Assembly: GCA_963661155.1 (NCBI GenBank)
Contig: CAVLAW010000001.1
Span: 1-60,960 of the forward strand
DNA length: 60,960 bases
From: Tidjanibacter massiliensis
Lineage (GTDB): Bacteria > Bacillota > Clostridia > Lachnospirales > Lachnospiraceae
Direction of reading: 5' to 3'
This document shows, one piece after another, positions 1 to 60,960 of this stretch. The notes below the pieces were generated by a model that saw only the letters and a list, made by a program, of their open reading frames with translations, was not told where the DNA came from and ran no database searches. Made by a program: the position numbers and the translations under genes. Position 1 is the first letter of the stretch. The number at the start of each line of letters is the position of its first letter.

Positions 1-112
1 ATGTGTACCCATCCCTATATGGCAGCTCACCTCTCATGTCCAACAGGATCATCCTCCTTACGGCGGGTCCTCACTTCCTTCGTTCTGCCTGTCCATAACC
101 AGGGATTCGTCC
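1..112 (+). ncRNA. possible 3' half of a divergent 6S-like RNA (cut by the window edge)
   Basis: CATCCTCCT-tacg-GCGGGTCC (49-70) resembles the Firmicutes 6S signature CACCCACCUG..GCGGGUUC as recalled. It ends just before a bidirectional terminator, and there is no credible ORF here. Confidence 0.3.
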
Positions 113-119
113 CGTACGC

Positions 120-157
120 AAAAAGAGGCTTCTCCGTTTCCGGCAAGCCTCTTTTCT
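120..157. terminator. bidirectional intrinsic terminator
   Basis: AAAAGAGGCTT...AAGCCTCTTTT inverted repeat downstream of the peptidase stop. Confidence 0.75.
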
Positions 158-177
158 CATCTTCATCACACAATTTT

Positions 178-1320
178 TTATAATTCTACATATTCCAGCA
201 TCAACGCCAGTGCCACTTTTAATCCGTCCGACAGGCTGGTAAGTTCAATCCACTCTTCACGCGTATGCGCCAGTGCGCCGCGGACGGTGCCGACGGTGTT
301 TGCCCTGATTCCAAGCGACAGCGGTACATTGCTGTCGGTGGAGTAGGCATTAAAGTCGATCTCATCGTGATACCAGGTGCCGATGACATCCGCGGTATGC
401 GCGGTAAATTTCCGCAATGCCTCCGCATCTACCGGTCCGTTTCCCGGGCGGACGCCGAGGAGTTCTACTTCGATCTCTCCGCCTCTTCCGCGGACGGACT
501 CAACGGCCGCATTGAACCGGCACTCCATTTCTTCCAGACAGTTCTGGGACGTGGAGCGGAATTCATACAGCATGTATGCCTCCTGCGCAATGGAGTTGAC
601 GGTTGTGCCGCCCTCCATGCGTCCGATGTTGTACGTCGTATAGCCCTCTTTCGGCGGCTCAATCTTGTACAGGCGCTCCGTCAGATCGCAGAGAATTTCC
701 AGTGCATTCGGATCTCCGAAATTGATGTAGGAGTGGCCGCCCTGCGTTTTACAGCCGATGCGGTAGCGGTACGAACCGACGGCGCTGCTGCAGCACTGCG
801 GCATATAACCATCGAAAGAATAAAATGCTTTAATCTTGGAACCGTACGCAGCAAAGAGAGCCTTCGTTCCGTCCAGGTTTCCCAGTCCCTCTTCACAGGC
901 GTTTGCCACGAAAAGAATCGCATATTTGGGTTTCAGTTTCTGCTTCATCACATATCTGGCCGCCAGCATCAGGTTGACCAGGTTGCTGGTATCATCGCCG
1001 ATGCCCGGTGCGTAGAGCCGGCCGTTTTCCTCCCGCAGAGGAAGTTCCGTTGTGTCAGGAAATACGATGTCAGTGTGGGCTGCAAACACGATCAGCTCCT
1101 CGGCATCCTCCTCGCCGAAACGGCAGATAACGTTCTTTGCATCATCAATCCAGACATGCTCTGCTCCCTGTTTCAGAAACCAGTCGCGGCAGAACACGGC
1201 GCGCATGTCCTCCTGATGGGACGGTGCCGGAATCACGCCGAGCGTCTTTAACAGCTCTTTCTGCTCTCCGACCATTTCAGATGCATACTGTTCCGCAATT
1301 TCTTTGATTTTTTCTTTCAT
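178..1320 (-). CDS. M20/M25/M40 family metallopeptidase / deacylase
   Basis: AHTD, GIGDD, CEEGLG, GGHS, GGTTVNSI and AHTREE motifs. Confidence 0.9.
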   Translation of the reverse strand: MKEKIKEIAEQYASEMVGEQKELLKTLGVIPAPSHQEDMRAVFCRDWFLKQGAEHVWIDDAKNVICRFGEEDAEELIVFAAHTDIVFPDTTELPLREENGRLYAPGIGDDTSNLVNLMLAARYVMKQKLKPKYAILFVANACEEGLGNLDGTKALFAAYGSKIKAFYSFDGYMPQCCSSAVGSYRYRIGCKTQGGHSYINFGDPNALEILCDLTERLYKIEPPKEGYTTYNIGRMEGGTTVNSIAQEAYMLYEFRSTSQNCLEEMECRFNAAVESVRGRGGEIEVELLGVRPGNGPVDAEALRKFTAHTADVIGTWYHDEIDFNAYSTDSNVPLSLGIRANTVGTVRGALAHTREEWIELTSLSDGLKVALALMLEYVEL

Positions 1321-1338
1321 CTTTGATCTCCCTTCGTC

Positions 1339-2631
1339 TTAGAAAATCGGATAAATCGTCATAATCCAGAGTACGCTTACCACGGTAATGACCACAAACG
1401 GAGTCCAGCCCATTTTGACCAGATCTTTTACTGTATAATTTCCGGCTCCCATCATCTGCGGTACGGCCGGGGTGGCAAGCGGTGTAAAGAATGCCGTCAT
1501 CGAAGCAATCATACAGAGCATGATCGGTCCGATCGGGTTTGCTCCCATGGATTTACAGATCATAATGTACAGCGGTACGAAAATGGAGTAAATTCCAAGA
1601 TTCAGCATAAACTGGGTCAGAATGAACGGCACCAGGAAGAAAATCAGGCCGGCAATGTAGTTGTTATGTACGCCGAGAATAATACCGGACAGGTGATTTC
1701 CGATCATATCGGCAACGCCGGTTCCGGAAAGCGCTGTTCCGATGGCCAGGGCACCGATAAACAGAAGAACCATGCTGAGGTTCATCGAATCGATCAGTTC
1801 TTTCTTATTCAAAATACCGGAAGCCGCAATCACGAGTGCGCCGATAAACGCAATTTCCCATGTCGGAATACCGATCTTGCTGGAAAACAGAAGACCGATC
1901 AGAACGCAGACAAAGGTGGCATAGCCGATAAACTCGCGTACCGGACCGAGTTTTCTGGTTTCTTCATCTTTTTCCACTTCAAACTCTGCTTCCGCCGTTG
2001 CTTTATCCGGAGCAAACCGCGGTACCACAAAAATGGCGAGCAGAAGGATCACAATCATAACCGGTGTTTTTGCATACATGATATCCATGATGCTCATGTG
2101 ATAATCGGTATACTCATATGCCTCGAGGAAGCCCTGGATTCTTGCCATCTCACTGACAGAGGAACTGAACGGCAGTGTGATGACGGTGCCAATCGCTGTA
2201 ATACCAAGAGAAAACATCATCCTGGATGGAGAAATTTTCATTTCTTTACAGACACCGTAGGCCAGCGGGAATACAACGCTGAAGCAGGCGGCAGCACTTG
2301 GAATGAACTGTGCCAGAATGCAGGTCAGGATGACGTATCCTGCAAGCACTTTGGTGAAAGAGCCTTTGCTGATGCGGCAGATAAAGGATGAAATTTTCTT
2401 CACCATCTGGGTACGGTTGAGGCCTGCGGAAACGACGAACATACTTGCCATCAGAATTGCGCTGGAGTTTGCAAAACATCCGAGCGCATCGTTTGGATCC
2501 ATGCAGCCTGTGAGCATCAGTGCGGCAACACTGATCAGGGAAATGACTGCCATGGACACGCGGTTGCTTAAGAATGCATAGGCAAGCAGCGTCAGAATGA
2601 AAATGATGAGGCAGATTGTCATTTGATTCAT
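1339..2631 (-). CDS. SLC13/DASS (CitMHS-like) anion permease
   Basis: Multi-TM protein with MFVVSAGL and AFFTPLATP motifs and a G.YTVKD.VK.G tail. Start set at the ATG at 2631 after AAAGGAG. Confidence 0.85.
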   Translation of the reverse strand: MNQMTICLIIFILTLLAYAFLSNRVSMAVISLISVAALMLTGCMDPNDALGCFANSSAILMASMFVVSAGLNRTQMVKKISSFICRISKGSFTKVLAGYVILTCILAQFIPSAAACFSVVFPLAYGVCKEMKISPSRMMFSLGITAIGTVITLPFSSSVSEMARIQGFLEAYEYTDYHMSIMDIMYAKTPVMIVILLLAIFVVPRFAPDKATAEAEFEVEKDEETRKLGPVREFIGYATFVCVLIGLLFSSKIGIPTWEIAFIGALVIAASGILNKKELIDSMNLSMVLLFIGALAIGTALSGTGVADMIGNHLSGIILGVHNNYIAGLIFFLVPFILTQFMLNLGIYSIFVPLYIMICKSMGANPIGPIMLCMIASMTAFFTPLATPAVPQMMGAGNYTVKDLVKMGWTPFVVITVVSVLWIMTIYPIF

Positions 2632-2820
2632 AACGGTTACTCCTTTCGAGGTATAAATAATTTTGTGAGTACAAAAAAAACGCAAAGAAGTTTTTGACGG
2701 GGTAGGTCTTCGCTTCTTTGCGTTCATCTTGGCTGTATTATAGCACTTGACAGGATTCGACAGCAAATATATTATTTTGATAAGATACTATAAAAAATTT
2801 TTATGGAGAGGCACAACGAT

Positions 2821-3741
2821 ATGAAGTTTGACGCAATCTTTTATGCACTGGAAGTCGCCGATGCCGGCTCTTTCAGCCAGGCGGCCAGAAATCTGTATCT
2901 GTCCCAGCCCAATTTAAGCTATGCGGTCCGGCAACTGGAAGAGGATCTCGGTGTCCGCCTTTTCGACCGGATTCCGGGCGGCGTGGTTCCGACGGAAGCC
3001 GGGCAGGCACTGATCGAGCGGTTCCGCATTATCCGCCGAGAATATGAACAGATCCAGGAATTTTCCCATCTGCCGAACCGCAACTTTGAGCGACAGCTCC
3101 GCATCGGCTCCCTGCGTTCCAGCCGCGCCGCCCGGGCGTTCACCAGCTTTGTCCGGAAATATCCAGGGGAGGGCTGCCAGTTCGCCTTTCTGAATTATGA
3201 TGCACTGGATGATCTGATCGAGGAAATCACGGCAAATAAACTCGATCTCGCGGTCATCGGTACGTTCTCGACGCATGTTAAAACGATGCACGCAAAACTC
3301 AAAAATGCGGATCTCGAATACCATCTGATCGGTGAGAGTCCGCTGTGCGCCGTCGTCGGAAAATCGAATCCGCTTTACGGCCGCACCGAACCGATCCAGT
3401 TGGCCGATCTCTATCCATTTACCGCAGTTCAGTACGGCCCGACTGCAAACGATCCCAGCCATTCGCTGCTCCACGAGACGGGCCTGTCGCTTCACCTGGC
3501 CGGTGAAATCAGCGTCACGGGCACGCAGATTTTCTTCGATCTGATCCGCGAAACGGATGTCGTCGGCCTCGTCTCCGCCAGGCCGGAAGCCTTCCATAAA
3601 TATCACAGCGAACCAGAACTCTGGATTATCCCTTTCCGTGACTGCCCACTGACTGGAGAATTCGCCTGGATCAAGTCCCTCCGCACCATTCTGCCGGAGC
3701 TGGCGAAGGAATATCTGGATATTCTGCTTTCGCTTTATTGA
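2821..3741 (+). CDS. LysR family transcriptional regulator
   Basis: GSFSQAARNLYLSQPNLSYAVRQLE HTH; divergent from the permease-peptidase operon. Confidence 0.93.
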   Translation: MKFDAIFYALEVADAGSFSQAARNLYLSQPNLSYAVRQLEEDLGVRLFDRIPGGVVPTEAGQALIERFRIIRREYEQIQEFSHLPNRNFERQLRIGSLRSSRAARAFTSFVRKYPGEGCQFAFLNYDALDDLIEEITANKLDLAVIGTFSTHVKTMHAKLKNADLEYHLIGESPLCAVVGKSNPLYGRTEPIQLADLYPFTAVQYGPTANDPSHSLLHETGLSLHLAGEISVTGTQIFFDLIRETDVVGLVSARPEAFHKYHSEPELWIIPFRDCPLTGEFAWIKSLRTILPELAKEYLDILLSLY

Positions 3742-3870
3742 GCGGTTTCTGATCTTTGTTATGCCAAAATGTCAAAAGTCAAACAAAATTTCCTTGCTTT
3801 TTTCCTTCTGTTTCGCTTATAATAGGCCTGTTAAAAACAGAATGATTACTAAAAAGCCGGCTTTGTAAAC

Positions 3871-3928
3871 AAAAAGCGTGAAATCCTGAGGATTTGCTGA
3901 TCCTCGCAGATTTCACGCTTATTTTTTT
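3871..3928 (+). terminator. terminator-like hairpin in the 5' leader of the MATE gene (attenuator candidate)
   Basis: AAGCGTGAAATC...GATTTCACGCTT followed by a T-tract, between TATAAT (3818-3823) and the RBS. Confidence 0.6.
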
Positions 3929-3952
3929 GCTTTGCCGCAAGAAGGAGGATTT

Positions 3953-5290
3953 ATGAACTCGAAAAACAAACTGGCGGAAATGCCGATCCGCCCTTTGCTG
4001 TACACGATGGCGGTTCCGCTGATGCTGTCGCTGCTTGTGCAGTCTCTCTACAATATTGTTGACAGTATTTTCGTCGCAAAGCTGTCGGAATCCGCCCTGA
4101 CGGCTGCGTCGCTTGTCTACTCGGTGCAGTTTCTCATGATTGCCGTCGGCGTCGGAACGGCGGTTGGTCTGAATGCGCTTCTTTCCCGGAAAATCGGGGC
4201 AAAAAAAGCGGACGAAGCGTGCCGCGCCGCCACAACAGGTCTGTTCCTGATGGTGCTCACGTCGCTTCTCTTTTCCCTCGTCGGCATTTTCCTGTCCGAC
4301 ACGATTGCCCGCGGGATGACAGCCGATCCTGAACTGCAGAATCTCTGTCAGCAGTATCTTTCCATCAATCTGGTCTACTGCTGGGGAATCTTTCTGCAGA
4401 CGTACGGCCAGCGGCTTCTGCAGGCGGTCGGTGATACGGTGCTGTCAATGATTTCGCTGATCATCGGCGCCATTCTGAACATTATTCTGGATCCGATCAT
4501 GATTTTCGGTCTGTTCGGCTGCCCGGCCATGGGAATCCGCGGTGCGGCGATCGCAACCGTCATTGGTCAGATGATGGGAGCCGCCGCGGCACTTTTGTTC
4601 AACCGTTTCCGCAATCCGGTGATTCATGTGCGTTTCCGGAATTATCGTTTCTACTGGCAGGATGTCCTCGACATTTACCGCGTCGGCCTTCCGACCATTG
4701 TGATGCAGGCAATCGGAAGTGTTATGACCTTTGCCGTCAACACGATTTTACTCGATGTCTCCGCAACGGCAGTCGCCTTTTTCGGCATTTATTATAAACT
4801 GCAGAACTTCCTGATGATGCCGATCAACGGCCTTGGCCAGGCGGCGATTCCGATTGTGGGTTACAATTATGGCAGTAAAAAAATGCAGCGGATCCAACAG
4901 ACATGGCACGTTCTGCTCCCGACCGGAATGATCATCGCCCTTGTCGGAACGGTTCTGTTCTGGATTTTCCCGAAACAGCTCCTTTCTCTGTTCTCCGCAA
5001 GCCCGGAAATGCTCGCCCTCGGCGTTCCTGCCCTCCGCATCATTTCCGTCACCTTTGTTCTCGCCGCCGTTACGATCCTGTGCGGATACTTTGCTTCCGG
5101 ACTTGGAAACGGGGTCATCAACATGATCAGCGCCGCCATCCGCCAGCTCGTTTTTCTCGTTCCCTGCCTCTGGATTTTTATCCGGGTCTTTGGGATTTCA
5201 CACGGCTGGTTCGCGTTCTGGATTGCGGAAAGTATTGCCTGCCTTTACAGTTACTGCAGCTCCCGTAAGTTGCTCAATAACTTTAAATAA
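3953..5290 (+). CDS. MATE family efflux transporter
   Basis: LYNIVDSIFV, NIILDPIMIFG, GIRGAAIAT and GYNYG motifs; RBS AGGAGG. Confidence 0.95.
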   Translation: MNSKNKLAEMPIRPLLYTMAVPLMLSLLVQSLYNIVDSIFVAKLSESALTAASLVYSVQFLMIAVGVGTAVGLNALLSRKIGAKKADEACRAATTGLFLMVLTSLLFSLVGIFLSDTIARGMTADPELQNLCQQYLSINLVYCWGIFLQTYGQRLLQAVGDTVLSMISLIIGAILNIILDPIMIFGLFGCPAMGIRGAAIATVIGQMMGAAAALLFNRFRNPVIHVRFRNYRFYWQDVLDIYRVGLPTIVMQAIGSVMTFAVNTILLDVSATAVAFFGIYYKLQNFLMMPINGLGQAAIPIVGYNYGSKKMQRIQQTWHVLLPTGMIIALVGTVLFWIFPKQLLSLFSASPEMLALGVPALRIISVTFVLAAVTILCGYFASGLGNGVINMISAAIRQLVFLVPCLWIFIRVFGISHGWFAFWIAESIACLYSYCSSRKLLNNFK

Positions 5291-5306
5291 ATTGACAAAC
5301 TATTAG

Positions 5307-5345
5307 AAAAGGCGTGAACCTGCGAAACGATTCACGCCTTTTCTC
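5307..5345. terminator. bidirectional terminator between convergent MATE genes
   Basis: AAAAGGCGTGAA...TTCACGCCTTTT. Confidence 0.8.
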
Positions 5346-5346
5346 T

Positions 5347-6714
5347 CTATCTTAAAACATCCACTTTATTTTTTCTGATCTTTTTTAAAAAGAAATATCC
5401 CACCAGACACGAAATTACTTCTGTGATCGGAAATGCCCACCAGATCAGCGAAACTCCCATCTGTCCGTTTCTGACAAAGACAGAAAAGATTCCGGCCATC
5501 GGCAGGATCAGGACAAGCTGTCTTAAAAGAGAAATTACCAGCGATTCCATACCGCCGTCGAGTGCCTGGAAAATTCCCTGATAAGCCACATTGATTCCTG
5601 CAAACAGAAAACTGATGGAGATGATCCGCATTGCGCTGATGAAATACTCTCTGGACTGGCCTGCATTAAACAGCGTTGCAAACGCACCTGGGAAAAACTC
5701 GGTAACCGCAATGCCCAGCACCATCAGGGCAATCGTATAGATCAGACCATATCGGATGCCATCCTGAATTCTCTTTTTGCTCCGCATGCCATAGGAAAAT
5801 GCAAGAATCGGCGTGATCGCATCGCGGAGTCCGAACGCAAGAAACAGGACAAACTGCTGTACCTTGTAAAACAGACCATAGGCCGTCTGTGCAGATGGAC
5901 TGAATTTCAGAATCAGGTTCATGGCATACACCATAATCGACATCAGCGCCTGCGAGATAATGGCTGGAAGTCCAATCGCATAAATCTTTTTTATGATATC
6001 TTTATCCGGCTTCATGTATTTCATGCCATGTTCAAATTCTTTATTCAGTCTCAACTGAAAGATCAAAAGAAGCGCGGCCGATGCGACCTGTCCAATGACG
6101 GTTGCATACGCGGCACCTCTGACTCCCATTTCCGGAACGGGACCAAGACCATAGATCATGACCGGGTCGAGAACGATATTGACCACGGCTCCGACTACCT
6201 GCCCGATGGTAGAATACAAAGATCGTCCTGTCGCCTGCAGCAGTTTTTCAAACAGCGAGAAGAAAATCATTCCAAACGAAATCACGCAGCAAATCCGCAG
6301 ATAACTCGTTCCCATTGCAAGGACTTCTGCATCTGCTGTCTGAGATGCGATATACGCTTTTACTCCAAAAATACCGAACAGCAGACATACGCCATAAATC
6401 ACTGCGCCCAGAAACAGACTGTTTCCTGTGGCTTTTGCAGCCTCCTTTCGGTTTCCCTCTCCCAGCAGTCTCGCAAGAAGTGCATTCGTTCCCACACCCG
6501 TTCCGATTCCCACCGCAACCATCAGCATCTGAACCGGGAATACCAGTGTCAGTGCATTTAATGCGGCTTCGCTGCCGGTTTTCATATTTCCGACGAAAGC
6601 GCTGTCGACAATGTTGTAAACCGCCTGCAGTGCCATCGACAGGATCATGGGGATGCCCATCTGAATCATCAACTGATTAACCGGCATGTCTTTCATCTTG
6701 TTTCTTTGTGCCAT
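5347..6714 (-). CDS. MATE family efflux transporter
   Basis: [21 protein letters not shown] and [10 protein letters not shown] motifs; RBS GAGGAGG. Confidence 0.95.
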
Positions 6715-6738
6715 TTTGTTTTTCCTCCTCTTTTTCGC

Positions 6739-6884
6739 AATAAAAAAGTGTGTACCCCTGCCGCGTCCGTCATCAGTTGGACTTACGCCGTCAGGCTACA
6801 CACTTTTTTATTACCCATATAAATTTTGAAACGAAAAAACGAGAAGCAAAACTGGATTTACGCTGGTCTGCTACTCGTTCTTCC
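6739..6884 (-). promoter_or_regulatory. structured 5' leader (tandem hairpin attenuator / candidate riboswitch) of the MATE gene
   Basis: Two stem-loops, each followed by a U-tract and each carrying GCGTAARTCCA. Confidence 0.65.
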
Positions 6885-6887
6885 CAT

Positions 6888-6916
6888 ATTATATTTTCTG
6901 ATTTTCCAAAAGTCAA
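6888..6916 (-). promoter_or_regulatory. sigma-A promoter of the MATE gene
   Basis: TTGACT-17 bp-TATAAT on the minus strand. Confidence 0.75.
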
Positions 6917-6987
6917 ACAAAATTTTTCCTGCTAAAGCTCTTTTCCATTTTTTAATATAATATTCCCCATAATGGGAGGATGATTTC

Positions 6988-7509
6988 ATGGAATTGGATG
7001 TCTTAGGATTATTATCAGCCTGCTCCTATGCGCTGGACTGTGTGGAGGCGGAACTCGTTCACGTCACGGGCAGGCATGCGAAGCGGGTCGCTTATATGAG
7101 TGTCTGCACGGCGGAACAGATGGGGATTCTTGGAAAGGAGCTGCAGGATCTCAGCTTTTCGCAAATCAAGGCACTGGCAGATTTCTTTGCGCGGATCGTC
7201 GATTATAAATCTCCATTTACCAGCACCCATTCCATCGGCGTTGCCGTTGATGTGGAAATGCTGGCACGGCATATGGGATTCGACGAAGAGACGGCTCAGA
7301 AAATGTACCTCGCCGGGGCGCTGCACGATATCGGGAAAGTCGCCATCGGAAACGAGATTCTCGAAAAACCCGGAAGACTGACCGAAAGCCGGCCTTACAA
7401 ACAGGGGATGCCGCATGAAAAGACGTATGGCCTCCTGCGCGATATGGCTGGAAAAGGGTGGATTGATGCGGTGATTGTTGAGGAGATTGATGCTTGTTTT
7501 GGGGCATAA
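6988..7509 (+). pseudogene. internally deleted tandem HD-GYP phosphodiesterase
   Basis: Start of HD domain 1 (HAKRVAY) is joined directly to domain 2 (KSPFTSTHS..LHDIGK..LEKPGRLT), which then jumps to the RPY tail. The HHE..DG.GYP segment is missing. Confidence 0.7.
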
Positions 7510-7572
7510 CTTGAAAAAAGGAGCGAACACATCAAGACTTAACTGATGGGTTCACTCCCTTTTCTTTATTTT

Positions 7573-8229
7573 CTATTCAGCTTTGTATTCCGTTCCGTCA
7601 ACTCTTGCCAGAAGCTTTCCAGTAAAATGCCGATTAAAGAAATGGATGACCGGTCCGAGGCCAAAGGCGGTTACCAGGGTTCCAATTCCAATCACGCCTC
7701 CGGCGAAATAGCAGATCAGTGCGCAGACGACATCATTCGACATTCTGTGCCAGAAGTATGGGATTTTCGGCCATTTGCGGGTCATGATCAGGGACAGGCT
7801 GTCGTATGGGGCGACGCCCTCGTTCGGCATCTGATACAGGGACAGTCCCAGACAGCAGATCAGGACACCGATGCATAATGCGAGCAGCCGCGCCGGCATA
7901 GCGGCAAGGGCAAGGCCCATAATATTCGTAAAGATGTTGTAGAAAAACGTACAGATATACGCCAGAAATACCGCATTCACAACCGTTCCCATTCCAAGAA
8001 ACATTCTTCCAAATAAGAGTTCCACGATCAGCAGAACAATATTCACCAGCAATTGAAAGTTGCCGTACGCCATACCAAGCGTCTCTGCAACTGCCATATT
8101 CATCCCGCTGAACGGATCCGTTCCCAGCCCCGCAAGCTTAAAAATCGCAATCCCCATACCCGCAAGAATATTTCCGATACACATAATCAGAACGTGTTTC
8201 CAGTTAATGTTTTTCAAATACTCCCCCAT
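7573..8229 (-). CDS. YczE/YyaS/YitT family membrane protein
   Basis: LGTDPF, GVAPYD and GIGTL..AFGLGP motifs. Confidence 0.85.
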   Translation of the reverse strand: MGEYLKNINWKHVLIMCIGNILAGMGIAIFKLAGLGTDPFSGMNMAVAETLGMAYGNFQLLVNIVLLIVELLFGRMFLGMGTVVNAVFLAYICTFFYNIFTNIMGLALAAMPARLLALCIGVLICCLGLSLYQMPNEGVAPYDSLSLIMTRKWPKIPYFWHRMSNDVVCALICYFAGGVIGIGTLVTAFGLGPVIHFFNRHFTGKLLARVDGTEYKAE

Positions 8230-8453
8230 TTTATTTTCCCCCGTGTTTTCTTTTTATAAATTTATGACTGTCCTTGTGCCATTTTCTATTTTATCTTATC
8301 ACATGAAAAAGAATTTTTATATACTATTTCTTCTGAAAATCACCTTTTCCACAGTCACTTTTTTATAACCCAGTAATAGATTTGTGCGTACTTCTCCCCC
8401 GCTTATTTCTCCGGTATGATAAAAATAACGAAAACAAACGAATGGAGGATGCA

Positions 8454-9071
8454 ATGCACATGAAAAAGAATGTTAATCTGACAGAAGGAACGATCTGGAA
8501 GCAGTTGCTTCTGTTCTGTCTGCCGATTATGTTTGGTACGTTGTTTCAGCAATTATATAATGCCGTCGATGTAGTCGTCGTCGGGCAATTTGTCGGGGCG
8601 GATGCGATTGCCAGTGTGGGCGGATCGTCGAGAATGGTGATCAATCTGGTCGTGGGATTGTTTGTCGGTCTTTCTTCCGGTGTGACGATTATTGTTTCCC
8701 GGTTTTATGGAGCAAAGGATTCTGCAAAGGTTCAGAAAGGAATCCAGACCTCTCTTCTCCTGTCACTTCTCGGCGGTGTTCTGCTCACGGTGCCTGGCAT
8801 TCTTTTCACGCCGGCGATGCTCCGCCTGCTGAATACGCCGGAAGAAATCATGGCATCTTCCGCCGCTTATCTTCGCATTTATTTTGCCGGCATCCTTTTT
8901 GTATTTCTCTACAATGTCGGTTCCGCCATTCTCCGTGCACTGGGTGACAGCCGGCGGCCGCTGCGATGGTACTTTATTATTTTTACAAAACCAGGCGCGC
9001 CCTTTCCTGAGTCCTTCCACAAAAACAGCCCCTGCTCCCGGAAAATTCCAGAAGCAGGGGCTGACTGTTGA
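8454..9071 (+). pseudogene. 3'-truncated MATE transporter
   Basis: N-terminal MATE half (LYNAVD, ILRALGDSRRPL), then the frame runs into the rubrerythrin terminator sequence. Confidence 0.85.
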
Positions 9072-9083
9072 CTTTCAAATCAA

Positions 9084-9626
9084 TTAATAATTCTCTTCTC
9101 TCACCTCAAAATAACTCTGCGGATGTGCGCACACCGGGCATACCTGTGGGGCTTTGGTTCCGACTACGATGTGGCCGCAGTTCCGGCATTCCCAGACTTT
9201 GACTTCGCTCTTCTCAAATACCTGTGCTGTCTCGATGTTTTTCAGCAGTGCGCGGTATCTTTCCTCGTGATGTTTTTCGATCTCGCCGACTGCGCGGAAT
9301 TTTGCAGCCAGTTCCGGGAATCCCTCTTCCTCTGCTGTTTTTGCAAAGCCTTCGTACATATCGGTCCACTCGTAGTTTTCGCCTTCCGCGGCTGCCGCCA
9401 GGTTTTCTTTCGTATCACCGATGCCTGCAAGTTCCTTGAACCACATTTTCGCATGCTCTTTCTCATTGTCCGCCGTTTTCAGGAACAGCGCTGCCATCTG
9501 CTCATATCCTTCTTTTTTCGCTACGGATGCAAAATACGTATATTTATTTCTCGCCTGTGATTCCCCTGAAAATGCTTCCTGTAAGTTTTTTTCTGTCTGT
9601 GTTCCTGCGTACTTGTTTGCTGCCAT
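9084..9626 (-). CDS. rbr: rubrerythrin
   Basis: [19 protein letters not shown] and C-terminal CRNCG..CPVC motifs; RBS GGAGG. Confidence 0.95.
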
Positions 9627-9674
9627 TTTGATTTCCTCCGTTTTCTCTGTTTTTTCTATTTTTTCTGTTGTCAC

Positions 9675-10008
9675 TGTTTTTACAACCTTCTCAAAATCCG
9701 ACGCCGGATGCTTGCACAGAAGACAGACAAAATCCTCCGGCAGCTCCTCGCCTACATATTCATATCCGCAGATCGTGCAGCGCCATACCGTCTGTCCGCA
9801 TTCTGACTCAGCACCGACACGGTAAATTCGCCTGTCCGCAGCACCATATCGTGCGTGTAATTCAGTTTATTCACACAGATACTCAGCTGATTCGGCTCCG
9901 ATGCTGCCCGAATGGCGGTGTTGATGATGCATCCGTTGTCCTTCTGTGCTTCCTTTGCCGTCAGCACAACAGACCGTAGCTCAGTTTGTACATCGCTTTT
10001 TTATCCAT
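9675..10008 (-). pseudogene. flavin reductase-rubredoxin remnant, originally in frame with rubrerythrin
   Basis: MDKKAMYKLSYGL start, then a frameshift, then [18 protein letters not shown] deletion leads to [17 protein letters not shown], which is in the rbr frame. Confidence 0.75.
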
Positions 10009-10010
10009 CC

Positions 10011-10406
10011 TCATTCCTCCGTTTCTTTTGCTTTGCACGCCGGGCAGATTCCTTTGAAGAAAATATCGTAATTCAAAAACTGCATGCCATGCGTGTCGTG
10101 GATTCTCTCACTCAGATCCGTCACCTCATCCATATCAACGTCGAAAATTTCTCCGCACCGGATGCATTCTACATGGTAATGATTTTTCAGCGTAAAGTCG
10201 AACCGGTCCGGTCCGTCCGGGACTTCCACTTTCCGGATCGCTCCCTCCTCCGCCAGAATGCCGAGGTTCCGATACACCGTTCCCTTTCCTATGGTAGGAT
10301 GATCTTTTTTGATAAATTCATACACTTCTTCCGCCGTCAGATGACGTTTCAGCCCCTGCACTGTCTGCAGAACCAGCTCTTTCTGAATCGTATTTCTTCG
10401 TTCCAT
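10011..10406 (-). CDS. perR: Fur family repressor, PerR-like
   Basis: HLTAEEVY, TVYRNL, HYHVECIRC and CPAC motifs; upstream of rbr; TTGACA-17-TATAAT promoter at about 10444-10472. Confidence 0.85.
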   Translation of the reverse strand: MERRNTIQKELVLQTVQGLKRHLTAEEVYEFIKKDHPTIGKGTVYRNLGILAEEGAIRKVEVPDGPDRFDFTLKNHYHVECIRCGEIFDVDMDEVTDLSERIHDTHGMQFLNYDIFFKGICPACKAKETEE

Positions 10407-10588
10407 GGCGTTCTCCTTATTAGGATCTTTTCTTATTTAGGATTATATATTAATTCTGGCATTTTGTCAATATATAAATGAAAAAACTCTCCATTGAAAA
10501 GCCCCTTCTTTGGTGATACAATGTGTTACAATGCTTATCAAAAGTTGCGTAATCTGGGGGACACTTATATACAAAGGAGAATTTTTTT

Positions 10589-11482
10589 ATGTTTCAGGTT
10601 TTTGTTGATTCAGCGGCAAATCTGCCTGCCGTTACCGCGAAAAAATACGATATCCATGTCGTTTCTTTCGTCAATCTTGTAAATGGAAAAGAACTGGTCT
10701 GCTACGATCCGGATCTGTCGCCGGAGGAGGAGCGTGCCAAAGGAAAAGAATACTATGATGCCATGCGCGCCGGCGCTGAAATCAAGACCGGACTCATCAG
10801 CACAGCAAATTTCGAAGATGCGTTCCGCACCGCTCTCGACGCGGGTCAGGATGTGATCTATTTTTCCTTAAGTAAAAACATCAGCGGAAATTATAACTCT
10901 GCAAGACTTGCTGCCGAGGAACTTCTGGAGGAATACGGCGGGAAACGCAGAATCCGCCTCGTCGATTCCCTCAACGCCTCTCTCGCTCAGGGTATCCTCG
11001 CCATTTATGCCAGCGAAATGCGCGACAAGGGCGTGGACGTAGATGAGGCCGCGGATCTCCTCGAAACCTACGTCGGCAAAATGAACGGCGTTTTCACTGT
11101 CGGCGACCTGAAATATCTTTCTCACACTGGAAGAATCAAGGGAAGCGTTGCACTCGTTGGAAACATGCTGAAAATCAAACCGATTCTGCGTGGAAACAAA
11201 GATGGCTACATCGTTTCTTATAAAAATGTCCGCGGACGTAAAGCCGTTCTAAACGAGCTCATCCACCTTTTCTGCGAAACCATCGAAGACCCGGAAAACC
11301 AGATCGTCGGAATCGCTCACGCGGATGCTTACGAGGATTCTCTTTATGTAATGGAAGAGATTCAGAAAAAAGTGAAAGTCCGTGATTTCATCAACACCTC
11401 CTACGACTACTGCACCGGCAGCCACGTCGGACCGGATACGATCGCACTGTTCTTTATGGCGAAAGACCGCGAGCTGCTTTAA
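10589..11482 (+). CDS. DegV family fatty-acid-binding protein
   Basis: VDSAANL, LSKNISG, DSLNAS and SHVGP motifs. Confidence 0.92.
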   Translation: MFQVFVDSAANLPAVTAKKYDIHVVSFVNLVNGKELVCYDPDLSPEEERAKGKEYYDAMRAGAEIKTGLISTANFEDAFRTALDAGQDVIYFSLSKNISGNYNSARLAAEELLEEYGGKRRIRLVDSLNASLAQGILAIYASEMRDKGVDVDEAADLLETYVGKMNGVFTVGDLKYLSHTGRIKGSVALVGNMLKIKPILRGNKDGYIVSYKNVRGRKAVLNELIHLFCETIEDPENQIVGIAHADAYEDSLYVMEEIQKKVKVRDFINTSYDYCTGSHVGPDTIALFFMAKDRELL

Positions 11483-11555
11483 ATCAAGATCGACGACAAA
11501 AAATGCGTGCCTGAAAGTTTCACACTCTCAGACACGCATTTTTTATGTTTTCGTC

Positions 11556-12323
11556 TTACTTCAGTTTTCCATACTCTTCATCCGATACCGGCTCGCACCA
11601 CTCGTTGGAGGTTTCCTCGCCGGATACTTCTACCGCAAGATGGCTGAACCAGCAATCCGGCGCTGCGCCGTGCCAGTGTTTTACGCCTGCCGGGATGTTG
11701 ATGCAGTCGCCTGGTTTCATTTCGATGGCTTCTTTGCCCTCTTCCTGGTAATAACCGCGTCCGGCAACGCAGACAAGGATCTGTCCGCCGCCGCTCTTTG
11801 CGTGATGGATATGCCAGTTGTTGCGGCAGCCCGGCTCGAAGGTTACGTTGAAGATGCCGACCTGGCTCGTGGATACCGGTGCGAGATAGCTCTTTCCGGA
11901 GAAATACTGTGCAAAACCGTCGTTCGGTGCACCGATCGGGAATACCATTTCTTTTGCATGCGCGCGCATCGCCTCGTCCTCATACGGAAGGTCGCCCTCA
12001 TTCACGCTCCAGACTTCCTTTGCCATATTGAAGACTGCCCATCCTTTCGGCCAGCCTGCATAGAAAGCAACGTGGGTGATGATCGCTGCAATTTCCTTCT
12101 GGGTAACGCCGTGTGCTTTTGCGTTCTGCAGATGGAATTTCAGAGAAGAATCGGTCACGCCGGATGCCATCAGGGCAACGACGGTGATGATGCTTCTTGT
12201 CTTTACGTCAATGTCTTCGTTATTCCAGTTCTCTCCGAAGAGAACATCGTCATTAAAATGAGCGAACTGCGGAGCAAACTCTCCGAGTGCGTTTCTTCCT
12301 GCTGTCTGTGTAATTTTTGCCAT
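11556..12323 (-). CDS. carboxymuconolactone decarboxylase family-cupin fusion protein
   Basis: CMD domain (NDDVLFG, AFYAGWP) plus cupin domain (NVTFEPGCRNNWHIH, KHWHGA). Confidence 0.9.
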   Translation of the reverse strand: MAKITQTAGRNALGEFAPQFAHFNDDVLFGENWNNEDIDVKTRSIITVVALMASGVTDSSLKFHLQNAKAHGVTQKEIAAIITHVAFYAGWPKGWAVFNMAKEVWSVNEGDLPYEDEAMRAHAKEMVFPIGAPNDGFAQYFSGKSYLAPVSTSQVGIFNVTFEPGCRNNWHIHHAKSGGGQILVCVAGRGYYQEEGKEAIEMKPGDCINIPAGVKHWHGAAPDCWFSHLAVEVSGEETSNEWCEPVSDEEYGKLK

Positions 12324-12434
12324 GATCCTATCCTCCTAGCATATTTTCTGGATTTATTATAGCGCTATCCGGCTTGCTATGTCTAATGCCTATATTTCAT
12401 GGCGTTTTATGCCTTTTGGGCAAAATCACAGCTT

Positions 12435-12761
12435 TCACTCATGCATTTCCTTATACGAAATTCCCCACTCCTCCATCGACTTGATAATCGGCCGCATGGA
12501 TTCACCGAAGTCGCTTAAAGCATATTCGACGCGCGGCGGCACCTCCGGGTACACGGTTCTGGTGATGATTCCATCGGCTTCCATCGAGCGGAGGCTGTCC
12601 GTCAGCACCTTCTGGCTGATGCCTTCCAGATCTTTTTTCAGTTCATTGAACCGCCACGGGCGCACAAGCAGATTTCGCATAATCAGAAGCTTCCATTTGC
12701 TTCCAATCAGAGAAACCGTCGTCGCCACTGGACATGCCGGCATTTCTTCTTTTGTTACCAT
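12435..12761 (-). CDS. HxlR family winged-HTH regulator
   Basis: CPV..T..LIGSKWK and YPEVPPRVEY motifs; start at the ATG after GGAGG. Confidence 0.92.
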   Translation of the reverse strand: MVTKEEMPACPVATTVSLIGSKWKLLIMRNLLVRPWRFNELKKDLEGISQKVLTDSLRSMEADGIITRTVYPEVPPRVEYALSDFGESMRPIIKSMEEWGISYKEMHE

Positions 12762-12904
12762 ACGCAATTCCTCCCAATCTTCAATTTTCATATTTTCAGC
12801 CATGTATATATGTCCTTTCGAGTTATAGTATTTCCCATAAAACAAAGAGTCTTCATACAATATTTTATCATATACTTGACTCATACGGATTGGTAGATTT
12901 TATT

Positions 12905-12933
12905 GCATAATTCCTCCCGTTTTCCACATACTA
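12905..12933 (+). promoter_or_regulatory. sigma-G-type forespore promoter of spoVT
   Basis: GCATA-17 bp-CATACTA. Confidence 0.7.
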
Positions 12934-12985
12934 CCCATACAGCACAAATTATGGAAAGTATGTGGAAACAGGAGGAATTTTTACT

Positions 12986-13537
12986 ATGAAAGCGACGGGA
13001 ATTGTTCGGAGGATTGATGATCTGGGGCGTGTAGTGGTTCCGAAGGAGATTCGGCGCACGATGCGGATTCGGGAGGGGCAGTCGATGGAGATTTATACGG
13101 GGCGGGAAGGGGAGATTATCTTAAAGAAATACTCTCCGATGGAGGAACTGGCGGAGTGTGCGGCGGGGTTTACGAAGTCGATTTCGGCGGTGACGGGGTG
13201 TCTCGTCTGTGTCTCGGATCAGGAACAGATTGTGGCGGCAAGCGGGCCGGAACAGAAAAGTTATCTTGGGAAGTCCATCAGCAGCCGGCTGGAAGAGGCG
13301 ATTTCTAACCGGAAAATGGTGATTGCGAAGCCCGGCGAAAAAGCTTATTTTTCAATTTTAGAAGATGATGGTGCCGCCCCTCCTCTGCCGGAGCTGATCT
13401 TTCCGATTCTCTCCTCAGGGGACGCCATCGGGTCGGTGATTCTCTGTGAAAAGAATAAAGAAACGATGCCGGATGAGGCCGAGAAAAAACTTCTGCAGGT
13501 GGCGGCGACGTATCTCGGGCGGGAGATGGAAAACTGA
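12986..13537 (+). CDS. spoVT: stage V sporulation protein T (AbrB domain plus GAF)
   Basis: MKATGIVRRIDDLGRVVVPKEIRRT N-terminus; GDAIGSV motif. Confidence 0.93.
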   Translation: MKATGIVRRIDDLGRVVVPKEIRRTMRIREGQSMEIYTGREGEIILKKYSPMEELAECAAGFTKSISAVTGCLVCVSDQEQIVAASGPEQKSYLGKSISSRLEEAISNRKMVIAKPGEKAYFSILEDDGAAPPLPELIFPILSSGDAIGSVILCEKNKETMPDEAEKKLLQVAATYLGREMEN

Positions 13538-13705
13538 AAAACGACGAAATCCTACAGGCTTTTTGTATGGTCCGCTCTGGTCATGCAAAAAGCCTTATTC
13601 TGCCGGTATTATCCTAAATTTAACTTGCCTTTTCCATGCCCATTGTCTACAATAAAAACGACGCACTTTTCAACCGTCTACTACATAAGGAGGAATTTCC
13701 ATTCT

Positions 13706-14650
13706 ATGAAATACATTGCAAAGAAATTCGGCTCCCTCATTCTGACGCTGCTTCTCGTCTCGTTTTTATCCTTCTTCGCCTTTTCGGTGATCCCTGGAGA
13801 CGCGGCGAAATCGCAGCTGGGAACGGAGGCGACGCCGGAGCGGATTGAGGCTCTGCAGAAAGAGATGGGACTGGACCGGCCGGTTCTCGAACGGTATGCG
13901 TCGTGGGTAGCCGGCTTTTTTCACGGCGATCTCGGCACATCGTACTCGTACTCCATGCCGGTCAGCGACCTGATCCGCGATAAAGTTCCGATTACGATCA
14001 CCATCACCATCATCGCCTTTCTGATGATCCTTGTCGTCTCGATCCCGATCGGCATTTTCACGACACAGCACGCCGGGGGGCATCTCGACCGGCTGATCAT
14101 GACCATCAACCAGGTCATCATGTCCGTCCCGGGCTTTTTCATCGGCATCGTGATTACATACGTCTTCGGTCTGATTCTCAAATGGTTCCAGCCCGGTGCC
14201 TACGTTTCGATCTCTGAGAATTTTTCCGGCTTTGTCGGCTATCTTATTGCACCGTCTGCCGCCATCGCTCTTCCGCGCTGTGCCATGGCAGTCAAAATGC
14301 TGCGCAGCTCCTTGCTCTCACAGATGGATGCCGACTACGTGCGCACCGCCTATTCCCGCGGAAACAGCGCGCGCCGTGTCATGTATCACCATGTGCTGAA
14401 AAACGCCTTGATCCCGGTACTGACCTTCTGGGGCATGACGATCGCCGATATTGTGGCAAACAGCATTATTCTGGAACAGGTTTTCTCGATTCCGGGCATG
14501 GGCAGCCTTCTGATCACCTCGATCTCCAACCGCGATTACCCCGTGGTGCAGGGCATCCTTGTACTGATCGCCGCACTCGTTATCATCATCAACTTCGCAG
14601 TTGATCTGCTGTACGGCAGAATCGACCCGCGGATCCGCGTAAAAGACTGA
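13706..14650 (+). CDS. peptide/nickel ABC transporter permease (DppB-like)
   Basis: IPGD, GDLGTSY, DYVRTA..RG and RDYPVVQG motifs. Confidence 0.93.
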   Translation: MKYIAKKFGSLILTLLLVSFLSFFAFSVIPGDAAKSQLGTEATPERIEALQKEMGLDRPVLERYASWVAGFFHGDLGTSYSYSMPVSDLIRDKVPITITITIIAFLMILVVSIPIGIFTTQHAGGHLDRLIMTINQVIMSVPGFFIGIVITYVFGLILKWFQPGAYVSISENFSGFVGYLIAPSAAIALPRCAMAVKMLRSSLLSQMDADYVRTAYSRGNSARRVMYHHVLKNALIPVLTFWGMTIADIVANSIILEQVFSIPGMGSLLITSISNRDYPVVQGILVLIAALVIIINFAVDLLYGRIDPRIRVKD

Positions 14651-14667
14651 AAGGAGCTTTATCGATC

Positions 14668-15471
14668 ATGAAAAAGAAACGCAATCTCACTCTGATCATC
14701 GGAGCTGCCATCACAGCCTTTATGCTTCTGTTCCTTCTAGTCGGATTTTTCTACACACCGTATGATCCCGACGCGATGAACGGAGCTGTCAAATTTGCCG
14801 CACCGTCTCTGTCGCATCCGTTCGGTTGTGACCATTTCGGGCGTGATATTTTCAGCCGCATTTTAAAGGGAACCGGCACGACGTTCTTCGTCGCCATTGC
14901 CACACTGTTGCTCAGCGGAACCATCGGCATTCTCGTCGGTGCCTTCACCGGGTATTTCGGCGGATGGATCGATGAAGTTCTGATGCGTGTCAACGACGTC
15001 ATCGTCTCCTTTCCGGGTATCCTGCTGGCGCTCGTGTTTATCGCACTGCTCGGTCCCGGCAAGTACAATGTAATTCTTGCGCTCGGCATCGTCTTTATTC
15101 CGAGTTTTGCCCGTGTCACGCGAAGTGAATTTCTCGCACGGCGGGATATGGATTATGTCAAAAGTGCCCGCCTGATGGGTGTCTCGCATCTTCGGATTAT
15201 GTTCGTACATATTCTGCCGAACGCCGTTCCGTCGCTTCTTTCCATGGCGGCCATCGGCTTCAACAATGCTGTTCTCTCCGAGGCCGGCATGAGCTTTCTC
15301 GGCATCGGTGTGCAGCCGCCGGACGCCTCGCTTGGACGCATGCTCTCGGAATCCCAGATCTATCTGATGACGGCTCCGTGGGGCGCGATTTTCCCGGGAC
15401 TTGCCGTGATTCTGCTGGCACTCGGCGTGTCGCTCCTCGGGGACGGATTACAGAAGAAAGGCGGTAACTGA
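14668..15471 (+). CDS. peptide/nickel ABC transporter permease (DppC-like)
   Basis: HPFGCDHFGRD and EAGMSFLGIG motifs. Confidence 0.93.
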   Translation: MKKKRNLTLIIGAAITAFMLLFLLVGFFYTPYDPDAMNGAVKFAAPSLSHPFGCDHFGRDIFSRILKGTGTTFFVAIATLLLSGTIGILVGAFTGYFGGWIDEVLMRVNDVIVSFPGILLALVFIALLGPGKYNVILALGIVFIPSFARVTRSEFLARRDMDYVKSARLMGVSHLRIMFVHILPNAVPSLLSMAAIGFNNAVLSEAGMSFLGIGVQPPDASLGRMLSESQIYLMTAPWGAIFPGLAVILLALGVSLLGDGLQKKGGN

Positions 15472-15472
15472 T

Positions 15473-16288
15473 ATGGCACTTCTCGATGTACGTGATTTAA
15501 AAATTTCGTTTTACGATACCACGCCGCCGACGGAAGTTGTAAAAGGGATTTCCTTTTCGCTCGAGAAAGGCGAGACGCTCGGCATTGTCGGGGAGTCCGG
15601 CTCTGGAAAGACGCAGACGGCGCTCTCGATTCTGCAGCTTTTGAAAGAAAACTCTGCGGTCTCCGGCGGAGAAATTCTCTATGAAGGGGCCTCCGTGGCG
15701 CATGCTTCGAAAGATGATCTGCAGCACATCCGCGGAAAGGAAATCAGCATGATTTTTCAGGAGCCGATGACTTCGCTGAATCCGGTTCTCACGATTGAGG
15801 AACAGATCGCGGAGGGACTGCAGATCCATGGGAACTGCACTCCGGCGGAACGCCATGAGAAAGTCCTTGCGATGATGCGCGAGGTCGAACTTCCTGATCC
15901 GGAAGTGCTGTGCAGAAAGTATCCGCATCAGCTTTCCGGCGGCCAGCGGCAGCGTGTGATGATTGCCGCGGCGCTTATTACCGAACCGAAGCTGCTGATT
16001 GCCGACGAGCCGACGACGGCGCTTGATGTGACAATTCAGTCGCAGATTCTGAAGCTGCTAAAAAAGATCAACGAACGCCATCACACGGCGATTCTTTTTA
16101 TCTCGCATGACCTCGGCGTCATCCGTTCTCTCTGTGACCGGGTGATCGTCATGAATCATGGAACGATTGTGGAGTCCGGCAGTGTGGATGATGTTTTTTT
16201 CCATCCGAAGGAAGACTACACCCGACGCCTGCTCGATGCGATTCCAAATCGGCGCACGTCGCTGCGGAAACGAAAAAAGGAGGCCTGA
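15473..16288 (+). CDS. peptide ABC transporter ATP-binding protein (DppD-like)
   Basis: [16 protein letters not shown] and DEPTTALD motifs. Confidence 0.95.
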   Translation: MALLDVRDLKISFYDTTPPTEVVKGISFSLEKGETLGIVGESGSGKTQTALSILQLLKENSAVSGGEILYEGASVAHASKDDLQHIRGKEISMIFQEPMTSLNPVLTIEEQIAEGLQIHGNCTPAERHEKVLAMMREVELPDPEVLCRKYPHQLSGGQRQRVMIAAALITEPKLLIADEPTTALDVTIQSQILKLLKKINERHHTAILFISHDLGVIRSLCDRVIVMNHGTIVESGSVDDVFFHPKEDYTRRLLDAIPNRRTSLRKRKKEA

Positions 16289-16291
16289 CTT

Positions 16292-17023
16292 ATGCGTGAA
16301 ATTGATCCGAAAAATGTTCTGGAAGTCTGCCATATTTCTGCCTCCTATCAGGAAGGAAAAGTAAAAAAGCAAGTGCTCCACGATGTCTCTTTTGAGCTGC
16401 ACGAGAACGAAATCTTAGGACTCGTGGGCGAGAGCGGATGCGGAAAATCAACGCTCTCCAAAGTGATCTTAGGCTTCATCCCGCCGGATGAGGGCGAAGT
16501 CATCTCGCAGGTTGACCATCCGCAGATGATTTTTCAGGATCCGTTTTCTTCTCTGAATCCGGCGAAGAAAATCTCCTGGATTCTGGAAGAACCGCTTCGG
16601 ATGCAGAAAGTGCCGAAAGAGGAACGGAAAAAACGTGTTCTTGCAATGGCAGAAAAGGTCGGCCTCTCCGCCGAGCATCTGAACCGCCGCCCGCATGAGC
16701 TTTCCGGCGGTCAGCGCCAGAGAGTCAGCATTGCGGCCGCACTGATCCAGGGTTCCCGCCTGATTCTCGCTGATGAGCCGGTGTCCGCGCTCGATGTGAC
16801 GATTCAGAAGCAGATCATGGAACTGATGGTTCAGCTTCAGGAGGAACTTCATCTCTCAATTCTTTTTATCTCCCACGATCTCAACGTCATCTACCAGATG
16901 TGCGACCGGGTTCTTGTAATGAAAGAGGGACGGATTGTGGAGAGTGAGGAAACGGAAGAGCTGTTTGCGCATCCGCAGAATGAATACACGAAAGAGCTTC
17001 TGGCGGCATCGCCGGAGCTGTAA
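16292..17023 (+). CDS. peptide ABC transporter ATP-binding protein (DppF-like)
   Basis: [16 protein letters not shown] and DEPVSALD motifs. Confidence 0.95.
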
Positions 17024-17040
17024 ATACAGGAACCAGTTTA

Positions 17041-17104
17041 AAAAATCCCGACAGCGGTTTTCCACGATAAGGTGGATGCAAAACCGTCTGCCGGGATTTT
17101 TTTT
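17041..17104 (+). terminator. intrinsic terminator of the dpp operon
   Basis: AAAAATCCCG...CGGGATTTTTTT. Confidence 0.75.
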
Positions 17105-17117
17105 ATTTCTTATAATT

Positions 17118-17295
17118 CTATGATACCAGTGTCAAAAGGTCGGAAATCCGACGCAAGCAAAGCTTGCAGGAGGATTTTTGAACTTGGGACACGACAAAAC
17201 ATGAGTAAGTAGCCATTTTTCAAAGAAAAATGAGCGGATTACGAATGTTTTGAAGATTGCGGGAGTACGAAGTACGGAGCAATCTGGTATCATAG
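17118..17295 (+). repeat. dispersed ~175 bp REP/MITE-like element, copy 1
   Basis: 12-bp terminal inverted repeat CTATGATACCAG/CTGGTATCATAG; near-identical reverse-complement copy at 43834-44005. Confidence 0.85.
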
Positions 17296-17327
17296 GTGTC
17301 AAAAGACCTTTTGACACCCACCTCATT

Positions 17328-18311
17328 CTATTTCCAGCACTCCTTGAATACGCGGAGCACATTCTTCGAAAAGACCTTCTCGATCTCTCCATCTGTAAAG
17401 CCTTCTCTGCTCATCACATCCGCGAGATGCTGCATATGTGCGGTGTCCGGCACATCGGTTTCGCCGTCAAAGCCGTCAAAATCAGTTCCAAGTCCGATGA
17501 TGTCGATGCCGCCGACCTTGCGCAGATACTTCATATGGCGCACCATATCCATCGTCGATGCTTTTTCCGCCTCCGGCTCCTCCTCGCGCAGGAATGCCGG
17601 GCAGAAGTTGATGCCGGTCACACCGCCGCGCTCTGCGATCTGGCGGATCATCTCATCCGAAAGGTTCCGCAGATGGAAGCATTCACCGCGCGCATTGGAA
17701 TGGGACGCGATGATCGGGCCTCTTGTATGTGCGAAAACATCGCGGATTCCGGCATCGTTTAAATGCGACAGATCGATCACGATGCCGAGCCGCTCCATCT
17801 CCTCGACAAAGGCAATTCCGGTCGGCGTCAGTCCGTTTTCCAGATCCGGGAGATACGGTTTTCCCGCCTCCTGTGCCGGGTTCGGGAAACCAAGCTCATT
17901 CGGGAAATTCCAGGTCAGCGTGGAAATCCGCACGCCGAGATCGTACAGCGTGTGCAGCTTCTCGATGCTGCCCTCGTAAACGCCGCCCTCTTCGACTGTC
18001 ATCACCGCACCGATTTTTCCTTCCCGCTGCACCTGCATCAGATCCTCATACGTCTTCACCTGACGAATCCGGTCCGGGTACCGCTCCACCTCTGATTTCC
18101 AGAGATCAATCAGCTTCCTCACATGCTCATACGGTGTCTCGTTTTTCAGTCCCTTCAGGAACGTAAACAGCGAAAAACACTGACACAGACTGCCGCCCTT
18201 CTCCAGCTTTTCCAGATTAATCTGAAGATCCGCATCCGCAAGATGCTCCTGCTTTTCCCTCCACTGCAGCGCCGGAATGGTGTCGCAGTGCATATCAATT
18301 ACCTGAAACAT
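17328..18311 (-). CDS. membrane dipeptidase (peptidase M19)
   Basis: IDMHCDT, TLTWN, IDLSH, ASHSN and GTDFDG motifs. Confidence 0.93.
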   Translation of the reverse strand: MFQVIDMHCDTIPALQWREKQEHLADADLQINLEKLEKGGSLCQCFSLFTFLKGLKNETPYEHVRKLIDLWKSEVERYPDRIRQVKTYEDLMQVQREGKIGAVMTVEEGGVYEGSIEKLHTLYDLGVRISTLTWNFPNELGFPNPAQEAGKPYLPDLENGLTPTGIAFVEEMERLGIVIDLSHLNDAGIRDVFAHTRGPIIASHSNARGECFHLRNLSDEMIRQIAERGGVTGINFCPAFLREEEPEAEKASTMDMVRHMKYLRKVGGIDIIGLGTDFDGFDGETDVPDTAHMQHLADVMSREGFTDGEIEKVFSKNVLRVFKECWK

Positions 18312-18479
18312 GGTAGTATCCTCTTTTCTGTTTTTTTCTATTCTATCATACTTCGCTGCATTCCTGCGCAAAAACTGTAAGAAAACAGAAAAAACCGCCT
18401 GGCTCATGGTAAATCCATAAGCCAGACGACTGATCCGCACTGCATTCTAAAGTTCAAAATTTTTCATACCACCGACACT

Positions 18480-19334
18480 TTACTGCACAGCCATCGCATT
18501 CTCTGCCAGCCATTCCTGCACCGTGTCAACATTCATTTTTACTGCCTGGGCAATCTGTTCGGGGGATAATCCCATTTCCGAAAGTGAAACGGCAGTTTCC
18601 CTGGCTTTCTCTAATTTTCCCTCACTATAACCCTCATCCCAAATTTCATCTTTGAATTCATTCAGTAACTCATCCATTTCACGACACATCATCTTCACCC
18701 CTTTCTCCGTATTTTTCAATTCATCTACCCGTTCTGCAAGAACTTTACTATACATCTCTTTTGCATCCTTACAATACAAGTCATGCATCAGCCGCCCCAG
18801 TTCTGTATCTTCCTGTCGCTTGGAATTTACATAAATAATATGGGCTTCATCCTGAAAAGTTTCTCCGGTTTCCGCTATTTTCCTATCCATATGATAAATG
18901 GGAAGTCCGCGGCCGAGTATATCACTTTTCGTAATGAAAATCACATAGCTCTCCGGGAGTTCATCAAAATCCTCTCCGGGATTTAATGTGTTCATGTCCA
19001 TCAGACCGCTGTAGTATCTTGCTCTTTTCGGAGATGCACCTTCCGTGTCCTGCTGAATTTCCACATCAATCTGCCGTCCTTTAGAATCCTGAACCACACA
19101 GTCCAGAATTGCGGAACGACCCTGCAGATTCTTGTAATCCTTCTGGAGAACCTGGTCAACGATTTTCAGATCTTTTTTCTCCATGATGACCTGCAAAACA
19201 TATTCTGTACATTCCTGCTTCTTGAATACATTTCTCATGAGCACATCACTCATAATGGTAAGCTCTTTTAAAGTTTCCTGATATCTTTGGTAGCGTGCTT
19301 CCAGTCTCTCTGTTTTTCTGTTTTCTTTCGACGT
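18480..19334 (-). CDS. Rpn family PD-(D/E)XK nuclease / putative transposase
   Basis: SD..M..VF, ILDCV, DVEIQ, RARYY and YVIFI motifs. The frame is open upstream of ATG 19253 to an ACG at 19334 that follows an SD-like sequence. Confidence 0.85.
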   Translation of the reverse strand, partial: TSKENRKTERLEARYQRYQETLKELTIMSDVLMRNVFKKQECTEYVLQVIMEKKDLKIVDQVLQKDYKNLQGRSAILDCVVQDSKGRQIDVEIQQDTEGASPKRARYYSGLMDMNTLNPGEDFDELPESYVIFITKSDILGRGLPIYHMDRKIAETGETFQDEAHIIYVNSKRQEDTELGRLMHDLYCKDAKEMYSKVLAERVDELKNTEKGVKMMCREMDELLNEFKDEIWDEGYSEGKLEKARETAVSLSEMGLSPEQIAQAVKMNVDTVQEWLAENAMAVQ

Positions 19335-19454
19335 TTTACCTTTCCTCCATTCTTTTGTAATGTCAGAAGAAGCCAGAACGTCTCTGTATCCGAATTATGT
19401 TCTGTTTTTATCCTACCATGAAAGTCAGACTTTCTCAAGTCAGGAAACTATATT

Positions 19455-20483
19455 TTATCTCTGCACCCGGCCGCTTCCTTTATTCTGCATGAGCTGCAGA
19501 ACCTCCTGTTCGGAAGCATAGTTGATATCCCCGGGAATTGTGTGTTTGATTGCAGCGGCCGCGATTCCGAATTCCAGAGCATCTGACGGTGCCATGTTTT
19601 TCAGAAAACCATGAAGGCAGCCTGCGGCGAAAGAATCACCTCCGCCCACGCGGTCCACGATGTGAAGCAGGTAGCGGCTTCCTGTATAAAGTCCTTCTTT
19701 TGTGTAAATTCTCGCTGACCATCCATTATCGGAAGCACTGATACTCTCCCGCAGTGTTGTGATGACTGCTTCCAGATGGTATGCATCTGCCATTTTTTTC
19801 ATCTGTTCCTCGCTGACGCAGACTTCATAGTCACAGTTCAGAAGATCCACTTCCGGGACGGAATATCCAAGGCACTTTGCAGCATCCAGCGGATTTCCAA
19901 AACAGATATCGACATAAGAAATGAGTTCCGAAAGAAGCTTCCGTTTTTCTTCCACACCCGAATTCCACAGCTTCGCACGATAATTAAGATCCATCGAAAT
20001 CTTCACCCCATGTTCTTTCGCCTTTTTCACGGCATACCGCACCAGCTCACCCGCCTCCCGGCCGAGTACCGGTGTGATTCCGGATATGTGAAACAGATCT
20101 GCGCCAGCAAAAATTTCATCAAAGTCAAACTCCTCCGGAACTGCATCGGTAAAAGAAGATCCCGCCCGGTCATAAATAACGCTGGACGGCCGCACCGACG
20201 CTCCCTGTTCCAGAAAATAGATGCCAAGCCGGTTTCCGCCGCGCGCGATGTGCGAGCAGTCGATTCCAAGACCCGCAAGCGTTTTCACCGCCGCATCCCC
20301 CAGTGCGTTTTCCGGAAGTTTTGTCACAAATGCCACCTGATGCCCGAACTGCGCCAGTGATGCTGCGACATTCGCTTCCGCCCCGCCGTAGCACAGTTCC
20401 ATGTATGATGCCTGCGTAAAACGCTGAAAGCCTGTCGTGGAAAGCCGCATCATAATTTCTCCAAGCGTCACAACCTTTGCCAT
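19455..20483 (-). CDS. kdgK: 2-keto-3-deoxygluconate kinase (PfkB family)
   Basis: GEIMMRL, GGAEANVA, DLNYR.KLW and DRVGGGDSF motifs. Confidence 0.9.
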   Translation of the reverse strand: MAKVVTLGEIMMRLSTTGFQRFTQASYMELCYGGAEANVAASLAQFGHQVAFVTKLPENALGDAAVKTLAGLGIDCSHIARGGNRLGIYFLEQGASVRPSSVIYDRAGSSFTDAVPEEFDFDEIFAGADLFHISGITPVLGREAGELVRYAVKKAKEHGVKISMDLNYRAKLWNSGVEEKRKLLSELISYVDICFGNPLDAAKCLGYSVPEVDLLNCDYEVCVSEEQMKKMADAYHLEAVITTLRESISASDNGWSARIYTKEGLYTGSRYLLHIVDRVGGGDSFAAGCLHGFLKNMAPSDALEFGIAAAAIKHTIPGDINYASEQEVLQLMQNKGSGRVQR

Positions 20484-20484
20484 A

Positions 20485-21954
20485 TTATTCTTTTCCTCCT
20501 GCTGCCTGTCGAATTTCAATCTGTTCTGCAAAATTGCCTACGTTTATCTTTGCATCCTCAAAGTTCTCTGCCTGTCTTCCATCCCGCACAATATTTTCGA
20601 ATGTGATTCTTTTTACCAATCGTTCGCTGTCATAACCGGCAACACGCGATACCTCTTCCCCCTCACAGGAAGTAACAGAAATATTGCGCGCTGTCACATC
20701 TTCGATTCCTCTTCCCGGTGCAGGATTGTAATCGGAATTATATTTTACGCAGAACTCAAACAATCTTCCATGCGTGATGCGCTCGACCCGGATATCCTCG
20801 TATCGAATCCTCCGCACGAGGTTTTTATCCCCCGGCGCAATTGCCATGACGCCGAGATATTCCGGCTGCATTTCGTGCTGATCGAGGACATCAATATTGC
20901 GGAATGTCACATTCTCAATGATATCGCCGTTCCGCTGGTGATCTCCATGCGTTCCGATCATCATCGGATGCGCCACGTCCGCCCATAGGGTGATGTTTTC
21001 CACCAGAATTCTTCTAGAATCTCCGTAATTCTGCCAGCGGCTTCCATAAATGGCAATGCAGTCATCCGAAGTCCGCAGAAATCCGCCGGACACCGTCACA
21101 TCCTCACAGCTCATCATGTCAATTCCATCTGTCCAGCCCTCACAACTGAATGAGCACACATTCAGAATCCGCACCTGACTCGAATTTCCGATATACACCG
21201 TGTAATGGCCCGGATCCAGAAACGTCAGATCCTGAATTTCAATATTTTTTGACCGCTGAATCCGGACACCATGAGCACCGGAAATCTGTCCAAATGCTTT
21301 CTGATCGATGATTCCACGGCCGTAAATTCTGACGTTTTCCACGTCTTCCAGAACAAAACCGCCGCGGAACACAGCTCCGCCCTCGAAATAGACGGTCGTA
21401 TTACTCGGAACTTTCCAGAGAAATTCTCCCATCGAATGGTATCCTTTTTCGAAATACACAATCGGATGATCTCCCAGTGCCCGGATCCTGTCATTGAGCG
21501 GACCGCTCTCATGCATAATATCAACACCCTGCATTCTTTCTTTGATCACCAGCACATTCGGTGCTGTTTTGTCCGGTGCCGGTTCGATTGCCCGCGCAAA
21601 TAAATGGAGATTGTGAAAACGGTCATTGTTTACGACAACGGCAAGATTGGCCGGCTTTGTCAGTGTAAACCGTAGTTCGCTTCCTTCCACTTCCGGCACA
21701 ATTTCAAGTGATTTCGGGTGAATGGACGCCTGATAAATCGGGCTGAACCGGTTATACGTTATCTTCACTTCAACTTCGCCTGTAAAATCAAACTGTGCCA
21801 TTCCGGCTTCCCTTGGATCGTGCATATCAACGGTAACCGCATAAATCGGCACCTGCTGCCACTCTTCACTGTCCTTTGCACGAACCTGCAGTTCATATTT
21901 TGCTTTATGTGCCAGTGCATAACCCGGCATTGGATATACGATGCATTCACTCAT
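20485..21954 (-). CDS. GH28-like beta-helix glycoside hydrolase
   Basis: TDGID and RTSDDCIAIY motifs with parallel beta-helix repeats; RBS GGGAG. Confidence 0.75.
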   Translation of the reverse strand: MSECIVYPMPGYALAHKAKYELQVRAKDSEEWQQVPIYAVTVDMHDPREAGMAQFDFTGEVEVKITYNRFSPIYQASIHPKSLEIVPEVEGSELRFTLTKPANLAVVVNNDRFHNLHLFARAIEPAPDKTAPNVLVIKERMQGVDIMHESGPLNDRIRALGDHPIVYFEKGYHSMGEFLWKVPSNTTVYFEGGAVFRGGFVLEDVENVRIYGRGIIDQKAFGQISGAHGVRIQRSKNIEIQDLTFLDPGHYTVYIGNSSQVRILNVCSFSCEGWTDGIDMMSCEDVTVSGGFLRTSDDCIAIYGSRWQNYGDSRRILVENITLWADVAHPMMIGTHGDHQRNGDIIENVTFRNIDVLDQHEMQPEYLGVMAIAPGDKNLVRRIRYEDIRVERITHGRLFEFCVKYNSDYNPAPGRGIEDVTARNISVTSCEGEEVSRVAGYDSERLVKRITFENIVRDGRQAENFEDAKINVGNFAEQIEIRQAAGGKE

Positions 21955-21961
21955 GTTTTGT

Positions 21962-24900
21962 TTACTCCCTGTATGTATTTGCCCAGTCGCCATCCGCTGT
22001 TGGAAGCACGTCATCAAGTTCTTCTCTCGCCAGAAAAACACGGTCAATTTTTACATTCGCGGATCGGCCGAAAATGTGGAATACATTCTTTCCTTCTTTC
22101 AGTTCCACGGATGCAAATTCATGCCAGTGCCAGACGGAGGTCGTCAGGAAATGGAAGACTCCGCGCGGACAGGTTCGTTCCTCCGGACGCACGATGTGCT
22201 CATTCGCACCGACCATGAGATCCTGGCCTGCTCTGCCGTCGTACTTCAGCAACAGCCACACTTTGTAGGTTCCCGCGTGCTCTGCCTCGATCTGGTAATG
22301 CATGGCTGGGGCTGTTTTCGGATCGTTCCATAAAATTCCGTCGGCTCCTTCGATCACCATGCCGAGTCCGCTGCCGCCGCTGGTCGGCGTTCCGATGTGT
22401 GTCCAGGCTCCCGGTACTGCCCCTGGAAGTGACTGTGTTGTATAGCTGTGCGCATTTTCTGCAAGCGCTAGCTCTGCCTCAAATGCAATCCGGCCGTCTT
22501 TTTCCTGGATTTCTTTTCCGCAGAGATCGTCCCTGATCACATCTTTCCGGCCGTCTTCCCGCGGCTGGTAAGTTTTCTGTCCCTCTTTTTTCTGGGACAG
22601 TTTTTCCAGTCTCGCTCCGATGAAATCCTGATGGTAGAAAGCGTAATTCGCCAGAATCAGATCTGGTTCCGATGTATGCTGTAAAGCACCGTGATATATT
22701 GTATCGCACTGCTCCTGCCATTTTTCTGCAAATGCCGGAATCTGCTGATCTCCGCGTCCCAGAATGCCAAGGCTCGTCACTGCAAAACCCTGCGTGTAAA
22801 TCACACATTTGCTCAGGCAGACGTAGCTGTCGATCATCAGCAGACGCATCGTGTGTGTGCCTTTTTCGAGATACGGCAGGGTAAGATACAGCTTATCCGC
22901 TTCATTACGCACGGCATCCGCCCAGTTTCCGCGGTGTTCATCTGTGATCTCGGACTCTACAACCTGCATCGGAAGTGCATCAATCTGAACGCCGAAGCGG
23001 ATTCTTCCTACGGAATTCAGCGTCGGCAGACGATAAAATTCTGCGACTGGACTGCAATCATCCGCCACGGAAAAGTGATATTCCACAAACGGCAGATGTT
23101 CCATTTCCTGCTCCGGCAGACTTTCCAGACTCGGGGCATATGCTTCGATCGCATTTCCCTCATACCGTCCCAGATTCTCCCGAACCTGCCATGCACACAT
23201 TCCCTGATTCTGTTTCTTTTCATACTCCGCAAGAAAGATTTCGACTGCTCCGTCGGCTGCTTCCTGTTCTTCCACAACCTGCACCGGAATCTCGCGAACC
23301 ATACGCTGATCGCAGAAAACCCGAATTGTTCCTTCCGTTTCTGCTCCGCGTTTTTCTTCCAGCAGGCGGATCACAATTCTTTCTTCGCTGCTGACACATC
23401 CTTCCGTTTCCGACAGAGAAAGCCACTCTGGTGCCTCGATCCGATACGGAACTTCCCCGGCTCCCCTGTTAAAGACTTCGAGCCATTTTTCTTTTTTGTC
23501 TCCTGCCGCAAAGCAGAGACTTTCACTTTCCTTCCCTCCCTGCCAGATGCATACGTCAAGCGACGGCTCCCCGATCACCAGCGCCGGTTTTATTGTCGGA
23601 TACATCTGCATATTCGGCGGCGGTGCCACCTCCGGTGTCAGAATTTGATCCCATTTTCCGCCCGCCAGAACTTTATTGTAATAATAGATCATGCCGCGCA
23701 GCAATTTCGTATACTCTCTGGATTCCCGGCAATACTCATCTGCCGCCTGCATTTTTCCCTGACGGTATGCAAGCGCGCTCCGGTCTGCAAAATAATATTC
23801 TGCGTTTTTAAAATACGCAGCATGAATCTTCATCTGCACCAGTTCAAAAAACGCATCTCTTTCCTCTTCCGGCAAAGTTTCGGCAATCACGTTGGATTCT
23901 TCAAACAGTTCCTGCAGTGCATTCAGTCTTGCGGCCGCTTCATCACCGAAATTGACCTGTGAAAATACATTTTCATGCATCATCTCCATCTTTCTCACAT
24001 TTGTGATCTGCGAAAATCTCTTAATCAGCGCGCCCGTCTTTTCCCCAATGTCGCCGGAAAATTCCATGTTTATCCACGAAATCAGAAATTCTTCCACATC
24101 TTTTGTGGTTTTCCCTTTCTCAATTTCCCATGCAAACCGTGTATAGAACTCCAGATCCTGCTCAATCGCCTTTAATGCACCGACATTTAAAACCCACATC
24201 TTCTGGATTCCATTGTCCCATGCTTTCTGCAGCTCATTTTTCATACGCGCAAGCGGCGTGGAACTGATGAACAAATAATGCATGTTGTCGCCCGACCAGT
24301 AAGAACTGTGATAGTAAAGACCATGGCCGCCCCGGCGCGACTGCTCCGCCTTTCCCGGATAACGGCGGACATATCCATAATTATCGTTGGTCCAGATGAT
24401 CGTCACGTCCTCTGGAACTTTCAGACCATTGTCATAATACTGGAGTACCTCTTTGTACGGAATAAACGTCTGAGGAATTTCATCCGCACTTTTTCCGGTG
24501 ACTGTTTCGAGCAGCTTTCTCTGTTCTGCAATCACCTCTTCCAGCATTGCCTTTTTGGCCTCGCGTTTTTCATCCTCCGACAGATCTTCCCGACGGTCAA
24601 TCTCGCGTGTCACAAAACCGGAATCATGAATGCCGCGCATTCCTACGGTGTAGACCGCTTCATATTCCTTATTTGCCTCTACGCTTTCCCGCCAGTATTC
24701 CAGCAGCTTTTCCCGGTTTTCGCCCGGAATGGAGTAATCATACTGGATTCCCAGCTTGTCATAACCTTTGGATGCCAGCCACGGTTTCCACTCATTCTGA
24801 TTGGAACGCAGCATCATATCGCAGTGGGACGTACCGACCACGATTCCCATCCGGCTGGCCAGCGCTGCATTTTCCGGATTTCCGTTAAAGTAATTCACAT

Positions 24901-25495
24901 GCATCGCCGGCCAGATATAATTCGCCTTTAAGCGCAGCAGCAGTTCAAAAATATGTGCATACGTCTCCGGGCCGATCGTGCCGTCGTTTGTATGTGCTTT
25001 CGCCCAGTGATCAAGTTCTTCCTCATCGTTGATGAAAATACCGCGGTACTGGACGGATGGATGCTCGACGATTCGAAAGTCATCCTGCAGCCTAAAAGAG
25101 GTTCGTTTCTTCACCGGAACATCTGCAAAAAAGTACCATGGCGATACACCAATCCGTCTCGTTAAATCGTAAATTCCATAAATCGTTCCTCTGGTATCAC
25201 TTCCGACAATCCAGAGCTGGCTTCCCTCAACCGCAAGAAGATAGCCCTCCCATATCGGCTTTCCGTTTTCATCCAGCAGTTCATCGGCACGAACCTTCCC
25301 TTTCCATACCGGCTTCTTCTCAATCTGATCGTACGTCATCACAACCAGTTCGGCAGCCTCGATGGATGCCTGTTCGACCTGTTTCGTAAACACCTGCTCT
25401 AAATCCTTTCGCAGATGCTCCGCCGCACACTGCAGCGGGCTGTTCACTGGATTCATAAAAACCGGAATCGTATTTTTTTCAAAAAACGTTTTCAT
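21962..25495 (-). CDS. glycoside hydrolase family 115 (alpha-glucuronidase)
   Basis: GVSPWY, YRGIFINDE, LLRLKANYIWPAMH, GTSHC, GMRG.HD and W..NVG motifs. Confidence 0.92.
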   Translation of the reverse strand: MKTFFEKNTIPVFMNPVNSPLQCAAEHLRKDLEQVFTKQVEQASIEAAELVVMTYDQIEKKPVWKGKVRADELLDENGKPIWEGYLLAVEGSQLWIVGSDTRGTIYGIYDLTRRIGVSPWYFFADVPVKKRTSFRLQDDFRIVEHPSVQYRGIFINDEEELDHWAKAHTNDGTIGPETYAHIFELLLRLKANYIWPAMHVNYFNGNPENAALASRMGIVVGTSHCDMMLRSNQNEWKPWLASKGYDKLGIQYDYSIPGENREKLLEYWRESVEANKEYEAVYTVGMRGIHDSGFVTREIDRREDLSEDEKREAKKAMLEEVIAEQRKLLETVTGKSADEIPQTFIPYKEVLQYYDNGLKVPEDVTIIWTNDNYGYVRRYPGKAEQSRRGGHGLYYHSSYWSGDNMHYLFISSTPLARMKNELQKAWDNGIQKMWVLNVGALKAIEQDLEFYTRFAWEIEKGKTTKDVEEFLISWINMEFSGDIGEKTGALIKRFSQITNVRKMEMMHENVFSQVNFGDEAAARLNALQELFEESNVIAETLPEEERDAFFELVQMKIHAAYFKNAEYYFADRSALAYRQGKMQAADEYCRESREYTKLLRGMIYYYNKVLAGGKWDQILTPEVAPPPNMQMYPTIKPALVIGEPSLDVCIWQGGKESESLCFAAGDKKEKWLEVFNRGAGEVPYRIEAPEWLSLSETEGCVSSEERIVIRLLEEKRGAETEGTIRVFCDQRMVREIPVQVVEEQEAADGAVEIFLAEYEKKQNQGMCAWQVRENLGRYEGNAIEAYAPSLESLPEQEMEHLPFVEYHFSVADDCSPVAEFYRLPTLNSVGRIRFGVQIDALPMQVVESEITDEHRGNWADAVRNEADKLYLTLPYLEKGTHTMRLLMIDSYVCLSKCVIYTQGFAVTSLGILGRGDQQIPAFAEKWQEQCDTIYHGALQHTSEPDLILANYAFYHQDFIGARLEKLSQKKEGQKTYQPREDGRKDVIRDDLCGKEIQEKDGRIAFEAELALAENAHSYTTQSLPGAVPGAWTHIGTPTSGGSGLGMVIEGADGILWNDPKTAPAMHYQIEAEHAGTYKVWLLLKYDGRAGQDLMVGANEHIVRPEERTCPRGVFHFLTTSVWHWHEFASVELKEGKNVFHIFGRSANVKIDRVFLAREELDDVLPTADGDWANTYRE

Positions 25496-26220
25496 TTTGC
25501 ACTCCTTTCCGCCGCCCTGTGCAGCGCCTCTGTGAGAACCGGCAGATAAAATTCTTCAATCGCCAGCAGATTCGGATGGGTTCCGCTGCCGTCAAAAGAA
25601 GGCAGTCCGTCCTCATTGTTTTCATCAAACGTGTACATGATCTGATGCGCCGTATTTTCTGTGTTCAGATGCTTCTCCTGAAAAATATCAGCCACGGTTA
25701 TCTTCCATTTCCGGCAGATCTCCCGCGCCTCCCCGATGATCTTCTCCTGAATCTGCGCATCCCGGCTTCCCATCCGGTGCGGGATCAGATAAATCATGCT
25801 GCTCTCCGCCCACTTTTCTTTCATTGTCCTGATCAATCGTTCCAGTTCATCGGCATAGGTGGTTTCTTCTGGATGCATTTTCAAATATTCCGCATCGTTT
25901 GTCCCGCCGTCAAAAAGGATAAAATCCGGTGCGGCTTCCGGTGCAGTAAGAACCTGCTCTAAAATCTGCCCTCCCATATAGTGGAGATCCAGCACCGAAG
26001 CTCCGTTTCTTGCAAATTTTTTCAGAACCATTCCCTGTTTTTCCGCCAGAAAATCGGCGGAACTTTTTTCGTAGGTATGGCCATCGAGAATGCTGTCGCC
26101 AAAAATGTATATTTTTTTGCCTGTAAATTCTGTATCTTTTTTACTGCAGAATTTTTCCAGATTTTCCGATACTTTTCGAATGTATCCACGCATCGCATCC
26201 TGAATTTTCCTGTCTCCCAT
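25492..26220 (-). CDS. SGNH/GDSL hydrolase (probable carbohydrate esterase)
   Basis: FGDSI, GGTND and GTHPN motifs. Confidence 0.88.
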   Translation of the reverse strand: MGDRKIQDAMRGYIRKVSENLEKFCSKKDTEFTGKKIYIFGDSILDGHTYEKSSADFLAEKQGMVLKKFARNGASVLDLHYMGGQILEQVLTAPEAAPDFILFDGGTNDAEYLKMHPEETTYADELERLIRTMKEKWAESSMIYLIPHRMGSRDAQIQEKIIGEAREICRKWKITVADIFQEKHLNTENTAHQIMYTFDENNEDGLPSFDGSGTHPNLLAIEEFYLPVLTEALHRAAERSAK

Positions 26221-26232
26221 TTGATTATCCTC

Positions 26233-27537
26233 TCACTGTGAAAGAATTTCTTCCACTCTTTCCCTGAATTCGGCTGCTGCTTCTTCCGATGACTTTACTC
26301 CAAAGAAATAAGCATTTGCCGTTTCTTTCAACGCATTTTTGATTCCTTCAATTCCCTGCGGTTCCGGCGGAGGTGTTTCGCCGCACAGTTCTTCTGCGCT
26401 GTCCAGATACTGGAACATTTTGCGCATATTTTCCGGCGTGCTTTCGTTCGATACCATACTGTCCCGTACAGCTTCGGAAGCAGGTACTCCGCGCTCTCCC
26501 TGCAGAATTCCATTGCACTCTTCATCATTTAAAAACCAGTTCAGAAATTCGGCGCACTCTTCTTTTACATCCGAAGTTTCCGCAATTCCAAAAAACATGC
26601 TCGGTTTCAGCCAGAGACCTTTTTCACCATCTTCTTTTAACGGCATCGTTACCATCTGAAGTTCATTGGCACTTTCTCCTGTTTTCGTGCCGAAATTATT
26701 CCATTCCAGCATCATGCCGCAGTCTCCGGTCAGCACCGGCTGCTCCTGCTGGTCCAATGACTCGATTCCGGCCCACTCATCCGAATCCGGCATTGCTCCC
26801 ACCTTCATTAGATGGCAAAAAAACTCCACAAAGTCCTGGTAAATCTGATCATCCTCATAGCCCAGTGTTTTTCCATCTTCGGAAAACAGTTCCTTTCCAT
26901 ATTGGCGTACCCAGTAGTGAAACAGGTTCGTATCCAGCACCGGCGTCATGGCTGCTCCGTATTTCCCGGTTTTTTCCGTTATCGTCTCACAGATTGTCTG
27001 AAAATCTTCCCAGGTCCAGTCCGATTCCGGAATCGCAATTCCAGCTTCTTCAAAAACCTGCGGATTGCATACAATAGAAAACACTGACGAACCAAGAACA
27101 ATTCCTGTCAGTTTGCCATCTATCCTTCCGCCTTCCAAAAGTTCTTCGCTCATATTCTCTGTCTTTAAAATTCCATTGTCCACAAACGGCTGAAGATCCA
27201 TCATAGAACCATTCCGTGAATACGTTGTGATATACTGATAATCCATCTGGATCAGATCCGGCATTTCTCCCCGCACGGCATCCTCTGTCCGCAGATCAAA
27301 ATAGCTGTTCCAGTCTGATTCTTCTGTTTCAAACTCAATTTCCGGATGGAGTTCCGAATACCGTTCCAGAACCTGACTGGTAACACGATTTCTTTCCTCG
27401 CCGCCCCACCAGGCGATACGGATGATTTTTTCTTCCGATTCGTTTTCCGAACTGGTTTCCTCCACCTTTTGATTTCCACACCCGGAAAGACCAAGGCAGG
27501 CAGCCAGCAGCATTACAGATACTCTCTTTCTGTTCAT
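26233..27537 (-). CDS. sugar-binding lipoprotein associated with the two-component system
   Basis: Lipobox LSGC; AWWGG and PDLIQMD motifs. Confidence 0.88.
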   Translation of the reverse strand: MNRKRVSVMLLAACLGLSGCGNQKVEETSSENESEEKIIRIAWWGGEERNRVTSQVLERYSELHPEIEFETEESDWNSYFDLRTEDAVRGEMPDLIQMDYQYITTYSRNGSMMDLQPFVDNGILKTENMSEELLEGGRIDGKLTGIVLGSSVFSIVCNPQVFEEAGIAIPESDWTWEDFQTICETITEKTGKYGAAMTPVLDTNLFHYWVRQYGKELFSEDGKTLGYEDDQIYQDFVEFFCHLMKVGAMPDSDEWAGIESLDQQEQPVLTGDCGMMLEWNNFGTKTGESANELQMVTMPLKEDGEKGLWLKPSMFFGIAETSDVKEECAEFLNWFLNDEECNGILQGERGVPASEAVRDSMVSNESTPENMRKMFQYLDSAEELCGETPPPEPQGIEGIKNALKETANAYFFGVKSSEEAAAEFRERVEEILSQ

Positions 27538-29027
27538 CCCAGATCCTTTCCCCGATACTCACTCGGTTTTACCCCTGTGATCTTTTTGAAGATTCTGGAA
27601 AAATACTGTCCGTCTGCAGCATAACCCAGCATTTCCGACAATTCTCCTACTTTGCAGTCGGGTTCCAGCTCCAGCAGACGGCATGCTACAGAGATCTTGA
27701 TCTGCTGTATGTAGGATGTAAATTTCTGGCCATTGATTTTCTGGAAAAATCTTCCCAGATAATCTTCATTACAAAACAGTACCTCGGATGCCAGATACTG
27801 CAGACTCAGTTCCGGATTCTGGAAATTCTGGTAAACTTCCCGCAAAACCTCCTGATACCGTAGTTCCTCTCTTGTCATCTCCGTGTCTTCTGTTTTCTTC
27901 TGATAAATGACATCTGCCGTCTCTGTCATCAATATCTGACTGTCCTTCTCTTCGTATGGAATTTCTTCCTCTGTCCATCCCAGCATATGAAGAAGCCACT
28001 TCATGGAATCTCTCTTTTTGGAAAAAGAATACCCTCTTTTCTGCATTCGGAGAAAAGTAATCTGCAGAGACTGAAGAATCTCCGGATACGAGCTGCTCTG
28101 TTTCAGAACATCGAAATCCACCAACAGTTCTCTGTTCTGTTTCTCTCCATCAAACATTCCATAGTACAGCAGTTTTTCTTTTGAAGCTTTTGCTTCCATC
28201 ACAAAAAGTTCATCCGTCTGCCGGTAAAGCTGAAAAAGATCACGGATACTTCCTGCATTACTGAGTGCTGCCTGAATCGGTGTCTCTCTCAGTTTCTGAA
28301 AGACCCGGCTGATTTTGGATATCATCGGGATAAAAATTTTCGGATCCGCATCGGATACCAGCAGTACCGCATCTTTCTGGATAACGGTAGTCAGATACCG
28401 TTTGATCTGTCGTTTGTCCAACAGCTCATCCAGAATATTTTCCAGCACAAATTCCTCCAGACCGTCAAAGGAATCCCGGTTTCGAAATGTCAGAATTCTG
28501 ACTTTCTCCGGAACTTCTTCTGCCTGTCCCTGAAACAGTCTTTCCGCATTTCCCTGCTCCCGGTTCAGAAGCAGGTTCTGAAACAACTGTTTTCTTGCTT
28601 TCGGCATGACACTGTTGTGATATTCTTTCTCCCGTCTGGCGTTTTCCCGTATCTGATCGACATCCCGTTTGACCTTATCCATAACTTCCAGAATTTTATC
28701 CTCATCACATGGTTTCAAAATATAGTGACGGACACCTTCCTCCATCGCCCGGGATGTAAACTCATATTCTCCATAACCGGACAGTACGGCAAACTGAATT
28801 TCCGGATACGCTTTCCGCACCTCGTGGATCAGTTCAATTCCATCCATCACCGGCATTTTGATATCCGTAAGAATCATATCCGGCCGACGTTTTTTGATCT
28901 GCTCCAGCGCATCCAGTCCATTCCAGGCGGTTCCTGTGATTTCTACTTCCTGCTGCTCCCAGTCAATGAGCTGCGCCATTCCCTCTCGTTCAAAATCTTC
29001 ATCATCTACGATCAGAAGTCTGTACAT
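27534..29027 (-). CDS. AraC-type response regulator (YesN-like)
   Basis: REC domain (IVDDE, TDIKMP) plus C-terminal AraC HTH (YFSRIFKK..G.KP). Confidence 0.92.
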   Translation of the reverse strand: MYRLLIVDDEDFEREGMAQLIDWEQQEVEITGTAWNGLDALEQIKKRRPDMILTDIKMPVMDGIELIHEVRKAYPEIQFAVLSGYGEYEFTSRAMEEGVRHYILKPCDEDKILEVMDKVKRDVDQIRENARREKEYHNSVMPKARKQLFQNLLLNREQGNAERLFQGQAEEVPEKVRILTFRNRDSFDGLEEFVLENILDELLDKRQIKRYLTTVIQKDAVLLVSDADPKIFIPMISKISRVFQKLRETPIQAALSNAGSIRDLFQLYRQTDELFVMEAKASKEKLLYYGMFDGEKQNRELLVDFDVLKQSSSYPEILQSLQITFLRMQKRGYSFSKKRDSMKWLLHMLGWTEEEIPYEEKDSQILMTETADVIYQKKTEDTEMTREELRYQEVLREVYQNFQNPELSLQYLASEVLFCNEDYLGRFFQKINGQKFTSYIQQIKISVACRLLELEPDCKVGELSEMLGYAADGQYFSRIFKKITGVKPSEYRGKDLG

Positions 29028-30780
29028 GTTTTCTGCCTCCCTCTGGAATTTCTTTTGGAATCTGTATTCTTATCAGCGTTCCTTTTCCCTGCTCACTCTC
29101 AATTTCAAAAGTAAATTCAGGGTACAGCAGTCTCAGTCGTTCTCTGATATTTGCAATACCAATTCCATTTCCTCTCGCCTTCACGGTTCCATTCCGTACC
29201 TGCTGCAAGGTTTCTGCATCCATGCCAGGTCCCGTGTCTTCGACTTCAAACAGAAGATCGTTCTCCTGCTCCTGTACTTTTACTCTGATCTGGCAGCCTT
29301 CCAGCGAATTTTCAATCCCATAGTAGATCGCATTTTCCACAAGCGGCTGCAGAACCATTCTCGGCACATAATACTGTTCCAGATTTCCTGACTTTTCCAC
29401 TTGAAAGTCTGCCCGCCGCTGATATCGATACGACTGGATCGCCATATATCCTTCGGTGCATTCCACTTCCTCTTTCGCTGTCGCAAAAGGATCTTTTGCA
29501 AAGCTTGAACGCAGAAGCCGGCCAAATTCCGTAATCAGACGGCTGACTTCTTCATTCTTTTTCCATTTCACCATCCAGTTGATGGTGTTTAACGTGTTGT
29601 AGATAAAATGCGGATTGATCTGCGCCCGCAGCATTCGATAACTGGTGTCCTTCAAAAGAATCTGTTTCTCATAATTTTCCCGGATCAGTTCATCAATCTG
29701 TTCGAGCATTGTGTCAAACTCCTGCTGGAGCTGGCCAATTTCATCAGCTCTTTCTTCTATCTGTAAAGACTCTCTTGCCTCCTGGAACTTTCCAGTTTCC
29801 ACAATTTTCATTGTCTGCGTCAGTTCCTGCAGCGGACTGGTAATCGTTCCGATCATCTTCTTCATTCCGACAACAAAAAGAACTGCCAGTACAAGAACCG
29901 TTCCAAGCAGAAGGAGACGGATGATCTGAATCTGTCCGTAAATTTCAGTATACGGAAAAGCATTGACATACATCCAGCCGGTCTTCTGTGAATAAAGCCA
30001 GCAGACGAAGTATCTTTCACTTCCTTTTCTTACAATTTCGTAGCCCTTTCCTTCTTCGCATTCCGGAAGCTGAATCTTTGGACTCTCCTCATCCTGATAA
30101 ATCTGGTAATCATCCGTATACACATACAGACTCGCATGCTCTGCTTCCAGATTCCTTACATTTTTGCGGATCATCGCCGATACATCACAACTGAGTGCGA
30201 TCGTTCCCAGATACGTCAGTCTCGTATGTGCTTTTTCCAGAACGTTTCTGGATATCACATAATATCCCCAGTCCTCCTGCGGATTCCGGCAGACGGCTCC
30301 TCCTCTGGCCTGTTCCAGTTCCTCTTTCATTTCCGCCCGGATTTCCTCCGGCAGCTTGTCAATTCCTCTTCCCATTCGAAAATCAGTGAACTTTTTGTCG
30401 TAAAAAGTGATACTTCTGATCTGATTATTGGCATTCGTATAGGACCCGATCAGTTCACGCAGTTTCAGAATACCAAGTAAATAGGAGGCGTCCGCCTCTT
30501 TGCTCCAGAGAATTTCGGTCAACTGCTCCTGTACTTCATCGTCCATCGCAATGCTTCCCGTGAGATCCTCGATTTCTTCCAGGGAACGGTTTACTTCCTG
30601 CGTAAAATAATCCAGCTCCTGCAGCGATTTTTCATACAGTTTTCCATCATAGACTGTCAGGCAGCCCTGCAGCACAAGCTGGGAAATCAGACAGAAGATG
30701 ACAAGAAACAGACTGAAAGTAATCATCATCTTGCCTGCCATCGACGCATTATCGTATTTCCGCCGTATTTTTTTCCGCAT
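29002..30780 (-). CDS. sensor histidine kinase (YesM-like)
   Basis: HAMP domain; AQINPHFIYNTL, LQPLVENA, DTGPG and GIGIAN motifs. Confidence 0.93.
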   Translation of the reverse strand: MRKKIRRKYDNASMAGKMMITFSLFLVIFCLISQLVLQGCLTVYDGKLYEKSLQELDYFTQEVNRSLEEIEDLTGSIAMDDEVQEQLTEILWSKEADASYLLGILKLRELIGSYTNANNQIRSITFYDKKFTDFRMGRGIDKLPEEIRAEMKEELEQARGGAVCRNPQEDWGYYVISRNVLEKAHTRLTYLGTIALSCDVSAMIRKNVRNLEAEHASLYVYTDDYQIYQDEESPKIQLPECEEGKGYEIVRKGSERYFVCWLYSQKTGWMYVNAFPYTEIYGQIQIIRLLLLGTVLVLAVLFVVGMKKMIGTITSPLQELTQTMKIVETGKFQEARESLQIEERADEIGQLQQEFDTMLEQIDELIRENYEKQILLKDTSYRMLRAQINPHFIYNTLNTINWMVKWKKNEEVSRLITEFGRLLRSSFAKDPFATAKEEVECTEGYMAIQSYRYQRRADFQVEKSGNLEQYYVPRMVLQPLVENAIYYGIENSLEGCQIRVKVQEQENDLLFEVEDTGPGMDAETLQQVRNGTVKARGNGIGIANIRERLRLLYPEFTFEIESEQGKGTLIRIQIPKEIPEGGRKHVQTSDRR

Positions 30781-30940
30781 ATGCTTTCCTCGCTTCTTAT
30801 CTTATATTGAAAGCCGTTTCCGGCTTTGGATAAGATTATTTTAGCATATTCTTTTCGGTATTCAACTTCTGCTTTTGCCTAAAAAGACAGCAGGGACCCC
30901 CGCATCCGCGGCAGTCCCCACTGTCTTTTGATCCTCAGAT

Positions 30941-32575
30941 TTACTGGATATCCATGGTATCAATTGCGTCCTGATATACGCTTACATATCCTGCCACATC
31001 CATGCCGTCGAACAGGCTTACAAAGTTGTTCCAGCTCTCATCTGTCACACCCTCTGTGATGAAAGTTGCCATATTCTCCTGTACTGCATTTTTAATATCG
31101 GTTTCTTTTAAGGTGTTCTGCTGTAACTGCTCAGAAGTCAGCGGTGCAAGCCCCAGATAGTCGTTCGAATATTTCTGCAACATTCCTGCATCCTCATATT
31201 CCTTGCAGTATTCTGTTTTTTCGATTCTCTGTTCCGGCCACTCAAAGGTTTCATCCACATATTTGCCAGGTCCGAAGAACAGTGTATTGTTGTCCAGGAA
31301 ATTCTTTACATCGATAGAGCCATCCATCAGCGGATTGACTTTATTGTCGTCTGTGTATTCCCATCCGCTTCCGTCTGTTGCATCTTTTTCACCGTAATAC
31401 AGAGAATACATCATCTCGGTATCCAGCATGGCATCCAGAAGTCTTAACGACTGCGGCACATACTGATTGCTGCTTGTGATGTAAGCACCAGGTCTTGCTG
31501 TCTCAATCTTTCTGTAATCCAGTACATTTTCATCCTGCGGTACATACAGCGAGCAGGTAGATGCCACGCCGTCATCAAAGCCCATCGCTTTCAGTCTCCA
31601 TGCGGTGAAGAAACCAACATTTCCTTCTGCCAGTTTGGACTCTACTGTACTCTGATCCTGTGAGATCATCTCTGCATCTACAAGACCTTCTTCATAGCAG
31701 GTATGCAGCCATTCCATACATTTGCGGAAACCATCCTGTGTTGCTGTAAACTGTACTTTTTTGTCGTTATCAATATAAATCCATTTATCCGGATCTGCCG
31801 GTACACCGAACATCGGAAGCATGTATCGTACGCCATAGTATCCGTTATCCAGTGTCATCTCCAGCGGCACTTCATCACTTGCATCACCGTTTCCGTTTGC
31901 GTCCTCTGCTTTAAATGCCCGCAGGACATCGGTCAGCTCTTCCACGTTGGTCGGCCGGTCCAGTCCCAGACGGTTCAGCCAGTCATCATTGATAAAGTAA
32001 TGAGTCACGGTATTGATATTCTGACCTACCATATATCCAATAGAATACTTGTTTCCATCCGATGCAACAAGGCTGGTAGTCGGGTCTTCATCCTCTGCCT
32101 CTCTTCTCTCAGTGTAGTTCGGCATATATTTACTTGTCAGATCGTCATTCAGCGGAATAAGTAATTGCTGGGATACACCATATTCCTCTTCATCTACCGT
32201 TGTGTTCGGGGTGATAATGATATCCGGATACTCACCGGATGCAAACATCAGATTCAGTTTGGTGGACCAGTCAGATGCCTTTACGACTTCCCATTCCAGA
32301 TTGATTCCTGTCTCCTCTTCCAGTCTCTGAACCGCCGGCATTTCGGACGGATCGGTGAGAGAGTCTACGTCACGGATACCCTGCATTACTTTTAAGGTAA
32401 TTGGCTCTTTTACGATCGGATAGCCTGTCTCATTGAAATTGTCTCCTGCATCTGCGCTTGCACTTGCGGTACTTCCGCTTGTAGAGGAGCTGGAACTTCC
32501 GCTGCCTCCGCAGCCGGTCAGTGCCATCGCTGCCATTGCCGTCGATAAGATAACTGCCACTACTTTTTTCTTCAT
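30941..32575 (-). CDS. carbohydrate ABC transporter substrate-binding lipoprotein (LplA-like)
   Basis: Lipobox LTGC, Ser-rich linker, GYPIV.E.ITL and D.NGNG..DE motifs. Confidence 0.9.
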   Translation of the reverse strand: MKKKVVAVILSTAMAAMALTGCGGSGSSSSSTSGSTASASADAGDNFNETGYPIVKEPITLKVMQGIRDVDSLTDPSEMPAVQRLEEETGINLEWEVVKASDWSTKLNLMFASGEYPDIIITPNTTVDEEEYGVSQQLLIPLNDDLTSKYMPNYTERREAEDEDPTTSLVASDGNKYSIGYMVGQNINTVTHYFINDDWLNRLGLDRPTNVEELTDVLRAFKAEDANGNGDASDEVPLEMTLDNGYYGVRYMLPMFGVPADPDKWIYIDNDKKVQFTATQDGFRKCMEWLHTCYEEGLVDAEMISQDQSTVESKLAEGNVGFFTAWRLKAMGFDDGVASTCSLYVPQDENVLDYRKIETARPGAYITSSNQYVPQSLRLLDAMLDTEMMYSLYYGEKDATDGSGWEYTDDNKVNPLMDGSIDVKNFLDNNTLFFGPGKYVDETFEWPEQRIEKTEYCKEYEDAGMLQKYSNDYLGLAPLTSEQLQQNTLKETDIKNAVQENMATFITEGVTDESWNNFVSLFDGMDVAGYVSVYQDAIDTMDIQ

Positions 32576-32650
32576 TTTTTCCTCCTTCGACGTACCTTTT
32601 CTAGCCCGGTACATCTTCTCATTATAAAGTTTTATTTTTCTGATCGTTTC

Positions 32651-33568
32651 TCAGCCTTTCAGAGATCCGATCATAACACCCTTTTCAAAGTATTTCTGCA
32701 TGAAACCGTATAAAATAACGACCGGGCCGGTTGCTACAACGATGATACAGTACTTTGCTACCTGTGCAATTCTGGTAGCCTCGGCCATCGACGCTGCATT
32801 GTCTGACATGCTCATCATGTAATCGCCGGATTTGTCCACCTGCAGAGTTGCCAGGATTTCTCTTAAGACGGTCTGCAGCGGATACAGGTTTCTGTCACGA
32901 AGATAAACCAGTCCGGTAAAGTAATCGTTCCATTTTGCCACGCCGTAATATACAGCCAGTACCGCGATGATCGTTTTAGAAAGAGGGAGTACCACTTTAA
33001 GGAAATAATCAAAATGGGTTGCTCCGTCCAGCATTGATGCCTCATACAGTTCATTCGGAATGCTGGTCTGAATAAAGGTTCTGGCTACCATCAGGTTCCA
33101 TACACTGACACCACCCATCAGAATCATAATCCATGGAGTATTATAAAGTCCCAGATCCCGCATGACAAGGAACGTCGGAATCAGTCCTCCGCTGAAAAAC
33201 ATCGTGAAAATAAAGAACAGGTTAAAAATTGCTTTTCCTTTGAATTTCGGTCTGGAAAGAACATAGGCGGCGGATAAGGTTACGACAATACTCAGTGCGA
33301 TGCTTGCCGCCGTATATAAAATAGAGTTTCCATAGGACCGGATCATTTCTTTGTACTTAAATACTGCCTTATATCCAATCAGTGAGAATCCGACCGGATG
33401 CCAGATAACTTCGCCGCGGATGATCGCGTCCGGATCGGATACGGATGCGATGATAACCAGATACAGCGGATAAAAAATCACAAACATGATGACGATCCAG
33501 AAGATCACATTCACGATCTGGAAGGCCCGGTTGCTTTTGCTCATTTTCTTTTTCTTTGCCTTTGCCAT
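32651..33568 (-). CDS. carbohydrate ABC transporter permease (LplC-like)
   Basis: FFSGGLIP, EA..LDGA and QKYFEKG motifs. Confidence 0.93.
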   Translation of the reverse strand: MAKAKKKKMSKSNRAFQIVNVIFWIVIMFVIFYPLYLVIIASVSDPDAIIRGEVIWHPVGFSLIGYKAVFKYKEMIRSYGNSILYTAASIALSIVVTLSAAYVLSRPKFKGKAIFNLFFIFTMFFSGGLIPTFLVMRDLGLYNTPWIMILMGGVSVWNLMVARTFIQTSIPNELYEASMLDGATHFDYFLKVVLPLSKTIIAVLAVYYGVAKWNDYFTGLVYLRDRNLYPLQTVLREILATLQVDKSGDYMMSMSDNAASMAEATRIAQVAKYCIIVVATGPVVILYGFMQKYFEKGVMIGSLKG

Positions 33569-33580
33569 CGTTTTAACCCC

Positions 33581-34531
33581 CTAGAATAATCCGACTTCCG
33601 TCGTCTTTTTCGAAAGCTGGTTGACGGAAATAATCAGGATAAAGTTGATAATGTTGATAAACAGACCAATTGCCGCTGTGTAGGAGAACTGGCCGCTTCC
33701 AAGTCCAACATTGTAAACATATACACCAATGATATCTGATTTTGTAATATTTCCTGCTGTCTGCATAACGAGTGTTTTTTCTGTATTGCTGTTCAGCAGC
33801 TTTCCGCAGTCAAGAACCAGAACCATCATAATGGTCGGTAACAGGCTCGGCAGATCGATATATCGGATTTTCTGCCAGATGCTTGCTCCATCGATCTCCG
33901 CTGCCTCATACAGCGCCTGATCGACCCCGGATAATGCCGCAATAAAAAGAATCGTACTGTATCCTGCACTCTGCCAGATACCGGAAATGATGTAAATTGG
34001 CCGGAAGGCAGATGCACTTGACATATAGTCGATGGCTTTTAATCCGAACCATCCTCTGATGATATTTAAAATACCACTGGTCGGAGAAAGGAAAATGTAG
34101 AGCATTCCAGCTAATACTACAGTTGAAATGAAGTACGGTACGTAAATACTGGTCTGAATTCCTCTCTTTAATTTGTCTTTCCGAATCTGATTCAGCATGA
34201 TGGCCATGATGATCGGAACCGGAAAGCTGAAAATCAGGTTTTCTACATTTAATACCAGCGTATTTACCAGCAGACGTTTGAAATAGTAAGCACTAAAAAA
34301 CGTCTTAAAATGTTTCAGTCCCACCCATGGGCTTCCGGCAATACCGTCAACCGCTCTGTAATCTTTGAAGGCGATCTGGATTCCGTACATTGGCAGGTAA
34401 CTGAACACAAGAAAGAAAATTACCGCCGGAAGAATCATAACGTAGAGCTGCCAGTTATTTTTCATATAGCTTTTCATACTCTGCCGGTTTGCTTTTTTCT
34501 TTGGTACACCGATTGCATTTTCGCTTTTCAT
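33581..34531 (-). CDS. carbohydrate ABC transporter permease (LplB-like)
   Basis: YLPMYG, SPWVGL and LYEAAEIDGAS motifs. Confidence 0.93.
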   Translation of the reverse strand: MKSENAIGVPKKKANRQSMKSYMKNNWQLYVMILPAVIFFLVFSYLPMYGIQIAFKDYRAVDGIAGSPWVGLKHFKTFFSAYYFKRLLVNTLVLNVENLIFSFPVPIIMAIMLNQIRKDKLKRGIQTSIYVPYFISTVVLAGMLYIFLSPTSGILNIIRGWFGLKAIDYMSSASAFRPIYIISGIWQSAGYSTILFIAALSGVDQALYEAAEIDGASIWQKIRYIDLPSLLPTIMMVLVLDCGKLLNSNTEKTLVMQTAGNITKSDIIGVYVYNVGLGSGQFSYTAAIGLFINIINFILIISVNQLSKKTTEVGLF

Positions 34532-34834
34532 AATGAACCCCCTTATTTCGTTTTATCGGTCTTTCTGTCATTCATTATATCGATTTTGTTCTGTTTCACC
34601 ATGTACGAATCCGGGCATCCATCTGTAAAAATCCGACATTTTACAGAACCGCCTCAAAGTCTGTTTCGGGTATCCGCTCCTGCAAAACCGCAAAAAATTT
34701 CGGTTTTTTCCGTTTTTTCTTGAAAAAAACTTGCAAATCTCGTCTGAGATGATATACTTTTTTCATTACGTTACTTTATGAAAGTACTTTTTTCCATGAA
34801 AGTACTTCTATTTATGAAAAAGAAAGAGGTATCT

Positions 34835-36232
34835 ATGCTCCAACTGATTGAAACCATCAACAGTGCCGTGAACAATTTTATCTGGGGTGTTCCGGCTATG
34901 GTCTGTATTTTTGGTGTCGGGCTTTATTTGAGTCTGCGCACTCGTTTTCTCCAGATTCGGAAATTTCCGTATGCGATCCGCACGACGATCGGGCGGATGT
35001 TTCGGAAGCGGGATGCGTCGGACGGCGCGATTACTCCGTTTCAGGCGGTCTGTACGGCGCTGGCGGCTACGGTTGGTACCGGTAATATTGCCGGTGTGGC
35101 CGGAGCGATTGCGATCGGAGGACCGGGTGCGGTGTTCTGGATGTGGGTTTCGGCGCTGCTCGGTATGTGTACGAAATTTGCCGAGGTTACTCTGGCGGTT
35201 TTCTACCGTGAGACCAATGCCAACGGCGAGCTCGTCGGTGGACCGATGTACTACATCAAAAACGGACTCAGCAAAAAATGGCATTTCCTGGCTTATCTGT
35301 TTGCCGCTTTCGGTGTGCTGACCGTCTTCGGAACTGGAAATGCGACGCAGGTCAACACGATCACAACCGCGATCAACTCCGCACTGATGAACTATCATGT
35401 GATCTCCGAGAAATCCATCCCGGTTTCCAACCTGATTCAGGGAATCGTCATTGCATCGCTCGTTGCGTTGATTCTGCTCGGCGGTGTCAAACGAATCGCA
35501 CAGGTAACGGAAAAACTCGTTCCGTTTATGGCACTGTTTTATATCATCCTTGCATTCGGCGTTATCTTATTGAACATCAACACGATTCCATCCGTTTTCG
35601 TATCGATCTTCGAAGGCGCGTTCCGTCCATCCGCTGTGACGGGCGGTATCGTCGGAAGTATGATCATAAGTGTGAAAAAAGGTGTGTCCCGCGGTATCTT
35701 CTCGAACGAGGCAGGTCTTGGTACCGGTTCGATCGCGCATGCCTGCGCCGACACCAGAAAACCAGTCAAACAGGGTATGTTCGGTATCTTCGAAGTATTT
35801 ACCGATACGATTGTCATCTGTACACTGACCGCACTCGTTATCCTCTGTAGCGGCACTTCCATCGCCTACGGACAGGCTGCCGGAGCGGAGCTGACGATCA
35901 GCGGCTTCACTGCTACATATGGAAACTGGGTTTCCCTGCTCACCGCTCTTGCGATGTGCTGCTTCGCCTTTTCCACGATCCTCGGCTGGGGACTTTACGG
36001 TGCGCGCTGCATCGAGTTCCTGTTCTCCGAGAAGATTACGAAATACTTCATGGCTGCTTACTCGCTGGTTGCCATCCTCGGCGCCACCGCAAATCTCGGC
36101 CTGATGTGGAGCATCGCCGAGACCTTCAACGGTCTCATGGCAATCCCGAACCTCATCGCTCTCTTCCTGCTCTCGGGCAAGGTTGCGGAGCTGACAAAGG
36201 AATATTTTTCGAACGAAAGAAAAACGAAATAA
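34835..36232 (+). CDS. alanine/glycine:cation symporter (AGCS/AlsT family)
   Basis: GTGNIAGVA.AI..GGPGA.FWMW, GGPMYY and FSNEAGLG motifs. Confidence 0.95.
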   Translation: MLQLIETINSAVNNFIWGVPAMVCIFGVGLYLSLRTRFLQIRKFPYAIRTTIGRMFRKRDASDGAITPFQAVCTALAATVGTGNIAGVAGAIAIGGPGAVFWMWVSALLGMCTKFAEVTLAVFYRETNANGELVGGPMYYIKNGLSKKWHFLAYLFAAFGVLTVFGTGNATQVNTITTAINSALMNYHVISEKSIPVSNLIQGIVIASLVALILLGGVKRIAQVTEKLVPFMALFYIILAFGVILLNINTIPSVFVSIFEGAFRPSAVTGGIVGSMIISVKKGVSRGIFSNEAGLGTGSIAHACADTRKPVKQGMFGIFEVFTDTIVICTLTALVILCSGTSIAYGQAAGAELTISGFTATYGNWVSLLTALAMCCFAFSTILGWGLYGARCIEFLFSEKITKYFMAAYSLVAILGATANLGLMWSIAETFNGLMAIPNLIALFLLSGKVAELTKEYFSNERKTK

Positions 36233-36298
36233 ACACAAAAACCTCCGGAAAAACGGTAATAATGAAAATACCGTCTCTCCGGAGCTCTTTTTATATCC

Positions 36299-36436
36299 CT
36301 ATATGATATTTCTATTTTTTTCTCTGCAGCTCCGGCTGACTCTCCTTGTGCTGCTTCTTCTGCTGTTTTCGTCGTATCTTAAGTATTCCTCAAAACGAAG
36401 CGGTTTCTTGTCCGCGAAAAAAATATTACCTTCCAT
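36299..36436 (-). CDS. putative 45-aa small protein (MEGNIFFADKKPLRFEEYLRY...), below the ORF-track cutoff
   Basis: GAGGAG RBS, ATG at 36436, TAG at 36299-36301, shared terminator at about 36241-36290. Confidence 0.4.
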   Translation of the reverse strand: MEGNIFFADKKPLRFEEYLRYDENSRRSSTRRVSRSCREKNRNII

Positions 36437-36623
36437 CAAAGTTTCTCCTCGTCATTTAATTTTTCTTCTTCTTTTATCGCGTTTCCGCGATTTATCAAGG
36501 CAAATTTCGCCTTTTCGCTTGACAATAAGGCAGGGACATCTTACACTGTTAAAAGTTTAGGCAAAAATAGTAAACTGCTACTGTCACTGTTTACCAAAGA
36601 GGGAAACCGGGAGGAACTTTTGA

Positions 36624-37712
36624 ATGGAAAATTGGAACGAAGTAAAACTGGTACCGGAGTTTTCTGAGCAGGGTGTCGACTGCTACCGTCTCGAGGGCGG
36701 CGACTACGAGAACGAATACTACGTCGTATCGGAAGCCGAGACCAGAAAACTTCTGAACACACCGGAGGTTGTCGGATATGAGGTTTATCACTGCCTGATT
36801 CCGTCCACTTCTCAGATGCTTTATTATTTCAAAGAGCAGGGAAAGGTCACCGCAGCAAACATCCTTTCCATCCTGCGCGGCGCATTAAATTACCCGCTGG
36901 AGGAGAGCTGCTACCGCGAGCATATCCGTGTGCATGATATCAGCTTCTTATCGAGCGAGCGCGTCTTCAAAGAGGATGAGATCGCAGGTCTCGAAATCAA
37001 GTACAGCAAGCTGACCATGGTACCGGGAAGCACGCTTCTGATCGGCGATATCATCGCAACGGGAGAGACCCTGATCCACTGTCTGCGCTATGTGACTGAC
37101 TTCTACCGCGATCACGGCGCTTCACTGCGCAACATCATCATCTTTACGATCGGCGGCACGACCGGAATCAAGATTCTGGAGCGCCTGACAAAAGAGATCC
37201 GCGAGTTCTGGCCGGACTTCGAGGGCTTTATCACCGTTTATTACGAAGGAATTTTCAGCACGTATCAGGACAAGGGTGTGTCCGGAATCAATCTGCCGGA
37301 CGTCGATTTCTACTGGAAAAACGGCATCGTCGCACCGGAATTCCGCAGAGAAACCCTTTCCATGCGCGATCCGCTGTTTGAGAAATGCATCATCTACGAC
37401 GGCGGCGCGAGAAGATACGAAATCCACGAGCATGTCGAGGAGGTTCTCGATTTCTGGCAGAAAATGCTGGAACGCGCTGACCAGATCGACTTCACCAAAC
37501 TGCTCGAGGAAAAACTGGGCTGTCCGCTCGACGCATCCTATAAGGAATGGATCCACATCAACCATTATGAAAAGATTGACGAGCGTGTCACAAAATGGCT
37601 GTACCGCCAAGAGAAAGGCTACATTGCAAGCCTTGCTGACGTCACCTTAAAAGAGATTGCAGAGGAACGTATCGAAGAATTCACTTCTGCACTTCGCAAA
37701 TACATGCTGTAA
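36624..37712 (+). CDS. uncharacterised type I phosphoribosyltransferase, UPRTase-like
   Basis: ILSILRGA and LLIGDIIATGETL resemble the UPRT PILRAG motif and the PRPP-binding loop; co-operonic with codB. Confidence 0.65.
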   Translation: MENWNEVKLVPEFSEQGVDCYRLEGGDYENEYYVVSEAETRKLLNTPEVVGYEVYHCLIPSTSQMLYYFKEQGKVTAANILSILRGALNYPLEESCYREHIRVHDISFLSSERVFKEDEIAGLEIKYSKLTMVPGSTLLIGDIIATGETLIHCLRYVTDFYRDHGASLRNIIIFTIGGTTGIKILERLTKEIREFWPDFEGFITVYYEGIFSTYQDKGVSGINLPDVDFYWKNGIVAPEFRRETLSMRDPLFEKCIIYDGGARRYEIHEHVEEVLDFWQKMLERADQIDFTKLLEEKLGCPLDASYKEWIHINHYEKIDERVTKWLYRQEKGYIASLADVTLKEIAEERIEEFTSALRKYML

Positions 37713-37735
37713 TTCGGACAGCTTCAGGAGAGATT

Positions 37736-38980
37736 ATGGAAAAAGAAAAGAAAGTAAAAGATGTTGACTTCGCGGACAGCGCGGTTCCGGTTTCGGAACG
37801 GAAAAATGTAGTAACCATGTTTATGATCATGCTCGGCTTCACCTTCTTCTCGGCAAGTATGTGGGTTGGCCAGCAGCTCGCCGACGGCCTTGATTTCTGG
37901 GGATTTTTAGGATCGCTGATTCTCGGCGGCATCATCCTCGGCGTATATACCGGACTGCTCGGCTATGTCGGCGCAAAGACCGGTCTGTCGCTTGACCTGC
38001 TGTCTCAGAGAGCTTTCGGCGAAAAAGGTTCCTATCTGCCGTCAGCCATGACGAGTTTCACCCAGATCGGATGGTTCGGCGTCGGCCTTGCCATGTTTGC
38101 GATCCCGGTTTCCAAAGAGCTGCTCGGCGGAAGCACCGCGGTTGAATGGGGACTCGTCATCCTGGCCGGTGTCTGCATGACTGCCTCCGCTTATTTTGGC
38201 ATTGAATCTCTGACGATCGTCAGCTACATCGCTGTGCCGAGTGTCGCCATCCTCGGAACGATCGCGATGGTGATGGCTGTGATGAAAGGCGACGGAACGA
38301 TCATTGATCAGTTCGCAAAATCCAGCGGATCACTGACCATCATCGGCGGCGCGGGCCTTGTCATCGGCTCCTTCGTCTCCGGCGGAACCGCAACACCGAA
38401 CTTCGCACGCTTTGCAAAGAACGGAAAAGCAGGTGCCGTCACAACGGTTGTGGCATTCTTCATCGGAAACTCGCTGATGTTCTTCTTCGGAGCCGTCTCC
38501 TCGATCTTTGTCGGCGGAAACGATATCTTCGAGGTCATGGTGCGTCTGAACCTGTTCTATCTCGCCGTCATCGTTCTCGGTCTCAATATCTGGACCACGA
38601 ACGACAACGCGCTGTACACCGCAGGTCTTGGCCTTGCCAACATCTTCCACCAGAAGAAGAAACCGATGGTACTCATTTCCGGCATCATCGGAACGGTTGC
38701 CTCCGTGTGGCTGTACTACAACTTCTGCGACTGGCTCAACATTCTGAACTGTACCCTGCCGCCGGTCGGCATGATTCTGGTGCTTGCCTATTTCATGAAC
38801 AAAGAGGACTTTGAAACAGACCATCCAACACTCAAAACCGTAGACTGGTTCGCCGTTGCCGGAGTTATCCTCGGCGCCATCGTTGCGAATCTGTTAAAAT
38901 GGGGCATCGCTTCCATCAATGGTATAGTGGTTGCCGCCATATGCTACTGTGTCGGACAGATGGTAAGCAAAAGAAAATAA
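37736..38980 (+). CDS. codB: cytosine permease (NCS1 family)
   Basis: MLGFTFFSASMW, TQIGWFGVG, GSFVSGGT and NIWTTNDNALY motifs. Confidence 0.92.
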   Translation: MEKEKKVKDVDFADSAVPVSERKNVVTMFMIMLGFTFFSASMWVGQQLADGLDFWGFLGSLILGGIILGVYTGLLGYVGAKTGLSLDLLSQRAFGEKGSYLPSAMTSFTQIGWFGVGLAMFAIPVSKELLGGSTAVEWGLVILAGVCMTASAYFGIESLTIVSYIAVPSVAILGTIAMVMAVMKGDGTIIDQFAKSSGSLTIIGGAGLVIGSFVSGGTATPNFARFAKNGKAGAVTTVVAFFIGNSLMFFFGAVSSIFVGGNDIFEVMVRLNLFYLAVIVLGLNIWTTNDNALYTAGLGLANIFHQKKKPMVLISGIIGTVASVWLYYNFCDWLNILNCTLPPVGMILVLAYFMNKEDFETDHPTLKTVDWFAVAGVILGAIVANLLKWGIASINGIVVAAICYCVGQMVSKRK

Positions 38981-39114
38981 TACATAGTTGCGCCCTGAGC
39001 ATTTTGGGATTTTTATTCTCAAAAATGTTCAGGGCTTTTTATTTTTCCGGTTTCGCGTTATAATAAACCATATGAAAATTTTTAAAAATTGGGAATGAAA
39101 GGAAAACTGCTCTG

Positions 39115-39696
39115 ATGATCGATTCCACTGTATCTGTTGCCAAAGGGGAAAAAACAAAATACCGCCTTGCCGAATCCATGAAGGAATGCATGAAAACAAC
39201 GCCGGTCGAGGAGATCACCGTGCGGCAGATCTGCGAAATCTGCGGTGTCACCCGCCAGACCTTTTACCGCAATTTTCTCGACAAATACGATCTGATCAAC
39301 TGGTATTTTGATAAACTTCTGACGAAATCGTTCGAACATATGGGTCGCGGAACGACAGTTTTTGACAGCCTGGAAAAGAAATTTACGTACATCCAGGAGG
39401 AGAAACCGTTCTTCGCTGCCGCCTTCCGCTACGACAAACAGAACTCTCTGCGAGAGCACGATTTCGAGCTGATCCTGGCATTCTACGAGAACCTGATCCG
39501 CGAAAAAAGCGGTCGTCCCGCGACACAGGAAATGCATTTTCTTCTCGAAATGTACTGCCAGGGATCCATCACAATGACTGTAAAATGGGTACTTGGCGGA
39601 ATGAACATCACCCCTTCCGAGCTCGCCGCTCTTCTTGTGCGTGCGATGCCGGAGGACTTGAAAAAATTATTTCTGGAGCTGCAGCTTCTCTCTTAA
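39115..39696 (+). CDS. TetR/AcrR family regulator (DhaS-like)
   Basis: ITV..I...CGVTRQTFY.NF.DKYDL. Confidence 0.9.
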   Translation: MIDSTVSVAKGEKTKYRLAESMKECMKTTPVEEITVRQICEICGVTRQTFYRNFLDKYDLINWYFDKLLTKSFEHMGRGTTVFDSLEKKFTYIQEEKPFFAAAFRYDKQNSLREHDFELILAFYENLIREKSGRPATQEMHFLLEMYCQGSITMTVKWVLGGMNITPSELAALLVRAMPEDLKKLFLELQLLS

Positions 39697-39738
39697 CGGA
39701 GGGGGCTGCGGCTCTTGTCATTTTTCACAAATTTTGGT

Positions 39739-39837
39739 TTGTTATTTTTTGCACAATGTCAATTTTTCAAAAAGTGTTACACTTTCCATCTTCTGTCACT
39801 TTCTTTTTCCCCTCTGATTTTGTTAATATAATCACAA
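39739..39837 (+). promoter_or_regulatory. two putative Rex operator sites upstream of fucO
   Basis: TTGTTATTTTTTGCACAA (39739-39756) and TTGTTAATATAATCACAA (39820-39837) fit TTGTNA-N6-TNACAA. Confidence 0.6.
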
Positions 39838-39898
39838 ACAAAACGAACGGCTGCTGCACACAGCAGATCCAACGATTACAGAAGGGAGTTTTTCAATC

Positions 39899-41047
39899 AT
39901 GGCAAATCGTATTAACTTAAATGCTACCTCCTATCACGGAGCAGGCGCTATCAATGAAATCGCAAACGAGGCAAAGGCACACGGCTTCAAAAAAGCATTC
40001 GTATGCTCCGACCCGGATCTGGTAAAATTCAACGTTACTTCCAAAGTAACGGACATTCTGACCGCAAACGGACTCGACTATGAGCTCTACAGCGACATCA
40101 AACCAAACCCAACCATCGAGAACGTAAAACACGGCGTAGACGCTTTCAAAGCATCCGGCGCTGACTATCTGATCGCTATCGGCGGCGGATCTTCCATGGA
40201 TACTTCCAAAGCTATCGGTATCATCATCGCAAACCCGGAGTTTGAGGATGTCAGAAGCCTTGAGGGAACTGCACCGACCAAAAATCCTTGCGTACCGATC
40301 ATCGCTGTTCCGACCACAGCCGGTACTGCAGCAGAGGTTACCATCAACTACGTAATCACTGATGTTGAGAGAAAACGTAAATTCGTATGTGTTGACCCGC
40401 ATGATATGCCGATCATCGCAGTCGTTGACCCTGAGATGATGTCCTCCATGCCGAAAGGCCTGACCGCTTCCACCGGTATGGACGCTCTGACCCACGCAAT
40501 CGAGGGCTACACCACAAAAGCTGCATGGGAAATGACTGATATGTTCCATCTGAAAGCCATCGAGCTGATCTCCAAATCCCTGCGCGGCGCTGTTGCAAAC
40601 ACCAAAGAGGGACGTGAGGGAATGGCACTTGGCCAGTACATCGCAGGTATGGGCTTCTCCAACGTAGGACTTGGAATCGCTCACTCCATGGCACACACCC
40701 TGGGCGCTGTCTATGATACCCCGCACGGTGTTGCATGCGCTATGATGCTTCCAATCGTTATGGAGTACAACCAGGACTGCACCGGCGAAAAATATCGTGA
40801 GATCGCACGCGCGATGGGCGTTGCAGGCGTAGACGAAATGACTCAGGAAGAGTACAGAAAAGCTGCTATCGATGCAGTTAAAAAACTTTCCGCTGATGTT
40901 GGAATCCCGTCTGTTCTGGAAGCAGTCAAAGAAGAAGATCTGCAGTTCCTTGCAGAGTCCGCACACGCAGATGCCTGCGCACCGGGCAATCCGAAAGATG
41001 CAAGCGTGGAAGATCTGAAAGGTCTGTTCCGCAAAATTATGGCATAA
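39899..41047 (+). CDS. fucO: lactaldehyde reductase (iron-containing alcohol dehydrogenase)
   Basis: MANRI.LN..SYHG.GA, GGGS and GMDALTHAIEGY motifs. Confidence 0.92.
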   Translation: MANRINLNATSYHGAGAINEIANEAKAHGFKKAFVCSDPDLVKFNVTSKVTDILTANGLDYELYSDIKPNPTIENVKHGVDAFKASGADYLIAIGGGSSMDTSKAIGIIIANPEFEDVRSLEGTAPTKNPCVPIIAVPTTAGTAAEVTINYVITDVERKRKFVCVDPHDMPIIAVVDPEMMSSMPKGLTASTGMDALTHAIEGYTTKAAWEMTDMFHLKAIELISKSLRGAVANTKEGREGMALGQYIAGMGFSNVGLGIAHSMAHTLGAVYDTPHGVACAMMLPIVMEYNQDCTGEKYREIARAMGVAGVDEMTQEEYRKAAIDAVKKLSADVGIPSVLEAVKEEDLQFLAESAHADACAPGNPKDASVEDLKGLFRKIMA

Positions 41048-41169
41048 GGATTTCGGAATCGAATTTTCTGAACAGAATATCTTTTGAAACCAAAACACCC
41101 CGGAATACTGGAAATTTTCTTTCCGTATTCCGGGGTGTTTTTTTGTTGCCAATTTTAATCTCGTAAGTT

Positions 41170-42396
41170 TTATTCTACTGTATTTCCGTCTGCATCTACG
41201 GTCACGGTGTTAACCGTTGCGCTGTCCAGAACGGTATTGATCAGGCGCTCCATCATGATATTGCGCACGACTGTGTCTTCGCCGTAATAGTCGTTTGCTG
41301 CGCTCAGGAAATCTTCCTGGGACATGTTGGCGTTGGCTGCCTCATCATTTAAGATCTCCTGATAATCCTGATCGTCTGTTGTCCAGCCTTCTGCCTCTTT
41401 TACGGCATCCAGAAGAAGGGAACTCTTTGCCATCGTTCCTGCGTAAGTAGCTTTCTCCTGATTGTAGGTTGCGCGGTCTGCGTACTGCTCCAGATAGTCA
41501 TCCAGCGTAATGCCATAGCTCTGCAGATAGTTGGTGTACCGTTTGTCGTAATCCTCCTCGCCCATGGTGATGTAGGATTTTGGAATCTTGGTGAAGGTAC
41601 ATCCGTCTGCCAGCTCCTGCATTGCGTCGTCCTGCAGATTGTTTTCTGCTGTCGTCTCGTTTGCTGCCTCAAGCTCGGCGCGTTTTCCTGCATAATAATC
41701 ATCTACGGTGCTGTAATCGGTGTTTGCCGCTACCCACTCATCGTTGAGCTCCCATCCGTCGATATTTTCTGCCGGGCGGGTGAATGCATTTACGGTAACT
41801 GTGAAGACAACGTCTTTTCCTGCCAGATCGGTGCTCTGATAGTTGTCCGGGAATTTCAGGTTGAGGTCTTTCGTTTCACCGGTCTTCATGCCGATGACGC
41901 CGTCCTCGAAACCGTCAATAAAAGTGCCGGAACCGATGACCAGATTGTAGGAATCGCTGCTTCCGCCGTCGAACTCCTCGCCGTCAAGTTTTCCAACGTA
42001 TGCGATATCGGCGGTATCACCTTCCTGTACGGTCGCATCCGGATCTTCCATGGTCACGGATGTCTCTGACAGGATAGCGTTCTGTACATCATCGTCTGTT
42101 ACCTGCTCTACTTTTTTCTCCAGCGTCATGTTTTTGTAATCGCCGAGCGTAACGCACTCTGCCGGATCGACGTCCTCATCCACAACCGGAATGCCATCTA
42201 CATCGCTCGGGGAAGTGTACTCCTCCGAAGCTGTACTGTCGGACGATGTGCTGGATGCATCGGATGTTGAAGAAGCGCTTGTGCTGCTTGCGCTCGATGC
42301 TGAACTGCTGCTTGTTGTATCATTTTTTCCACATCCGCTCACACTGGCTGCTCCCAGTGTCATGAGCAGAAGCATGGCTACTACTTTTCTTTTCAT
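41170..42396 (-). CDS. secreted trigger-factor-like FKBP peptidyl-prolyl isomerase lipoprotein
   Basis: Lipobox VSGC, Ser/Thr linker, FDGG..IGSGTFIDGFE..GM and FP.NY...LAGK motifs; no ribosome-binding domain. Confidence 0.85.
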   Translation of the reverse strand: MKRKVVAMLLLMTLGAASVSGCGKNDTTSSSSASSASSTSASSTSDASSTSSDSTASEEYTSPSDVDGIPVVDEDVDPAECVTLGDYKNMTLEKKVEQVTDDDVQNAILSETSVTMEDPDATVQEGDTADIAYVGKLDGEEFDGGSSDSYNLVIGSGTFIDGFEDGVIGMKTGETKDLNLKFPDNYQSTDLAGKDVVFTVTVNAFTRPAENIDGWELNDEWVAANTDYSTVDDYYAGKRAELEAANETTAENNLQDDAMQELADGCTFTKIPKSYITMGEEDYDKRYTNYLQSYGITLDDYLEQYADRATYNQEKATYAGTMAKSSLLLDAVKEAEGWTTDDQDYQEILNDEAANANMSQEDFLSAANDYYGEDTVVRNIMMERLINTVLDSATVNTVTVDADGNTVE

Positions 42397-42464
42397 TCTT
42401 AAATTTTCCTCCATCTGCGCCGACTCCCGGCACGTCATAAATTTCTTTCACTACCCTTCACTCA

Positions 42465-42594
42465 GCAGTGAAACACTTGCTGTTTCACTGCGTAAGAAAG
42501 TGATTCAGGCGTGAGCAGTCCTCCTTTTGCGAAGCAAAACTTTAAATGAGGACTGCGAAGGTTACAGTTCACAGGGAACCTGTGAACTGTGACC
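42465..42594. repeat. three-hairpin REP-like intergenic element
   Basis: GCAGTGAAACA/TGTTTCACTGC; GCAGTCCTC/GAGGACTGC enclosing TTTTGC-GAA-GCAAAA; GGTTACAGTTCACAGG/CCTGTGAACTGTGACC. Confidence 0.7.
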
Positions 42595-42792
42595 CTCATT
42601 CTACCATACTTGAAGGGTAAAAAAAAGGCTGGGGCTCCGATTTTAGAAATTCTTATGATTTTCGGCCTGAAAATCGCCTGGATTGGGCTAAAATGTGTTT
42701 GCGTTTTGCCGGAATCAATGTTAGAATGTTCATAGACTGGCATCGTACGTTCCGATGCCCACATTATTTTTTTGCAGAGGAGGAATAGAGGG

Positions 42793-43248
42793 ATGAAACC
42801 CTGGATTATCGTATTAATCGTATTAGCTGTCATCGCTGTCATCCTTGGTCTGCTGTATTACTTCGGTAAAAAAGCACAGACAAAACAGGCCGCACAGCAG
42901 GAACAAATGGAGGCCATGAAACAGACTGTCTCCATGTTGATCATAGATAAGAAAAAGCTTCGCATGAAAGACTCCGGACTTCCGCAGATGGTCATCGACC
43001 AGACACCGAAAATGATGCGTCGTGCAAAACTGCCGATCGTCAAAGCAAAAGTCGGTCCGAGAATCATGACACTGATCTGCGACGCTGCTATCTTCGATCA
43101 GATCCCGGTGAAAAAAGAAGTCAAAGCTACCGTAAGCGGTATCTACATCACCGGCGTCCGCGGCATCCGCGGTTCTTTAGAGCAGCCGGCAAAGAAAAAC
43201 GGCTTCTGGCAGAGAATGCTCCGCAAGGCGCGCGGCGAAGAGAAATAA
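42793..43248 (+). CDS. conserved hypothetical membrane-anchored basic protein
   Basis: N-terminal TM helix, good RBS and a downstream terminator. Confidence 0.8.
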   Translation: MKPWIIVLIVLAVIAVILGLLYYFGKKAQTKQAAQQEQMEAMKQTVSMLIIDKKKLRMKDSGLPQMVIDQTPKMMRRAKLPIVKAKVGPRIMTLICDAAIFDQIPVKKEVKATVSGIYITGVRGIRGSLEQPAKKNGFWQRMLRKARGEEK

Positions 43249-43353
43249 AATTTCATCAGAACATAAAGATACCCGAGTTGAATGTTCTTCATTCTTCTCG
43301 GGTATTTTTTGTTGCTCGGCATATCAATAATTGGTCCAGTGGACCAATTTTGA

Positions 43354-43806
43354 TTATAGATTTATTTTTCCGCCTTCCCGCGGTCTCACCTCGATATCGA
43401 TTACGCAGTCGCCTACGTAGCTGTCGTTGATGTCGAGTGCATATTCTGCTTTCAGTAAAATCTGATCCGGCGTCTCTTTCATTCTGACCTTTGTTGCCGC
43501 AACGCCCATGTTCATCATGCCATATGGCGTGTGATAAAACGAGATGTTCTTTTTATCTTCCTCAAAAACCATATGAACATCGATCAGGCCGCGCTTGCGC
43601 ACCTCGAGGGCATTTTCCGTGAATTTGATCATGTTGTGCGTCATCATGTCAAAGCCTTCGGTCGCCTCGTCGTAGATCAGAAAATGATGGCCGTTTTTCT
43701 TGTAATACGATCCCGTCGTCATAACCTCCACCGGTTCCTGTTCGCCGGTCTCCTCATCCATCAGATACTGCAGTCCGCGGATGCTGATGAGTACGTCTTT
43801 TTCCAT
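43354..43806 (-). CDS. DUF1934 (YwiB-like) family protein
   Basis: G.YY.K.G..F..Y.E, M.FE and Y.TPYG motifs; lies downstream of murI. Confidence 0.85.
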   Translation of the reverse strand: MEKDVLISIRGLQYLMDEETGEQEPVEVMTTGSYYKKNGHHFLIYDEATEGFDMMTHNMIKFTENALEVRKRGLIDVHMVFEEDKKNISFYHTPYGMMNMGVAATKVRMKETPDQILLKAEYALDINDSYVGDCVIDIEVRPREGGKINL

Positions 43807-43833
43807 CCTCTTCTGGTGTTCCTCTCTTTTTTT

Positions 43834-44005
43834 TGATACAAGATTGCTCCGTACTTCGTACTCCCGCAATCTTCAAAAACATTCGCAATCCGCTCATTTT
43901 TCTTCGAAAAATGGCTACTTACTCATGTTTTTGCGGATCCCAAGTTCTAAAATCCTCCTGCAAGCAAGCTTGCGTCAGATTTTCGACCTTTTGACCCTAG
44001 TATCA
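43834..44005 (-). repeat. dispersed REP/MITE-like element, copy 2
   Basis: Reverse complement of 17121-17292 with TGATAC...GTATCA ends; overlaps the murI stop codon. Confidence 0.85.
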
Positions 44006-44827
44006 GAAGTTTTCTATCTGTACCTGTTTCGTGTCGCTGATCTGCTCTGGCAGCACGGAATGCGCGAAAGCATTGAACCGCTCCACGCCGTCGCTCGCAA
44101 AGAACTGATATTTCTGACGGCCCAGTTCGTCGTTTCCCGGGTTTTCCAGATCCAGGTCACGCAGCAGTCTGCGCAGCGCCTGTGATGTCTCATATGCCGG
44201 GTTGACGAGCGTTACTTTCTCTCCTACCACTTTCCGCAGCAGGGAACGCAGCAGCGGATAATGCGTACAGCCCATGATCAGGGTGTCGATATCTTTATCC
44301 AGAATTTCTGCCAGATAGCGGCGCGCTACTTCTTCCGTAATCGGGTCTTTCGTCCAGCCCTCTTCTACGAGCGGCACGAACAGCGGGCACGGCTTTCCGT
44401 AAACGGTGATCGCCGGGTCTGCCTCGGTGATGAGCTGCTGGTAAAGGCCGCTCTGGATCGTGCTCTCGGTTGCGATAACGCCGACGCGCTTGTTCTGCGT
44501 CGTCTCGACTGCCATCTGTGCGCCCGGTTTTACGACTCCGATGATTGGGAGATCAATCTCTTTTTCGATGGTGTCGAGTGCCAGCGCACTTGCGGTGTTG
44601 CAGGCGATGACGATAGCCTTGACCTGCTGGGTTTCCAGAAAGTGTACGATCTGGCGGGAATAGCGGATGACGGTGTTTTTTGATTTGGAACCGTACGGCA
44701 CGCGCGCGGTATCTCCAAAATATACGATTCGCTCGTCCGGCAGATTTCGCATAATCTCACGCACTACGGTCAGTCCGCCGACACCGGAATCAAAGACGCC
44801 GATCGGCGCCTGTCTGTCTGCTTTCAT
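44003..44827 (-). CDS. murI: glutamate racemase
   Basis: FDSGVGGLTV, PYGSK, ACNTAS and GCTHYP motifs. Confidence 0.97.
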   Translation of the reverse strand: MKADRQAPIGVFDSGVGGLTVVREIMRNLPDERIVYFGDTARVPYGSKSKNTVIRYSRQIVHFLETQQVKAIVIACNTASALALDTIEKEIDLPIIGVVKPGAQMAVETTQNKRVGVIATESTIQSGLYQQLITEADPAITVYGKPCPLFVPLVEEGWTKDPITEEVARRYLAEILDKDIDTLIMGCTHYPLLRSLLRKVVGEKVTLVNPAYETSQALRRLLRDLDLENPGNDELGRQKYQFFASDGVERFNAFAHSVLPEQISDTKQVQIENF

Positions 44828-45024
44828 AGTTTCCTCCATTTTTCATCCGACATAAGGTTCTTCTGTCCTGCCGGATGGGGTTTATTTCTATCTTTAATAT
44901 ATCTCAAATTTTTATATTTCTTTTTTCATTTCACAACCATTGGTAAAATAGGTCGCTGATACATTATTTTAACCCGAATGGAGCAAGATTGCAATCATTT
45001 CTCTCGAAAGACTTTCGAAAAACA

Positions 45025-45774
45025 CTATGAAAATAAGGAAAAATGGAAGGAAATGCGGTCGCTTTTCAGGATTTCGCGGTAGGCGGCGTCACTCAATAAG
45101 TCCTGCAGCGGGATTCGGCTTTTTTCGACTTTTTCTGCACTTTCGCCGTTTTCGTTTACGGGACGCAGGGCATCGTAGAAGCAGAGCGACGGGTACAGCA
45201 TGCACCACCAGTTATGGCCTTTGGCTCTGCCGATGTTGATCTGAAGGGCGTCGTACGTTCCGGCGGGGAGAATGTAGGCGCCGGTTTCTTTTTCTTCGAA
45301 ACTGGCTTTTCCGTACGTTACGGTTACCTCATCGGTACTGCCGCCCGCGCGTAAGGTATGGACAGCGGCTGCCTGAATGGCGGACTCGTTCTGTCGCAGG
45401 ATTTCTTCGGTTTCGGTTTTCGTTTCGGCTCCGCTTAAGATCGTCTGCAGTTCTTCGGCGACGGCGTCACGCACCTGGAGTTTGAGCTGCTGGTCGCTTG
45501 TGCGGTCGCTGTTGGCTTTGATGTGAAAACGCACGATCTCAGCAGCGACTTCCTGCTGCAGGTGGAACTCACGGAGAAGATTTGCGGTGCCGGACAGGAT
45601 CAGGGCCGCAATGCAGACGGGTAGCCAGCGGCGGCAGAAAATTTGAAAGACTGCCTTGCATTGGCTTCCATGCCGATTTTGGGACTCGATCCGAAACTGT
45701 ACCTGCTTCTTCTGGCGTTTATTCTGTGCCTGATTTTGATTCCGTTGCTTACTCTGTACTTTTTTCTCGTTCAT
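45025..45774 (-). CDS. spoIIR: stage II sporulation protein R
   Basis: RFHI.ANSD...DQ.LKL.VRD and G.NWWC.LYP.LC motifs. Confidence 0.92.
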   Translation of the reverse strand: MNEKKVQSKQRNQNQAQNKRQKKQVQFRIESQNRHGSQCKAVFQIFCRRWLPVCIAALILSGTANLLREFHLQQEVAAEIVRFHIKANSDRTSDQQLKLQVRDAVAEELQTILSGAETKTETEEILRQNESAIQAAAVHTLRAGGSTDEVTVTYGKASFEEKETGAYILPAGTYDALQINIGRAKGHNWWCMLYPSLCFYDALRPVNENGESAEKVEKSRIPLQDLLSDAAYREILKSDRISFHFSLFS

Positions 45775-45844
45775 ATGCTGTGCCTCCTGTTTTTTCCAGT
45801 TTTGCCGGATTCCAGAACTTTTATGCACAGACATACACTGCCCC

Positions 45845-47557
45845 TTACGGCACTTTTGGAATCCACGGAATACTCCGCGCATTTTCCCACGCATAACACA
45901 GCTCTGCCAGCGTCACGGCCTCTTTTTGATCCACCCGGTTGTCGTAAATTCCGCAGAGGTATTCGCCGACGGATTCTACCTGTTTTCCGTTCTGCTCCAT
46001 AATGAGACCGGGGTCCTCGGCGTGAAACAAATAGGCGTTGTGCCCGAGCGCGCGGTCCTGTTCCAGATACGTCAGCAGTTCCTCCATCCGTCTGCGGTCG
46101 GCGAGCAGTGCATTCGAAAATACGATTGCCTGCACGTGGCCGGTGTCGAGATCGTATTCTTCTGTGCTGTCGTACTGCTGTCCGATCTCCTCGAATGTCT
46201 CCGCCTCAAAAAACAGCGATGCCGGTTCTTCATCAGTTCCCTCCTCCTGCTCATCCTTTCCCTGACCGGTCACTACCGCGAGATTGGCGGGTGCATACCA
46301 GACGCGCCACCTACTGCCTGTCCTTTCTGCTGCCTCGCCATCTTCACCGCTTTCCGGCACAGCAGAGTCTTCCTCCGTATCATCAATATAATCAAAGGCA
46401 ATCGCCAGCGGATACAGCCGCTTTTCCGGCTCCACTGCCCCGCAGGATGACAGTGCGACGACTCCAACGAACGCCAGGCATATCAACCGCAGTTTTTTCA
46501 TCCGCTTCTGGCAGAATCCGAGCAATACGGTGATGCCGAGAAAAAACGGAAAGTACCCGTATCGGACCGACCACCCGCTTTCCGCACACGACAGCAGCCA
46601 TATCAATAGCGCCGCACCAATCCGCACATAGAGATTCTGCGGTTTCCACAGCCCCGTCTTCTCTCCGACCAGCGATACGTAAAACAGCAGACTTCCAAGC
46701 GTAAATAAAAGTCCCATCAGAAGAATCGCCATCCACAGAATATCAAACCGCTCGAGAAACCCGCCCGGCAGGCTCGTTCCTGCCATCAACAGCAGGAGCG
46801 GATCCTGCGCCGCAGCCGTGCCGCGCTGGCCGAAAACGCCGAGCAGCGCTGCGCTCCCCGCGATCACAAGAAATCCCGTTTTCCAGACACTCTGCGTCAC
46901 CGGAAGAATCACACTCTGACGCTCTTTCTGCACATGCACGAACAGAAACGGCAGCAGCGCCAGCGGTGTTCCGTTTTCGAGCGTTCTCCACACGTTCCGC
47001 CCAAAAAGTGCTCCGTTATCCACAGGTTCAACAGCTCTCATCGTTTTCCATGCACCGTCAAACGCGGAAAAATGCATCTGCGGAATTGTCAGCAGCAGCA
47101 AAACCAGAATTCCGGTGAGAATCCACGGATAAAGAAATTCCGCCAGCCGTCCCCGCCGCTGCACCTCACCGCCGACACCACCTCCGGCCGCCGCGACGAG
47201 AAGCAGTGCACAGAGCGCCCGTGATACGCCCGCTGTCAGATACGTTAATGCAAGTTCTGCCATCCGGCGAAGCAATGTTCCTCCCATGAAAAATAAAAAG
47301 GCGAGATAAAGAACCGCCAGCAGAACCTTGCCCACTTTCCCGAGCACTGTTTCCAGCCTGCAGTAAATTCCACCGAGGCGCACGAGATAAATGCACCATA
47401 CAGTAATCAGCACATACCCGGCGAAAATCCCCGTAATGCCGGGAATCCCGTCCGACGCCCCGTACGCCGCGAGCTGCCAGAACGCCGGGCAGAGCAGGAC
47501 GAGCACGATCTGACGTTCCATCTGGCGCTGTGAAATTTTATCATTTTCCGAGAACAT
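45845..47557 (-). CDS. spore germination receptor B subunit fused to a short C-subunit-like domain
   Basis: ISQRQ and FLERFD GerAB motifs, followed by an internal lipobox LSSC and E.R.Y..AIAFD. Confidence 0.75.
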   Translation of the reverse strand: MFSENDKISQRQMERQIVLVLLCPAFWQLAAYGASDGIPGITGIFAGYVLITVWCIYLVRLGGIYCRLETVLGKVGKVLLAVLYLAFLFFMGGTLLRRMAELALTYLTAGVSRALCALLLVAAAGGGVGGEVQRRGRLAEFLYPWILTGILVLLLLTIPQMHFSAFDGAWKTMRAVEPVDNGALFGRNVWRTLENGTPLALLPFLFVHVQKERQSVILPVTQSVWKTGFLVIAGSAALLGVFGQRGTAAAQDPLLLLMAGTSLPGGFLERFDILWMAILLMGLLFTLGSLLFYVSLVGEKTGLWKPQNLYVRIGAALLIWLLSCAESGWSVRYGYFPFFLGITVLLGFCQKRMKKLRLICLAFVGVVALSSCGAVEPEKRLYPLAIAFDYIDDTEEDSAVPESGEDGEAAERTGSRWRVWYAPANLAVVTGQGKDEQEEGTDEEPASLFFEAETFEEIGQQYDSTEEYDLDTGHVQAIVFSNALLADRRRMEELLTYLEQDRALGHNAYLFHAEDPGLIMEQNGKQVESVGEYLCGIYDNRVDQKEAVTLAELCYAWENARSIPWIPKVP

Positions 47558-47560
47558 GCG

Positions 47561-49087
47561 TCATCCTCCTTTCTGGTTTTTTCCGGGATCCTCCGTCTCA
47601 CGATTTTTCCGAAGCCGCACTCTCTGATCCCGTTTTGCAAACACCGGCCGCTCCCGCATCCGGTGCAGCGGCGGCCGCCACACGGAATCCTTCGGCGCAT
47701 GGTAATCCGCAAGCCCCTTCCCGACGAACGGCATCAGATACGGAATGCCGAAGCTCGTGAGTCCGGCAAGGTGACCCGCAAGAAGAAAACTGCCGAGCAC
47801 CATGCCAAAAATTCCGAGCCATCCGCCGAGTAAAATAAAACCAAACTTCAATAACCGGAACGGCGCGCCGAACTCCTCATTCGGGATCGCAAGCGAACAG
47901 AGCGCCGAGACCGCCACCACAACCACGGTCATCGGACTCACGAGATTGGCGGAAACCGCCGCATCTCCGATGATCAGTCCTCCCACAATTCCGATCGTCC
48001 CGCCGAGCGGCCCCGGCATGCGCACACCGGCCTCACGGATCAGTTCAAACGCAAATTCCATCAGCAGAATTTCCAGAATGCCGGGGAACGGAACGCCTTT
48101 CCGCGCTTCAGCAAACGCCAGTAAGAGCTTGGTCGGAAGCACCTGGGTATGAAAGCCCGTCACTGCGAGATATCCGCCCGAAATCCACAGGGCAAGAAAG
48201 ACCGCCGCGTACCGCAGCAGCCGCCCGAACGATGCAATCAAAAAATGGTGATACCGGTCTTCGCTTACTTTTAAAAAACTGTCAAACGCAGCCGGAAAGA
48301 GAATCCCGACCGGCGAATTGTCGCATAAGAGCAGGATTCTGCCGTCCAGAATTTCCATCGCCGCACGGTCCGGCCGTTCGGTCGTCTCGAAGCGGGGGAA
48401 CGGCGATTTCCACTGCGGTTCGCAGAGCTGCTCCACCATTCCGCTGTCAAAAACGCCGTCCACCTTCCAGCCGGCAATCTCTCTTTTTACTGTCTCCAGA
48501 AACTTCGGATAAATCAGCTCCTTCTCATACACCAGAGCCAGAACCGTATCAGAACGCGCACCAAAATGTATTTCCTCCACTTTCAGATCGGTGGTCCGCA
48601 GCCGCTTGCGGATCAGTGCCGTGTTGGTTTTGACGGAATCGGAAAAGCCTTCGTTGGAGCCGCGCAGCACCTTCTCGGATTCGGCCTTCTGCACGCCCAT
48701 GTTGGGATAGCCTTTGGAACCGATTTTGACGGCGCGGTCGTAGTGATCGATAAAGAGAACGGCGTTTCCAGCCAGCATGGAGGCGAAGGCATCCCCAAGG
48801 GTATCAAATTCCAGCGTGTCGGAGATTCCGAGCAGGTTTTCGGATAGGAATGTCGGGATTTCGGACTCGGGGACTTCCATCAGGCGGTTCAATAATTTGC
48901 CGATCACGGAATCCTCCAGCGTAACACAGCTCACCGCCACTTCTACATAAATCAGCAGCGCCCCGGTTCCGCCTGCCTTTCCGATTTTCATCGGGCGGAT
49001 CTGGATATCGTCGCAGTTTTCACACCATGCGCGGATCACACTTTCATTTTCCGCCAGCGATAATGATATGTTTGTTTTATTCTCCAC
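47561..49087 (-). CDS. spore germination receptor A subunit (GerA/GerKA family)
   Basis: TERPD, VPFP, E..REAG.RMP and IVGGLIIGDAAV.A motifs; GTG start at 49087 after GGAGG. Confidence 0.93.
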   Translation of the reverse strand: MENKTNISLSLAENESVIRAWCENCDDIQIRPMKIGKAGGTGALLIYVEVAVSCVTLEDSVIGKLLNRLMEVPESEIPTFLSENLLGISDTLEFDTLGDAFASMLAGNAVLFIDHYDRAVKIGSKGYPNMGVQKAESEKVLRGSNEGFSDSVKTNTALIRKRLRTTDLKVEEIHFGARSDTVLALVYEKELIYPKFLETVKREIAGWKVDGVFDSGMVEQLCEPQWKSPFPRFETTERPDRAAMEILDGRILLLCDNSPVGILFPAAFDSFLKVSEDRYHHFLIASFGRLLRYAAVFLALWISGGYLAVTGFHTQVLPTKLLLAFAEARKGVPFPGILEILLMEFAFELIREAGVRMPGPLGGTIGIVGGLIIGDAAVSANLVSPMTVVVVAVSALCSLAIPNEEFGAPFRLLKFGFILLGGWLGIFGMVLGSFLLAGHLAGLTSFGIPYLMPFVGKGLADYHAPKDSVWRPPLHRMRERPVFAKRDQRVRLRKNRETEDPGKNQKGG

Positions 49088-49112
49088 GCTGCAGACCCTC
49101 CTTCCATAAATT

Positions 49113-49260
49113 AACCGAGAGAAACACGCTCCGCGAATTTCTCTCGGTTTCGCGGCAGTCGTCAAGGTCTCGTGCAAGCACGGACTTTGACTCGTTGCTC
49201 GCGAAAAAAAACGAACATTCTGCCGCAGAGTTTTCACTCCGTAACAGAATGTTCGTTTTT
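49113..49260. repeat. three-hairpin REP-like element upstream of gerA
   Basis: AACCGAGAGAAA/TTTCTCTCGGTT; a stem capped by GTGC-AA-GCAC; AAAAACGAACATTCTG/CAGAATGTTCGTTTTT. Confidence 0.7.
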
Positions 49261-49277
49261 CAAATTTTTATACGCGT

Positions 49278-49988
49278 TTATTTCTCTTCCGCATCCGCCA
49301 TATTCTGGTGATGCACGGTCTGCATAATGCTTTCCTGCTGCCGCTCGATATGCTCGCGGATCATTTTCTGTGCTCCCGCAAGATCCCGTTTTTTCACACG
49401 CTCATAGAGGGCATCGTGCTCCTCCACCAGTGAGCGGCGGGATTTTACATCTTTTAAGTATTCGATGCGGTAGCGGTACATCTGCTCCCGCAGGTTATTC
49501 AGAAGCTGGATCAGACGCTCATTGTTCGTCGCCTGATAAATCACATCGTGAAAATCCACATCCGCCTGCGCAAGCTTCTGCAGGTCATCGGTCTCCGTCT
49601 CGATCAGTTTCTCGAAACTGCGGGACGCCTGATACAGGCTGCGCAGTTCTTCCTCGGTAATCCGTTCACACGCCAGCTTCACCGCCAGCTCCTCGAGCCC
49701 GAGCCGCACCTCCAGCACGTCGTTCAGGTCTTTTTCCGTAATCTGTGCCACCTGTGCGCCCTTCCGCGGCACCATGATCACAAGACCGTCCAGCTCCAGC
49801 ATGCGGATTGCCTCACGGATCGGGGTACGTGAAACGCCGAGCTGATTCGCCAGCCGGATTTCCATCAGCCGCTCGCCCGGCTTTAACTCTCCGCGCAGAA
49901 TTGCCTGCCGCAGCGTGCGGAACACAACATCGCGCAGCGGAAGGTACTGATAATCTTCCATCTGCAGATCCAAATCATTTTTTGCCAT
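49278..49988 (-). CDS. GntR (FCD) family regulator
   Basis: PLRDVVF and LGVSRTPIREA motifs plus FCD domain. Confidence 0.93.
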   Translation of the reverse strand: MAKNDLDLQMEDYQYLPLRDVVFRTLRQAILRGELKPGERLMEIRLANQLGVSRTPIREAIRMLELDGLVIMVPRKGAQVAQITEKDLNDVLEVRLGLEELAVKLACERITEEELRSLYQASRSFEKLIETETDDLQKLAQADVDFHDVIYQATNNERLIQLLNNLREQMYRYRIEYLKDVKSRRSLVEEHDALYERVKKRDLAGAQKMIREHIERQQESIMQTVHHQNMADAEEK

Positions 49989-50856
49989 ACTTTGTACCTC
50001 CCGATTTTGATACTGTTGTCAGGAATGTCTGCTTCGACAGTCCGCTCATCTTTAACTGATCCCGTGCGAATTCCGCCTTGTCCGGATCGTCGAAAACACC
50101 GAACACGGTCGGGCCGCTGCCGCTCATCATCGCATTAACCGCGCCGTTTTTCATCATCAATGCCTTGATCTCGTCGATGACCGGATACGCCGGGCATGTC
50201 ACGGATTCCAGCACATTTCCCATACGGTCTGTGATGCCATACAGATCGTGGTTCCGGATCGCCTGCACCATGCCGTCAATGTCGGGATGCTCCGTCACCT
50301 GATCGAGATGCAGATTTCCGTAAACGAATTTTGTCGAAACATTGATCCCCGGTTTTCCGATCAGCACGTAGCACATCGGCACGCCGGGAAGGGCGGTCAG
50401 CTTCTCGCCGATGCCTTCCGCCAGCGCCGTTCCGCGCATGACACAGTACGGTACATCAGCGCCGATCTGTACGCCGCGCTCCATCAGCTGGCGTTTTGTA
50501 AGACCCAGCTGGAACATGCGGTTGATTCCCACCAGCGCCGCCGCTGCATCGGAGCTTCCTCCCGCCATGCCGGCTGCCACCGGGATAAATTTTGTCAGGT
50601 TCATATCGACACCCTGGTGAATATCAAACTCATCCATCAGAAGCTTTGCCGCTTTGTACACCAGATTTCCGTCGTTGCACGGCAGAAACGGCAGATTGGT
50701 TGTCAGCCGGATGCCCGGCTCTTTGCTTTCTTTGATTTCCAGCTGATCGTACATCTGGATCGTCTGCATTACCATGCGGACTTCATGGTAACCGTCTTCT
50801 CTTTTTCTGGTCACGTCAAGACCAAGATTTATTTTCGCAAGCGCACGCAGTTTCAT
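49975..50856 (-). CDS. ispE: 4-diphosphocytidyl-2-C-methyl-D-erythritol kinase
   Basis: AKINLGL, DGYHE, IPVAAGMAGGSSDAAA and MSGSGPTVFG motifs. Confidence 0.96.
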   Translation of the reverse strand: MKLRALAKINLGLDVTRKREDGYHEVRMVMQTIQMYDQLEIKESKEPGIRLTTNLPFLPCNDGNLVYKAAKLLMDEFDIHQGVDMNLTKFIPVAAGMAGGSSDAAAALVGINRMFQLGLTKRQLMERGVQIGADVPYCVMRGTALAEGIGEKLTALPGVPMCYVLIGKPGINVSTKFVYGNLHLDQVTEHPDIDGMVQAIRNHDLYGITDRMGNVLESVTCPAYPVIDEIKALMMKNGAVNAMMSGSGPTVFGVFDDPDKAEFARDQLKMSGLSKQTFLTTVSKSGGTKYGKK

Positions 50857-50970
50857 CGTAAGCACCACCTTCGGTAATGTTTTTTGAATGTTTTTTGTAT
50901 ACATTTTTATACAATAAATATTAATGGATTTTCCGCTGTTTTTCAAGCGTTATGTTGATTTTTTCTATTA

Positions 50971-50999
50971 GAAAACGGACCTTTCTGCGGTCCGTTTTC
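50971..50999 (-). terminator. terminator after the riboswitch-controlled remnant
   Basis: GAAAACGGACC-7 nt-GGTCCGTTTTC. Confidence 0.65.
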
Positions 51000-51240
51000 C
51001 AGCGCACCGTATGGAGCAGGGTTCCGCTTCCGATGCTCTCCTTGATCCGGCGCAGAACCGCAATGGCATCCACATTTGCACCGACCAGGGAATCTTCGTT
51101 GGACGCAATCACGCGGTCGCCGCGGGTGATGACGATCGTTCCGTCATCTTTGGTGCTGTAGCCTGCCAGCAGCATATCAAACGAAAGGCTGCACATGCAG
51201 ACTGCCGCAAGAATTCTGCCTTTTTGCTTTTCTTTTTCAT
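51000..51240 (-). pseudogene. chimeric, decayed gene remnant (signal-peptide-like start plus a sensor-kinase-like extracellular fragment)
   Basis: ATG 51240 MKKK is frameshifted relative to RILAAVCMCSL, followed by LLAGY...DGTIVI..GD.VIASN. Confidence 0.5.
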
Positions 51241-51382
51241 ACACTGCCGCTTCCTTTGTTTCCAGATTCCCCCCGCCTGTGCCCCAAAAACAGCCTCTAC
51301 GTACCATTTCCCTGGATTCCGGAAATCAAAAAAACACGACAGGTCATAAAAATACCTATAGTGCTCCCATGGATGGTGTAAA

Positions 51383-51458
51383 GTGCAACTGGCTGCCATT
51401 TCACAGGCCCTATAGCTTTGCGTCACAGGCTTTCGCCTGCTTTGCTAAATATGTAATT
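51383..51458 (-). ncRNA. cyclic di-GMP-I (GEMM-I) riboswitch aptamer
   Basis: Minus strand reads AGCAAA-GCAGGC-GAAA-GCCTGT-GACGCAAAGC-TATAGGGCCTGT...ATGGCAGCCAGTTGC; terminator hairpin plus U-tract at about 51328-51364. Confidence 0.88.
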
Positions 51459-51622
51459 TTCTTGTTGTCCAGTATGGCTTTTTCGCTCTTTTTTATGGCA
51501 AAGATTGTTACATGGACTAATAAATCCGTGAAAATTATAGCGTTATCCGAAATGCATTTCAATTCTTTTTTTTCGACATTTTTTTGAGTTTACGAACCCT
51601 TTGAAACTTGTTATAATTTTAT

Positions 51623-51787
51623 CTAGTACATCGTTTCGTAAATAACTATACCAATCGCGCAGGATGCGGATTCGAGTGTGCAGATAAAAAAACGCAGGCG
51701 TAGCGGGCTACGCTGAGGCTTTTTTATCTGTGCAATCGGATTCGCAGACAAGTGAGTGGTATAGTTATTTCGAAAACGATGTACTAG
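51623..51787. repeat. 165-bp long imperfect palindrome (MITE/REPIN-like) with CTAG ends
   Basis: CTAGTACATCGTTTCG..AAATAACTATACCA / TGGTATAGTTATTTCGAAAACGATGTACTAG arms; apex GCGTAGC-GG-GCTACGC. Confidence 0.85.
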
Positions 51788-51838
51788 TGCGTATTTTATT
51801 TTTCGCTAATTTCTACGCAGGAGAAGGAAGTATTTTTC

Positions 51839-52582
51839 ATGAGTTCACAAAAATCGTATTCGTTTTCCCGCCAGGTTCTCTACAACGGAATCCGCGATGG
51901 TATTCCGATCGGGCTTGGCTATTTTGCGGTTTCGTTTTCACTCGGCATCGCAGCGCGGAAGGCGGGCTTAAGTCCCTTCCAGGGCTTTCTTGCCAGTCTT
52001 CTGAACAATGCGTCCGCCGGAGAATACGCCGCCTTTACGCTGATTGCCGCCAATGCCGGCTATCTTCAGGTCGCCATCATCACATTGATTGCCAATGCGC
52101 GGTATCTGCTGATGAGCTGTGCCCTCGCCCAGCGGTTTTCCCCGGACACGCCGTTTTTCCACCGGCTGCTCGTCGGCTACGATGTGACGGATGAGTTGTT
52201 CGGCATCACGATCGCGCGGCCCGGCTGGCTGAATCCGTATTACACGTACGGCGCGATTCTCATCGCCGCCCCGGCGTGGTCGATCGGAACGGCACTCGGC
52301 ATTATCGCCGGAAATCTGCTGCCGCTGCGTGCGGTCAGTGCTTTGAGCGTTGCGCTGTACGGCATGTTCCTTGCGATCATCATCCCACCGGCGCGGAAAA
52401 GCCGTATCGTGGCGGGGCTTGTCGCCGTCAGCTTTTTCTTAAGTTTTGTATGCCATTATCTGCCGGGTATCTCCAGCCTTTCCGACGGAACCAGAACGAT
52501 TCTTCTGACCGTTCTAATCTCCTGCGCAGGAGCCGTTTTGTTCCCGGTAAAAACAGAGGAGGAAACCGCCGATGTACAATAA
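51839..52582 (+). CDS. azlC: AzlC family branched-chain amino acid exporter, large subunit
   Basis: GIPI.LGY, N.RY.LM and TDE.F motifs. Confidence 0.9.
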   Translation: MSSQKSYSFSRQVLYNGIRDGIPIGLGYFAVSFSLGIAARKAGLSPFQGFLASLLNNASAGEYAAFTLIAANAGYLQVAIITLIANARYLLMSCALAQRFSPDTPFFHRLLVGYDVTDELFGITIARPGWLNPYYTYGAILIAAPAWSIGTALGIIAGNLLPLRAVSALSVALYGMFLAIIIPPARKSRIVAGLVAVSFFLSFVCHYLPGISSLSDGTRTILLTVLISCAGAVLFPVKTEEETADVQ

Positions 52583-52874
52583 TTATATCTATATCGCCGT
52601 CATGGCGCTGGTTTCCTACACGATCCGTATCCTGCCGCTGACACTGATCCGGAAGCCGATTAAAAACCAGTTTATCCAGTCGTTTTTGTACTATGTGCCG
52701 TATGTGACACTGGCTGTCATGACATTCCCGGCGATCGTCAATGCAACACAGAGCCCGATTTCCGGTGCACTGGCGCTCGTTGTCGGCATCGCGGCCGCAT
52801 GGTTCGGGGCAAGCCTATTTCAGGTTTCGGTGGCATGCTGTGCCGTGGTGTTTGTGGTGGAATTGTTTTTGTAA
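52572..52874 (+). CDS. azlD: AzlD family small subunit
   Basis: MA.V.Y.IR.LP and FL.YVP motifs; overlaps azlC. Confidence 0.9.
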   Translation: MYNNYIYIAVMALVSYTIRILPLTLIRKPIKNQFIQSFLYYVPYVTLAVMTFPAIVNATQSPISGALALVVGIAAAWFGASLFQVSVACCAVVFVVELFL

Positions 52875-52897
52875 ATGAATTTTTCTGAACTGTGAAG

Positions 52898-52939
52898 CGG
52901 GCCGCCCGCGGGAAGAATTTTGCTTCCCACGGCGGCCCG
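52898..52939. terminator. GC-rich hairpin at the left boundary of the RraA cassette
   Basis: CGGGCCGCCCGCGGGAA...TTCCCACGGCGGCCCG. Confidence 0.75.
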
Positions 52940-52966
52940 TCTTTGATCTTTTTTTGCGTCTTAAAA

Positions 52967-53617
52967 TCAGATATTACATTTTTTCTCTATGAGCTTATCA
53001 AATCCATAAATTTCCAGCGTTGTTTTTCCTGCTTTGAGCTGCTCTACAATTTCCTGCTCATGCTGGAATTTATCAATCGCTTTCTGAAATACAACATCTT
53101 CCTGTTCCTTTGGAATGACAACGACGCCATCGCAGTCGCCAAAAATAATATCACCCGGATTTACCTGGATTCCTCCGCAATGTACCGGAATATTCATTTT
53201 GGCAAGACTTTCTTTTACGGTACCGGATGGATTAAATGCTCTGACGAACACCGGAAAACCTAATTCCTTAATATCCTCTGCATCCCGGCAGCTTCCGTCA
53301 ATTACCACTCCCGCAAGGCCATATTCTTTGCAGGCTGTTGCCATGATATCGCCAAAATGGCCGGCATTTGTATATCCATGCACATCAAGAATCAGTACAT
53401 CACCTGGCTTTGCGGCGTAAATTGCCTGATGCAGTGCCAGGTTGTCTCCTGGAAAACACTGGGCGGTAAAAGCCCGTCCAATCATCTTCATTTTGGAATC
53501 CACCGGTTTGATGGCAGTGTCCATAACACCCTGATTCGGTACAGAATTATTATTATCTGCAATGTTTCCTGTCGGCAGTTTGATCAATTCTTTTCTTAAT
53601 TCTTCTGTGAGTTCCAT
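52967..53617 (-). CDS. RraA family / HMG-CHA aldolase-like protein
   Basis: GDNL, FGDIM, VIDGSCRD and PGDIIFGD.DGVVVIP motifs. Confidence 0.9.
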   Translation of the reverse strand: MELTEELRKELIKLPTGNIADNNNSVPNQGVMDTAIKPVDSKMKMIGRAFTAQCFPGDNLALHQAIYAAKPGDVLILDVHGYTNAGHFGDIMATACKEYGLAGVVIDGSCRDAEDIKELGFPVFVRAFNPSGTVKESLAKMNIPVHCGGIQVNPGDIIFGDCDGVVVIPKEQEDVVFQKAIDKFQHEQEIVEQLKAGKTTLEIYGFDKLIEKKCNI

Positions 53618-53624
53618 CGTTCAT

Positions 53625-54818
53625 CTACCTTTCTGATATTTTTTTCAATTCATAATTTTCATTGAGAATACCATCTTTTTTATCTTTCCACAGTCTGTAC
53701 GGAACACTGACAATGAGCGGAACAAGCATAACCGGACCGACAATCAGTGTAAATGTGCCATATCCGTATTTGATAATATTCAGCAATCCAAAACTGGAGC
53801 CGAAAGTACAGATCAGGATAAAAAGAATGGCAATCACAAATTTCCGCATGAAAGAAGTGCTGCCCGTCCATTTCTTTTCCATCATAGGCTCGAAACGGTT
53901 GCAGACCGTAAAAATAAAGGCAACCGAACTGGAAAGCATTGCTGCAATGGCAAACACTACATATAAAATCTTTGAAATCCATCCGGAATTGGAAAGATGG
54001 TTGATCGCCCAGAGGGTCGGAATCTCTTCCTGCATAATATCCGGCATACCAGCGGCAAAGATGAACGTAAAAATCATCGTAGAACCCGCACATAAAACTG
54101 CTGTCATGAGGGACTCCATCAGTACGTCTTTTCTTGTTTCTATAATTCCCTTAGAAGCAGGCACGCAGGCTTCATAACCATTCATGAAAAATACAACGAT
54201 CATGAGCATGGAAAACCACGCCTGCGCTCCGGAAAAACCGTATTCCGTATAGGAAATATGCTGCTGCAGATAGGATGTCGCAAGAGGCGCCGCATTTCCC
54301 AGGCAGACCACTGCGACATAGCCGCAGATTACAAGAATCGCAAGTCCAAGAATGGTTCCGACTTTTCGAAGTACATTTGCTCCCCAGAGTGCAAACAGTA
54401 ATACCAGCACACAGAAACCTACCGTACCCACCATTTTCGGCAGGCCAAAGATCTGGTTCAGAAGAACCGCTGTCGTGGAAATCTGCGCGGACAGTGCAAT
54501 TAAAACAACTACAATTACCTGTAATTCTTTAAAGGTTCCAAAGAACATCTGCAGTCCTTTGGGACGATAAATCGTATTGTAAGCTTCCCGATAGGAATTC
54601 GGTTTGTAAATCCGGTTAATCTCAAAGAGAAGCAGATTGAAAACAAAACATAAAATCCCTGCCACGAGAGGTCCAAGGAAAATGCCGATAAATCCCTTGT
54701 TATTAAAATAGGATACGGTCTGTGTACCGGAAGCAAATCCAGGACCTACATATGCGCTGTACATAATTGCGGAAATTGAAAAAATTGCCGCAAATTTTTT
54801 ACCAAATTTTTCCCCCAT
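53625..54818 (-). CDS. YkvI-like membrane transporter (APC-like)
   Basis: VGPGFASG.Q...YF motif, about 10 TM segments, FGL..II..GY motif. Confidence 0.8.
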   Translation of the reverse strand: MGEKFGKKFAAIFSISAIMYSAYVGPGFASGTQTVSYFNNKGFIGIFLGPLVAGILCFVFNLLLFEINRIYKPNSYREAYNTIYRPKGLQMFFGTFKELQVIVVVLIALSAQISTTAVLLNQIFGLPKMVGTVGFCVLVLLFALWGANVLRKVGTILGLAILVICGYVAVVCLGNAAPLATSYLQQHISYTEYGFSGAQAWFSMLMIVVFFMNGYEACVPASKGIIETRKDVLMESLMTAVLCAGSTMIFTFIFAAGMPDIMQEEIPTLWAINHLSNSGWISKILYVVFAIAAMLSSSVAFIFTVCNRFEPMMEKKWTGSTSFMRKFVIAILFILICTFGSSFGLLNIIKYGYGTFTLIVGPVMLVPLIVSVPYRLWKDKKDGILNENYELKKISER

Positions 54819-54827
54819 AGTTTCCCC

Positions 54828-55484
54828 CTATTCTTCTTTGGACTGAAGTTTATGATAACCGAGTTTTTCTCTTGCCGCTTTAAGTGTGCTGCCGGCTCTG
54901 ACTTCTGTAATGATCTTCTGTTCTACTTCCTCAATATGCTGTGCCATTGCGAGAACTTCTTCTGCTTTTTCCTGCGGAACTACAAGCGCACCGGAATCAT
55001 CTCCCAGAATGATATCTCCCGGACGGACCTGAACTCCGGAAATTGCAACTGGAACATTCACTGCGTCAACAGTCACACGTTCTTTTCCAGTGACCATATA
55101 TTTTCCTTTCGTATAGATTCCGTATCCCAGTTCTTTGATTCCGTTTACATCGCGGCAGACGCCGTCGATCAGGGTTCCCTCAATTCCTTTATGTTTGGCT
55201 GTATAAGTCATGATGTCACCCCATACGGTACAGTACGTTCTTCCGCCGTTATCAATTACAACAACCTGTCCAGGTTCTACCTCATCAATGAAATCTCCTA
55301 CATTTCCTTTTCCCATACCGCATGGAATGTAGTGAACCGTAAATGCATCTCCGCAGATTTTATTCCCCTCTACAACGGCCTGAATTCCCAACAGTCCGCA
55401 CGGAATTCCCAGTTTGTCCATTGCATCGGAAATGCTGGCTGTATCCATTTTCTTCATTGCCTTTATTAATTCTTTTTTCTCCAT
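54828..55484 (-). CDS. RraA family / HMG-CHA aldolase-like protein
   Basis: ISDAMD, WGDIM, IDGVCRD and PGDIILGD motifs. Confidence 0.9.
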   Translation of the reverse strand: MEKKELIKAMKKMDTASISDAMDKLGIPCGLLGIQAVVEGNKICGDAFTVHYIPCGMGKGNVGDFIDEVEPGQVVVIDNGGRTYCTVWGDIMTYTAKHKGIEGTLIDGVCRDVNGIKELGYGIYTKGKYMVTGKERVTVDAVNVPVAISGVQVRPGDIILGDDSGALVVPQEKAEEVLAMAQHIEEVEQKIITEVRAGSTLKAAREKLGYHKLQSKEE

Positions 55485-55660
55485 CTTTAAAATCCTTTCC
55501 CTGTGTTATCATTCCATTTTTATTTCAGTACTGAATTGTTACCATGGCTCTTTGCTGTAATTAGAATATATCATCCCTAATATCACTTGTAAAACGAATA
55601 TATTTGATATAAAATATCGGTAGATTCAATATTTATTTTTCCGAAAGGAGCGACTTTCCC

Positions 55661-56581
55661 ATGACTTACGAACAGATAGAAACCTTTCTGACTGCCATCA
55701 CTTACGGCAGTATCTCTGCCGCTGCGAAATATCTGTATGTTTCTCAGTCTACGATCTCTTCCAGAATCCAGCAGCTTGAAACAGAACTTGGCGTCCAGCT
55801 TTTGATCCGTCAGAAAGGGCACCGGAGTATTGAACTTACAAACTATGGCCATGCCTTTATCCCGATCGCCAGCCAGTGGGCATCCCTGTGGAAAGATACG
55901 CAGCATTTAAAAACCATGGACAATATCCAGACATTAACCATTGCCAGCGTAGATGCCGTGAATAACTACACCTTTGTATCCTTTTTTTCAAAATACAGCA
56001 TGGAGACTCCAACGGTCCGGCTGAATATCCGGACGCACCATTCCAATGAAATTTATTCTCTTGTCGAAAGCCGTATTGCGGATATTGGATTTGTGTTTTC
56101 CAGAATTAACTATCCAGACGTGATTAGTAATCCGATTTATCGTGAATTGATGTATTTGATCTGTGATAAAAACAGTCCCTATCATGACAATATACAAAGT
56201 ACAGAATTGAATGCGGAAGATGAGATTTTTCTGAATTGGGGGTTAGATTATCAGAGCTGGCATGACAGTCACTTCAGTCCTGCCGTTCATCCTGTCCTGA
56301 CGGTCAATACCGGCTCCATGCTGCAGCGTTATATTCGTGATAATTTATGGGGGATTGCTCCCATGTCCGTCATACGGGGAGCGATGCGCTCCAATCCGAA
56401 TCTGACCTTTTATAAACTTAAGACACCGCCGCCGCCCAGAATTTGTTATGCAATCCAGAACCGCTATCCGAATATCAATCATCGCAGTGCCATCGAGGAC
56501 TTTGAGCAGAAACTCGAAAACTTTATTTCGACGGACGAAACGATATGCTCCTTTGAAAGCTGGATGCTGGATGCGGACTGA
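55661..56581 (+). CDS. LysR family regulator
   Basis: GSISAAAKYLYVSQSTIS.RI..LE HTH; divergent from the rraA operon. Confidence 0.93.
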   Translation: MTYEQIETFLTAITYGSISAAAKYLYVSQSTISSRIQQLETELGVQLLIRQKGHRSIELTNYGHAFIPIASQWASLWKDTQHLKTMDNIQTLTIASVDAVNNYTFVSFFSKYSMETPTVRLNIRTHHSNEIYSLVESRIADIGFVFSRINYPDVISNPIYRELMYLICDKNSPYHDNIQSTELNAEDEIFLNWGLDYQSWHDSHFSPAVHPVLTVNTGSMLQRYIRDNLWGIAPMSVIRGAMRSNPNLTFYKLKTPPPPRICYAIQNRYPNINHRSAIEDFEQKLENFISTDETICSFESWMLDAD

Positions 56582-56599
56582 TTTTTTATGTATAATATT

Positions 56600-56642
56600 C
56601 GGGCCGCCCACTGGAATCACTTCGATTCCCGCGGGCGGCCCG
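56600..56642. terminator. GC-rich hairpin at the right boundary of the RraA cassette
   Basis: CGGGCCGCCCACTGGAA...TTCCCGCGGGCGGCCCG. Confidence 0.75.
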
Positions 56643-56653
56643 TTTTGTAGGTG

Positions 56654-58183
56654 TTATTTTTCTGTTTCTGTTTTTCTGAAATGATAAACGCTGACCGATG
56701 CCGCCGGCAGTGCAATCTGGAAAGAGTCTTTTTCCCGTGCAGGTGCTTTTCCTTCTTTGCAGCGGACGCGGTCCGGGTGTTTCGCGTCGTTGTAGTTCTG
56801 CGGATCTTTGGAATGCAGTGTTTTTGCATCGACAAATTCCGGGCACTGTTTGAATTTCAGTTCGATTTTCTTGGAGTCGCTGTAGCTCGTGTTGACGAGG
56901 TTGACGTAAATATCGTGATTCTTAATAGAAGCAAATACGCAGACCTCCGGGTCTTTGTTTTTCTCCTCGAAACCAAGGGTATACGCGCCCTGATGCACCT
57001 GATACATGTCGAATACATCGTAGTTCGGTGTCAGAATGCAGTGCTCGCCGTCGGTCAGGAACAAAGAGTTCAAAACGTTGACAGACTGCGCCACGCATGC
57101 CATCCGCACATCCCCGGTGTTGCGGTGGAAAATGTCGAGGGTCAGCGCCGTTGTGACGGCATCCCGCATCGTACACTGCTGATACAGTGCCGGGCGTGCG
57201 TTGAAGGCACTGCTGTGCCAGTTGCCCCACTCGCCGACGATTAGCTCGCATTTTCGCGGTGCAGCCGGGAACGGGCCCTCCGGTTTTGGAAGCGCTTCGA
57301 GTCCGGCATCGATCAGGCGGCGCTGTTCGTGAATGACACTTTCCAGCTCTTTGCATCCGTTGATGACATCGTACCACTGTTTTTTGTCAAATTTCTTCTC
57401 GGTCTGAAGCTGTTTCAGATTCCAGTTGTAAAAATGGAGATCGTAACCGTAAAGCGACGGCATGCGGTATTTTCCCATTTCTTTGAAGAAATCTTTTGTC
57501 CATGCGACACGCTCTTTCGGCTTGTTTCCATCCGGACCGCTGGCGATGCATTTCATCTGGAATGCCTGGTCGCCGCCGCCAAACGACGGACAGGAGGAAC
57601 TGAATTTCCGGTACTCATCGGCATACATCTGCGGTGTCATCTTTCCGCCGCCGTCCCACACTTCATTTCCGATGCCCCAGTATTCGATCTGGAACGGATC
57701 TTTGTGACCGTTTGCTTTTCGTTCCTGTGAGAGCGTCGTTGGTTCTTTGCGGTTGCAATATTCCATCCACTCACGCATCTCCGCCGGAGAACCCGTCATC
57801 ATGTTAATGTTGAACCATGGCTTCGCGCCGATCATCTCACAGAATTCTATCATTTCGTGTGTGCCGAACTGGTTGGAATCAACTTCAAAAGTGCCGAAGT
57901 TTTCATTGTATGTAACCGGCCGCTGATCCCGCGGGCCAATGCCGTTCCGCCAGTGATACACATCCGCAAAACAGCCTCCCGGCCAGCGGATCACCGGCGG
58001 ATGCAGCTTTGCAAACGCATCCACAAGGTCTTTTCGGATTCCATGAACATTCGGAATCTCGGAATCCTCCCCAACCCAGATGCCGTCGTAAATACAGGAA
58101 CCAAGAAACTCAATAAAATGTCCCTGCAGCTCCGGATAAATATATTTCTCCCCCGTCAGTTTTCGAAATGTAATCTTCTGCAT
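56654..58183 (-). CDS. alpha-L-arabinofuranosidase (GH51)
   Basis: GHFIE, RWPGGCFAD.Y.W..GIGP, WGIGNE and AQ.VNVL motifs. Confidence 0.92.
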   Translation of the reverse strand: MQKITFRKLTGEKYIYPELQGHFIEFLGSCIYDGIWVGEDSEIPNVHGIRKDLVDAFAKLHPPVIRWPGGCFADVYHWRNGIGPRDQRPVTYNENFGTFEVDSNQFGTHEMIEFCEMIGAKPWFNINMMTGSPAEMREWMEYCNRKEPTTLSQERKANGHKDPFQIEYWGIGNEVWDGGGKMTPQMYADEYRKFSSSCPSFGGGDQAFQMKCIASGPDGNKPKERVAWTKDFFKEMGKYRMPSLYGYDLHFYNWNLKQLQTEKKFDKKQWYDVINGCKELESVIHEQRRLIDAGLEALPKPEGPFPAAPRKCELIVGEWGNWHSSAFNARPALYQQCTMRDAVTTALTLDIFHRNTGDVRMACVAQSVNVLNSLFLTDGEHCILTPNYDVFDMYQVHQGAYTLGFEEKNKDPEVCVFASIKNHDIYVNLVNTSYSDSKKIELKFKQCPEFVDAKTLHSKDPQNYNDAKHPDRVRCKEGKAPAREKDSFQIALPAASVSVYHFRKTETEK

Positions 58184-58216
58184 ACAAACTCCTCCCATGT
58201 AAGAAATGTCAGTTTT

Positions 58217-58411
58217 TTAAGCTCTTTTTTTATCAGTATTTCTCGACGGATTTACTCGTCGAAATTTAACTGCCCGTTCTGGCGTAGTTTCCGGGCAGTC
58301 TTCATCGAAAACAATTGGCTTTTCTTTCGCGTTTTTTAATTCCTGCAGTTCCTCTTCTGAGAAAGCCAGCTCTTTTAACAGTTTTTCAGACATTCCATTA
58401 GTATTTACCAT
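58217..58411 (-). CDS. putative BrnA-like antitoxin (short form)
   Basis: Overlaps the brnT 3' end; IVFDEDCPE motif. Confidence 0.6.
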   Translation of the reverse strand: MVNTNGMSEKLLKELAFSEEELQELKNAKEKPIVFDEDCPETTPERAVKFRRVNPSRNTDKKRA

Positions 58412-58793
58412 AATAAAGCCCCCTTTCGAAGCTGGTTGCATATCTGGCGGAAATCAACCTGGTCACATCTGTTTCTTCACCATTTTCATTTCGTCTCACC
58501 CGCTCTGTATAAACTACGAATAAAACATCATCCGCAGTTACATTTCCAATCATTACCTCAGCATTGCCAGATAATTGTATATTTCCCGCAGATAAATCAC
58601 CGATTGTATCGTAGCGGTCTTCAAAATCACTATTATCTTCATCGTAATATTCTATTCGATCATAGTCAAAAAATACACGGGCCGCACTTTTAAACGAAAT
58701 TCCATGTTTTTCTATATTAATTCGGTTTTTGTTTTCGTCATATTCAAAAACCATTCCCCCAAGTGAAAAAGTTATAGTTCTGCTGTCTTCCAA
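58398..58793 (-). CDS. BrnT family ribonuclease toxin
   Basis: FEYDENKN..NIEKHGISF, VVYTER and RLISAR motifs; TTG start after AGGAGG. Confidence 0.88.
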   Translation of the reverse strand: MEDSRTITFSLGGMVFEYDENKNRINIEKHGISFKSAARVFFDYDRIEYYDEDNSDFEDRYDTIGDLSAGNIQLSGNAEVMIGNVTADDVLFVVYTERVRRNENGEETDVTRLISARYATSFERGLYYGKY

Positions 58794-58986
58794 ATATTTC
58801 CTCCTGTTAAACGTATTCTGGTGTTTTTATCGTATCATTTTCCAGTAAGATCGTCAACAAATTACCTTTCAAAGCGCAAAATGCAATTCTATACTTGACA
58901 TCTGATATTATCAGTGATATATCATTAATATAATCAGATACAAGATTTACCAATTAAGAAAGATAAACTCACACAGGAGAACTTTG

Positions 58987-60279
58987 ATGGATCAGAAATT
59001 ATACGACAGTTATGTAAGGATTTTAAAGAATGAACTTGTTCCGGCGCTTGGGTGTACGGAGCCGATTGCGATTGCGTATGCGGCGGCGAAGGCACGTGAA
59101 GTGCTCGGGCAGATGCCGGAGGCGATTGAGCTTTGCTGCAGCGGAAATATTATTAAGAATGTAAAGGGTGTTAAGGTTCCAAATTCCAATGGCCTGAAGG
59201 GAATTGATGTTGCGGCGACGCTCGGTGTTGTCGGCGGACGGGCGGAGCGTGAGCTGGAAGTTCTGGAGGATGTGACTGAAGCCGATATCGAAAAGACGAA
59301 AGAACTGGTACAGCAGGGATTTTGTACCTGTACGTTAAAAGAAGGCGTTGAAAATCTTTACATCGTTGCAAAGGTCATCGCCGGAGAACACAGCGCGGAG
59401 GTTACCATTGTCAACCGCCATACGCTGATTTCCCGCATCGTAAAAGACGGCGAGGTGCTCTACCAGATTGCGGCGCATGAGGATTCTCCGGAATACGTGG
59501 ATAAAAGCGTGCTGAACGTCAAAGACATTCTTGAATTTGCTGATACTGTGAAAATCGAGGATATCAAAGAAATTCTCGACCGTCAGATCACCATGAACTC
59601 TGCGATTTCCGATGAAGGTCTGCGTCATCCATACGGCGCACAAGTCGGCCGCACACTCTTAAATGAGTATGGCAATGATGTTAAAATCCGCGCCCGTGCC
59701 CGTGCAGCCGCGGGATCCGATGCGCGTATGAGCGGCTGTTCCCTCCCGGTTGTCATTAATTCCGGCAGCGGAAATCAGGGTATGACGGTTTCTCTTCCGG
59801 TGATCGAATTTGCAAAAGAATGGAACGTATCTCAGGATAAACTGTACCGCGCACTCGTTGTCAGCAATCTGATTGCGGTTCATCAGAAAAAGTATATCGG
59901 AAGTCTCTCCGCTTACTGCGGTGCCGTCAGCGCTGGCTGTGGTGCGGGAGCTGCCATCACGTATCTTTCCGGCGGAAATTATGAGGACGTCAGCCTGACG
60001 ATTGTCAACACCATCGGAAATGTCGGCGGTATCGTCTGCGACGGAGCAAAATCTTCCTGCGCAGCAAAAATCGCATCCGCCGTTGATGCCGCAATCCTGG
60101 CGCACTACATGGGCCAGCACCACAGAAGCTTCCAGCCGGGCGAGGGTATCGTGCGGGAAGATGTCGAGGATACGATTAAAAGCATGGGATATATTGGAAG
60201 AGTCGGTATGAAAGATACCGATACGGAGATTCTGAATATTATGATTGACCGCGTGGATATTGACGAAGTTTGTAAATAA
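58987..60279 (+). CDS. L-cysteine desulfidase-like protein (CyuA/YhaM, serine dehydratase alpha family)
   Basis: PALGCTEPIA, SDARMSG, SGSGNQG and CDGAKSSCA.K motifs. Confidence 0.9.
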   Translation: MDQKLYDSYVRILKNELVPALGCTEPIAIAYAAAKAREVLGQMPEAIELCCSGNIIKNVKGVKVPNSNGLKGIDVAATLGVVGGRAERELEVLEDVTEADIEKTKELVQQGFCTCTLKEGVENLYIVAKVIAGEHSAEVTIVNRHTLISRIVKDGEVLYQIAAHEDSPEYVDKSVLNVKDILEFADTVKIEDIKEILDRQITMNSAISDEGLRHPYGAQVGRTLLNEYGNDVKIRARARAAAGSDARMSGCSLPVVINSGSGNQGMTVSLPVIEFAKEWNVSQDKLYRALVVSNLIAVHQKKYIGSLSAYCGAVSAGCGAGAAITYLSGGNYEDVSLTIVNTIGNVGGIVCDGAKSSCAAKIASAVDAAILAHYMGQHHRSFQPGEGIVREDVEDTIKSMGYIGRVGMKDTDTEILNIMIDRVDIDEVCK

Positions 60280-60498
60280 TGAAAATAAATGCTATAGAAA
60301 GACGGCCGCCTGGGCAGAAATTCTGCTTTGACGGCCATTTTCCTCTTCTTTAAGCATTGTACTTTCCAAAATAGTATACTATGGTTGTAGCTCTTTCAAA
60401 AGCAAGCTATACTGAAACTATCTTGTACTGACGAAGTGCCCGCATGGACATTCGTATTCCCCGCCATTTTTCTTTTTCTCACAGGAGGTACTACATCT

Positions 60499-60927
60499 AT
60501 GGACGATAAGAATCATTTAAATGATCTTGAAATGGCTAAAAAACGCGATCATAAAATCATGATCACCGACGAAGCAATCCAAAAAGTTCCCAGAATTCAA
60601 TATAAAAACATTCCTGAAAGAGAATATGATACTATTCAGGAATTGGCAAAACAGGTTTTAAAAATTGCAAAAGACACAAATGATTCCAATGAAGTCGCCG
60701 TTACTTACAGTCTTGAAAGTGTTCGTTTAATTGAAAATGGAGAACGTTATATCGGTGTTTCCCTCGGTGCAGAGCATGATGTTGATCCTTTAAGTAATTC
60801 TACATCCTATCACTTAATCTGTTCTTCTACAGATTGTGTCGTAATTGTTTTACATAACCACCCATCCTTATCTGCCTTTTCCTTATCTGATATTCAGTTT
60901 TTATTAACTAAAACTTCCCATACCTAA
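60499..60927 (+). CDS. hypothetical JAB/MPN-motif protein, probably truncated
   Basis: RBS AGGAGG; SNEVA...LHNHPSLSAFSLSD; stop shortly after the motif. Confidence 0.6.
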   Translation: MDDKNHLNDLEMAKKRDHKIMITDEAIQKVPRIQYKNIPEREYDTIQELAKQVLKIAKDTNDSNEVAVTYSLESVRLIENGERYIGVSLGAEHDVDPLSNSTSYHLICSSTDCVVIVLHNHPSLSAFSLSDIQFLLTKTSHT

Positions 60928-60960
60928 AATGGGCTTCGCACCTTGAAAATTCAATATTTC

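Follow-up and report, generated by a model that had tools for sequence, protein, structure and literature searches.

The leader of a MATE exporter gene on the minus strand of the window (the whole 60,960-nt stretch of DNA analysed) carries two copies of a conserved ~30-nt unit that, judged from its sequence, is a real, widespread, covarying and uncatalogued cis-regulatory RNA, lies outside every family tested and appears to act in the manner of an ON riboswitch embedded in a terminator. Computation established its conservation and covariation, its strand asymmetry, the mutual exclusion of hairpin and terminator, and the gene context. An earlier note on this DNA had proposed an orphan riboswitch or an antiterminator-protein site, and this proposal gains support from a covarying alternative hairpin that the note had not seen.

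Architecture of the MATE leader

The features of the leader are listed in Table 1. The promoter described earlier is present, is the sole promoter-like site within 6400-7600 and matches the consensus at 11 of 12 positions; since shuffled sequences yield 1.3 such sites, it has no significance by itself. The two hairpins with U-tracts fold as the earlier note described, with folding energies of -14.9 kcal/mol (z -3.7) for hairpin 1 and -42.6 kcal/mol (z -8.3) for hairpin 2, and the 16-bp outer stem of the latter (6797-6812/6739-6754) is perfect, 6 of its 16 pairs being A-tract against the U-tract itself. Both hairpins are terminator (OFF) folds. The inner stem CCTG/CAGG formerly read in hairpin 2 was rejected, as it belongs to the terminator fold and is variable among orthologs.

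The 11-mer that had been placed in two stems is indeed repeated exactly, at 6853-6863 and 6778-6788, but in hairpin 1 it lies mostly in the loop, and the conserved unit is the ~30-nt element rather than the 11-mer. The significance of the 11-mer rests on conservation, because two matches in the window with one mismatch allowed are within chance expectation (49 of 100 shuffles). The downstream ORF is the MATE exporter it had been taken for, and the solved relatives of its protein are of the DinF type. Between unit 1 and unit 2, three pairs change while pairing is kept (A-U to G-C, C-G to U-A and U-A to U-G). In the window's genome (G000), only the two window copies scored in the covariance model search; a third match (E 0.39) looks like chance.

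Table 1. Features of the leader and its gene. Both window copies of the unit belong to the training set of model R1, whose scores are given.
Feature	Position	Strand	Evidence or remark
MATE family exporter, 455 aa, predicted regulated gene	5347..6714	-	TIGR00797 and PF01554 above cut-off
Sigma-70-type promoter TTGACT-17-TATAAT	6888..6916	-	start site predicted at ~6881
Unit 1, candidate aptamer/antiterminator hairpin	6850..6879	-	conservation, covariation; model R1 42.9 bits
Pairs of unit 1	6879-6850, 6878-6851, 6877-6852, 6876-6854, 6874-6855, 6873-6857, 6871-6862, 6870-6863	-	
Intrinsic terminator 1	6834..6882	-	U-tract 6839-6834; 3′ arm captures 5′ strand of unit 1
Unit 2, second hairpin copy	6775..6804	-	model R1 38.7 bits
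Intrinsic terminator 2	6739..6812	-	U-tract 6747-6742; 3′ arm pairs with both strands of unit 2
Shine-Dalgarno (SD) site	6724..6730	-	sequence; outside terminators 1 and 2

Elsewhere in the window, a hairpin flanked by A/U tracts lies between two convergent MATE genes (5291-5346) and is a probable bidirectional terminator. An HD-domain ORF of 173 aa (6988-7509, plus strand) resembles a shortened form of a 394-aa homolog found at the same place in locus L002, and a MATE-like ORF (8382-9071, plus strand) matches just the first 150 of 396 profile positions and is probably truncated. Rfam matches in the window comprise two Clostridiales-1 RNAs and one c-di-GMP-I riboswitch, located at 17121-17292 (plus), 43834-44005 (minus) and 51381-51456 (minus).

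Structure and covariation of the unit

The consensus of the unit is RNYGWGYRGC-loop-GCGUAARWCCRRNU (~30 nt); eight pairs are proposed, interrupted by three one-nucleotide bulges and an R/GUAA loop. With the 5′ strand numbered A0 N1 Y2 G3 W4 G5 Y6 R7 G8 C9 and the 3′ strand G1′ C2′ G3′ U4′ A5′ A6′ R7′ W8′ C9′ C10′ R11′ R12′ N13′ U14′, the pairs are 0-14′, 1-13′, 2-12′, 3-10′, 5-9′, 6-7′, 8-2′ and 9-1′, the bulges are R11′, W4 and W8′, R7 faces GUAA, and the free loop is mostly 4-9 nt. Column statistics exposed this structure as distinct from the terminator.

A relaxed pattern gave 383 matches, which reduced to 239 distinct units with a downstream U-tract, and 223 of these fit the strict pattern; several of the 16 units thereby dropped are real variants. 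Pair 1-13′, neither base of which is constrained by the search pattern, was formed in 218 of the 223 units (AU 97, UA 50, GC 47, CG 9, GU/UG 15), and pairs 2-12′, 6-7′ and 0-14′ were formed in 222, 223 and 207 of them. In alignment A1, which retains 137 of the 140 rows selected (L445, L449 and L450, which are within the 223, were omitted as probable chance matches), 98.8% of cells pair compared to at most 52% in slid controls, and both-side changes number 101 compared to 29 in shuffles; two of the five shuffle measures, the number of covarying pairs and the pair types, were not above shuffles.

On a tree of 143 downstream MATE proteins, position 1 changes 27-33 times and position 13′ changes 25-35 times, and 84-88% of the 1-13′ changes are shared, the highest value among 153 column pairs (median 40%). 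Pairs 2-12′ and 6-7′ are outside the top ten in this test. At four pairs, G-U occurs 34, 15, 25 and 62 times, and A-C occurs 2, 0, 1 and 0 times at the same pairs compared to 4, 23, 18 and 13 expected. This tolerance of G-U and not of A-C is an RNA signature on the strand of the unit.

Variants found by the covariance model have C9-G1′ replaced by U-A, A-U or U-G. The three invariant pairs are, by their invariance, unproven by covariation, and since several core positions are fixed by the search pattern, the invariance of those positions is partly circular. The proposed hairpin has a folding energy of +4 to +5 kcal/mol compared to about -21 for the terminators and is not the predicted lowest-energy fold, and RNAalifold recovers just two of the eight proposed pairs. 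A variant unit at L188:2845-2910, with U for the purine at position 7 and a U9-A1′ pair, lies ahead of the gene for a FecCD iron-chelate permease, and the locus additionally contains a CarD-like gene and a MATE gene under motif control; the specificity of this variant is possibly altered. The purine/two-adenine loop of the unit may resemble the ribosomal decoding site, and part of its core may resemble the PyrR binding loop. An assembled 16S gene is absent from G000.

Expression platform

Terminator partners were assigned in 307 units that had been selected to keep two closing pairs and were therefore left out of the covariation counts. In 159 of them, the 3′ arm of the terminator pairs with the 5′ strand of the unit; in 67 it pairs with both strands, in 79 it pairs only with the 3′ strand, and 2 are unclear. 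The strand that a terminator does not use remains conserved, and the 5′ consensus is present in 69 of 72 leaders picked by the 3′ strand and the terminator alone (of the three exceptions, two are the same hairpins read on the opposite strand). The conserved unit is thus not the terminator. Because terminators capture either strand of the unit, in every architecture, the hairpin and the terminator are mutually exclusive.

The distance from the end of the hairpin to the U-tract has a median of 12-18 nt. RNA polymerase holds a stretch of about this length, so the hairpin could just be completed at the termination site. Such a short decision window, together with the marginal energy of the hairpin, would also suit a ligand-free sensor, in which temperature, pH or elongation speed tips the balance between hairpin and terminator. 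However, near-invariant unpaired bases (GUAA and the bulges) in many families are unexpected for a purely thermodynamic switch, and the energy gap of ~25 kcal/mol is too large for one, leaving a sensor of this kind very improbable.

The first unit starts 8-11 nt past the -10 box in 142 of 223 cases (no promoter was found for 57). Tandem units occur in 52 of 143 MATE leaders, and a tandem leader is present on a plasmid of the cultured Eubacterium/Lachnospira eligens ATCC 27750. The nearly fixed distance of first copies from the -10 box could reflect binding of a transcription factor to a DNA operator immediately past the promoter, followed by ordinary terminators. This explanation conflicts with the compensatory changes and the G-U versus A-C asymmetry, which are RNA signatures, and with the second copies, which are distant from the promoter and have their own terminators; moreover, two terminators ahead of the gene would silence it unless they were conditional. 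We consider a DNA operator highly improbable.

Both TAA codons in the window copies are in frame with an upstream ATG, as expected for ribosome-mediated attenuation with a leader peptide ending at the TAA of the 11-mer. Across the 223 units, however, just 29 have an in-frame ATG at most 45 nt upstream, and 1 of these has an SD-like site; the loop length keeps no frame, and the first window ATG is upstream of the predicted start site. Attenuation through a leader peptide is hence already largely refuted, and we give it hardly any credence.

Distribution across genomes

The leaders of MATE relatives were collected from 105 other loci, of which 7 were excluded (1 as a duplicate and 6 because they were partial or had <150 nt upstream). 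The motif was present in 33 of 36 orthologs at ≥75% identity, twice in 24 of these, so the 11-mer that the earlier note took to be under selection is conserved in orthologous leaders. It was also present in 8 of 13 relatives at 45-75% identity and in 0 of 49 at <45%. The named orthologs are mostly Lachnospiraceae, a family to which the window therefore probably belongs as well.

In the pattern search, 90 of 301 family genomes had a match compared to 12 with a reversed-pattern match, some of the 90 being chance matches in coding DNA. An earlier pattern matched 28 of 301 genomes at the order level, and the searches at the class and phylum levels matched 20 of 301 and 9 of 251 genomes, with just two matches outside the class that looked real. 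At E ≤0.5, the covariance model detected the unit in 57 of 151 family genomes, a few of the weakest rows being doubtful. It also detected the unit in 4 of 151 phylum genomes, in each of which it lies near a promoter and is linked to a terminator. Pattern matches on viral contigs (86) were taken as chance; among those listed, none except L282 has the 5′ context or a terminator. In L045 and L054, a MATE gene (85-88% identity) with a tandem leader is found in bins labelled Bacteroidaceae and Prevotella, by transfer or mis-binning.

Downstream genes and candidate regulators

The genes downstream of 265 distinct units were counted at loci picked by the motif rather than by a MATE query. The first gene encodes a MATE protein in 201 of 265 units (120 in the clade of the window protein, 78 in a clade ~25% identical to it and 3 in a third clade). 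The others are CarD-like (11), a 79-aa orphan (9), DUF2798 (9), an ABC exporter (3), cytidylate-kinase-like (3) and MFS, Ogt and rubrerythrin (1 each), with 22 units having another gene or none and 4 having too little DNA. The other genes among the 22 include FecCD permeases (4 units, 3 near-identical) and singletons. The minority genes, among them the FecCD uptake permease, CarD-like genes and rubrerythrin, fail to indicate a single ligand.

The 79-aa protein, which has no Pfam family and whose single-sequence fold was uninformative (pLDDT 55), is encoded under its own motif copy in L111, L122, L227, L282, L395, L396, L435 and L443, and in some loci its gene is directly upstream of the MATE gene. 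The two DUF2798-like genes of G000 have leaders at G000:C50 ~9790-9990 (minus) and G000:C88 ~7560-7725 (plus), each with promoter-proximal terminators and with neither the ~30-nt motif nor an Rfam match; loci L453 and L454 belong to this observation. On G000:C50, a CarD-like gene lies just upstream of the DUF2798-like gene.

RAT elements of the BglG/SacY antiterminators are ~30-nt imperfect hairpins that are exclusive with a terminator and need a stabiliser. The unit could similarly be the binding site of an antiterminator protein, a ubiquitous or unfamiliar one included: it resembles RAT elements in size, bulged hairpin shape and terminator overlap, its positive folding energy means that the hairpin requires a stabiliser, and motif loci repeatedly contain CarD-like and 79-aa orphan genes. 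However, RAT systems control sugar PTS genes whereas the unit precedes exporters, and the CAT_RBD family was found in 0 of 5 motif-bearing genomes (four ≥96% complete), compared to 4 of 14 control genomes. A search for the 79-aa protein succeeded in 1 of 5 near-complete carriers and failed in G000 (84% complete), stand-alone CarD-like genes were found in 3 of 5 carriers and not in G406 (3 units) or G345 (2 units), and no conserved regulator gene adjoins the 232 motif loci. This absence of an adjacent conserved regulator and of the candidate proteins from several carriers, together with the failure of leader-peptide control, favours a protein-free switch; a protein-binding site is unlikely but retains some weight.

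A second uncatalogued motif, GGYTRTGGCAGCTYYCC followed by an A-run and GWCTCC, was observed just before the SD site, 23-102 nt after the unit in L010, L347, L355, L387, L403, L410, L419, L437 and L496 and alone in L516. It matched 7 of 151 family genomes, with 0 control matches, and in 6 of these genomes it follows the ~30-nt unit; the pattern search did not find it in G000. Its CUCC could sequester the SD site, making it a candidate translational switch in a mixed tandem.

Proposed mechanism

The unit has the general attributes of a riboswitch, namely a 5′ UTR position, a conserved covarying structure, an exclusive expression platform and occurrence in several lineages. We consider that each unit is probably the aptamer of a terminator-embedded ON riboswitch of an uncatalogued class, a candidate for pseudo-cooperative action in tandem. 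The nascent RNA would fold into a ~30-nt irregular hairpin in which three closing pairs are followed by a zig-zag of three single bulges; the zig-zag would hold two invariant G-C pairs and a Y-R pair, after which a purine would face the invariant GUAA, with two more pairs and a free 4-9-nt loop beyond. Because the hairpin alone is unstable, the downstream arm would by default displace one or both of its strands, so that the terminator forms. Binding of a small ligand to the bulged core would keep the hairpin until polymerase passes the U-tract, allowing transcription to continue. Termination and read-through, as well as the existence and nature of the ligand, are what we infer from the computed pattern. 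The dominance of exporters among the genes, together with the ON logic, suggests that the ligand would most likely be a toxic small molecule or ion exported by the MATE protein. Two complete switches in series would reduce leak and steepen the response.

A wider reading, which we put forward tentatively as quite possible, is that the unit represents an undescribed riboswitch class whose aptamer, at ~30 nt, would be one of the smallest in nature, and by which about one third of Lachnospiraceae-type gut genera would sense an unrecognised toxic gut compound or ion and switch on several unrelated exporter families and a CarD-like transcription factor, the unit being deployed singly, in a same-class tandem or paired with the second uncatalogued translational element.

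Such an orphan switch offers a handle on the substrates exported by the many MATE paralogs and DUF2798 proteins in gut Clostridia, and on which chemical stress of the gut is so frequent that a dedicated RNA sensor exists for it. The biology of guanidine was itself discovered by way of an orphan switch. A 30-nt aptamer is also cheap to synthesise, probe and solve.

Comparison with known systems

A cmscan against Rfam 15 at the gathering score gave no family for the leader region or for sets of 20 and 15 loci, with sub-threshold hairpin-like matches only; the novelty that the earlier note had suggested thus holds with respect to Rfam. The literature search, which covered mainly the running text of the papers available to it, found no description of the ~30-nt motif, and an exact 12-mer search returned 4 unrelated papers. 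The print comparison also covered parts of PMC11109978, PMC8632094, PMC6429828, PMC9337991, PMC7798349 and bioRxiv 2023.10.02.560326.

In the covered parts of the sources, guanidine-IV (the mepA/GGAM-1 motif) and Gd4v each possess a P1 hairpin distinct from the terminator hairpin, the two being joined by loop-loop pairing; they occupy constructs of 81-105 nt and are associated with sugE/emrE, B3/B4, GNAT or transaminase genes (PMC7736828, bioRxiv 2020.10.21.349134, PMC9788692). As described there, they share with the unit a terminator-embedded position, predicted ON logic, frequent location upstream of MATE genes and occurrence in gut Firmicutes. Unlike these two-hairpin systems, the unit is one ~30-nt bulged hairpin at the 5′ end of the transcript; its start so close to the -10 box leaves no room for a P1 of the guanidine-IV type, and the covariation shows one nested hairpin. 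Judged by the papers' descriptions, the separate P1 and the loop-loop pairing are absent here, and it is by these descriptions rather than by Rfam that guanidine-IV and Gd4v were set apart. None of the sugE/emrE, B3/B4, GNAT or transaminase genes is among the first downstream genes of the 265 units (7 of which have no ORF or too short DNA). Analogy with these systems makes guanidine the first candidate ligand to consider, but as no sugE-type gene was seen, it seems improbable.

Terminator-embedded aptamers are predicted ON switches, and the HMP-PP riboswitch (thiS motif), as far as the covered text describes it, resembles the unit in the overlap of its aptamer with the terminator and in its ON logic (bioRxiv 2020.10.21.349134). 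It differs in controlling thiamin genes and in its fold, and the unit has no Rfam match. HMP2_7528, in the covered part of its source, is a 59-nt structure that an automatic prediction placed upstream of MATE genes in Clostridia of the gut (PMC8040213). Compared by its description and not by its sequence, it is similar in taxa, in MATE context and in length to a unit plus terminator, and may be an automatic, uncharacterised call of the ~30-nt element. Same-ligand tandem riboswitches, such as tandem TPP, are described as pseudo-cooperative in the covered part of PMC9481103, and like tandem TPP in that account, the window leader combines two entire candidate switches, both equipped with a terminator.
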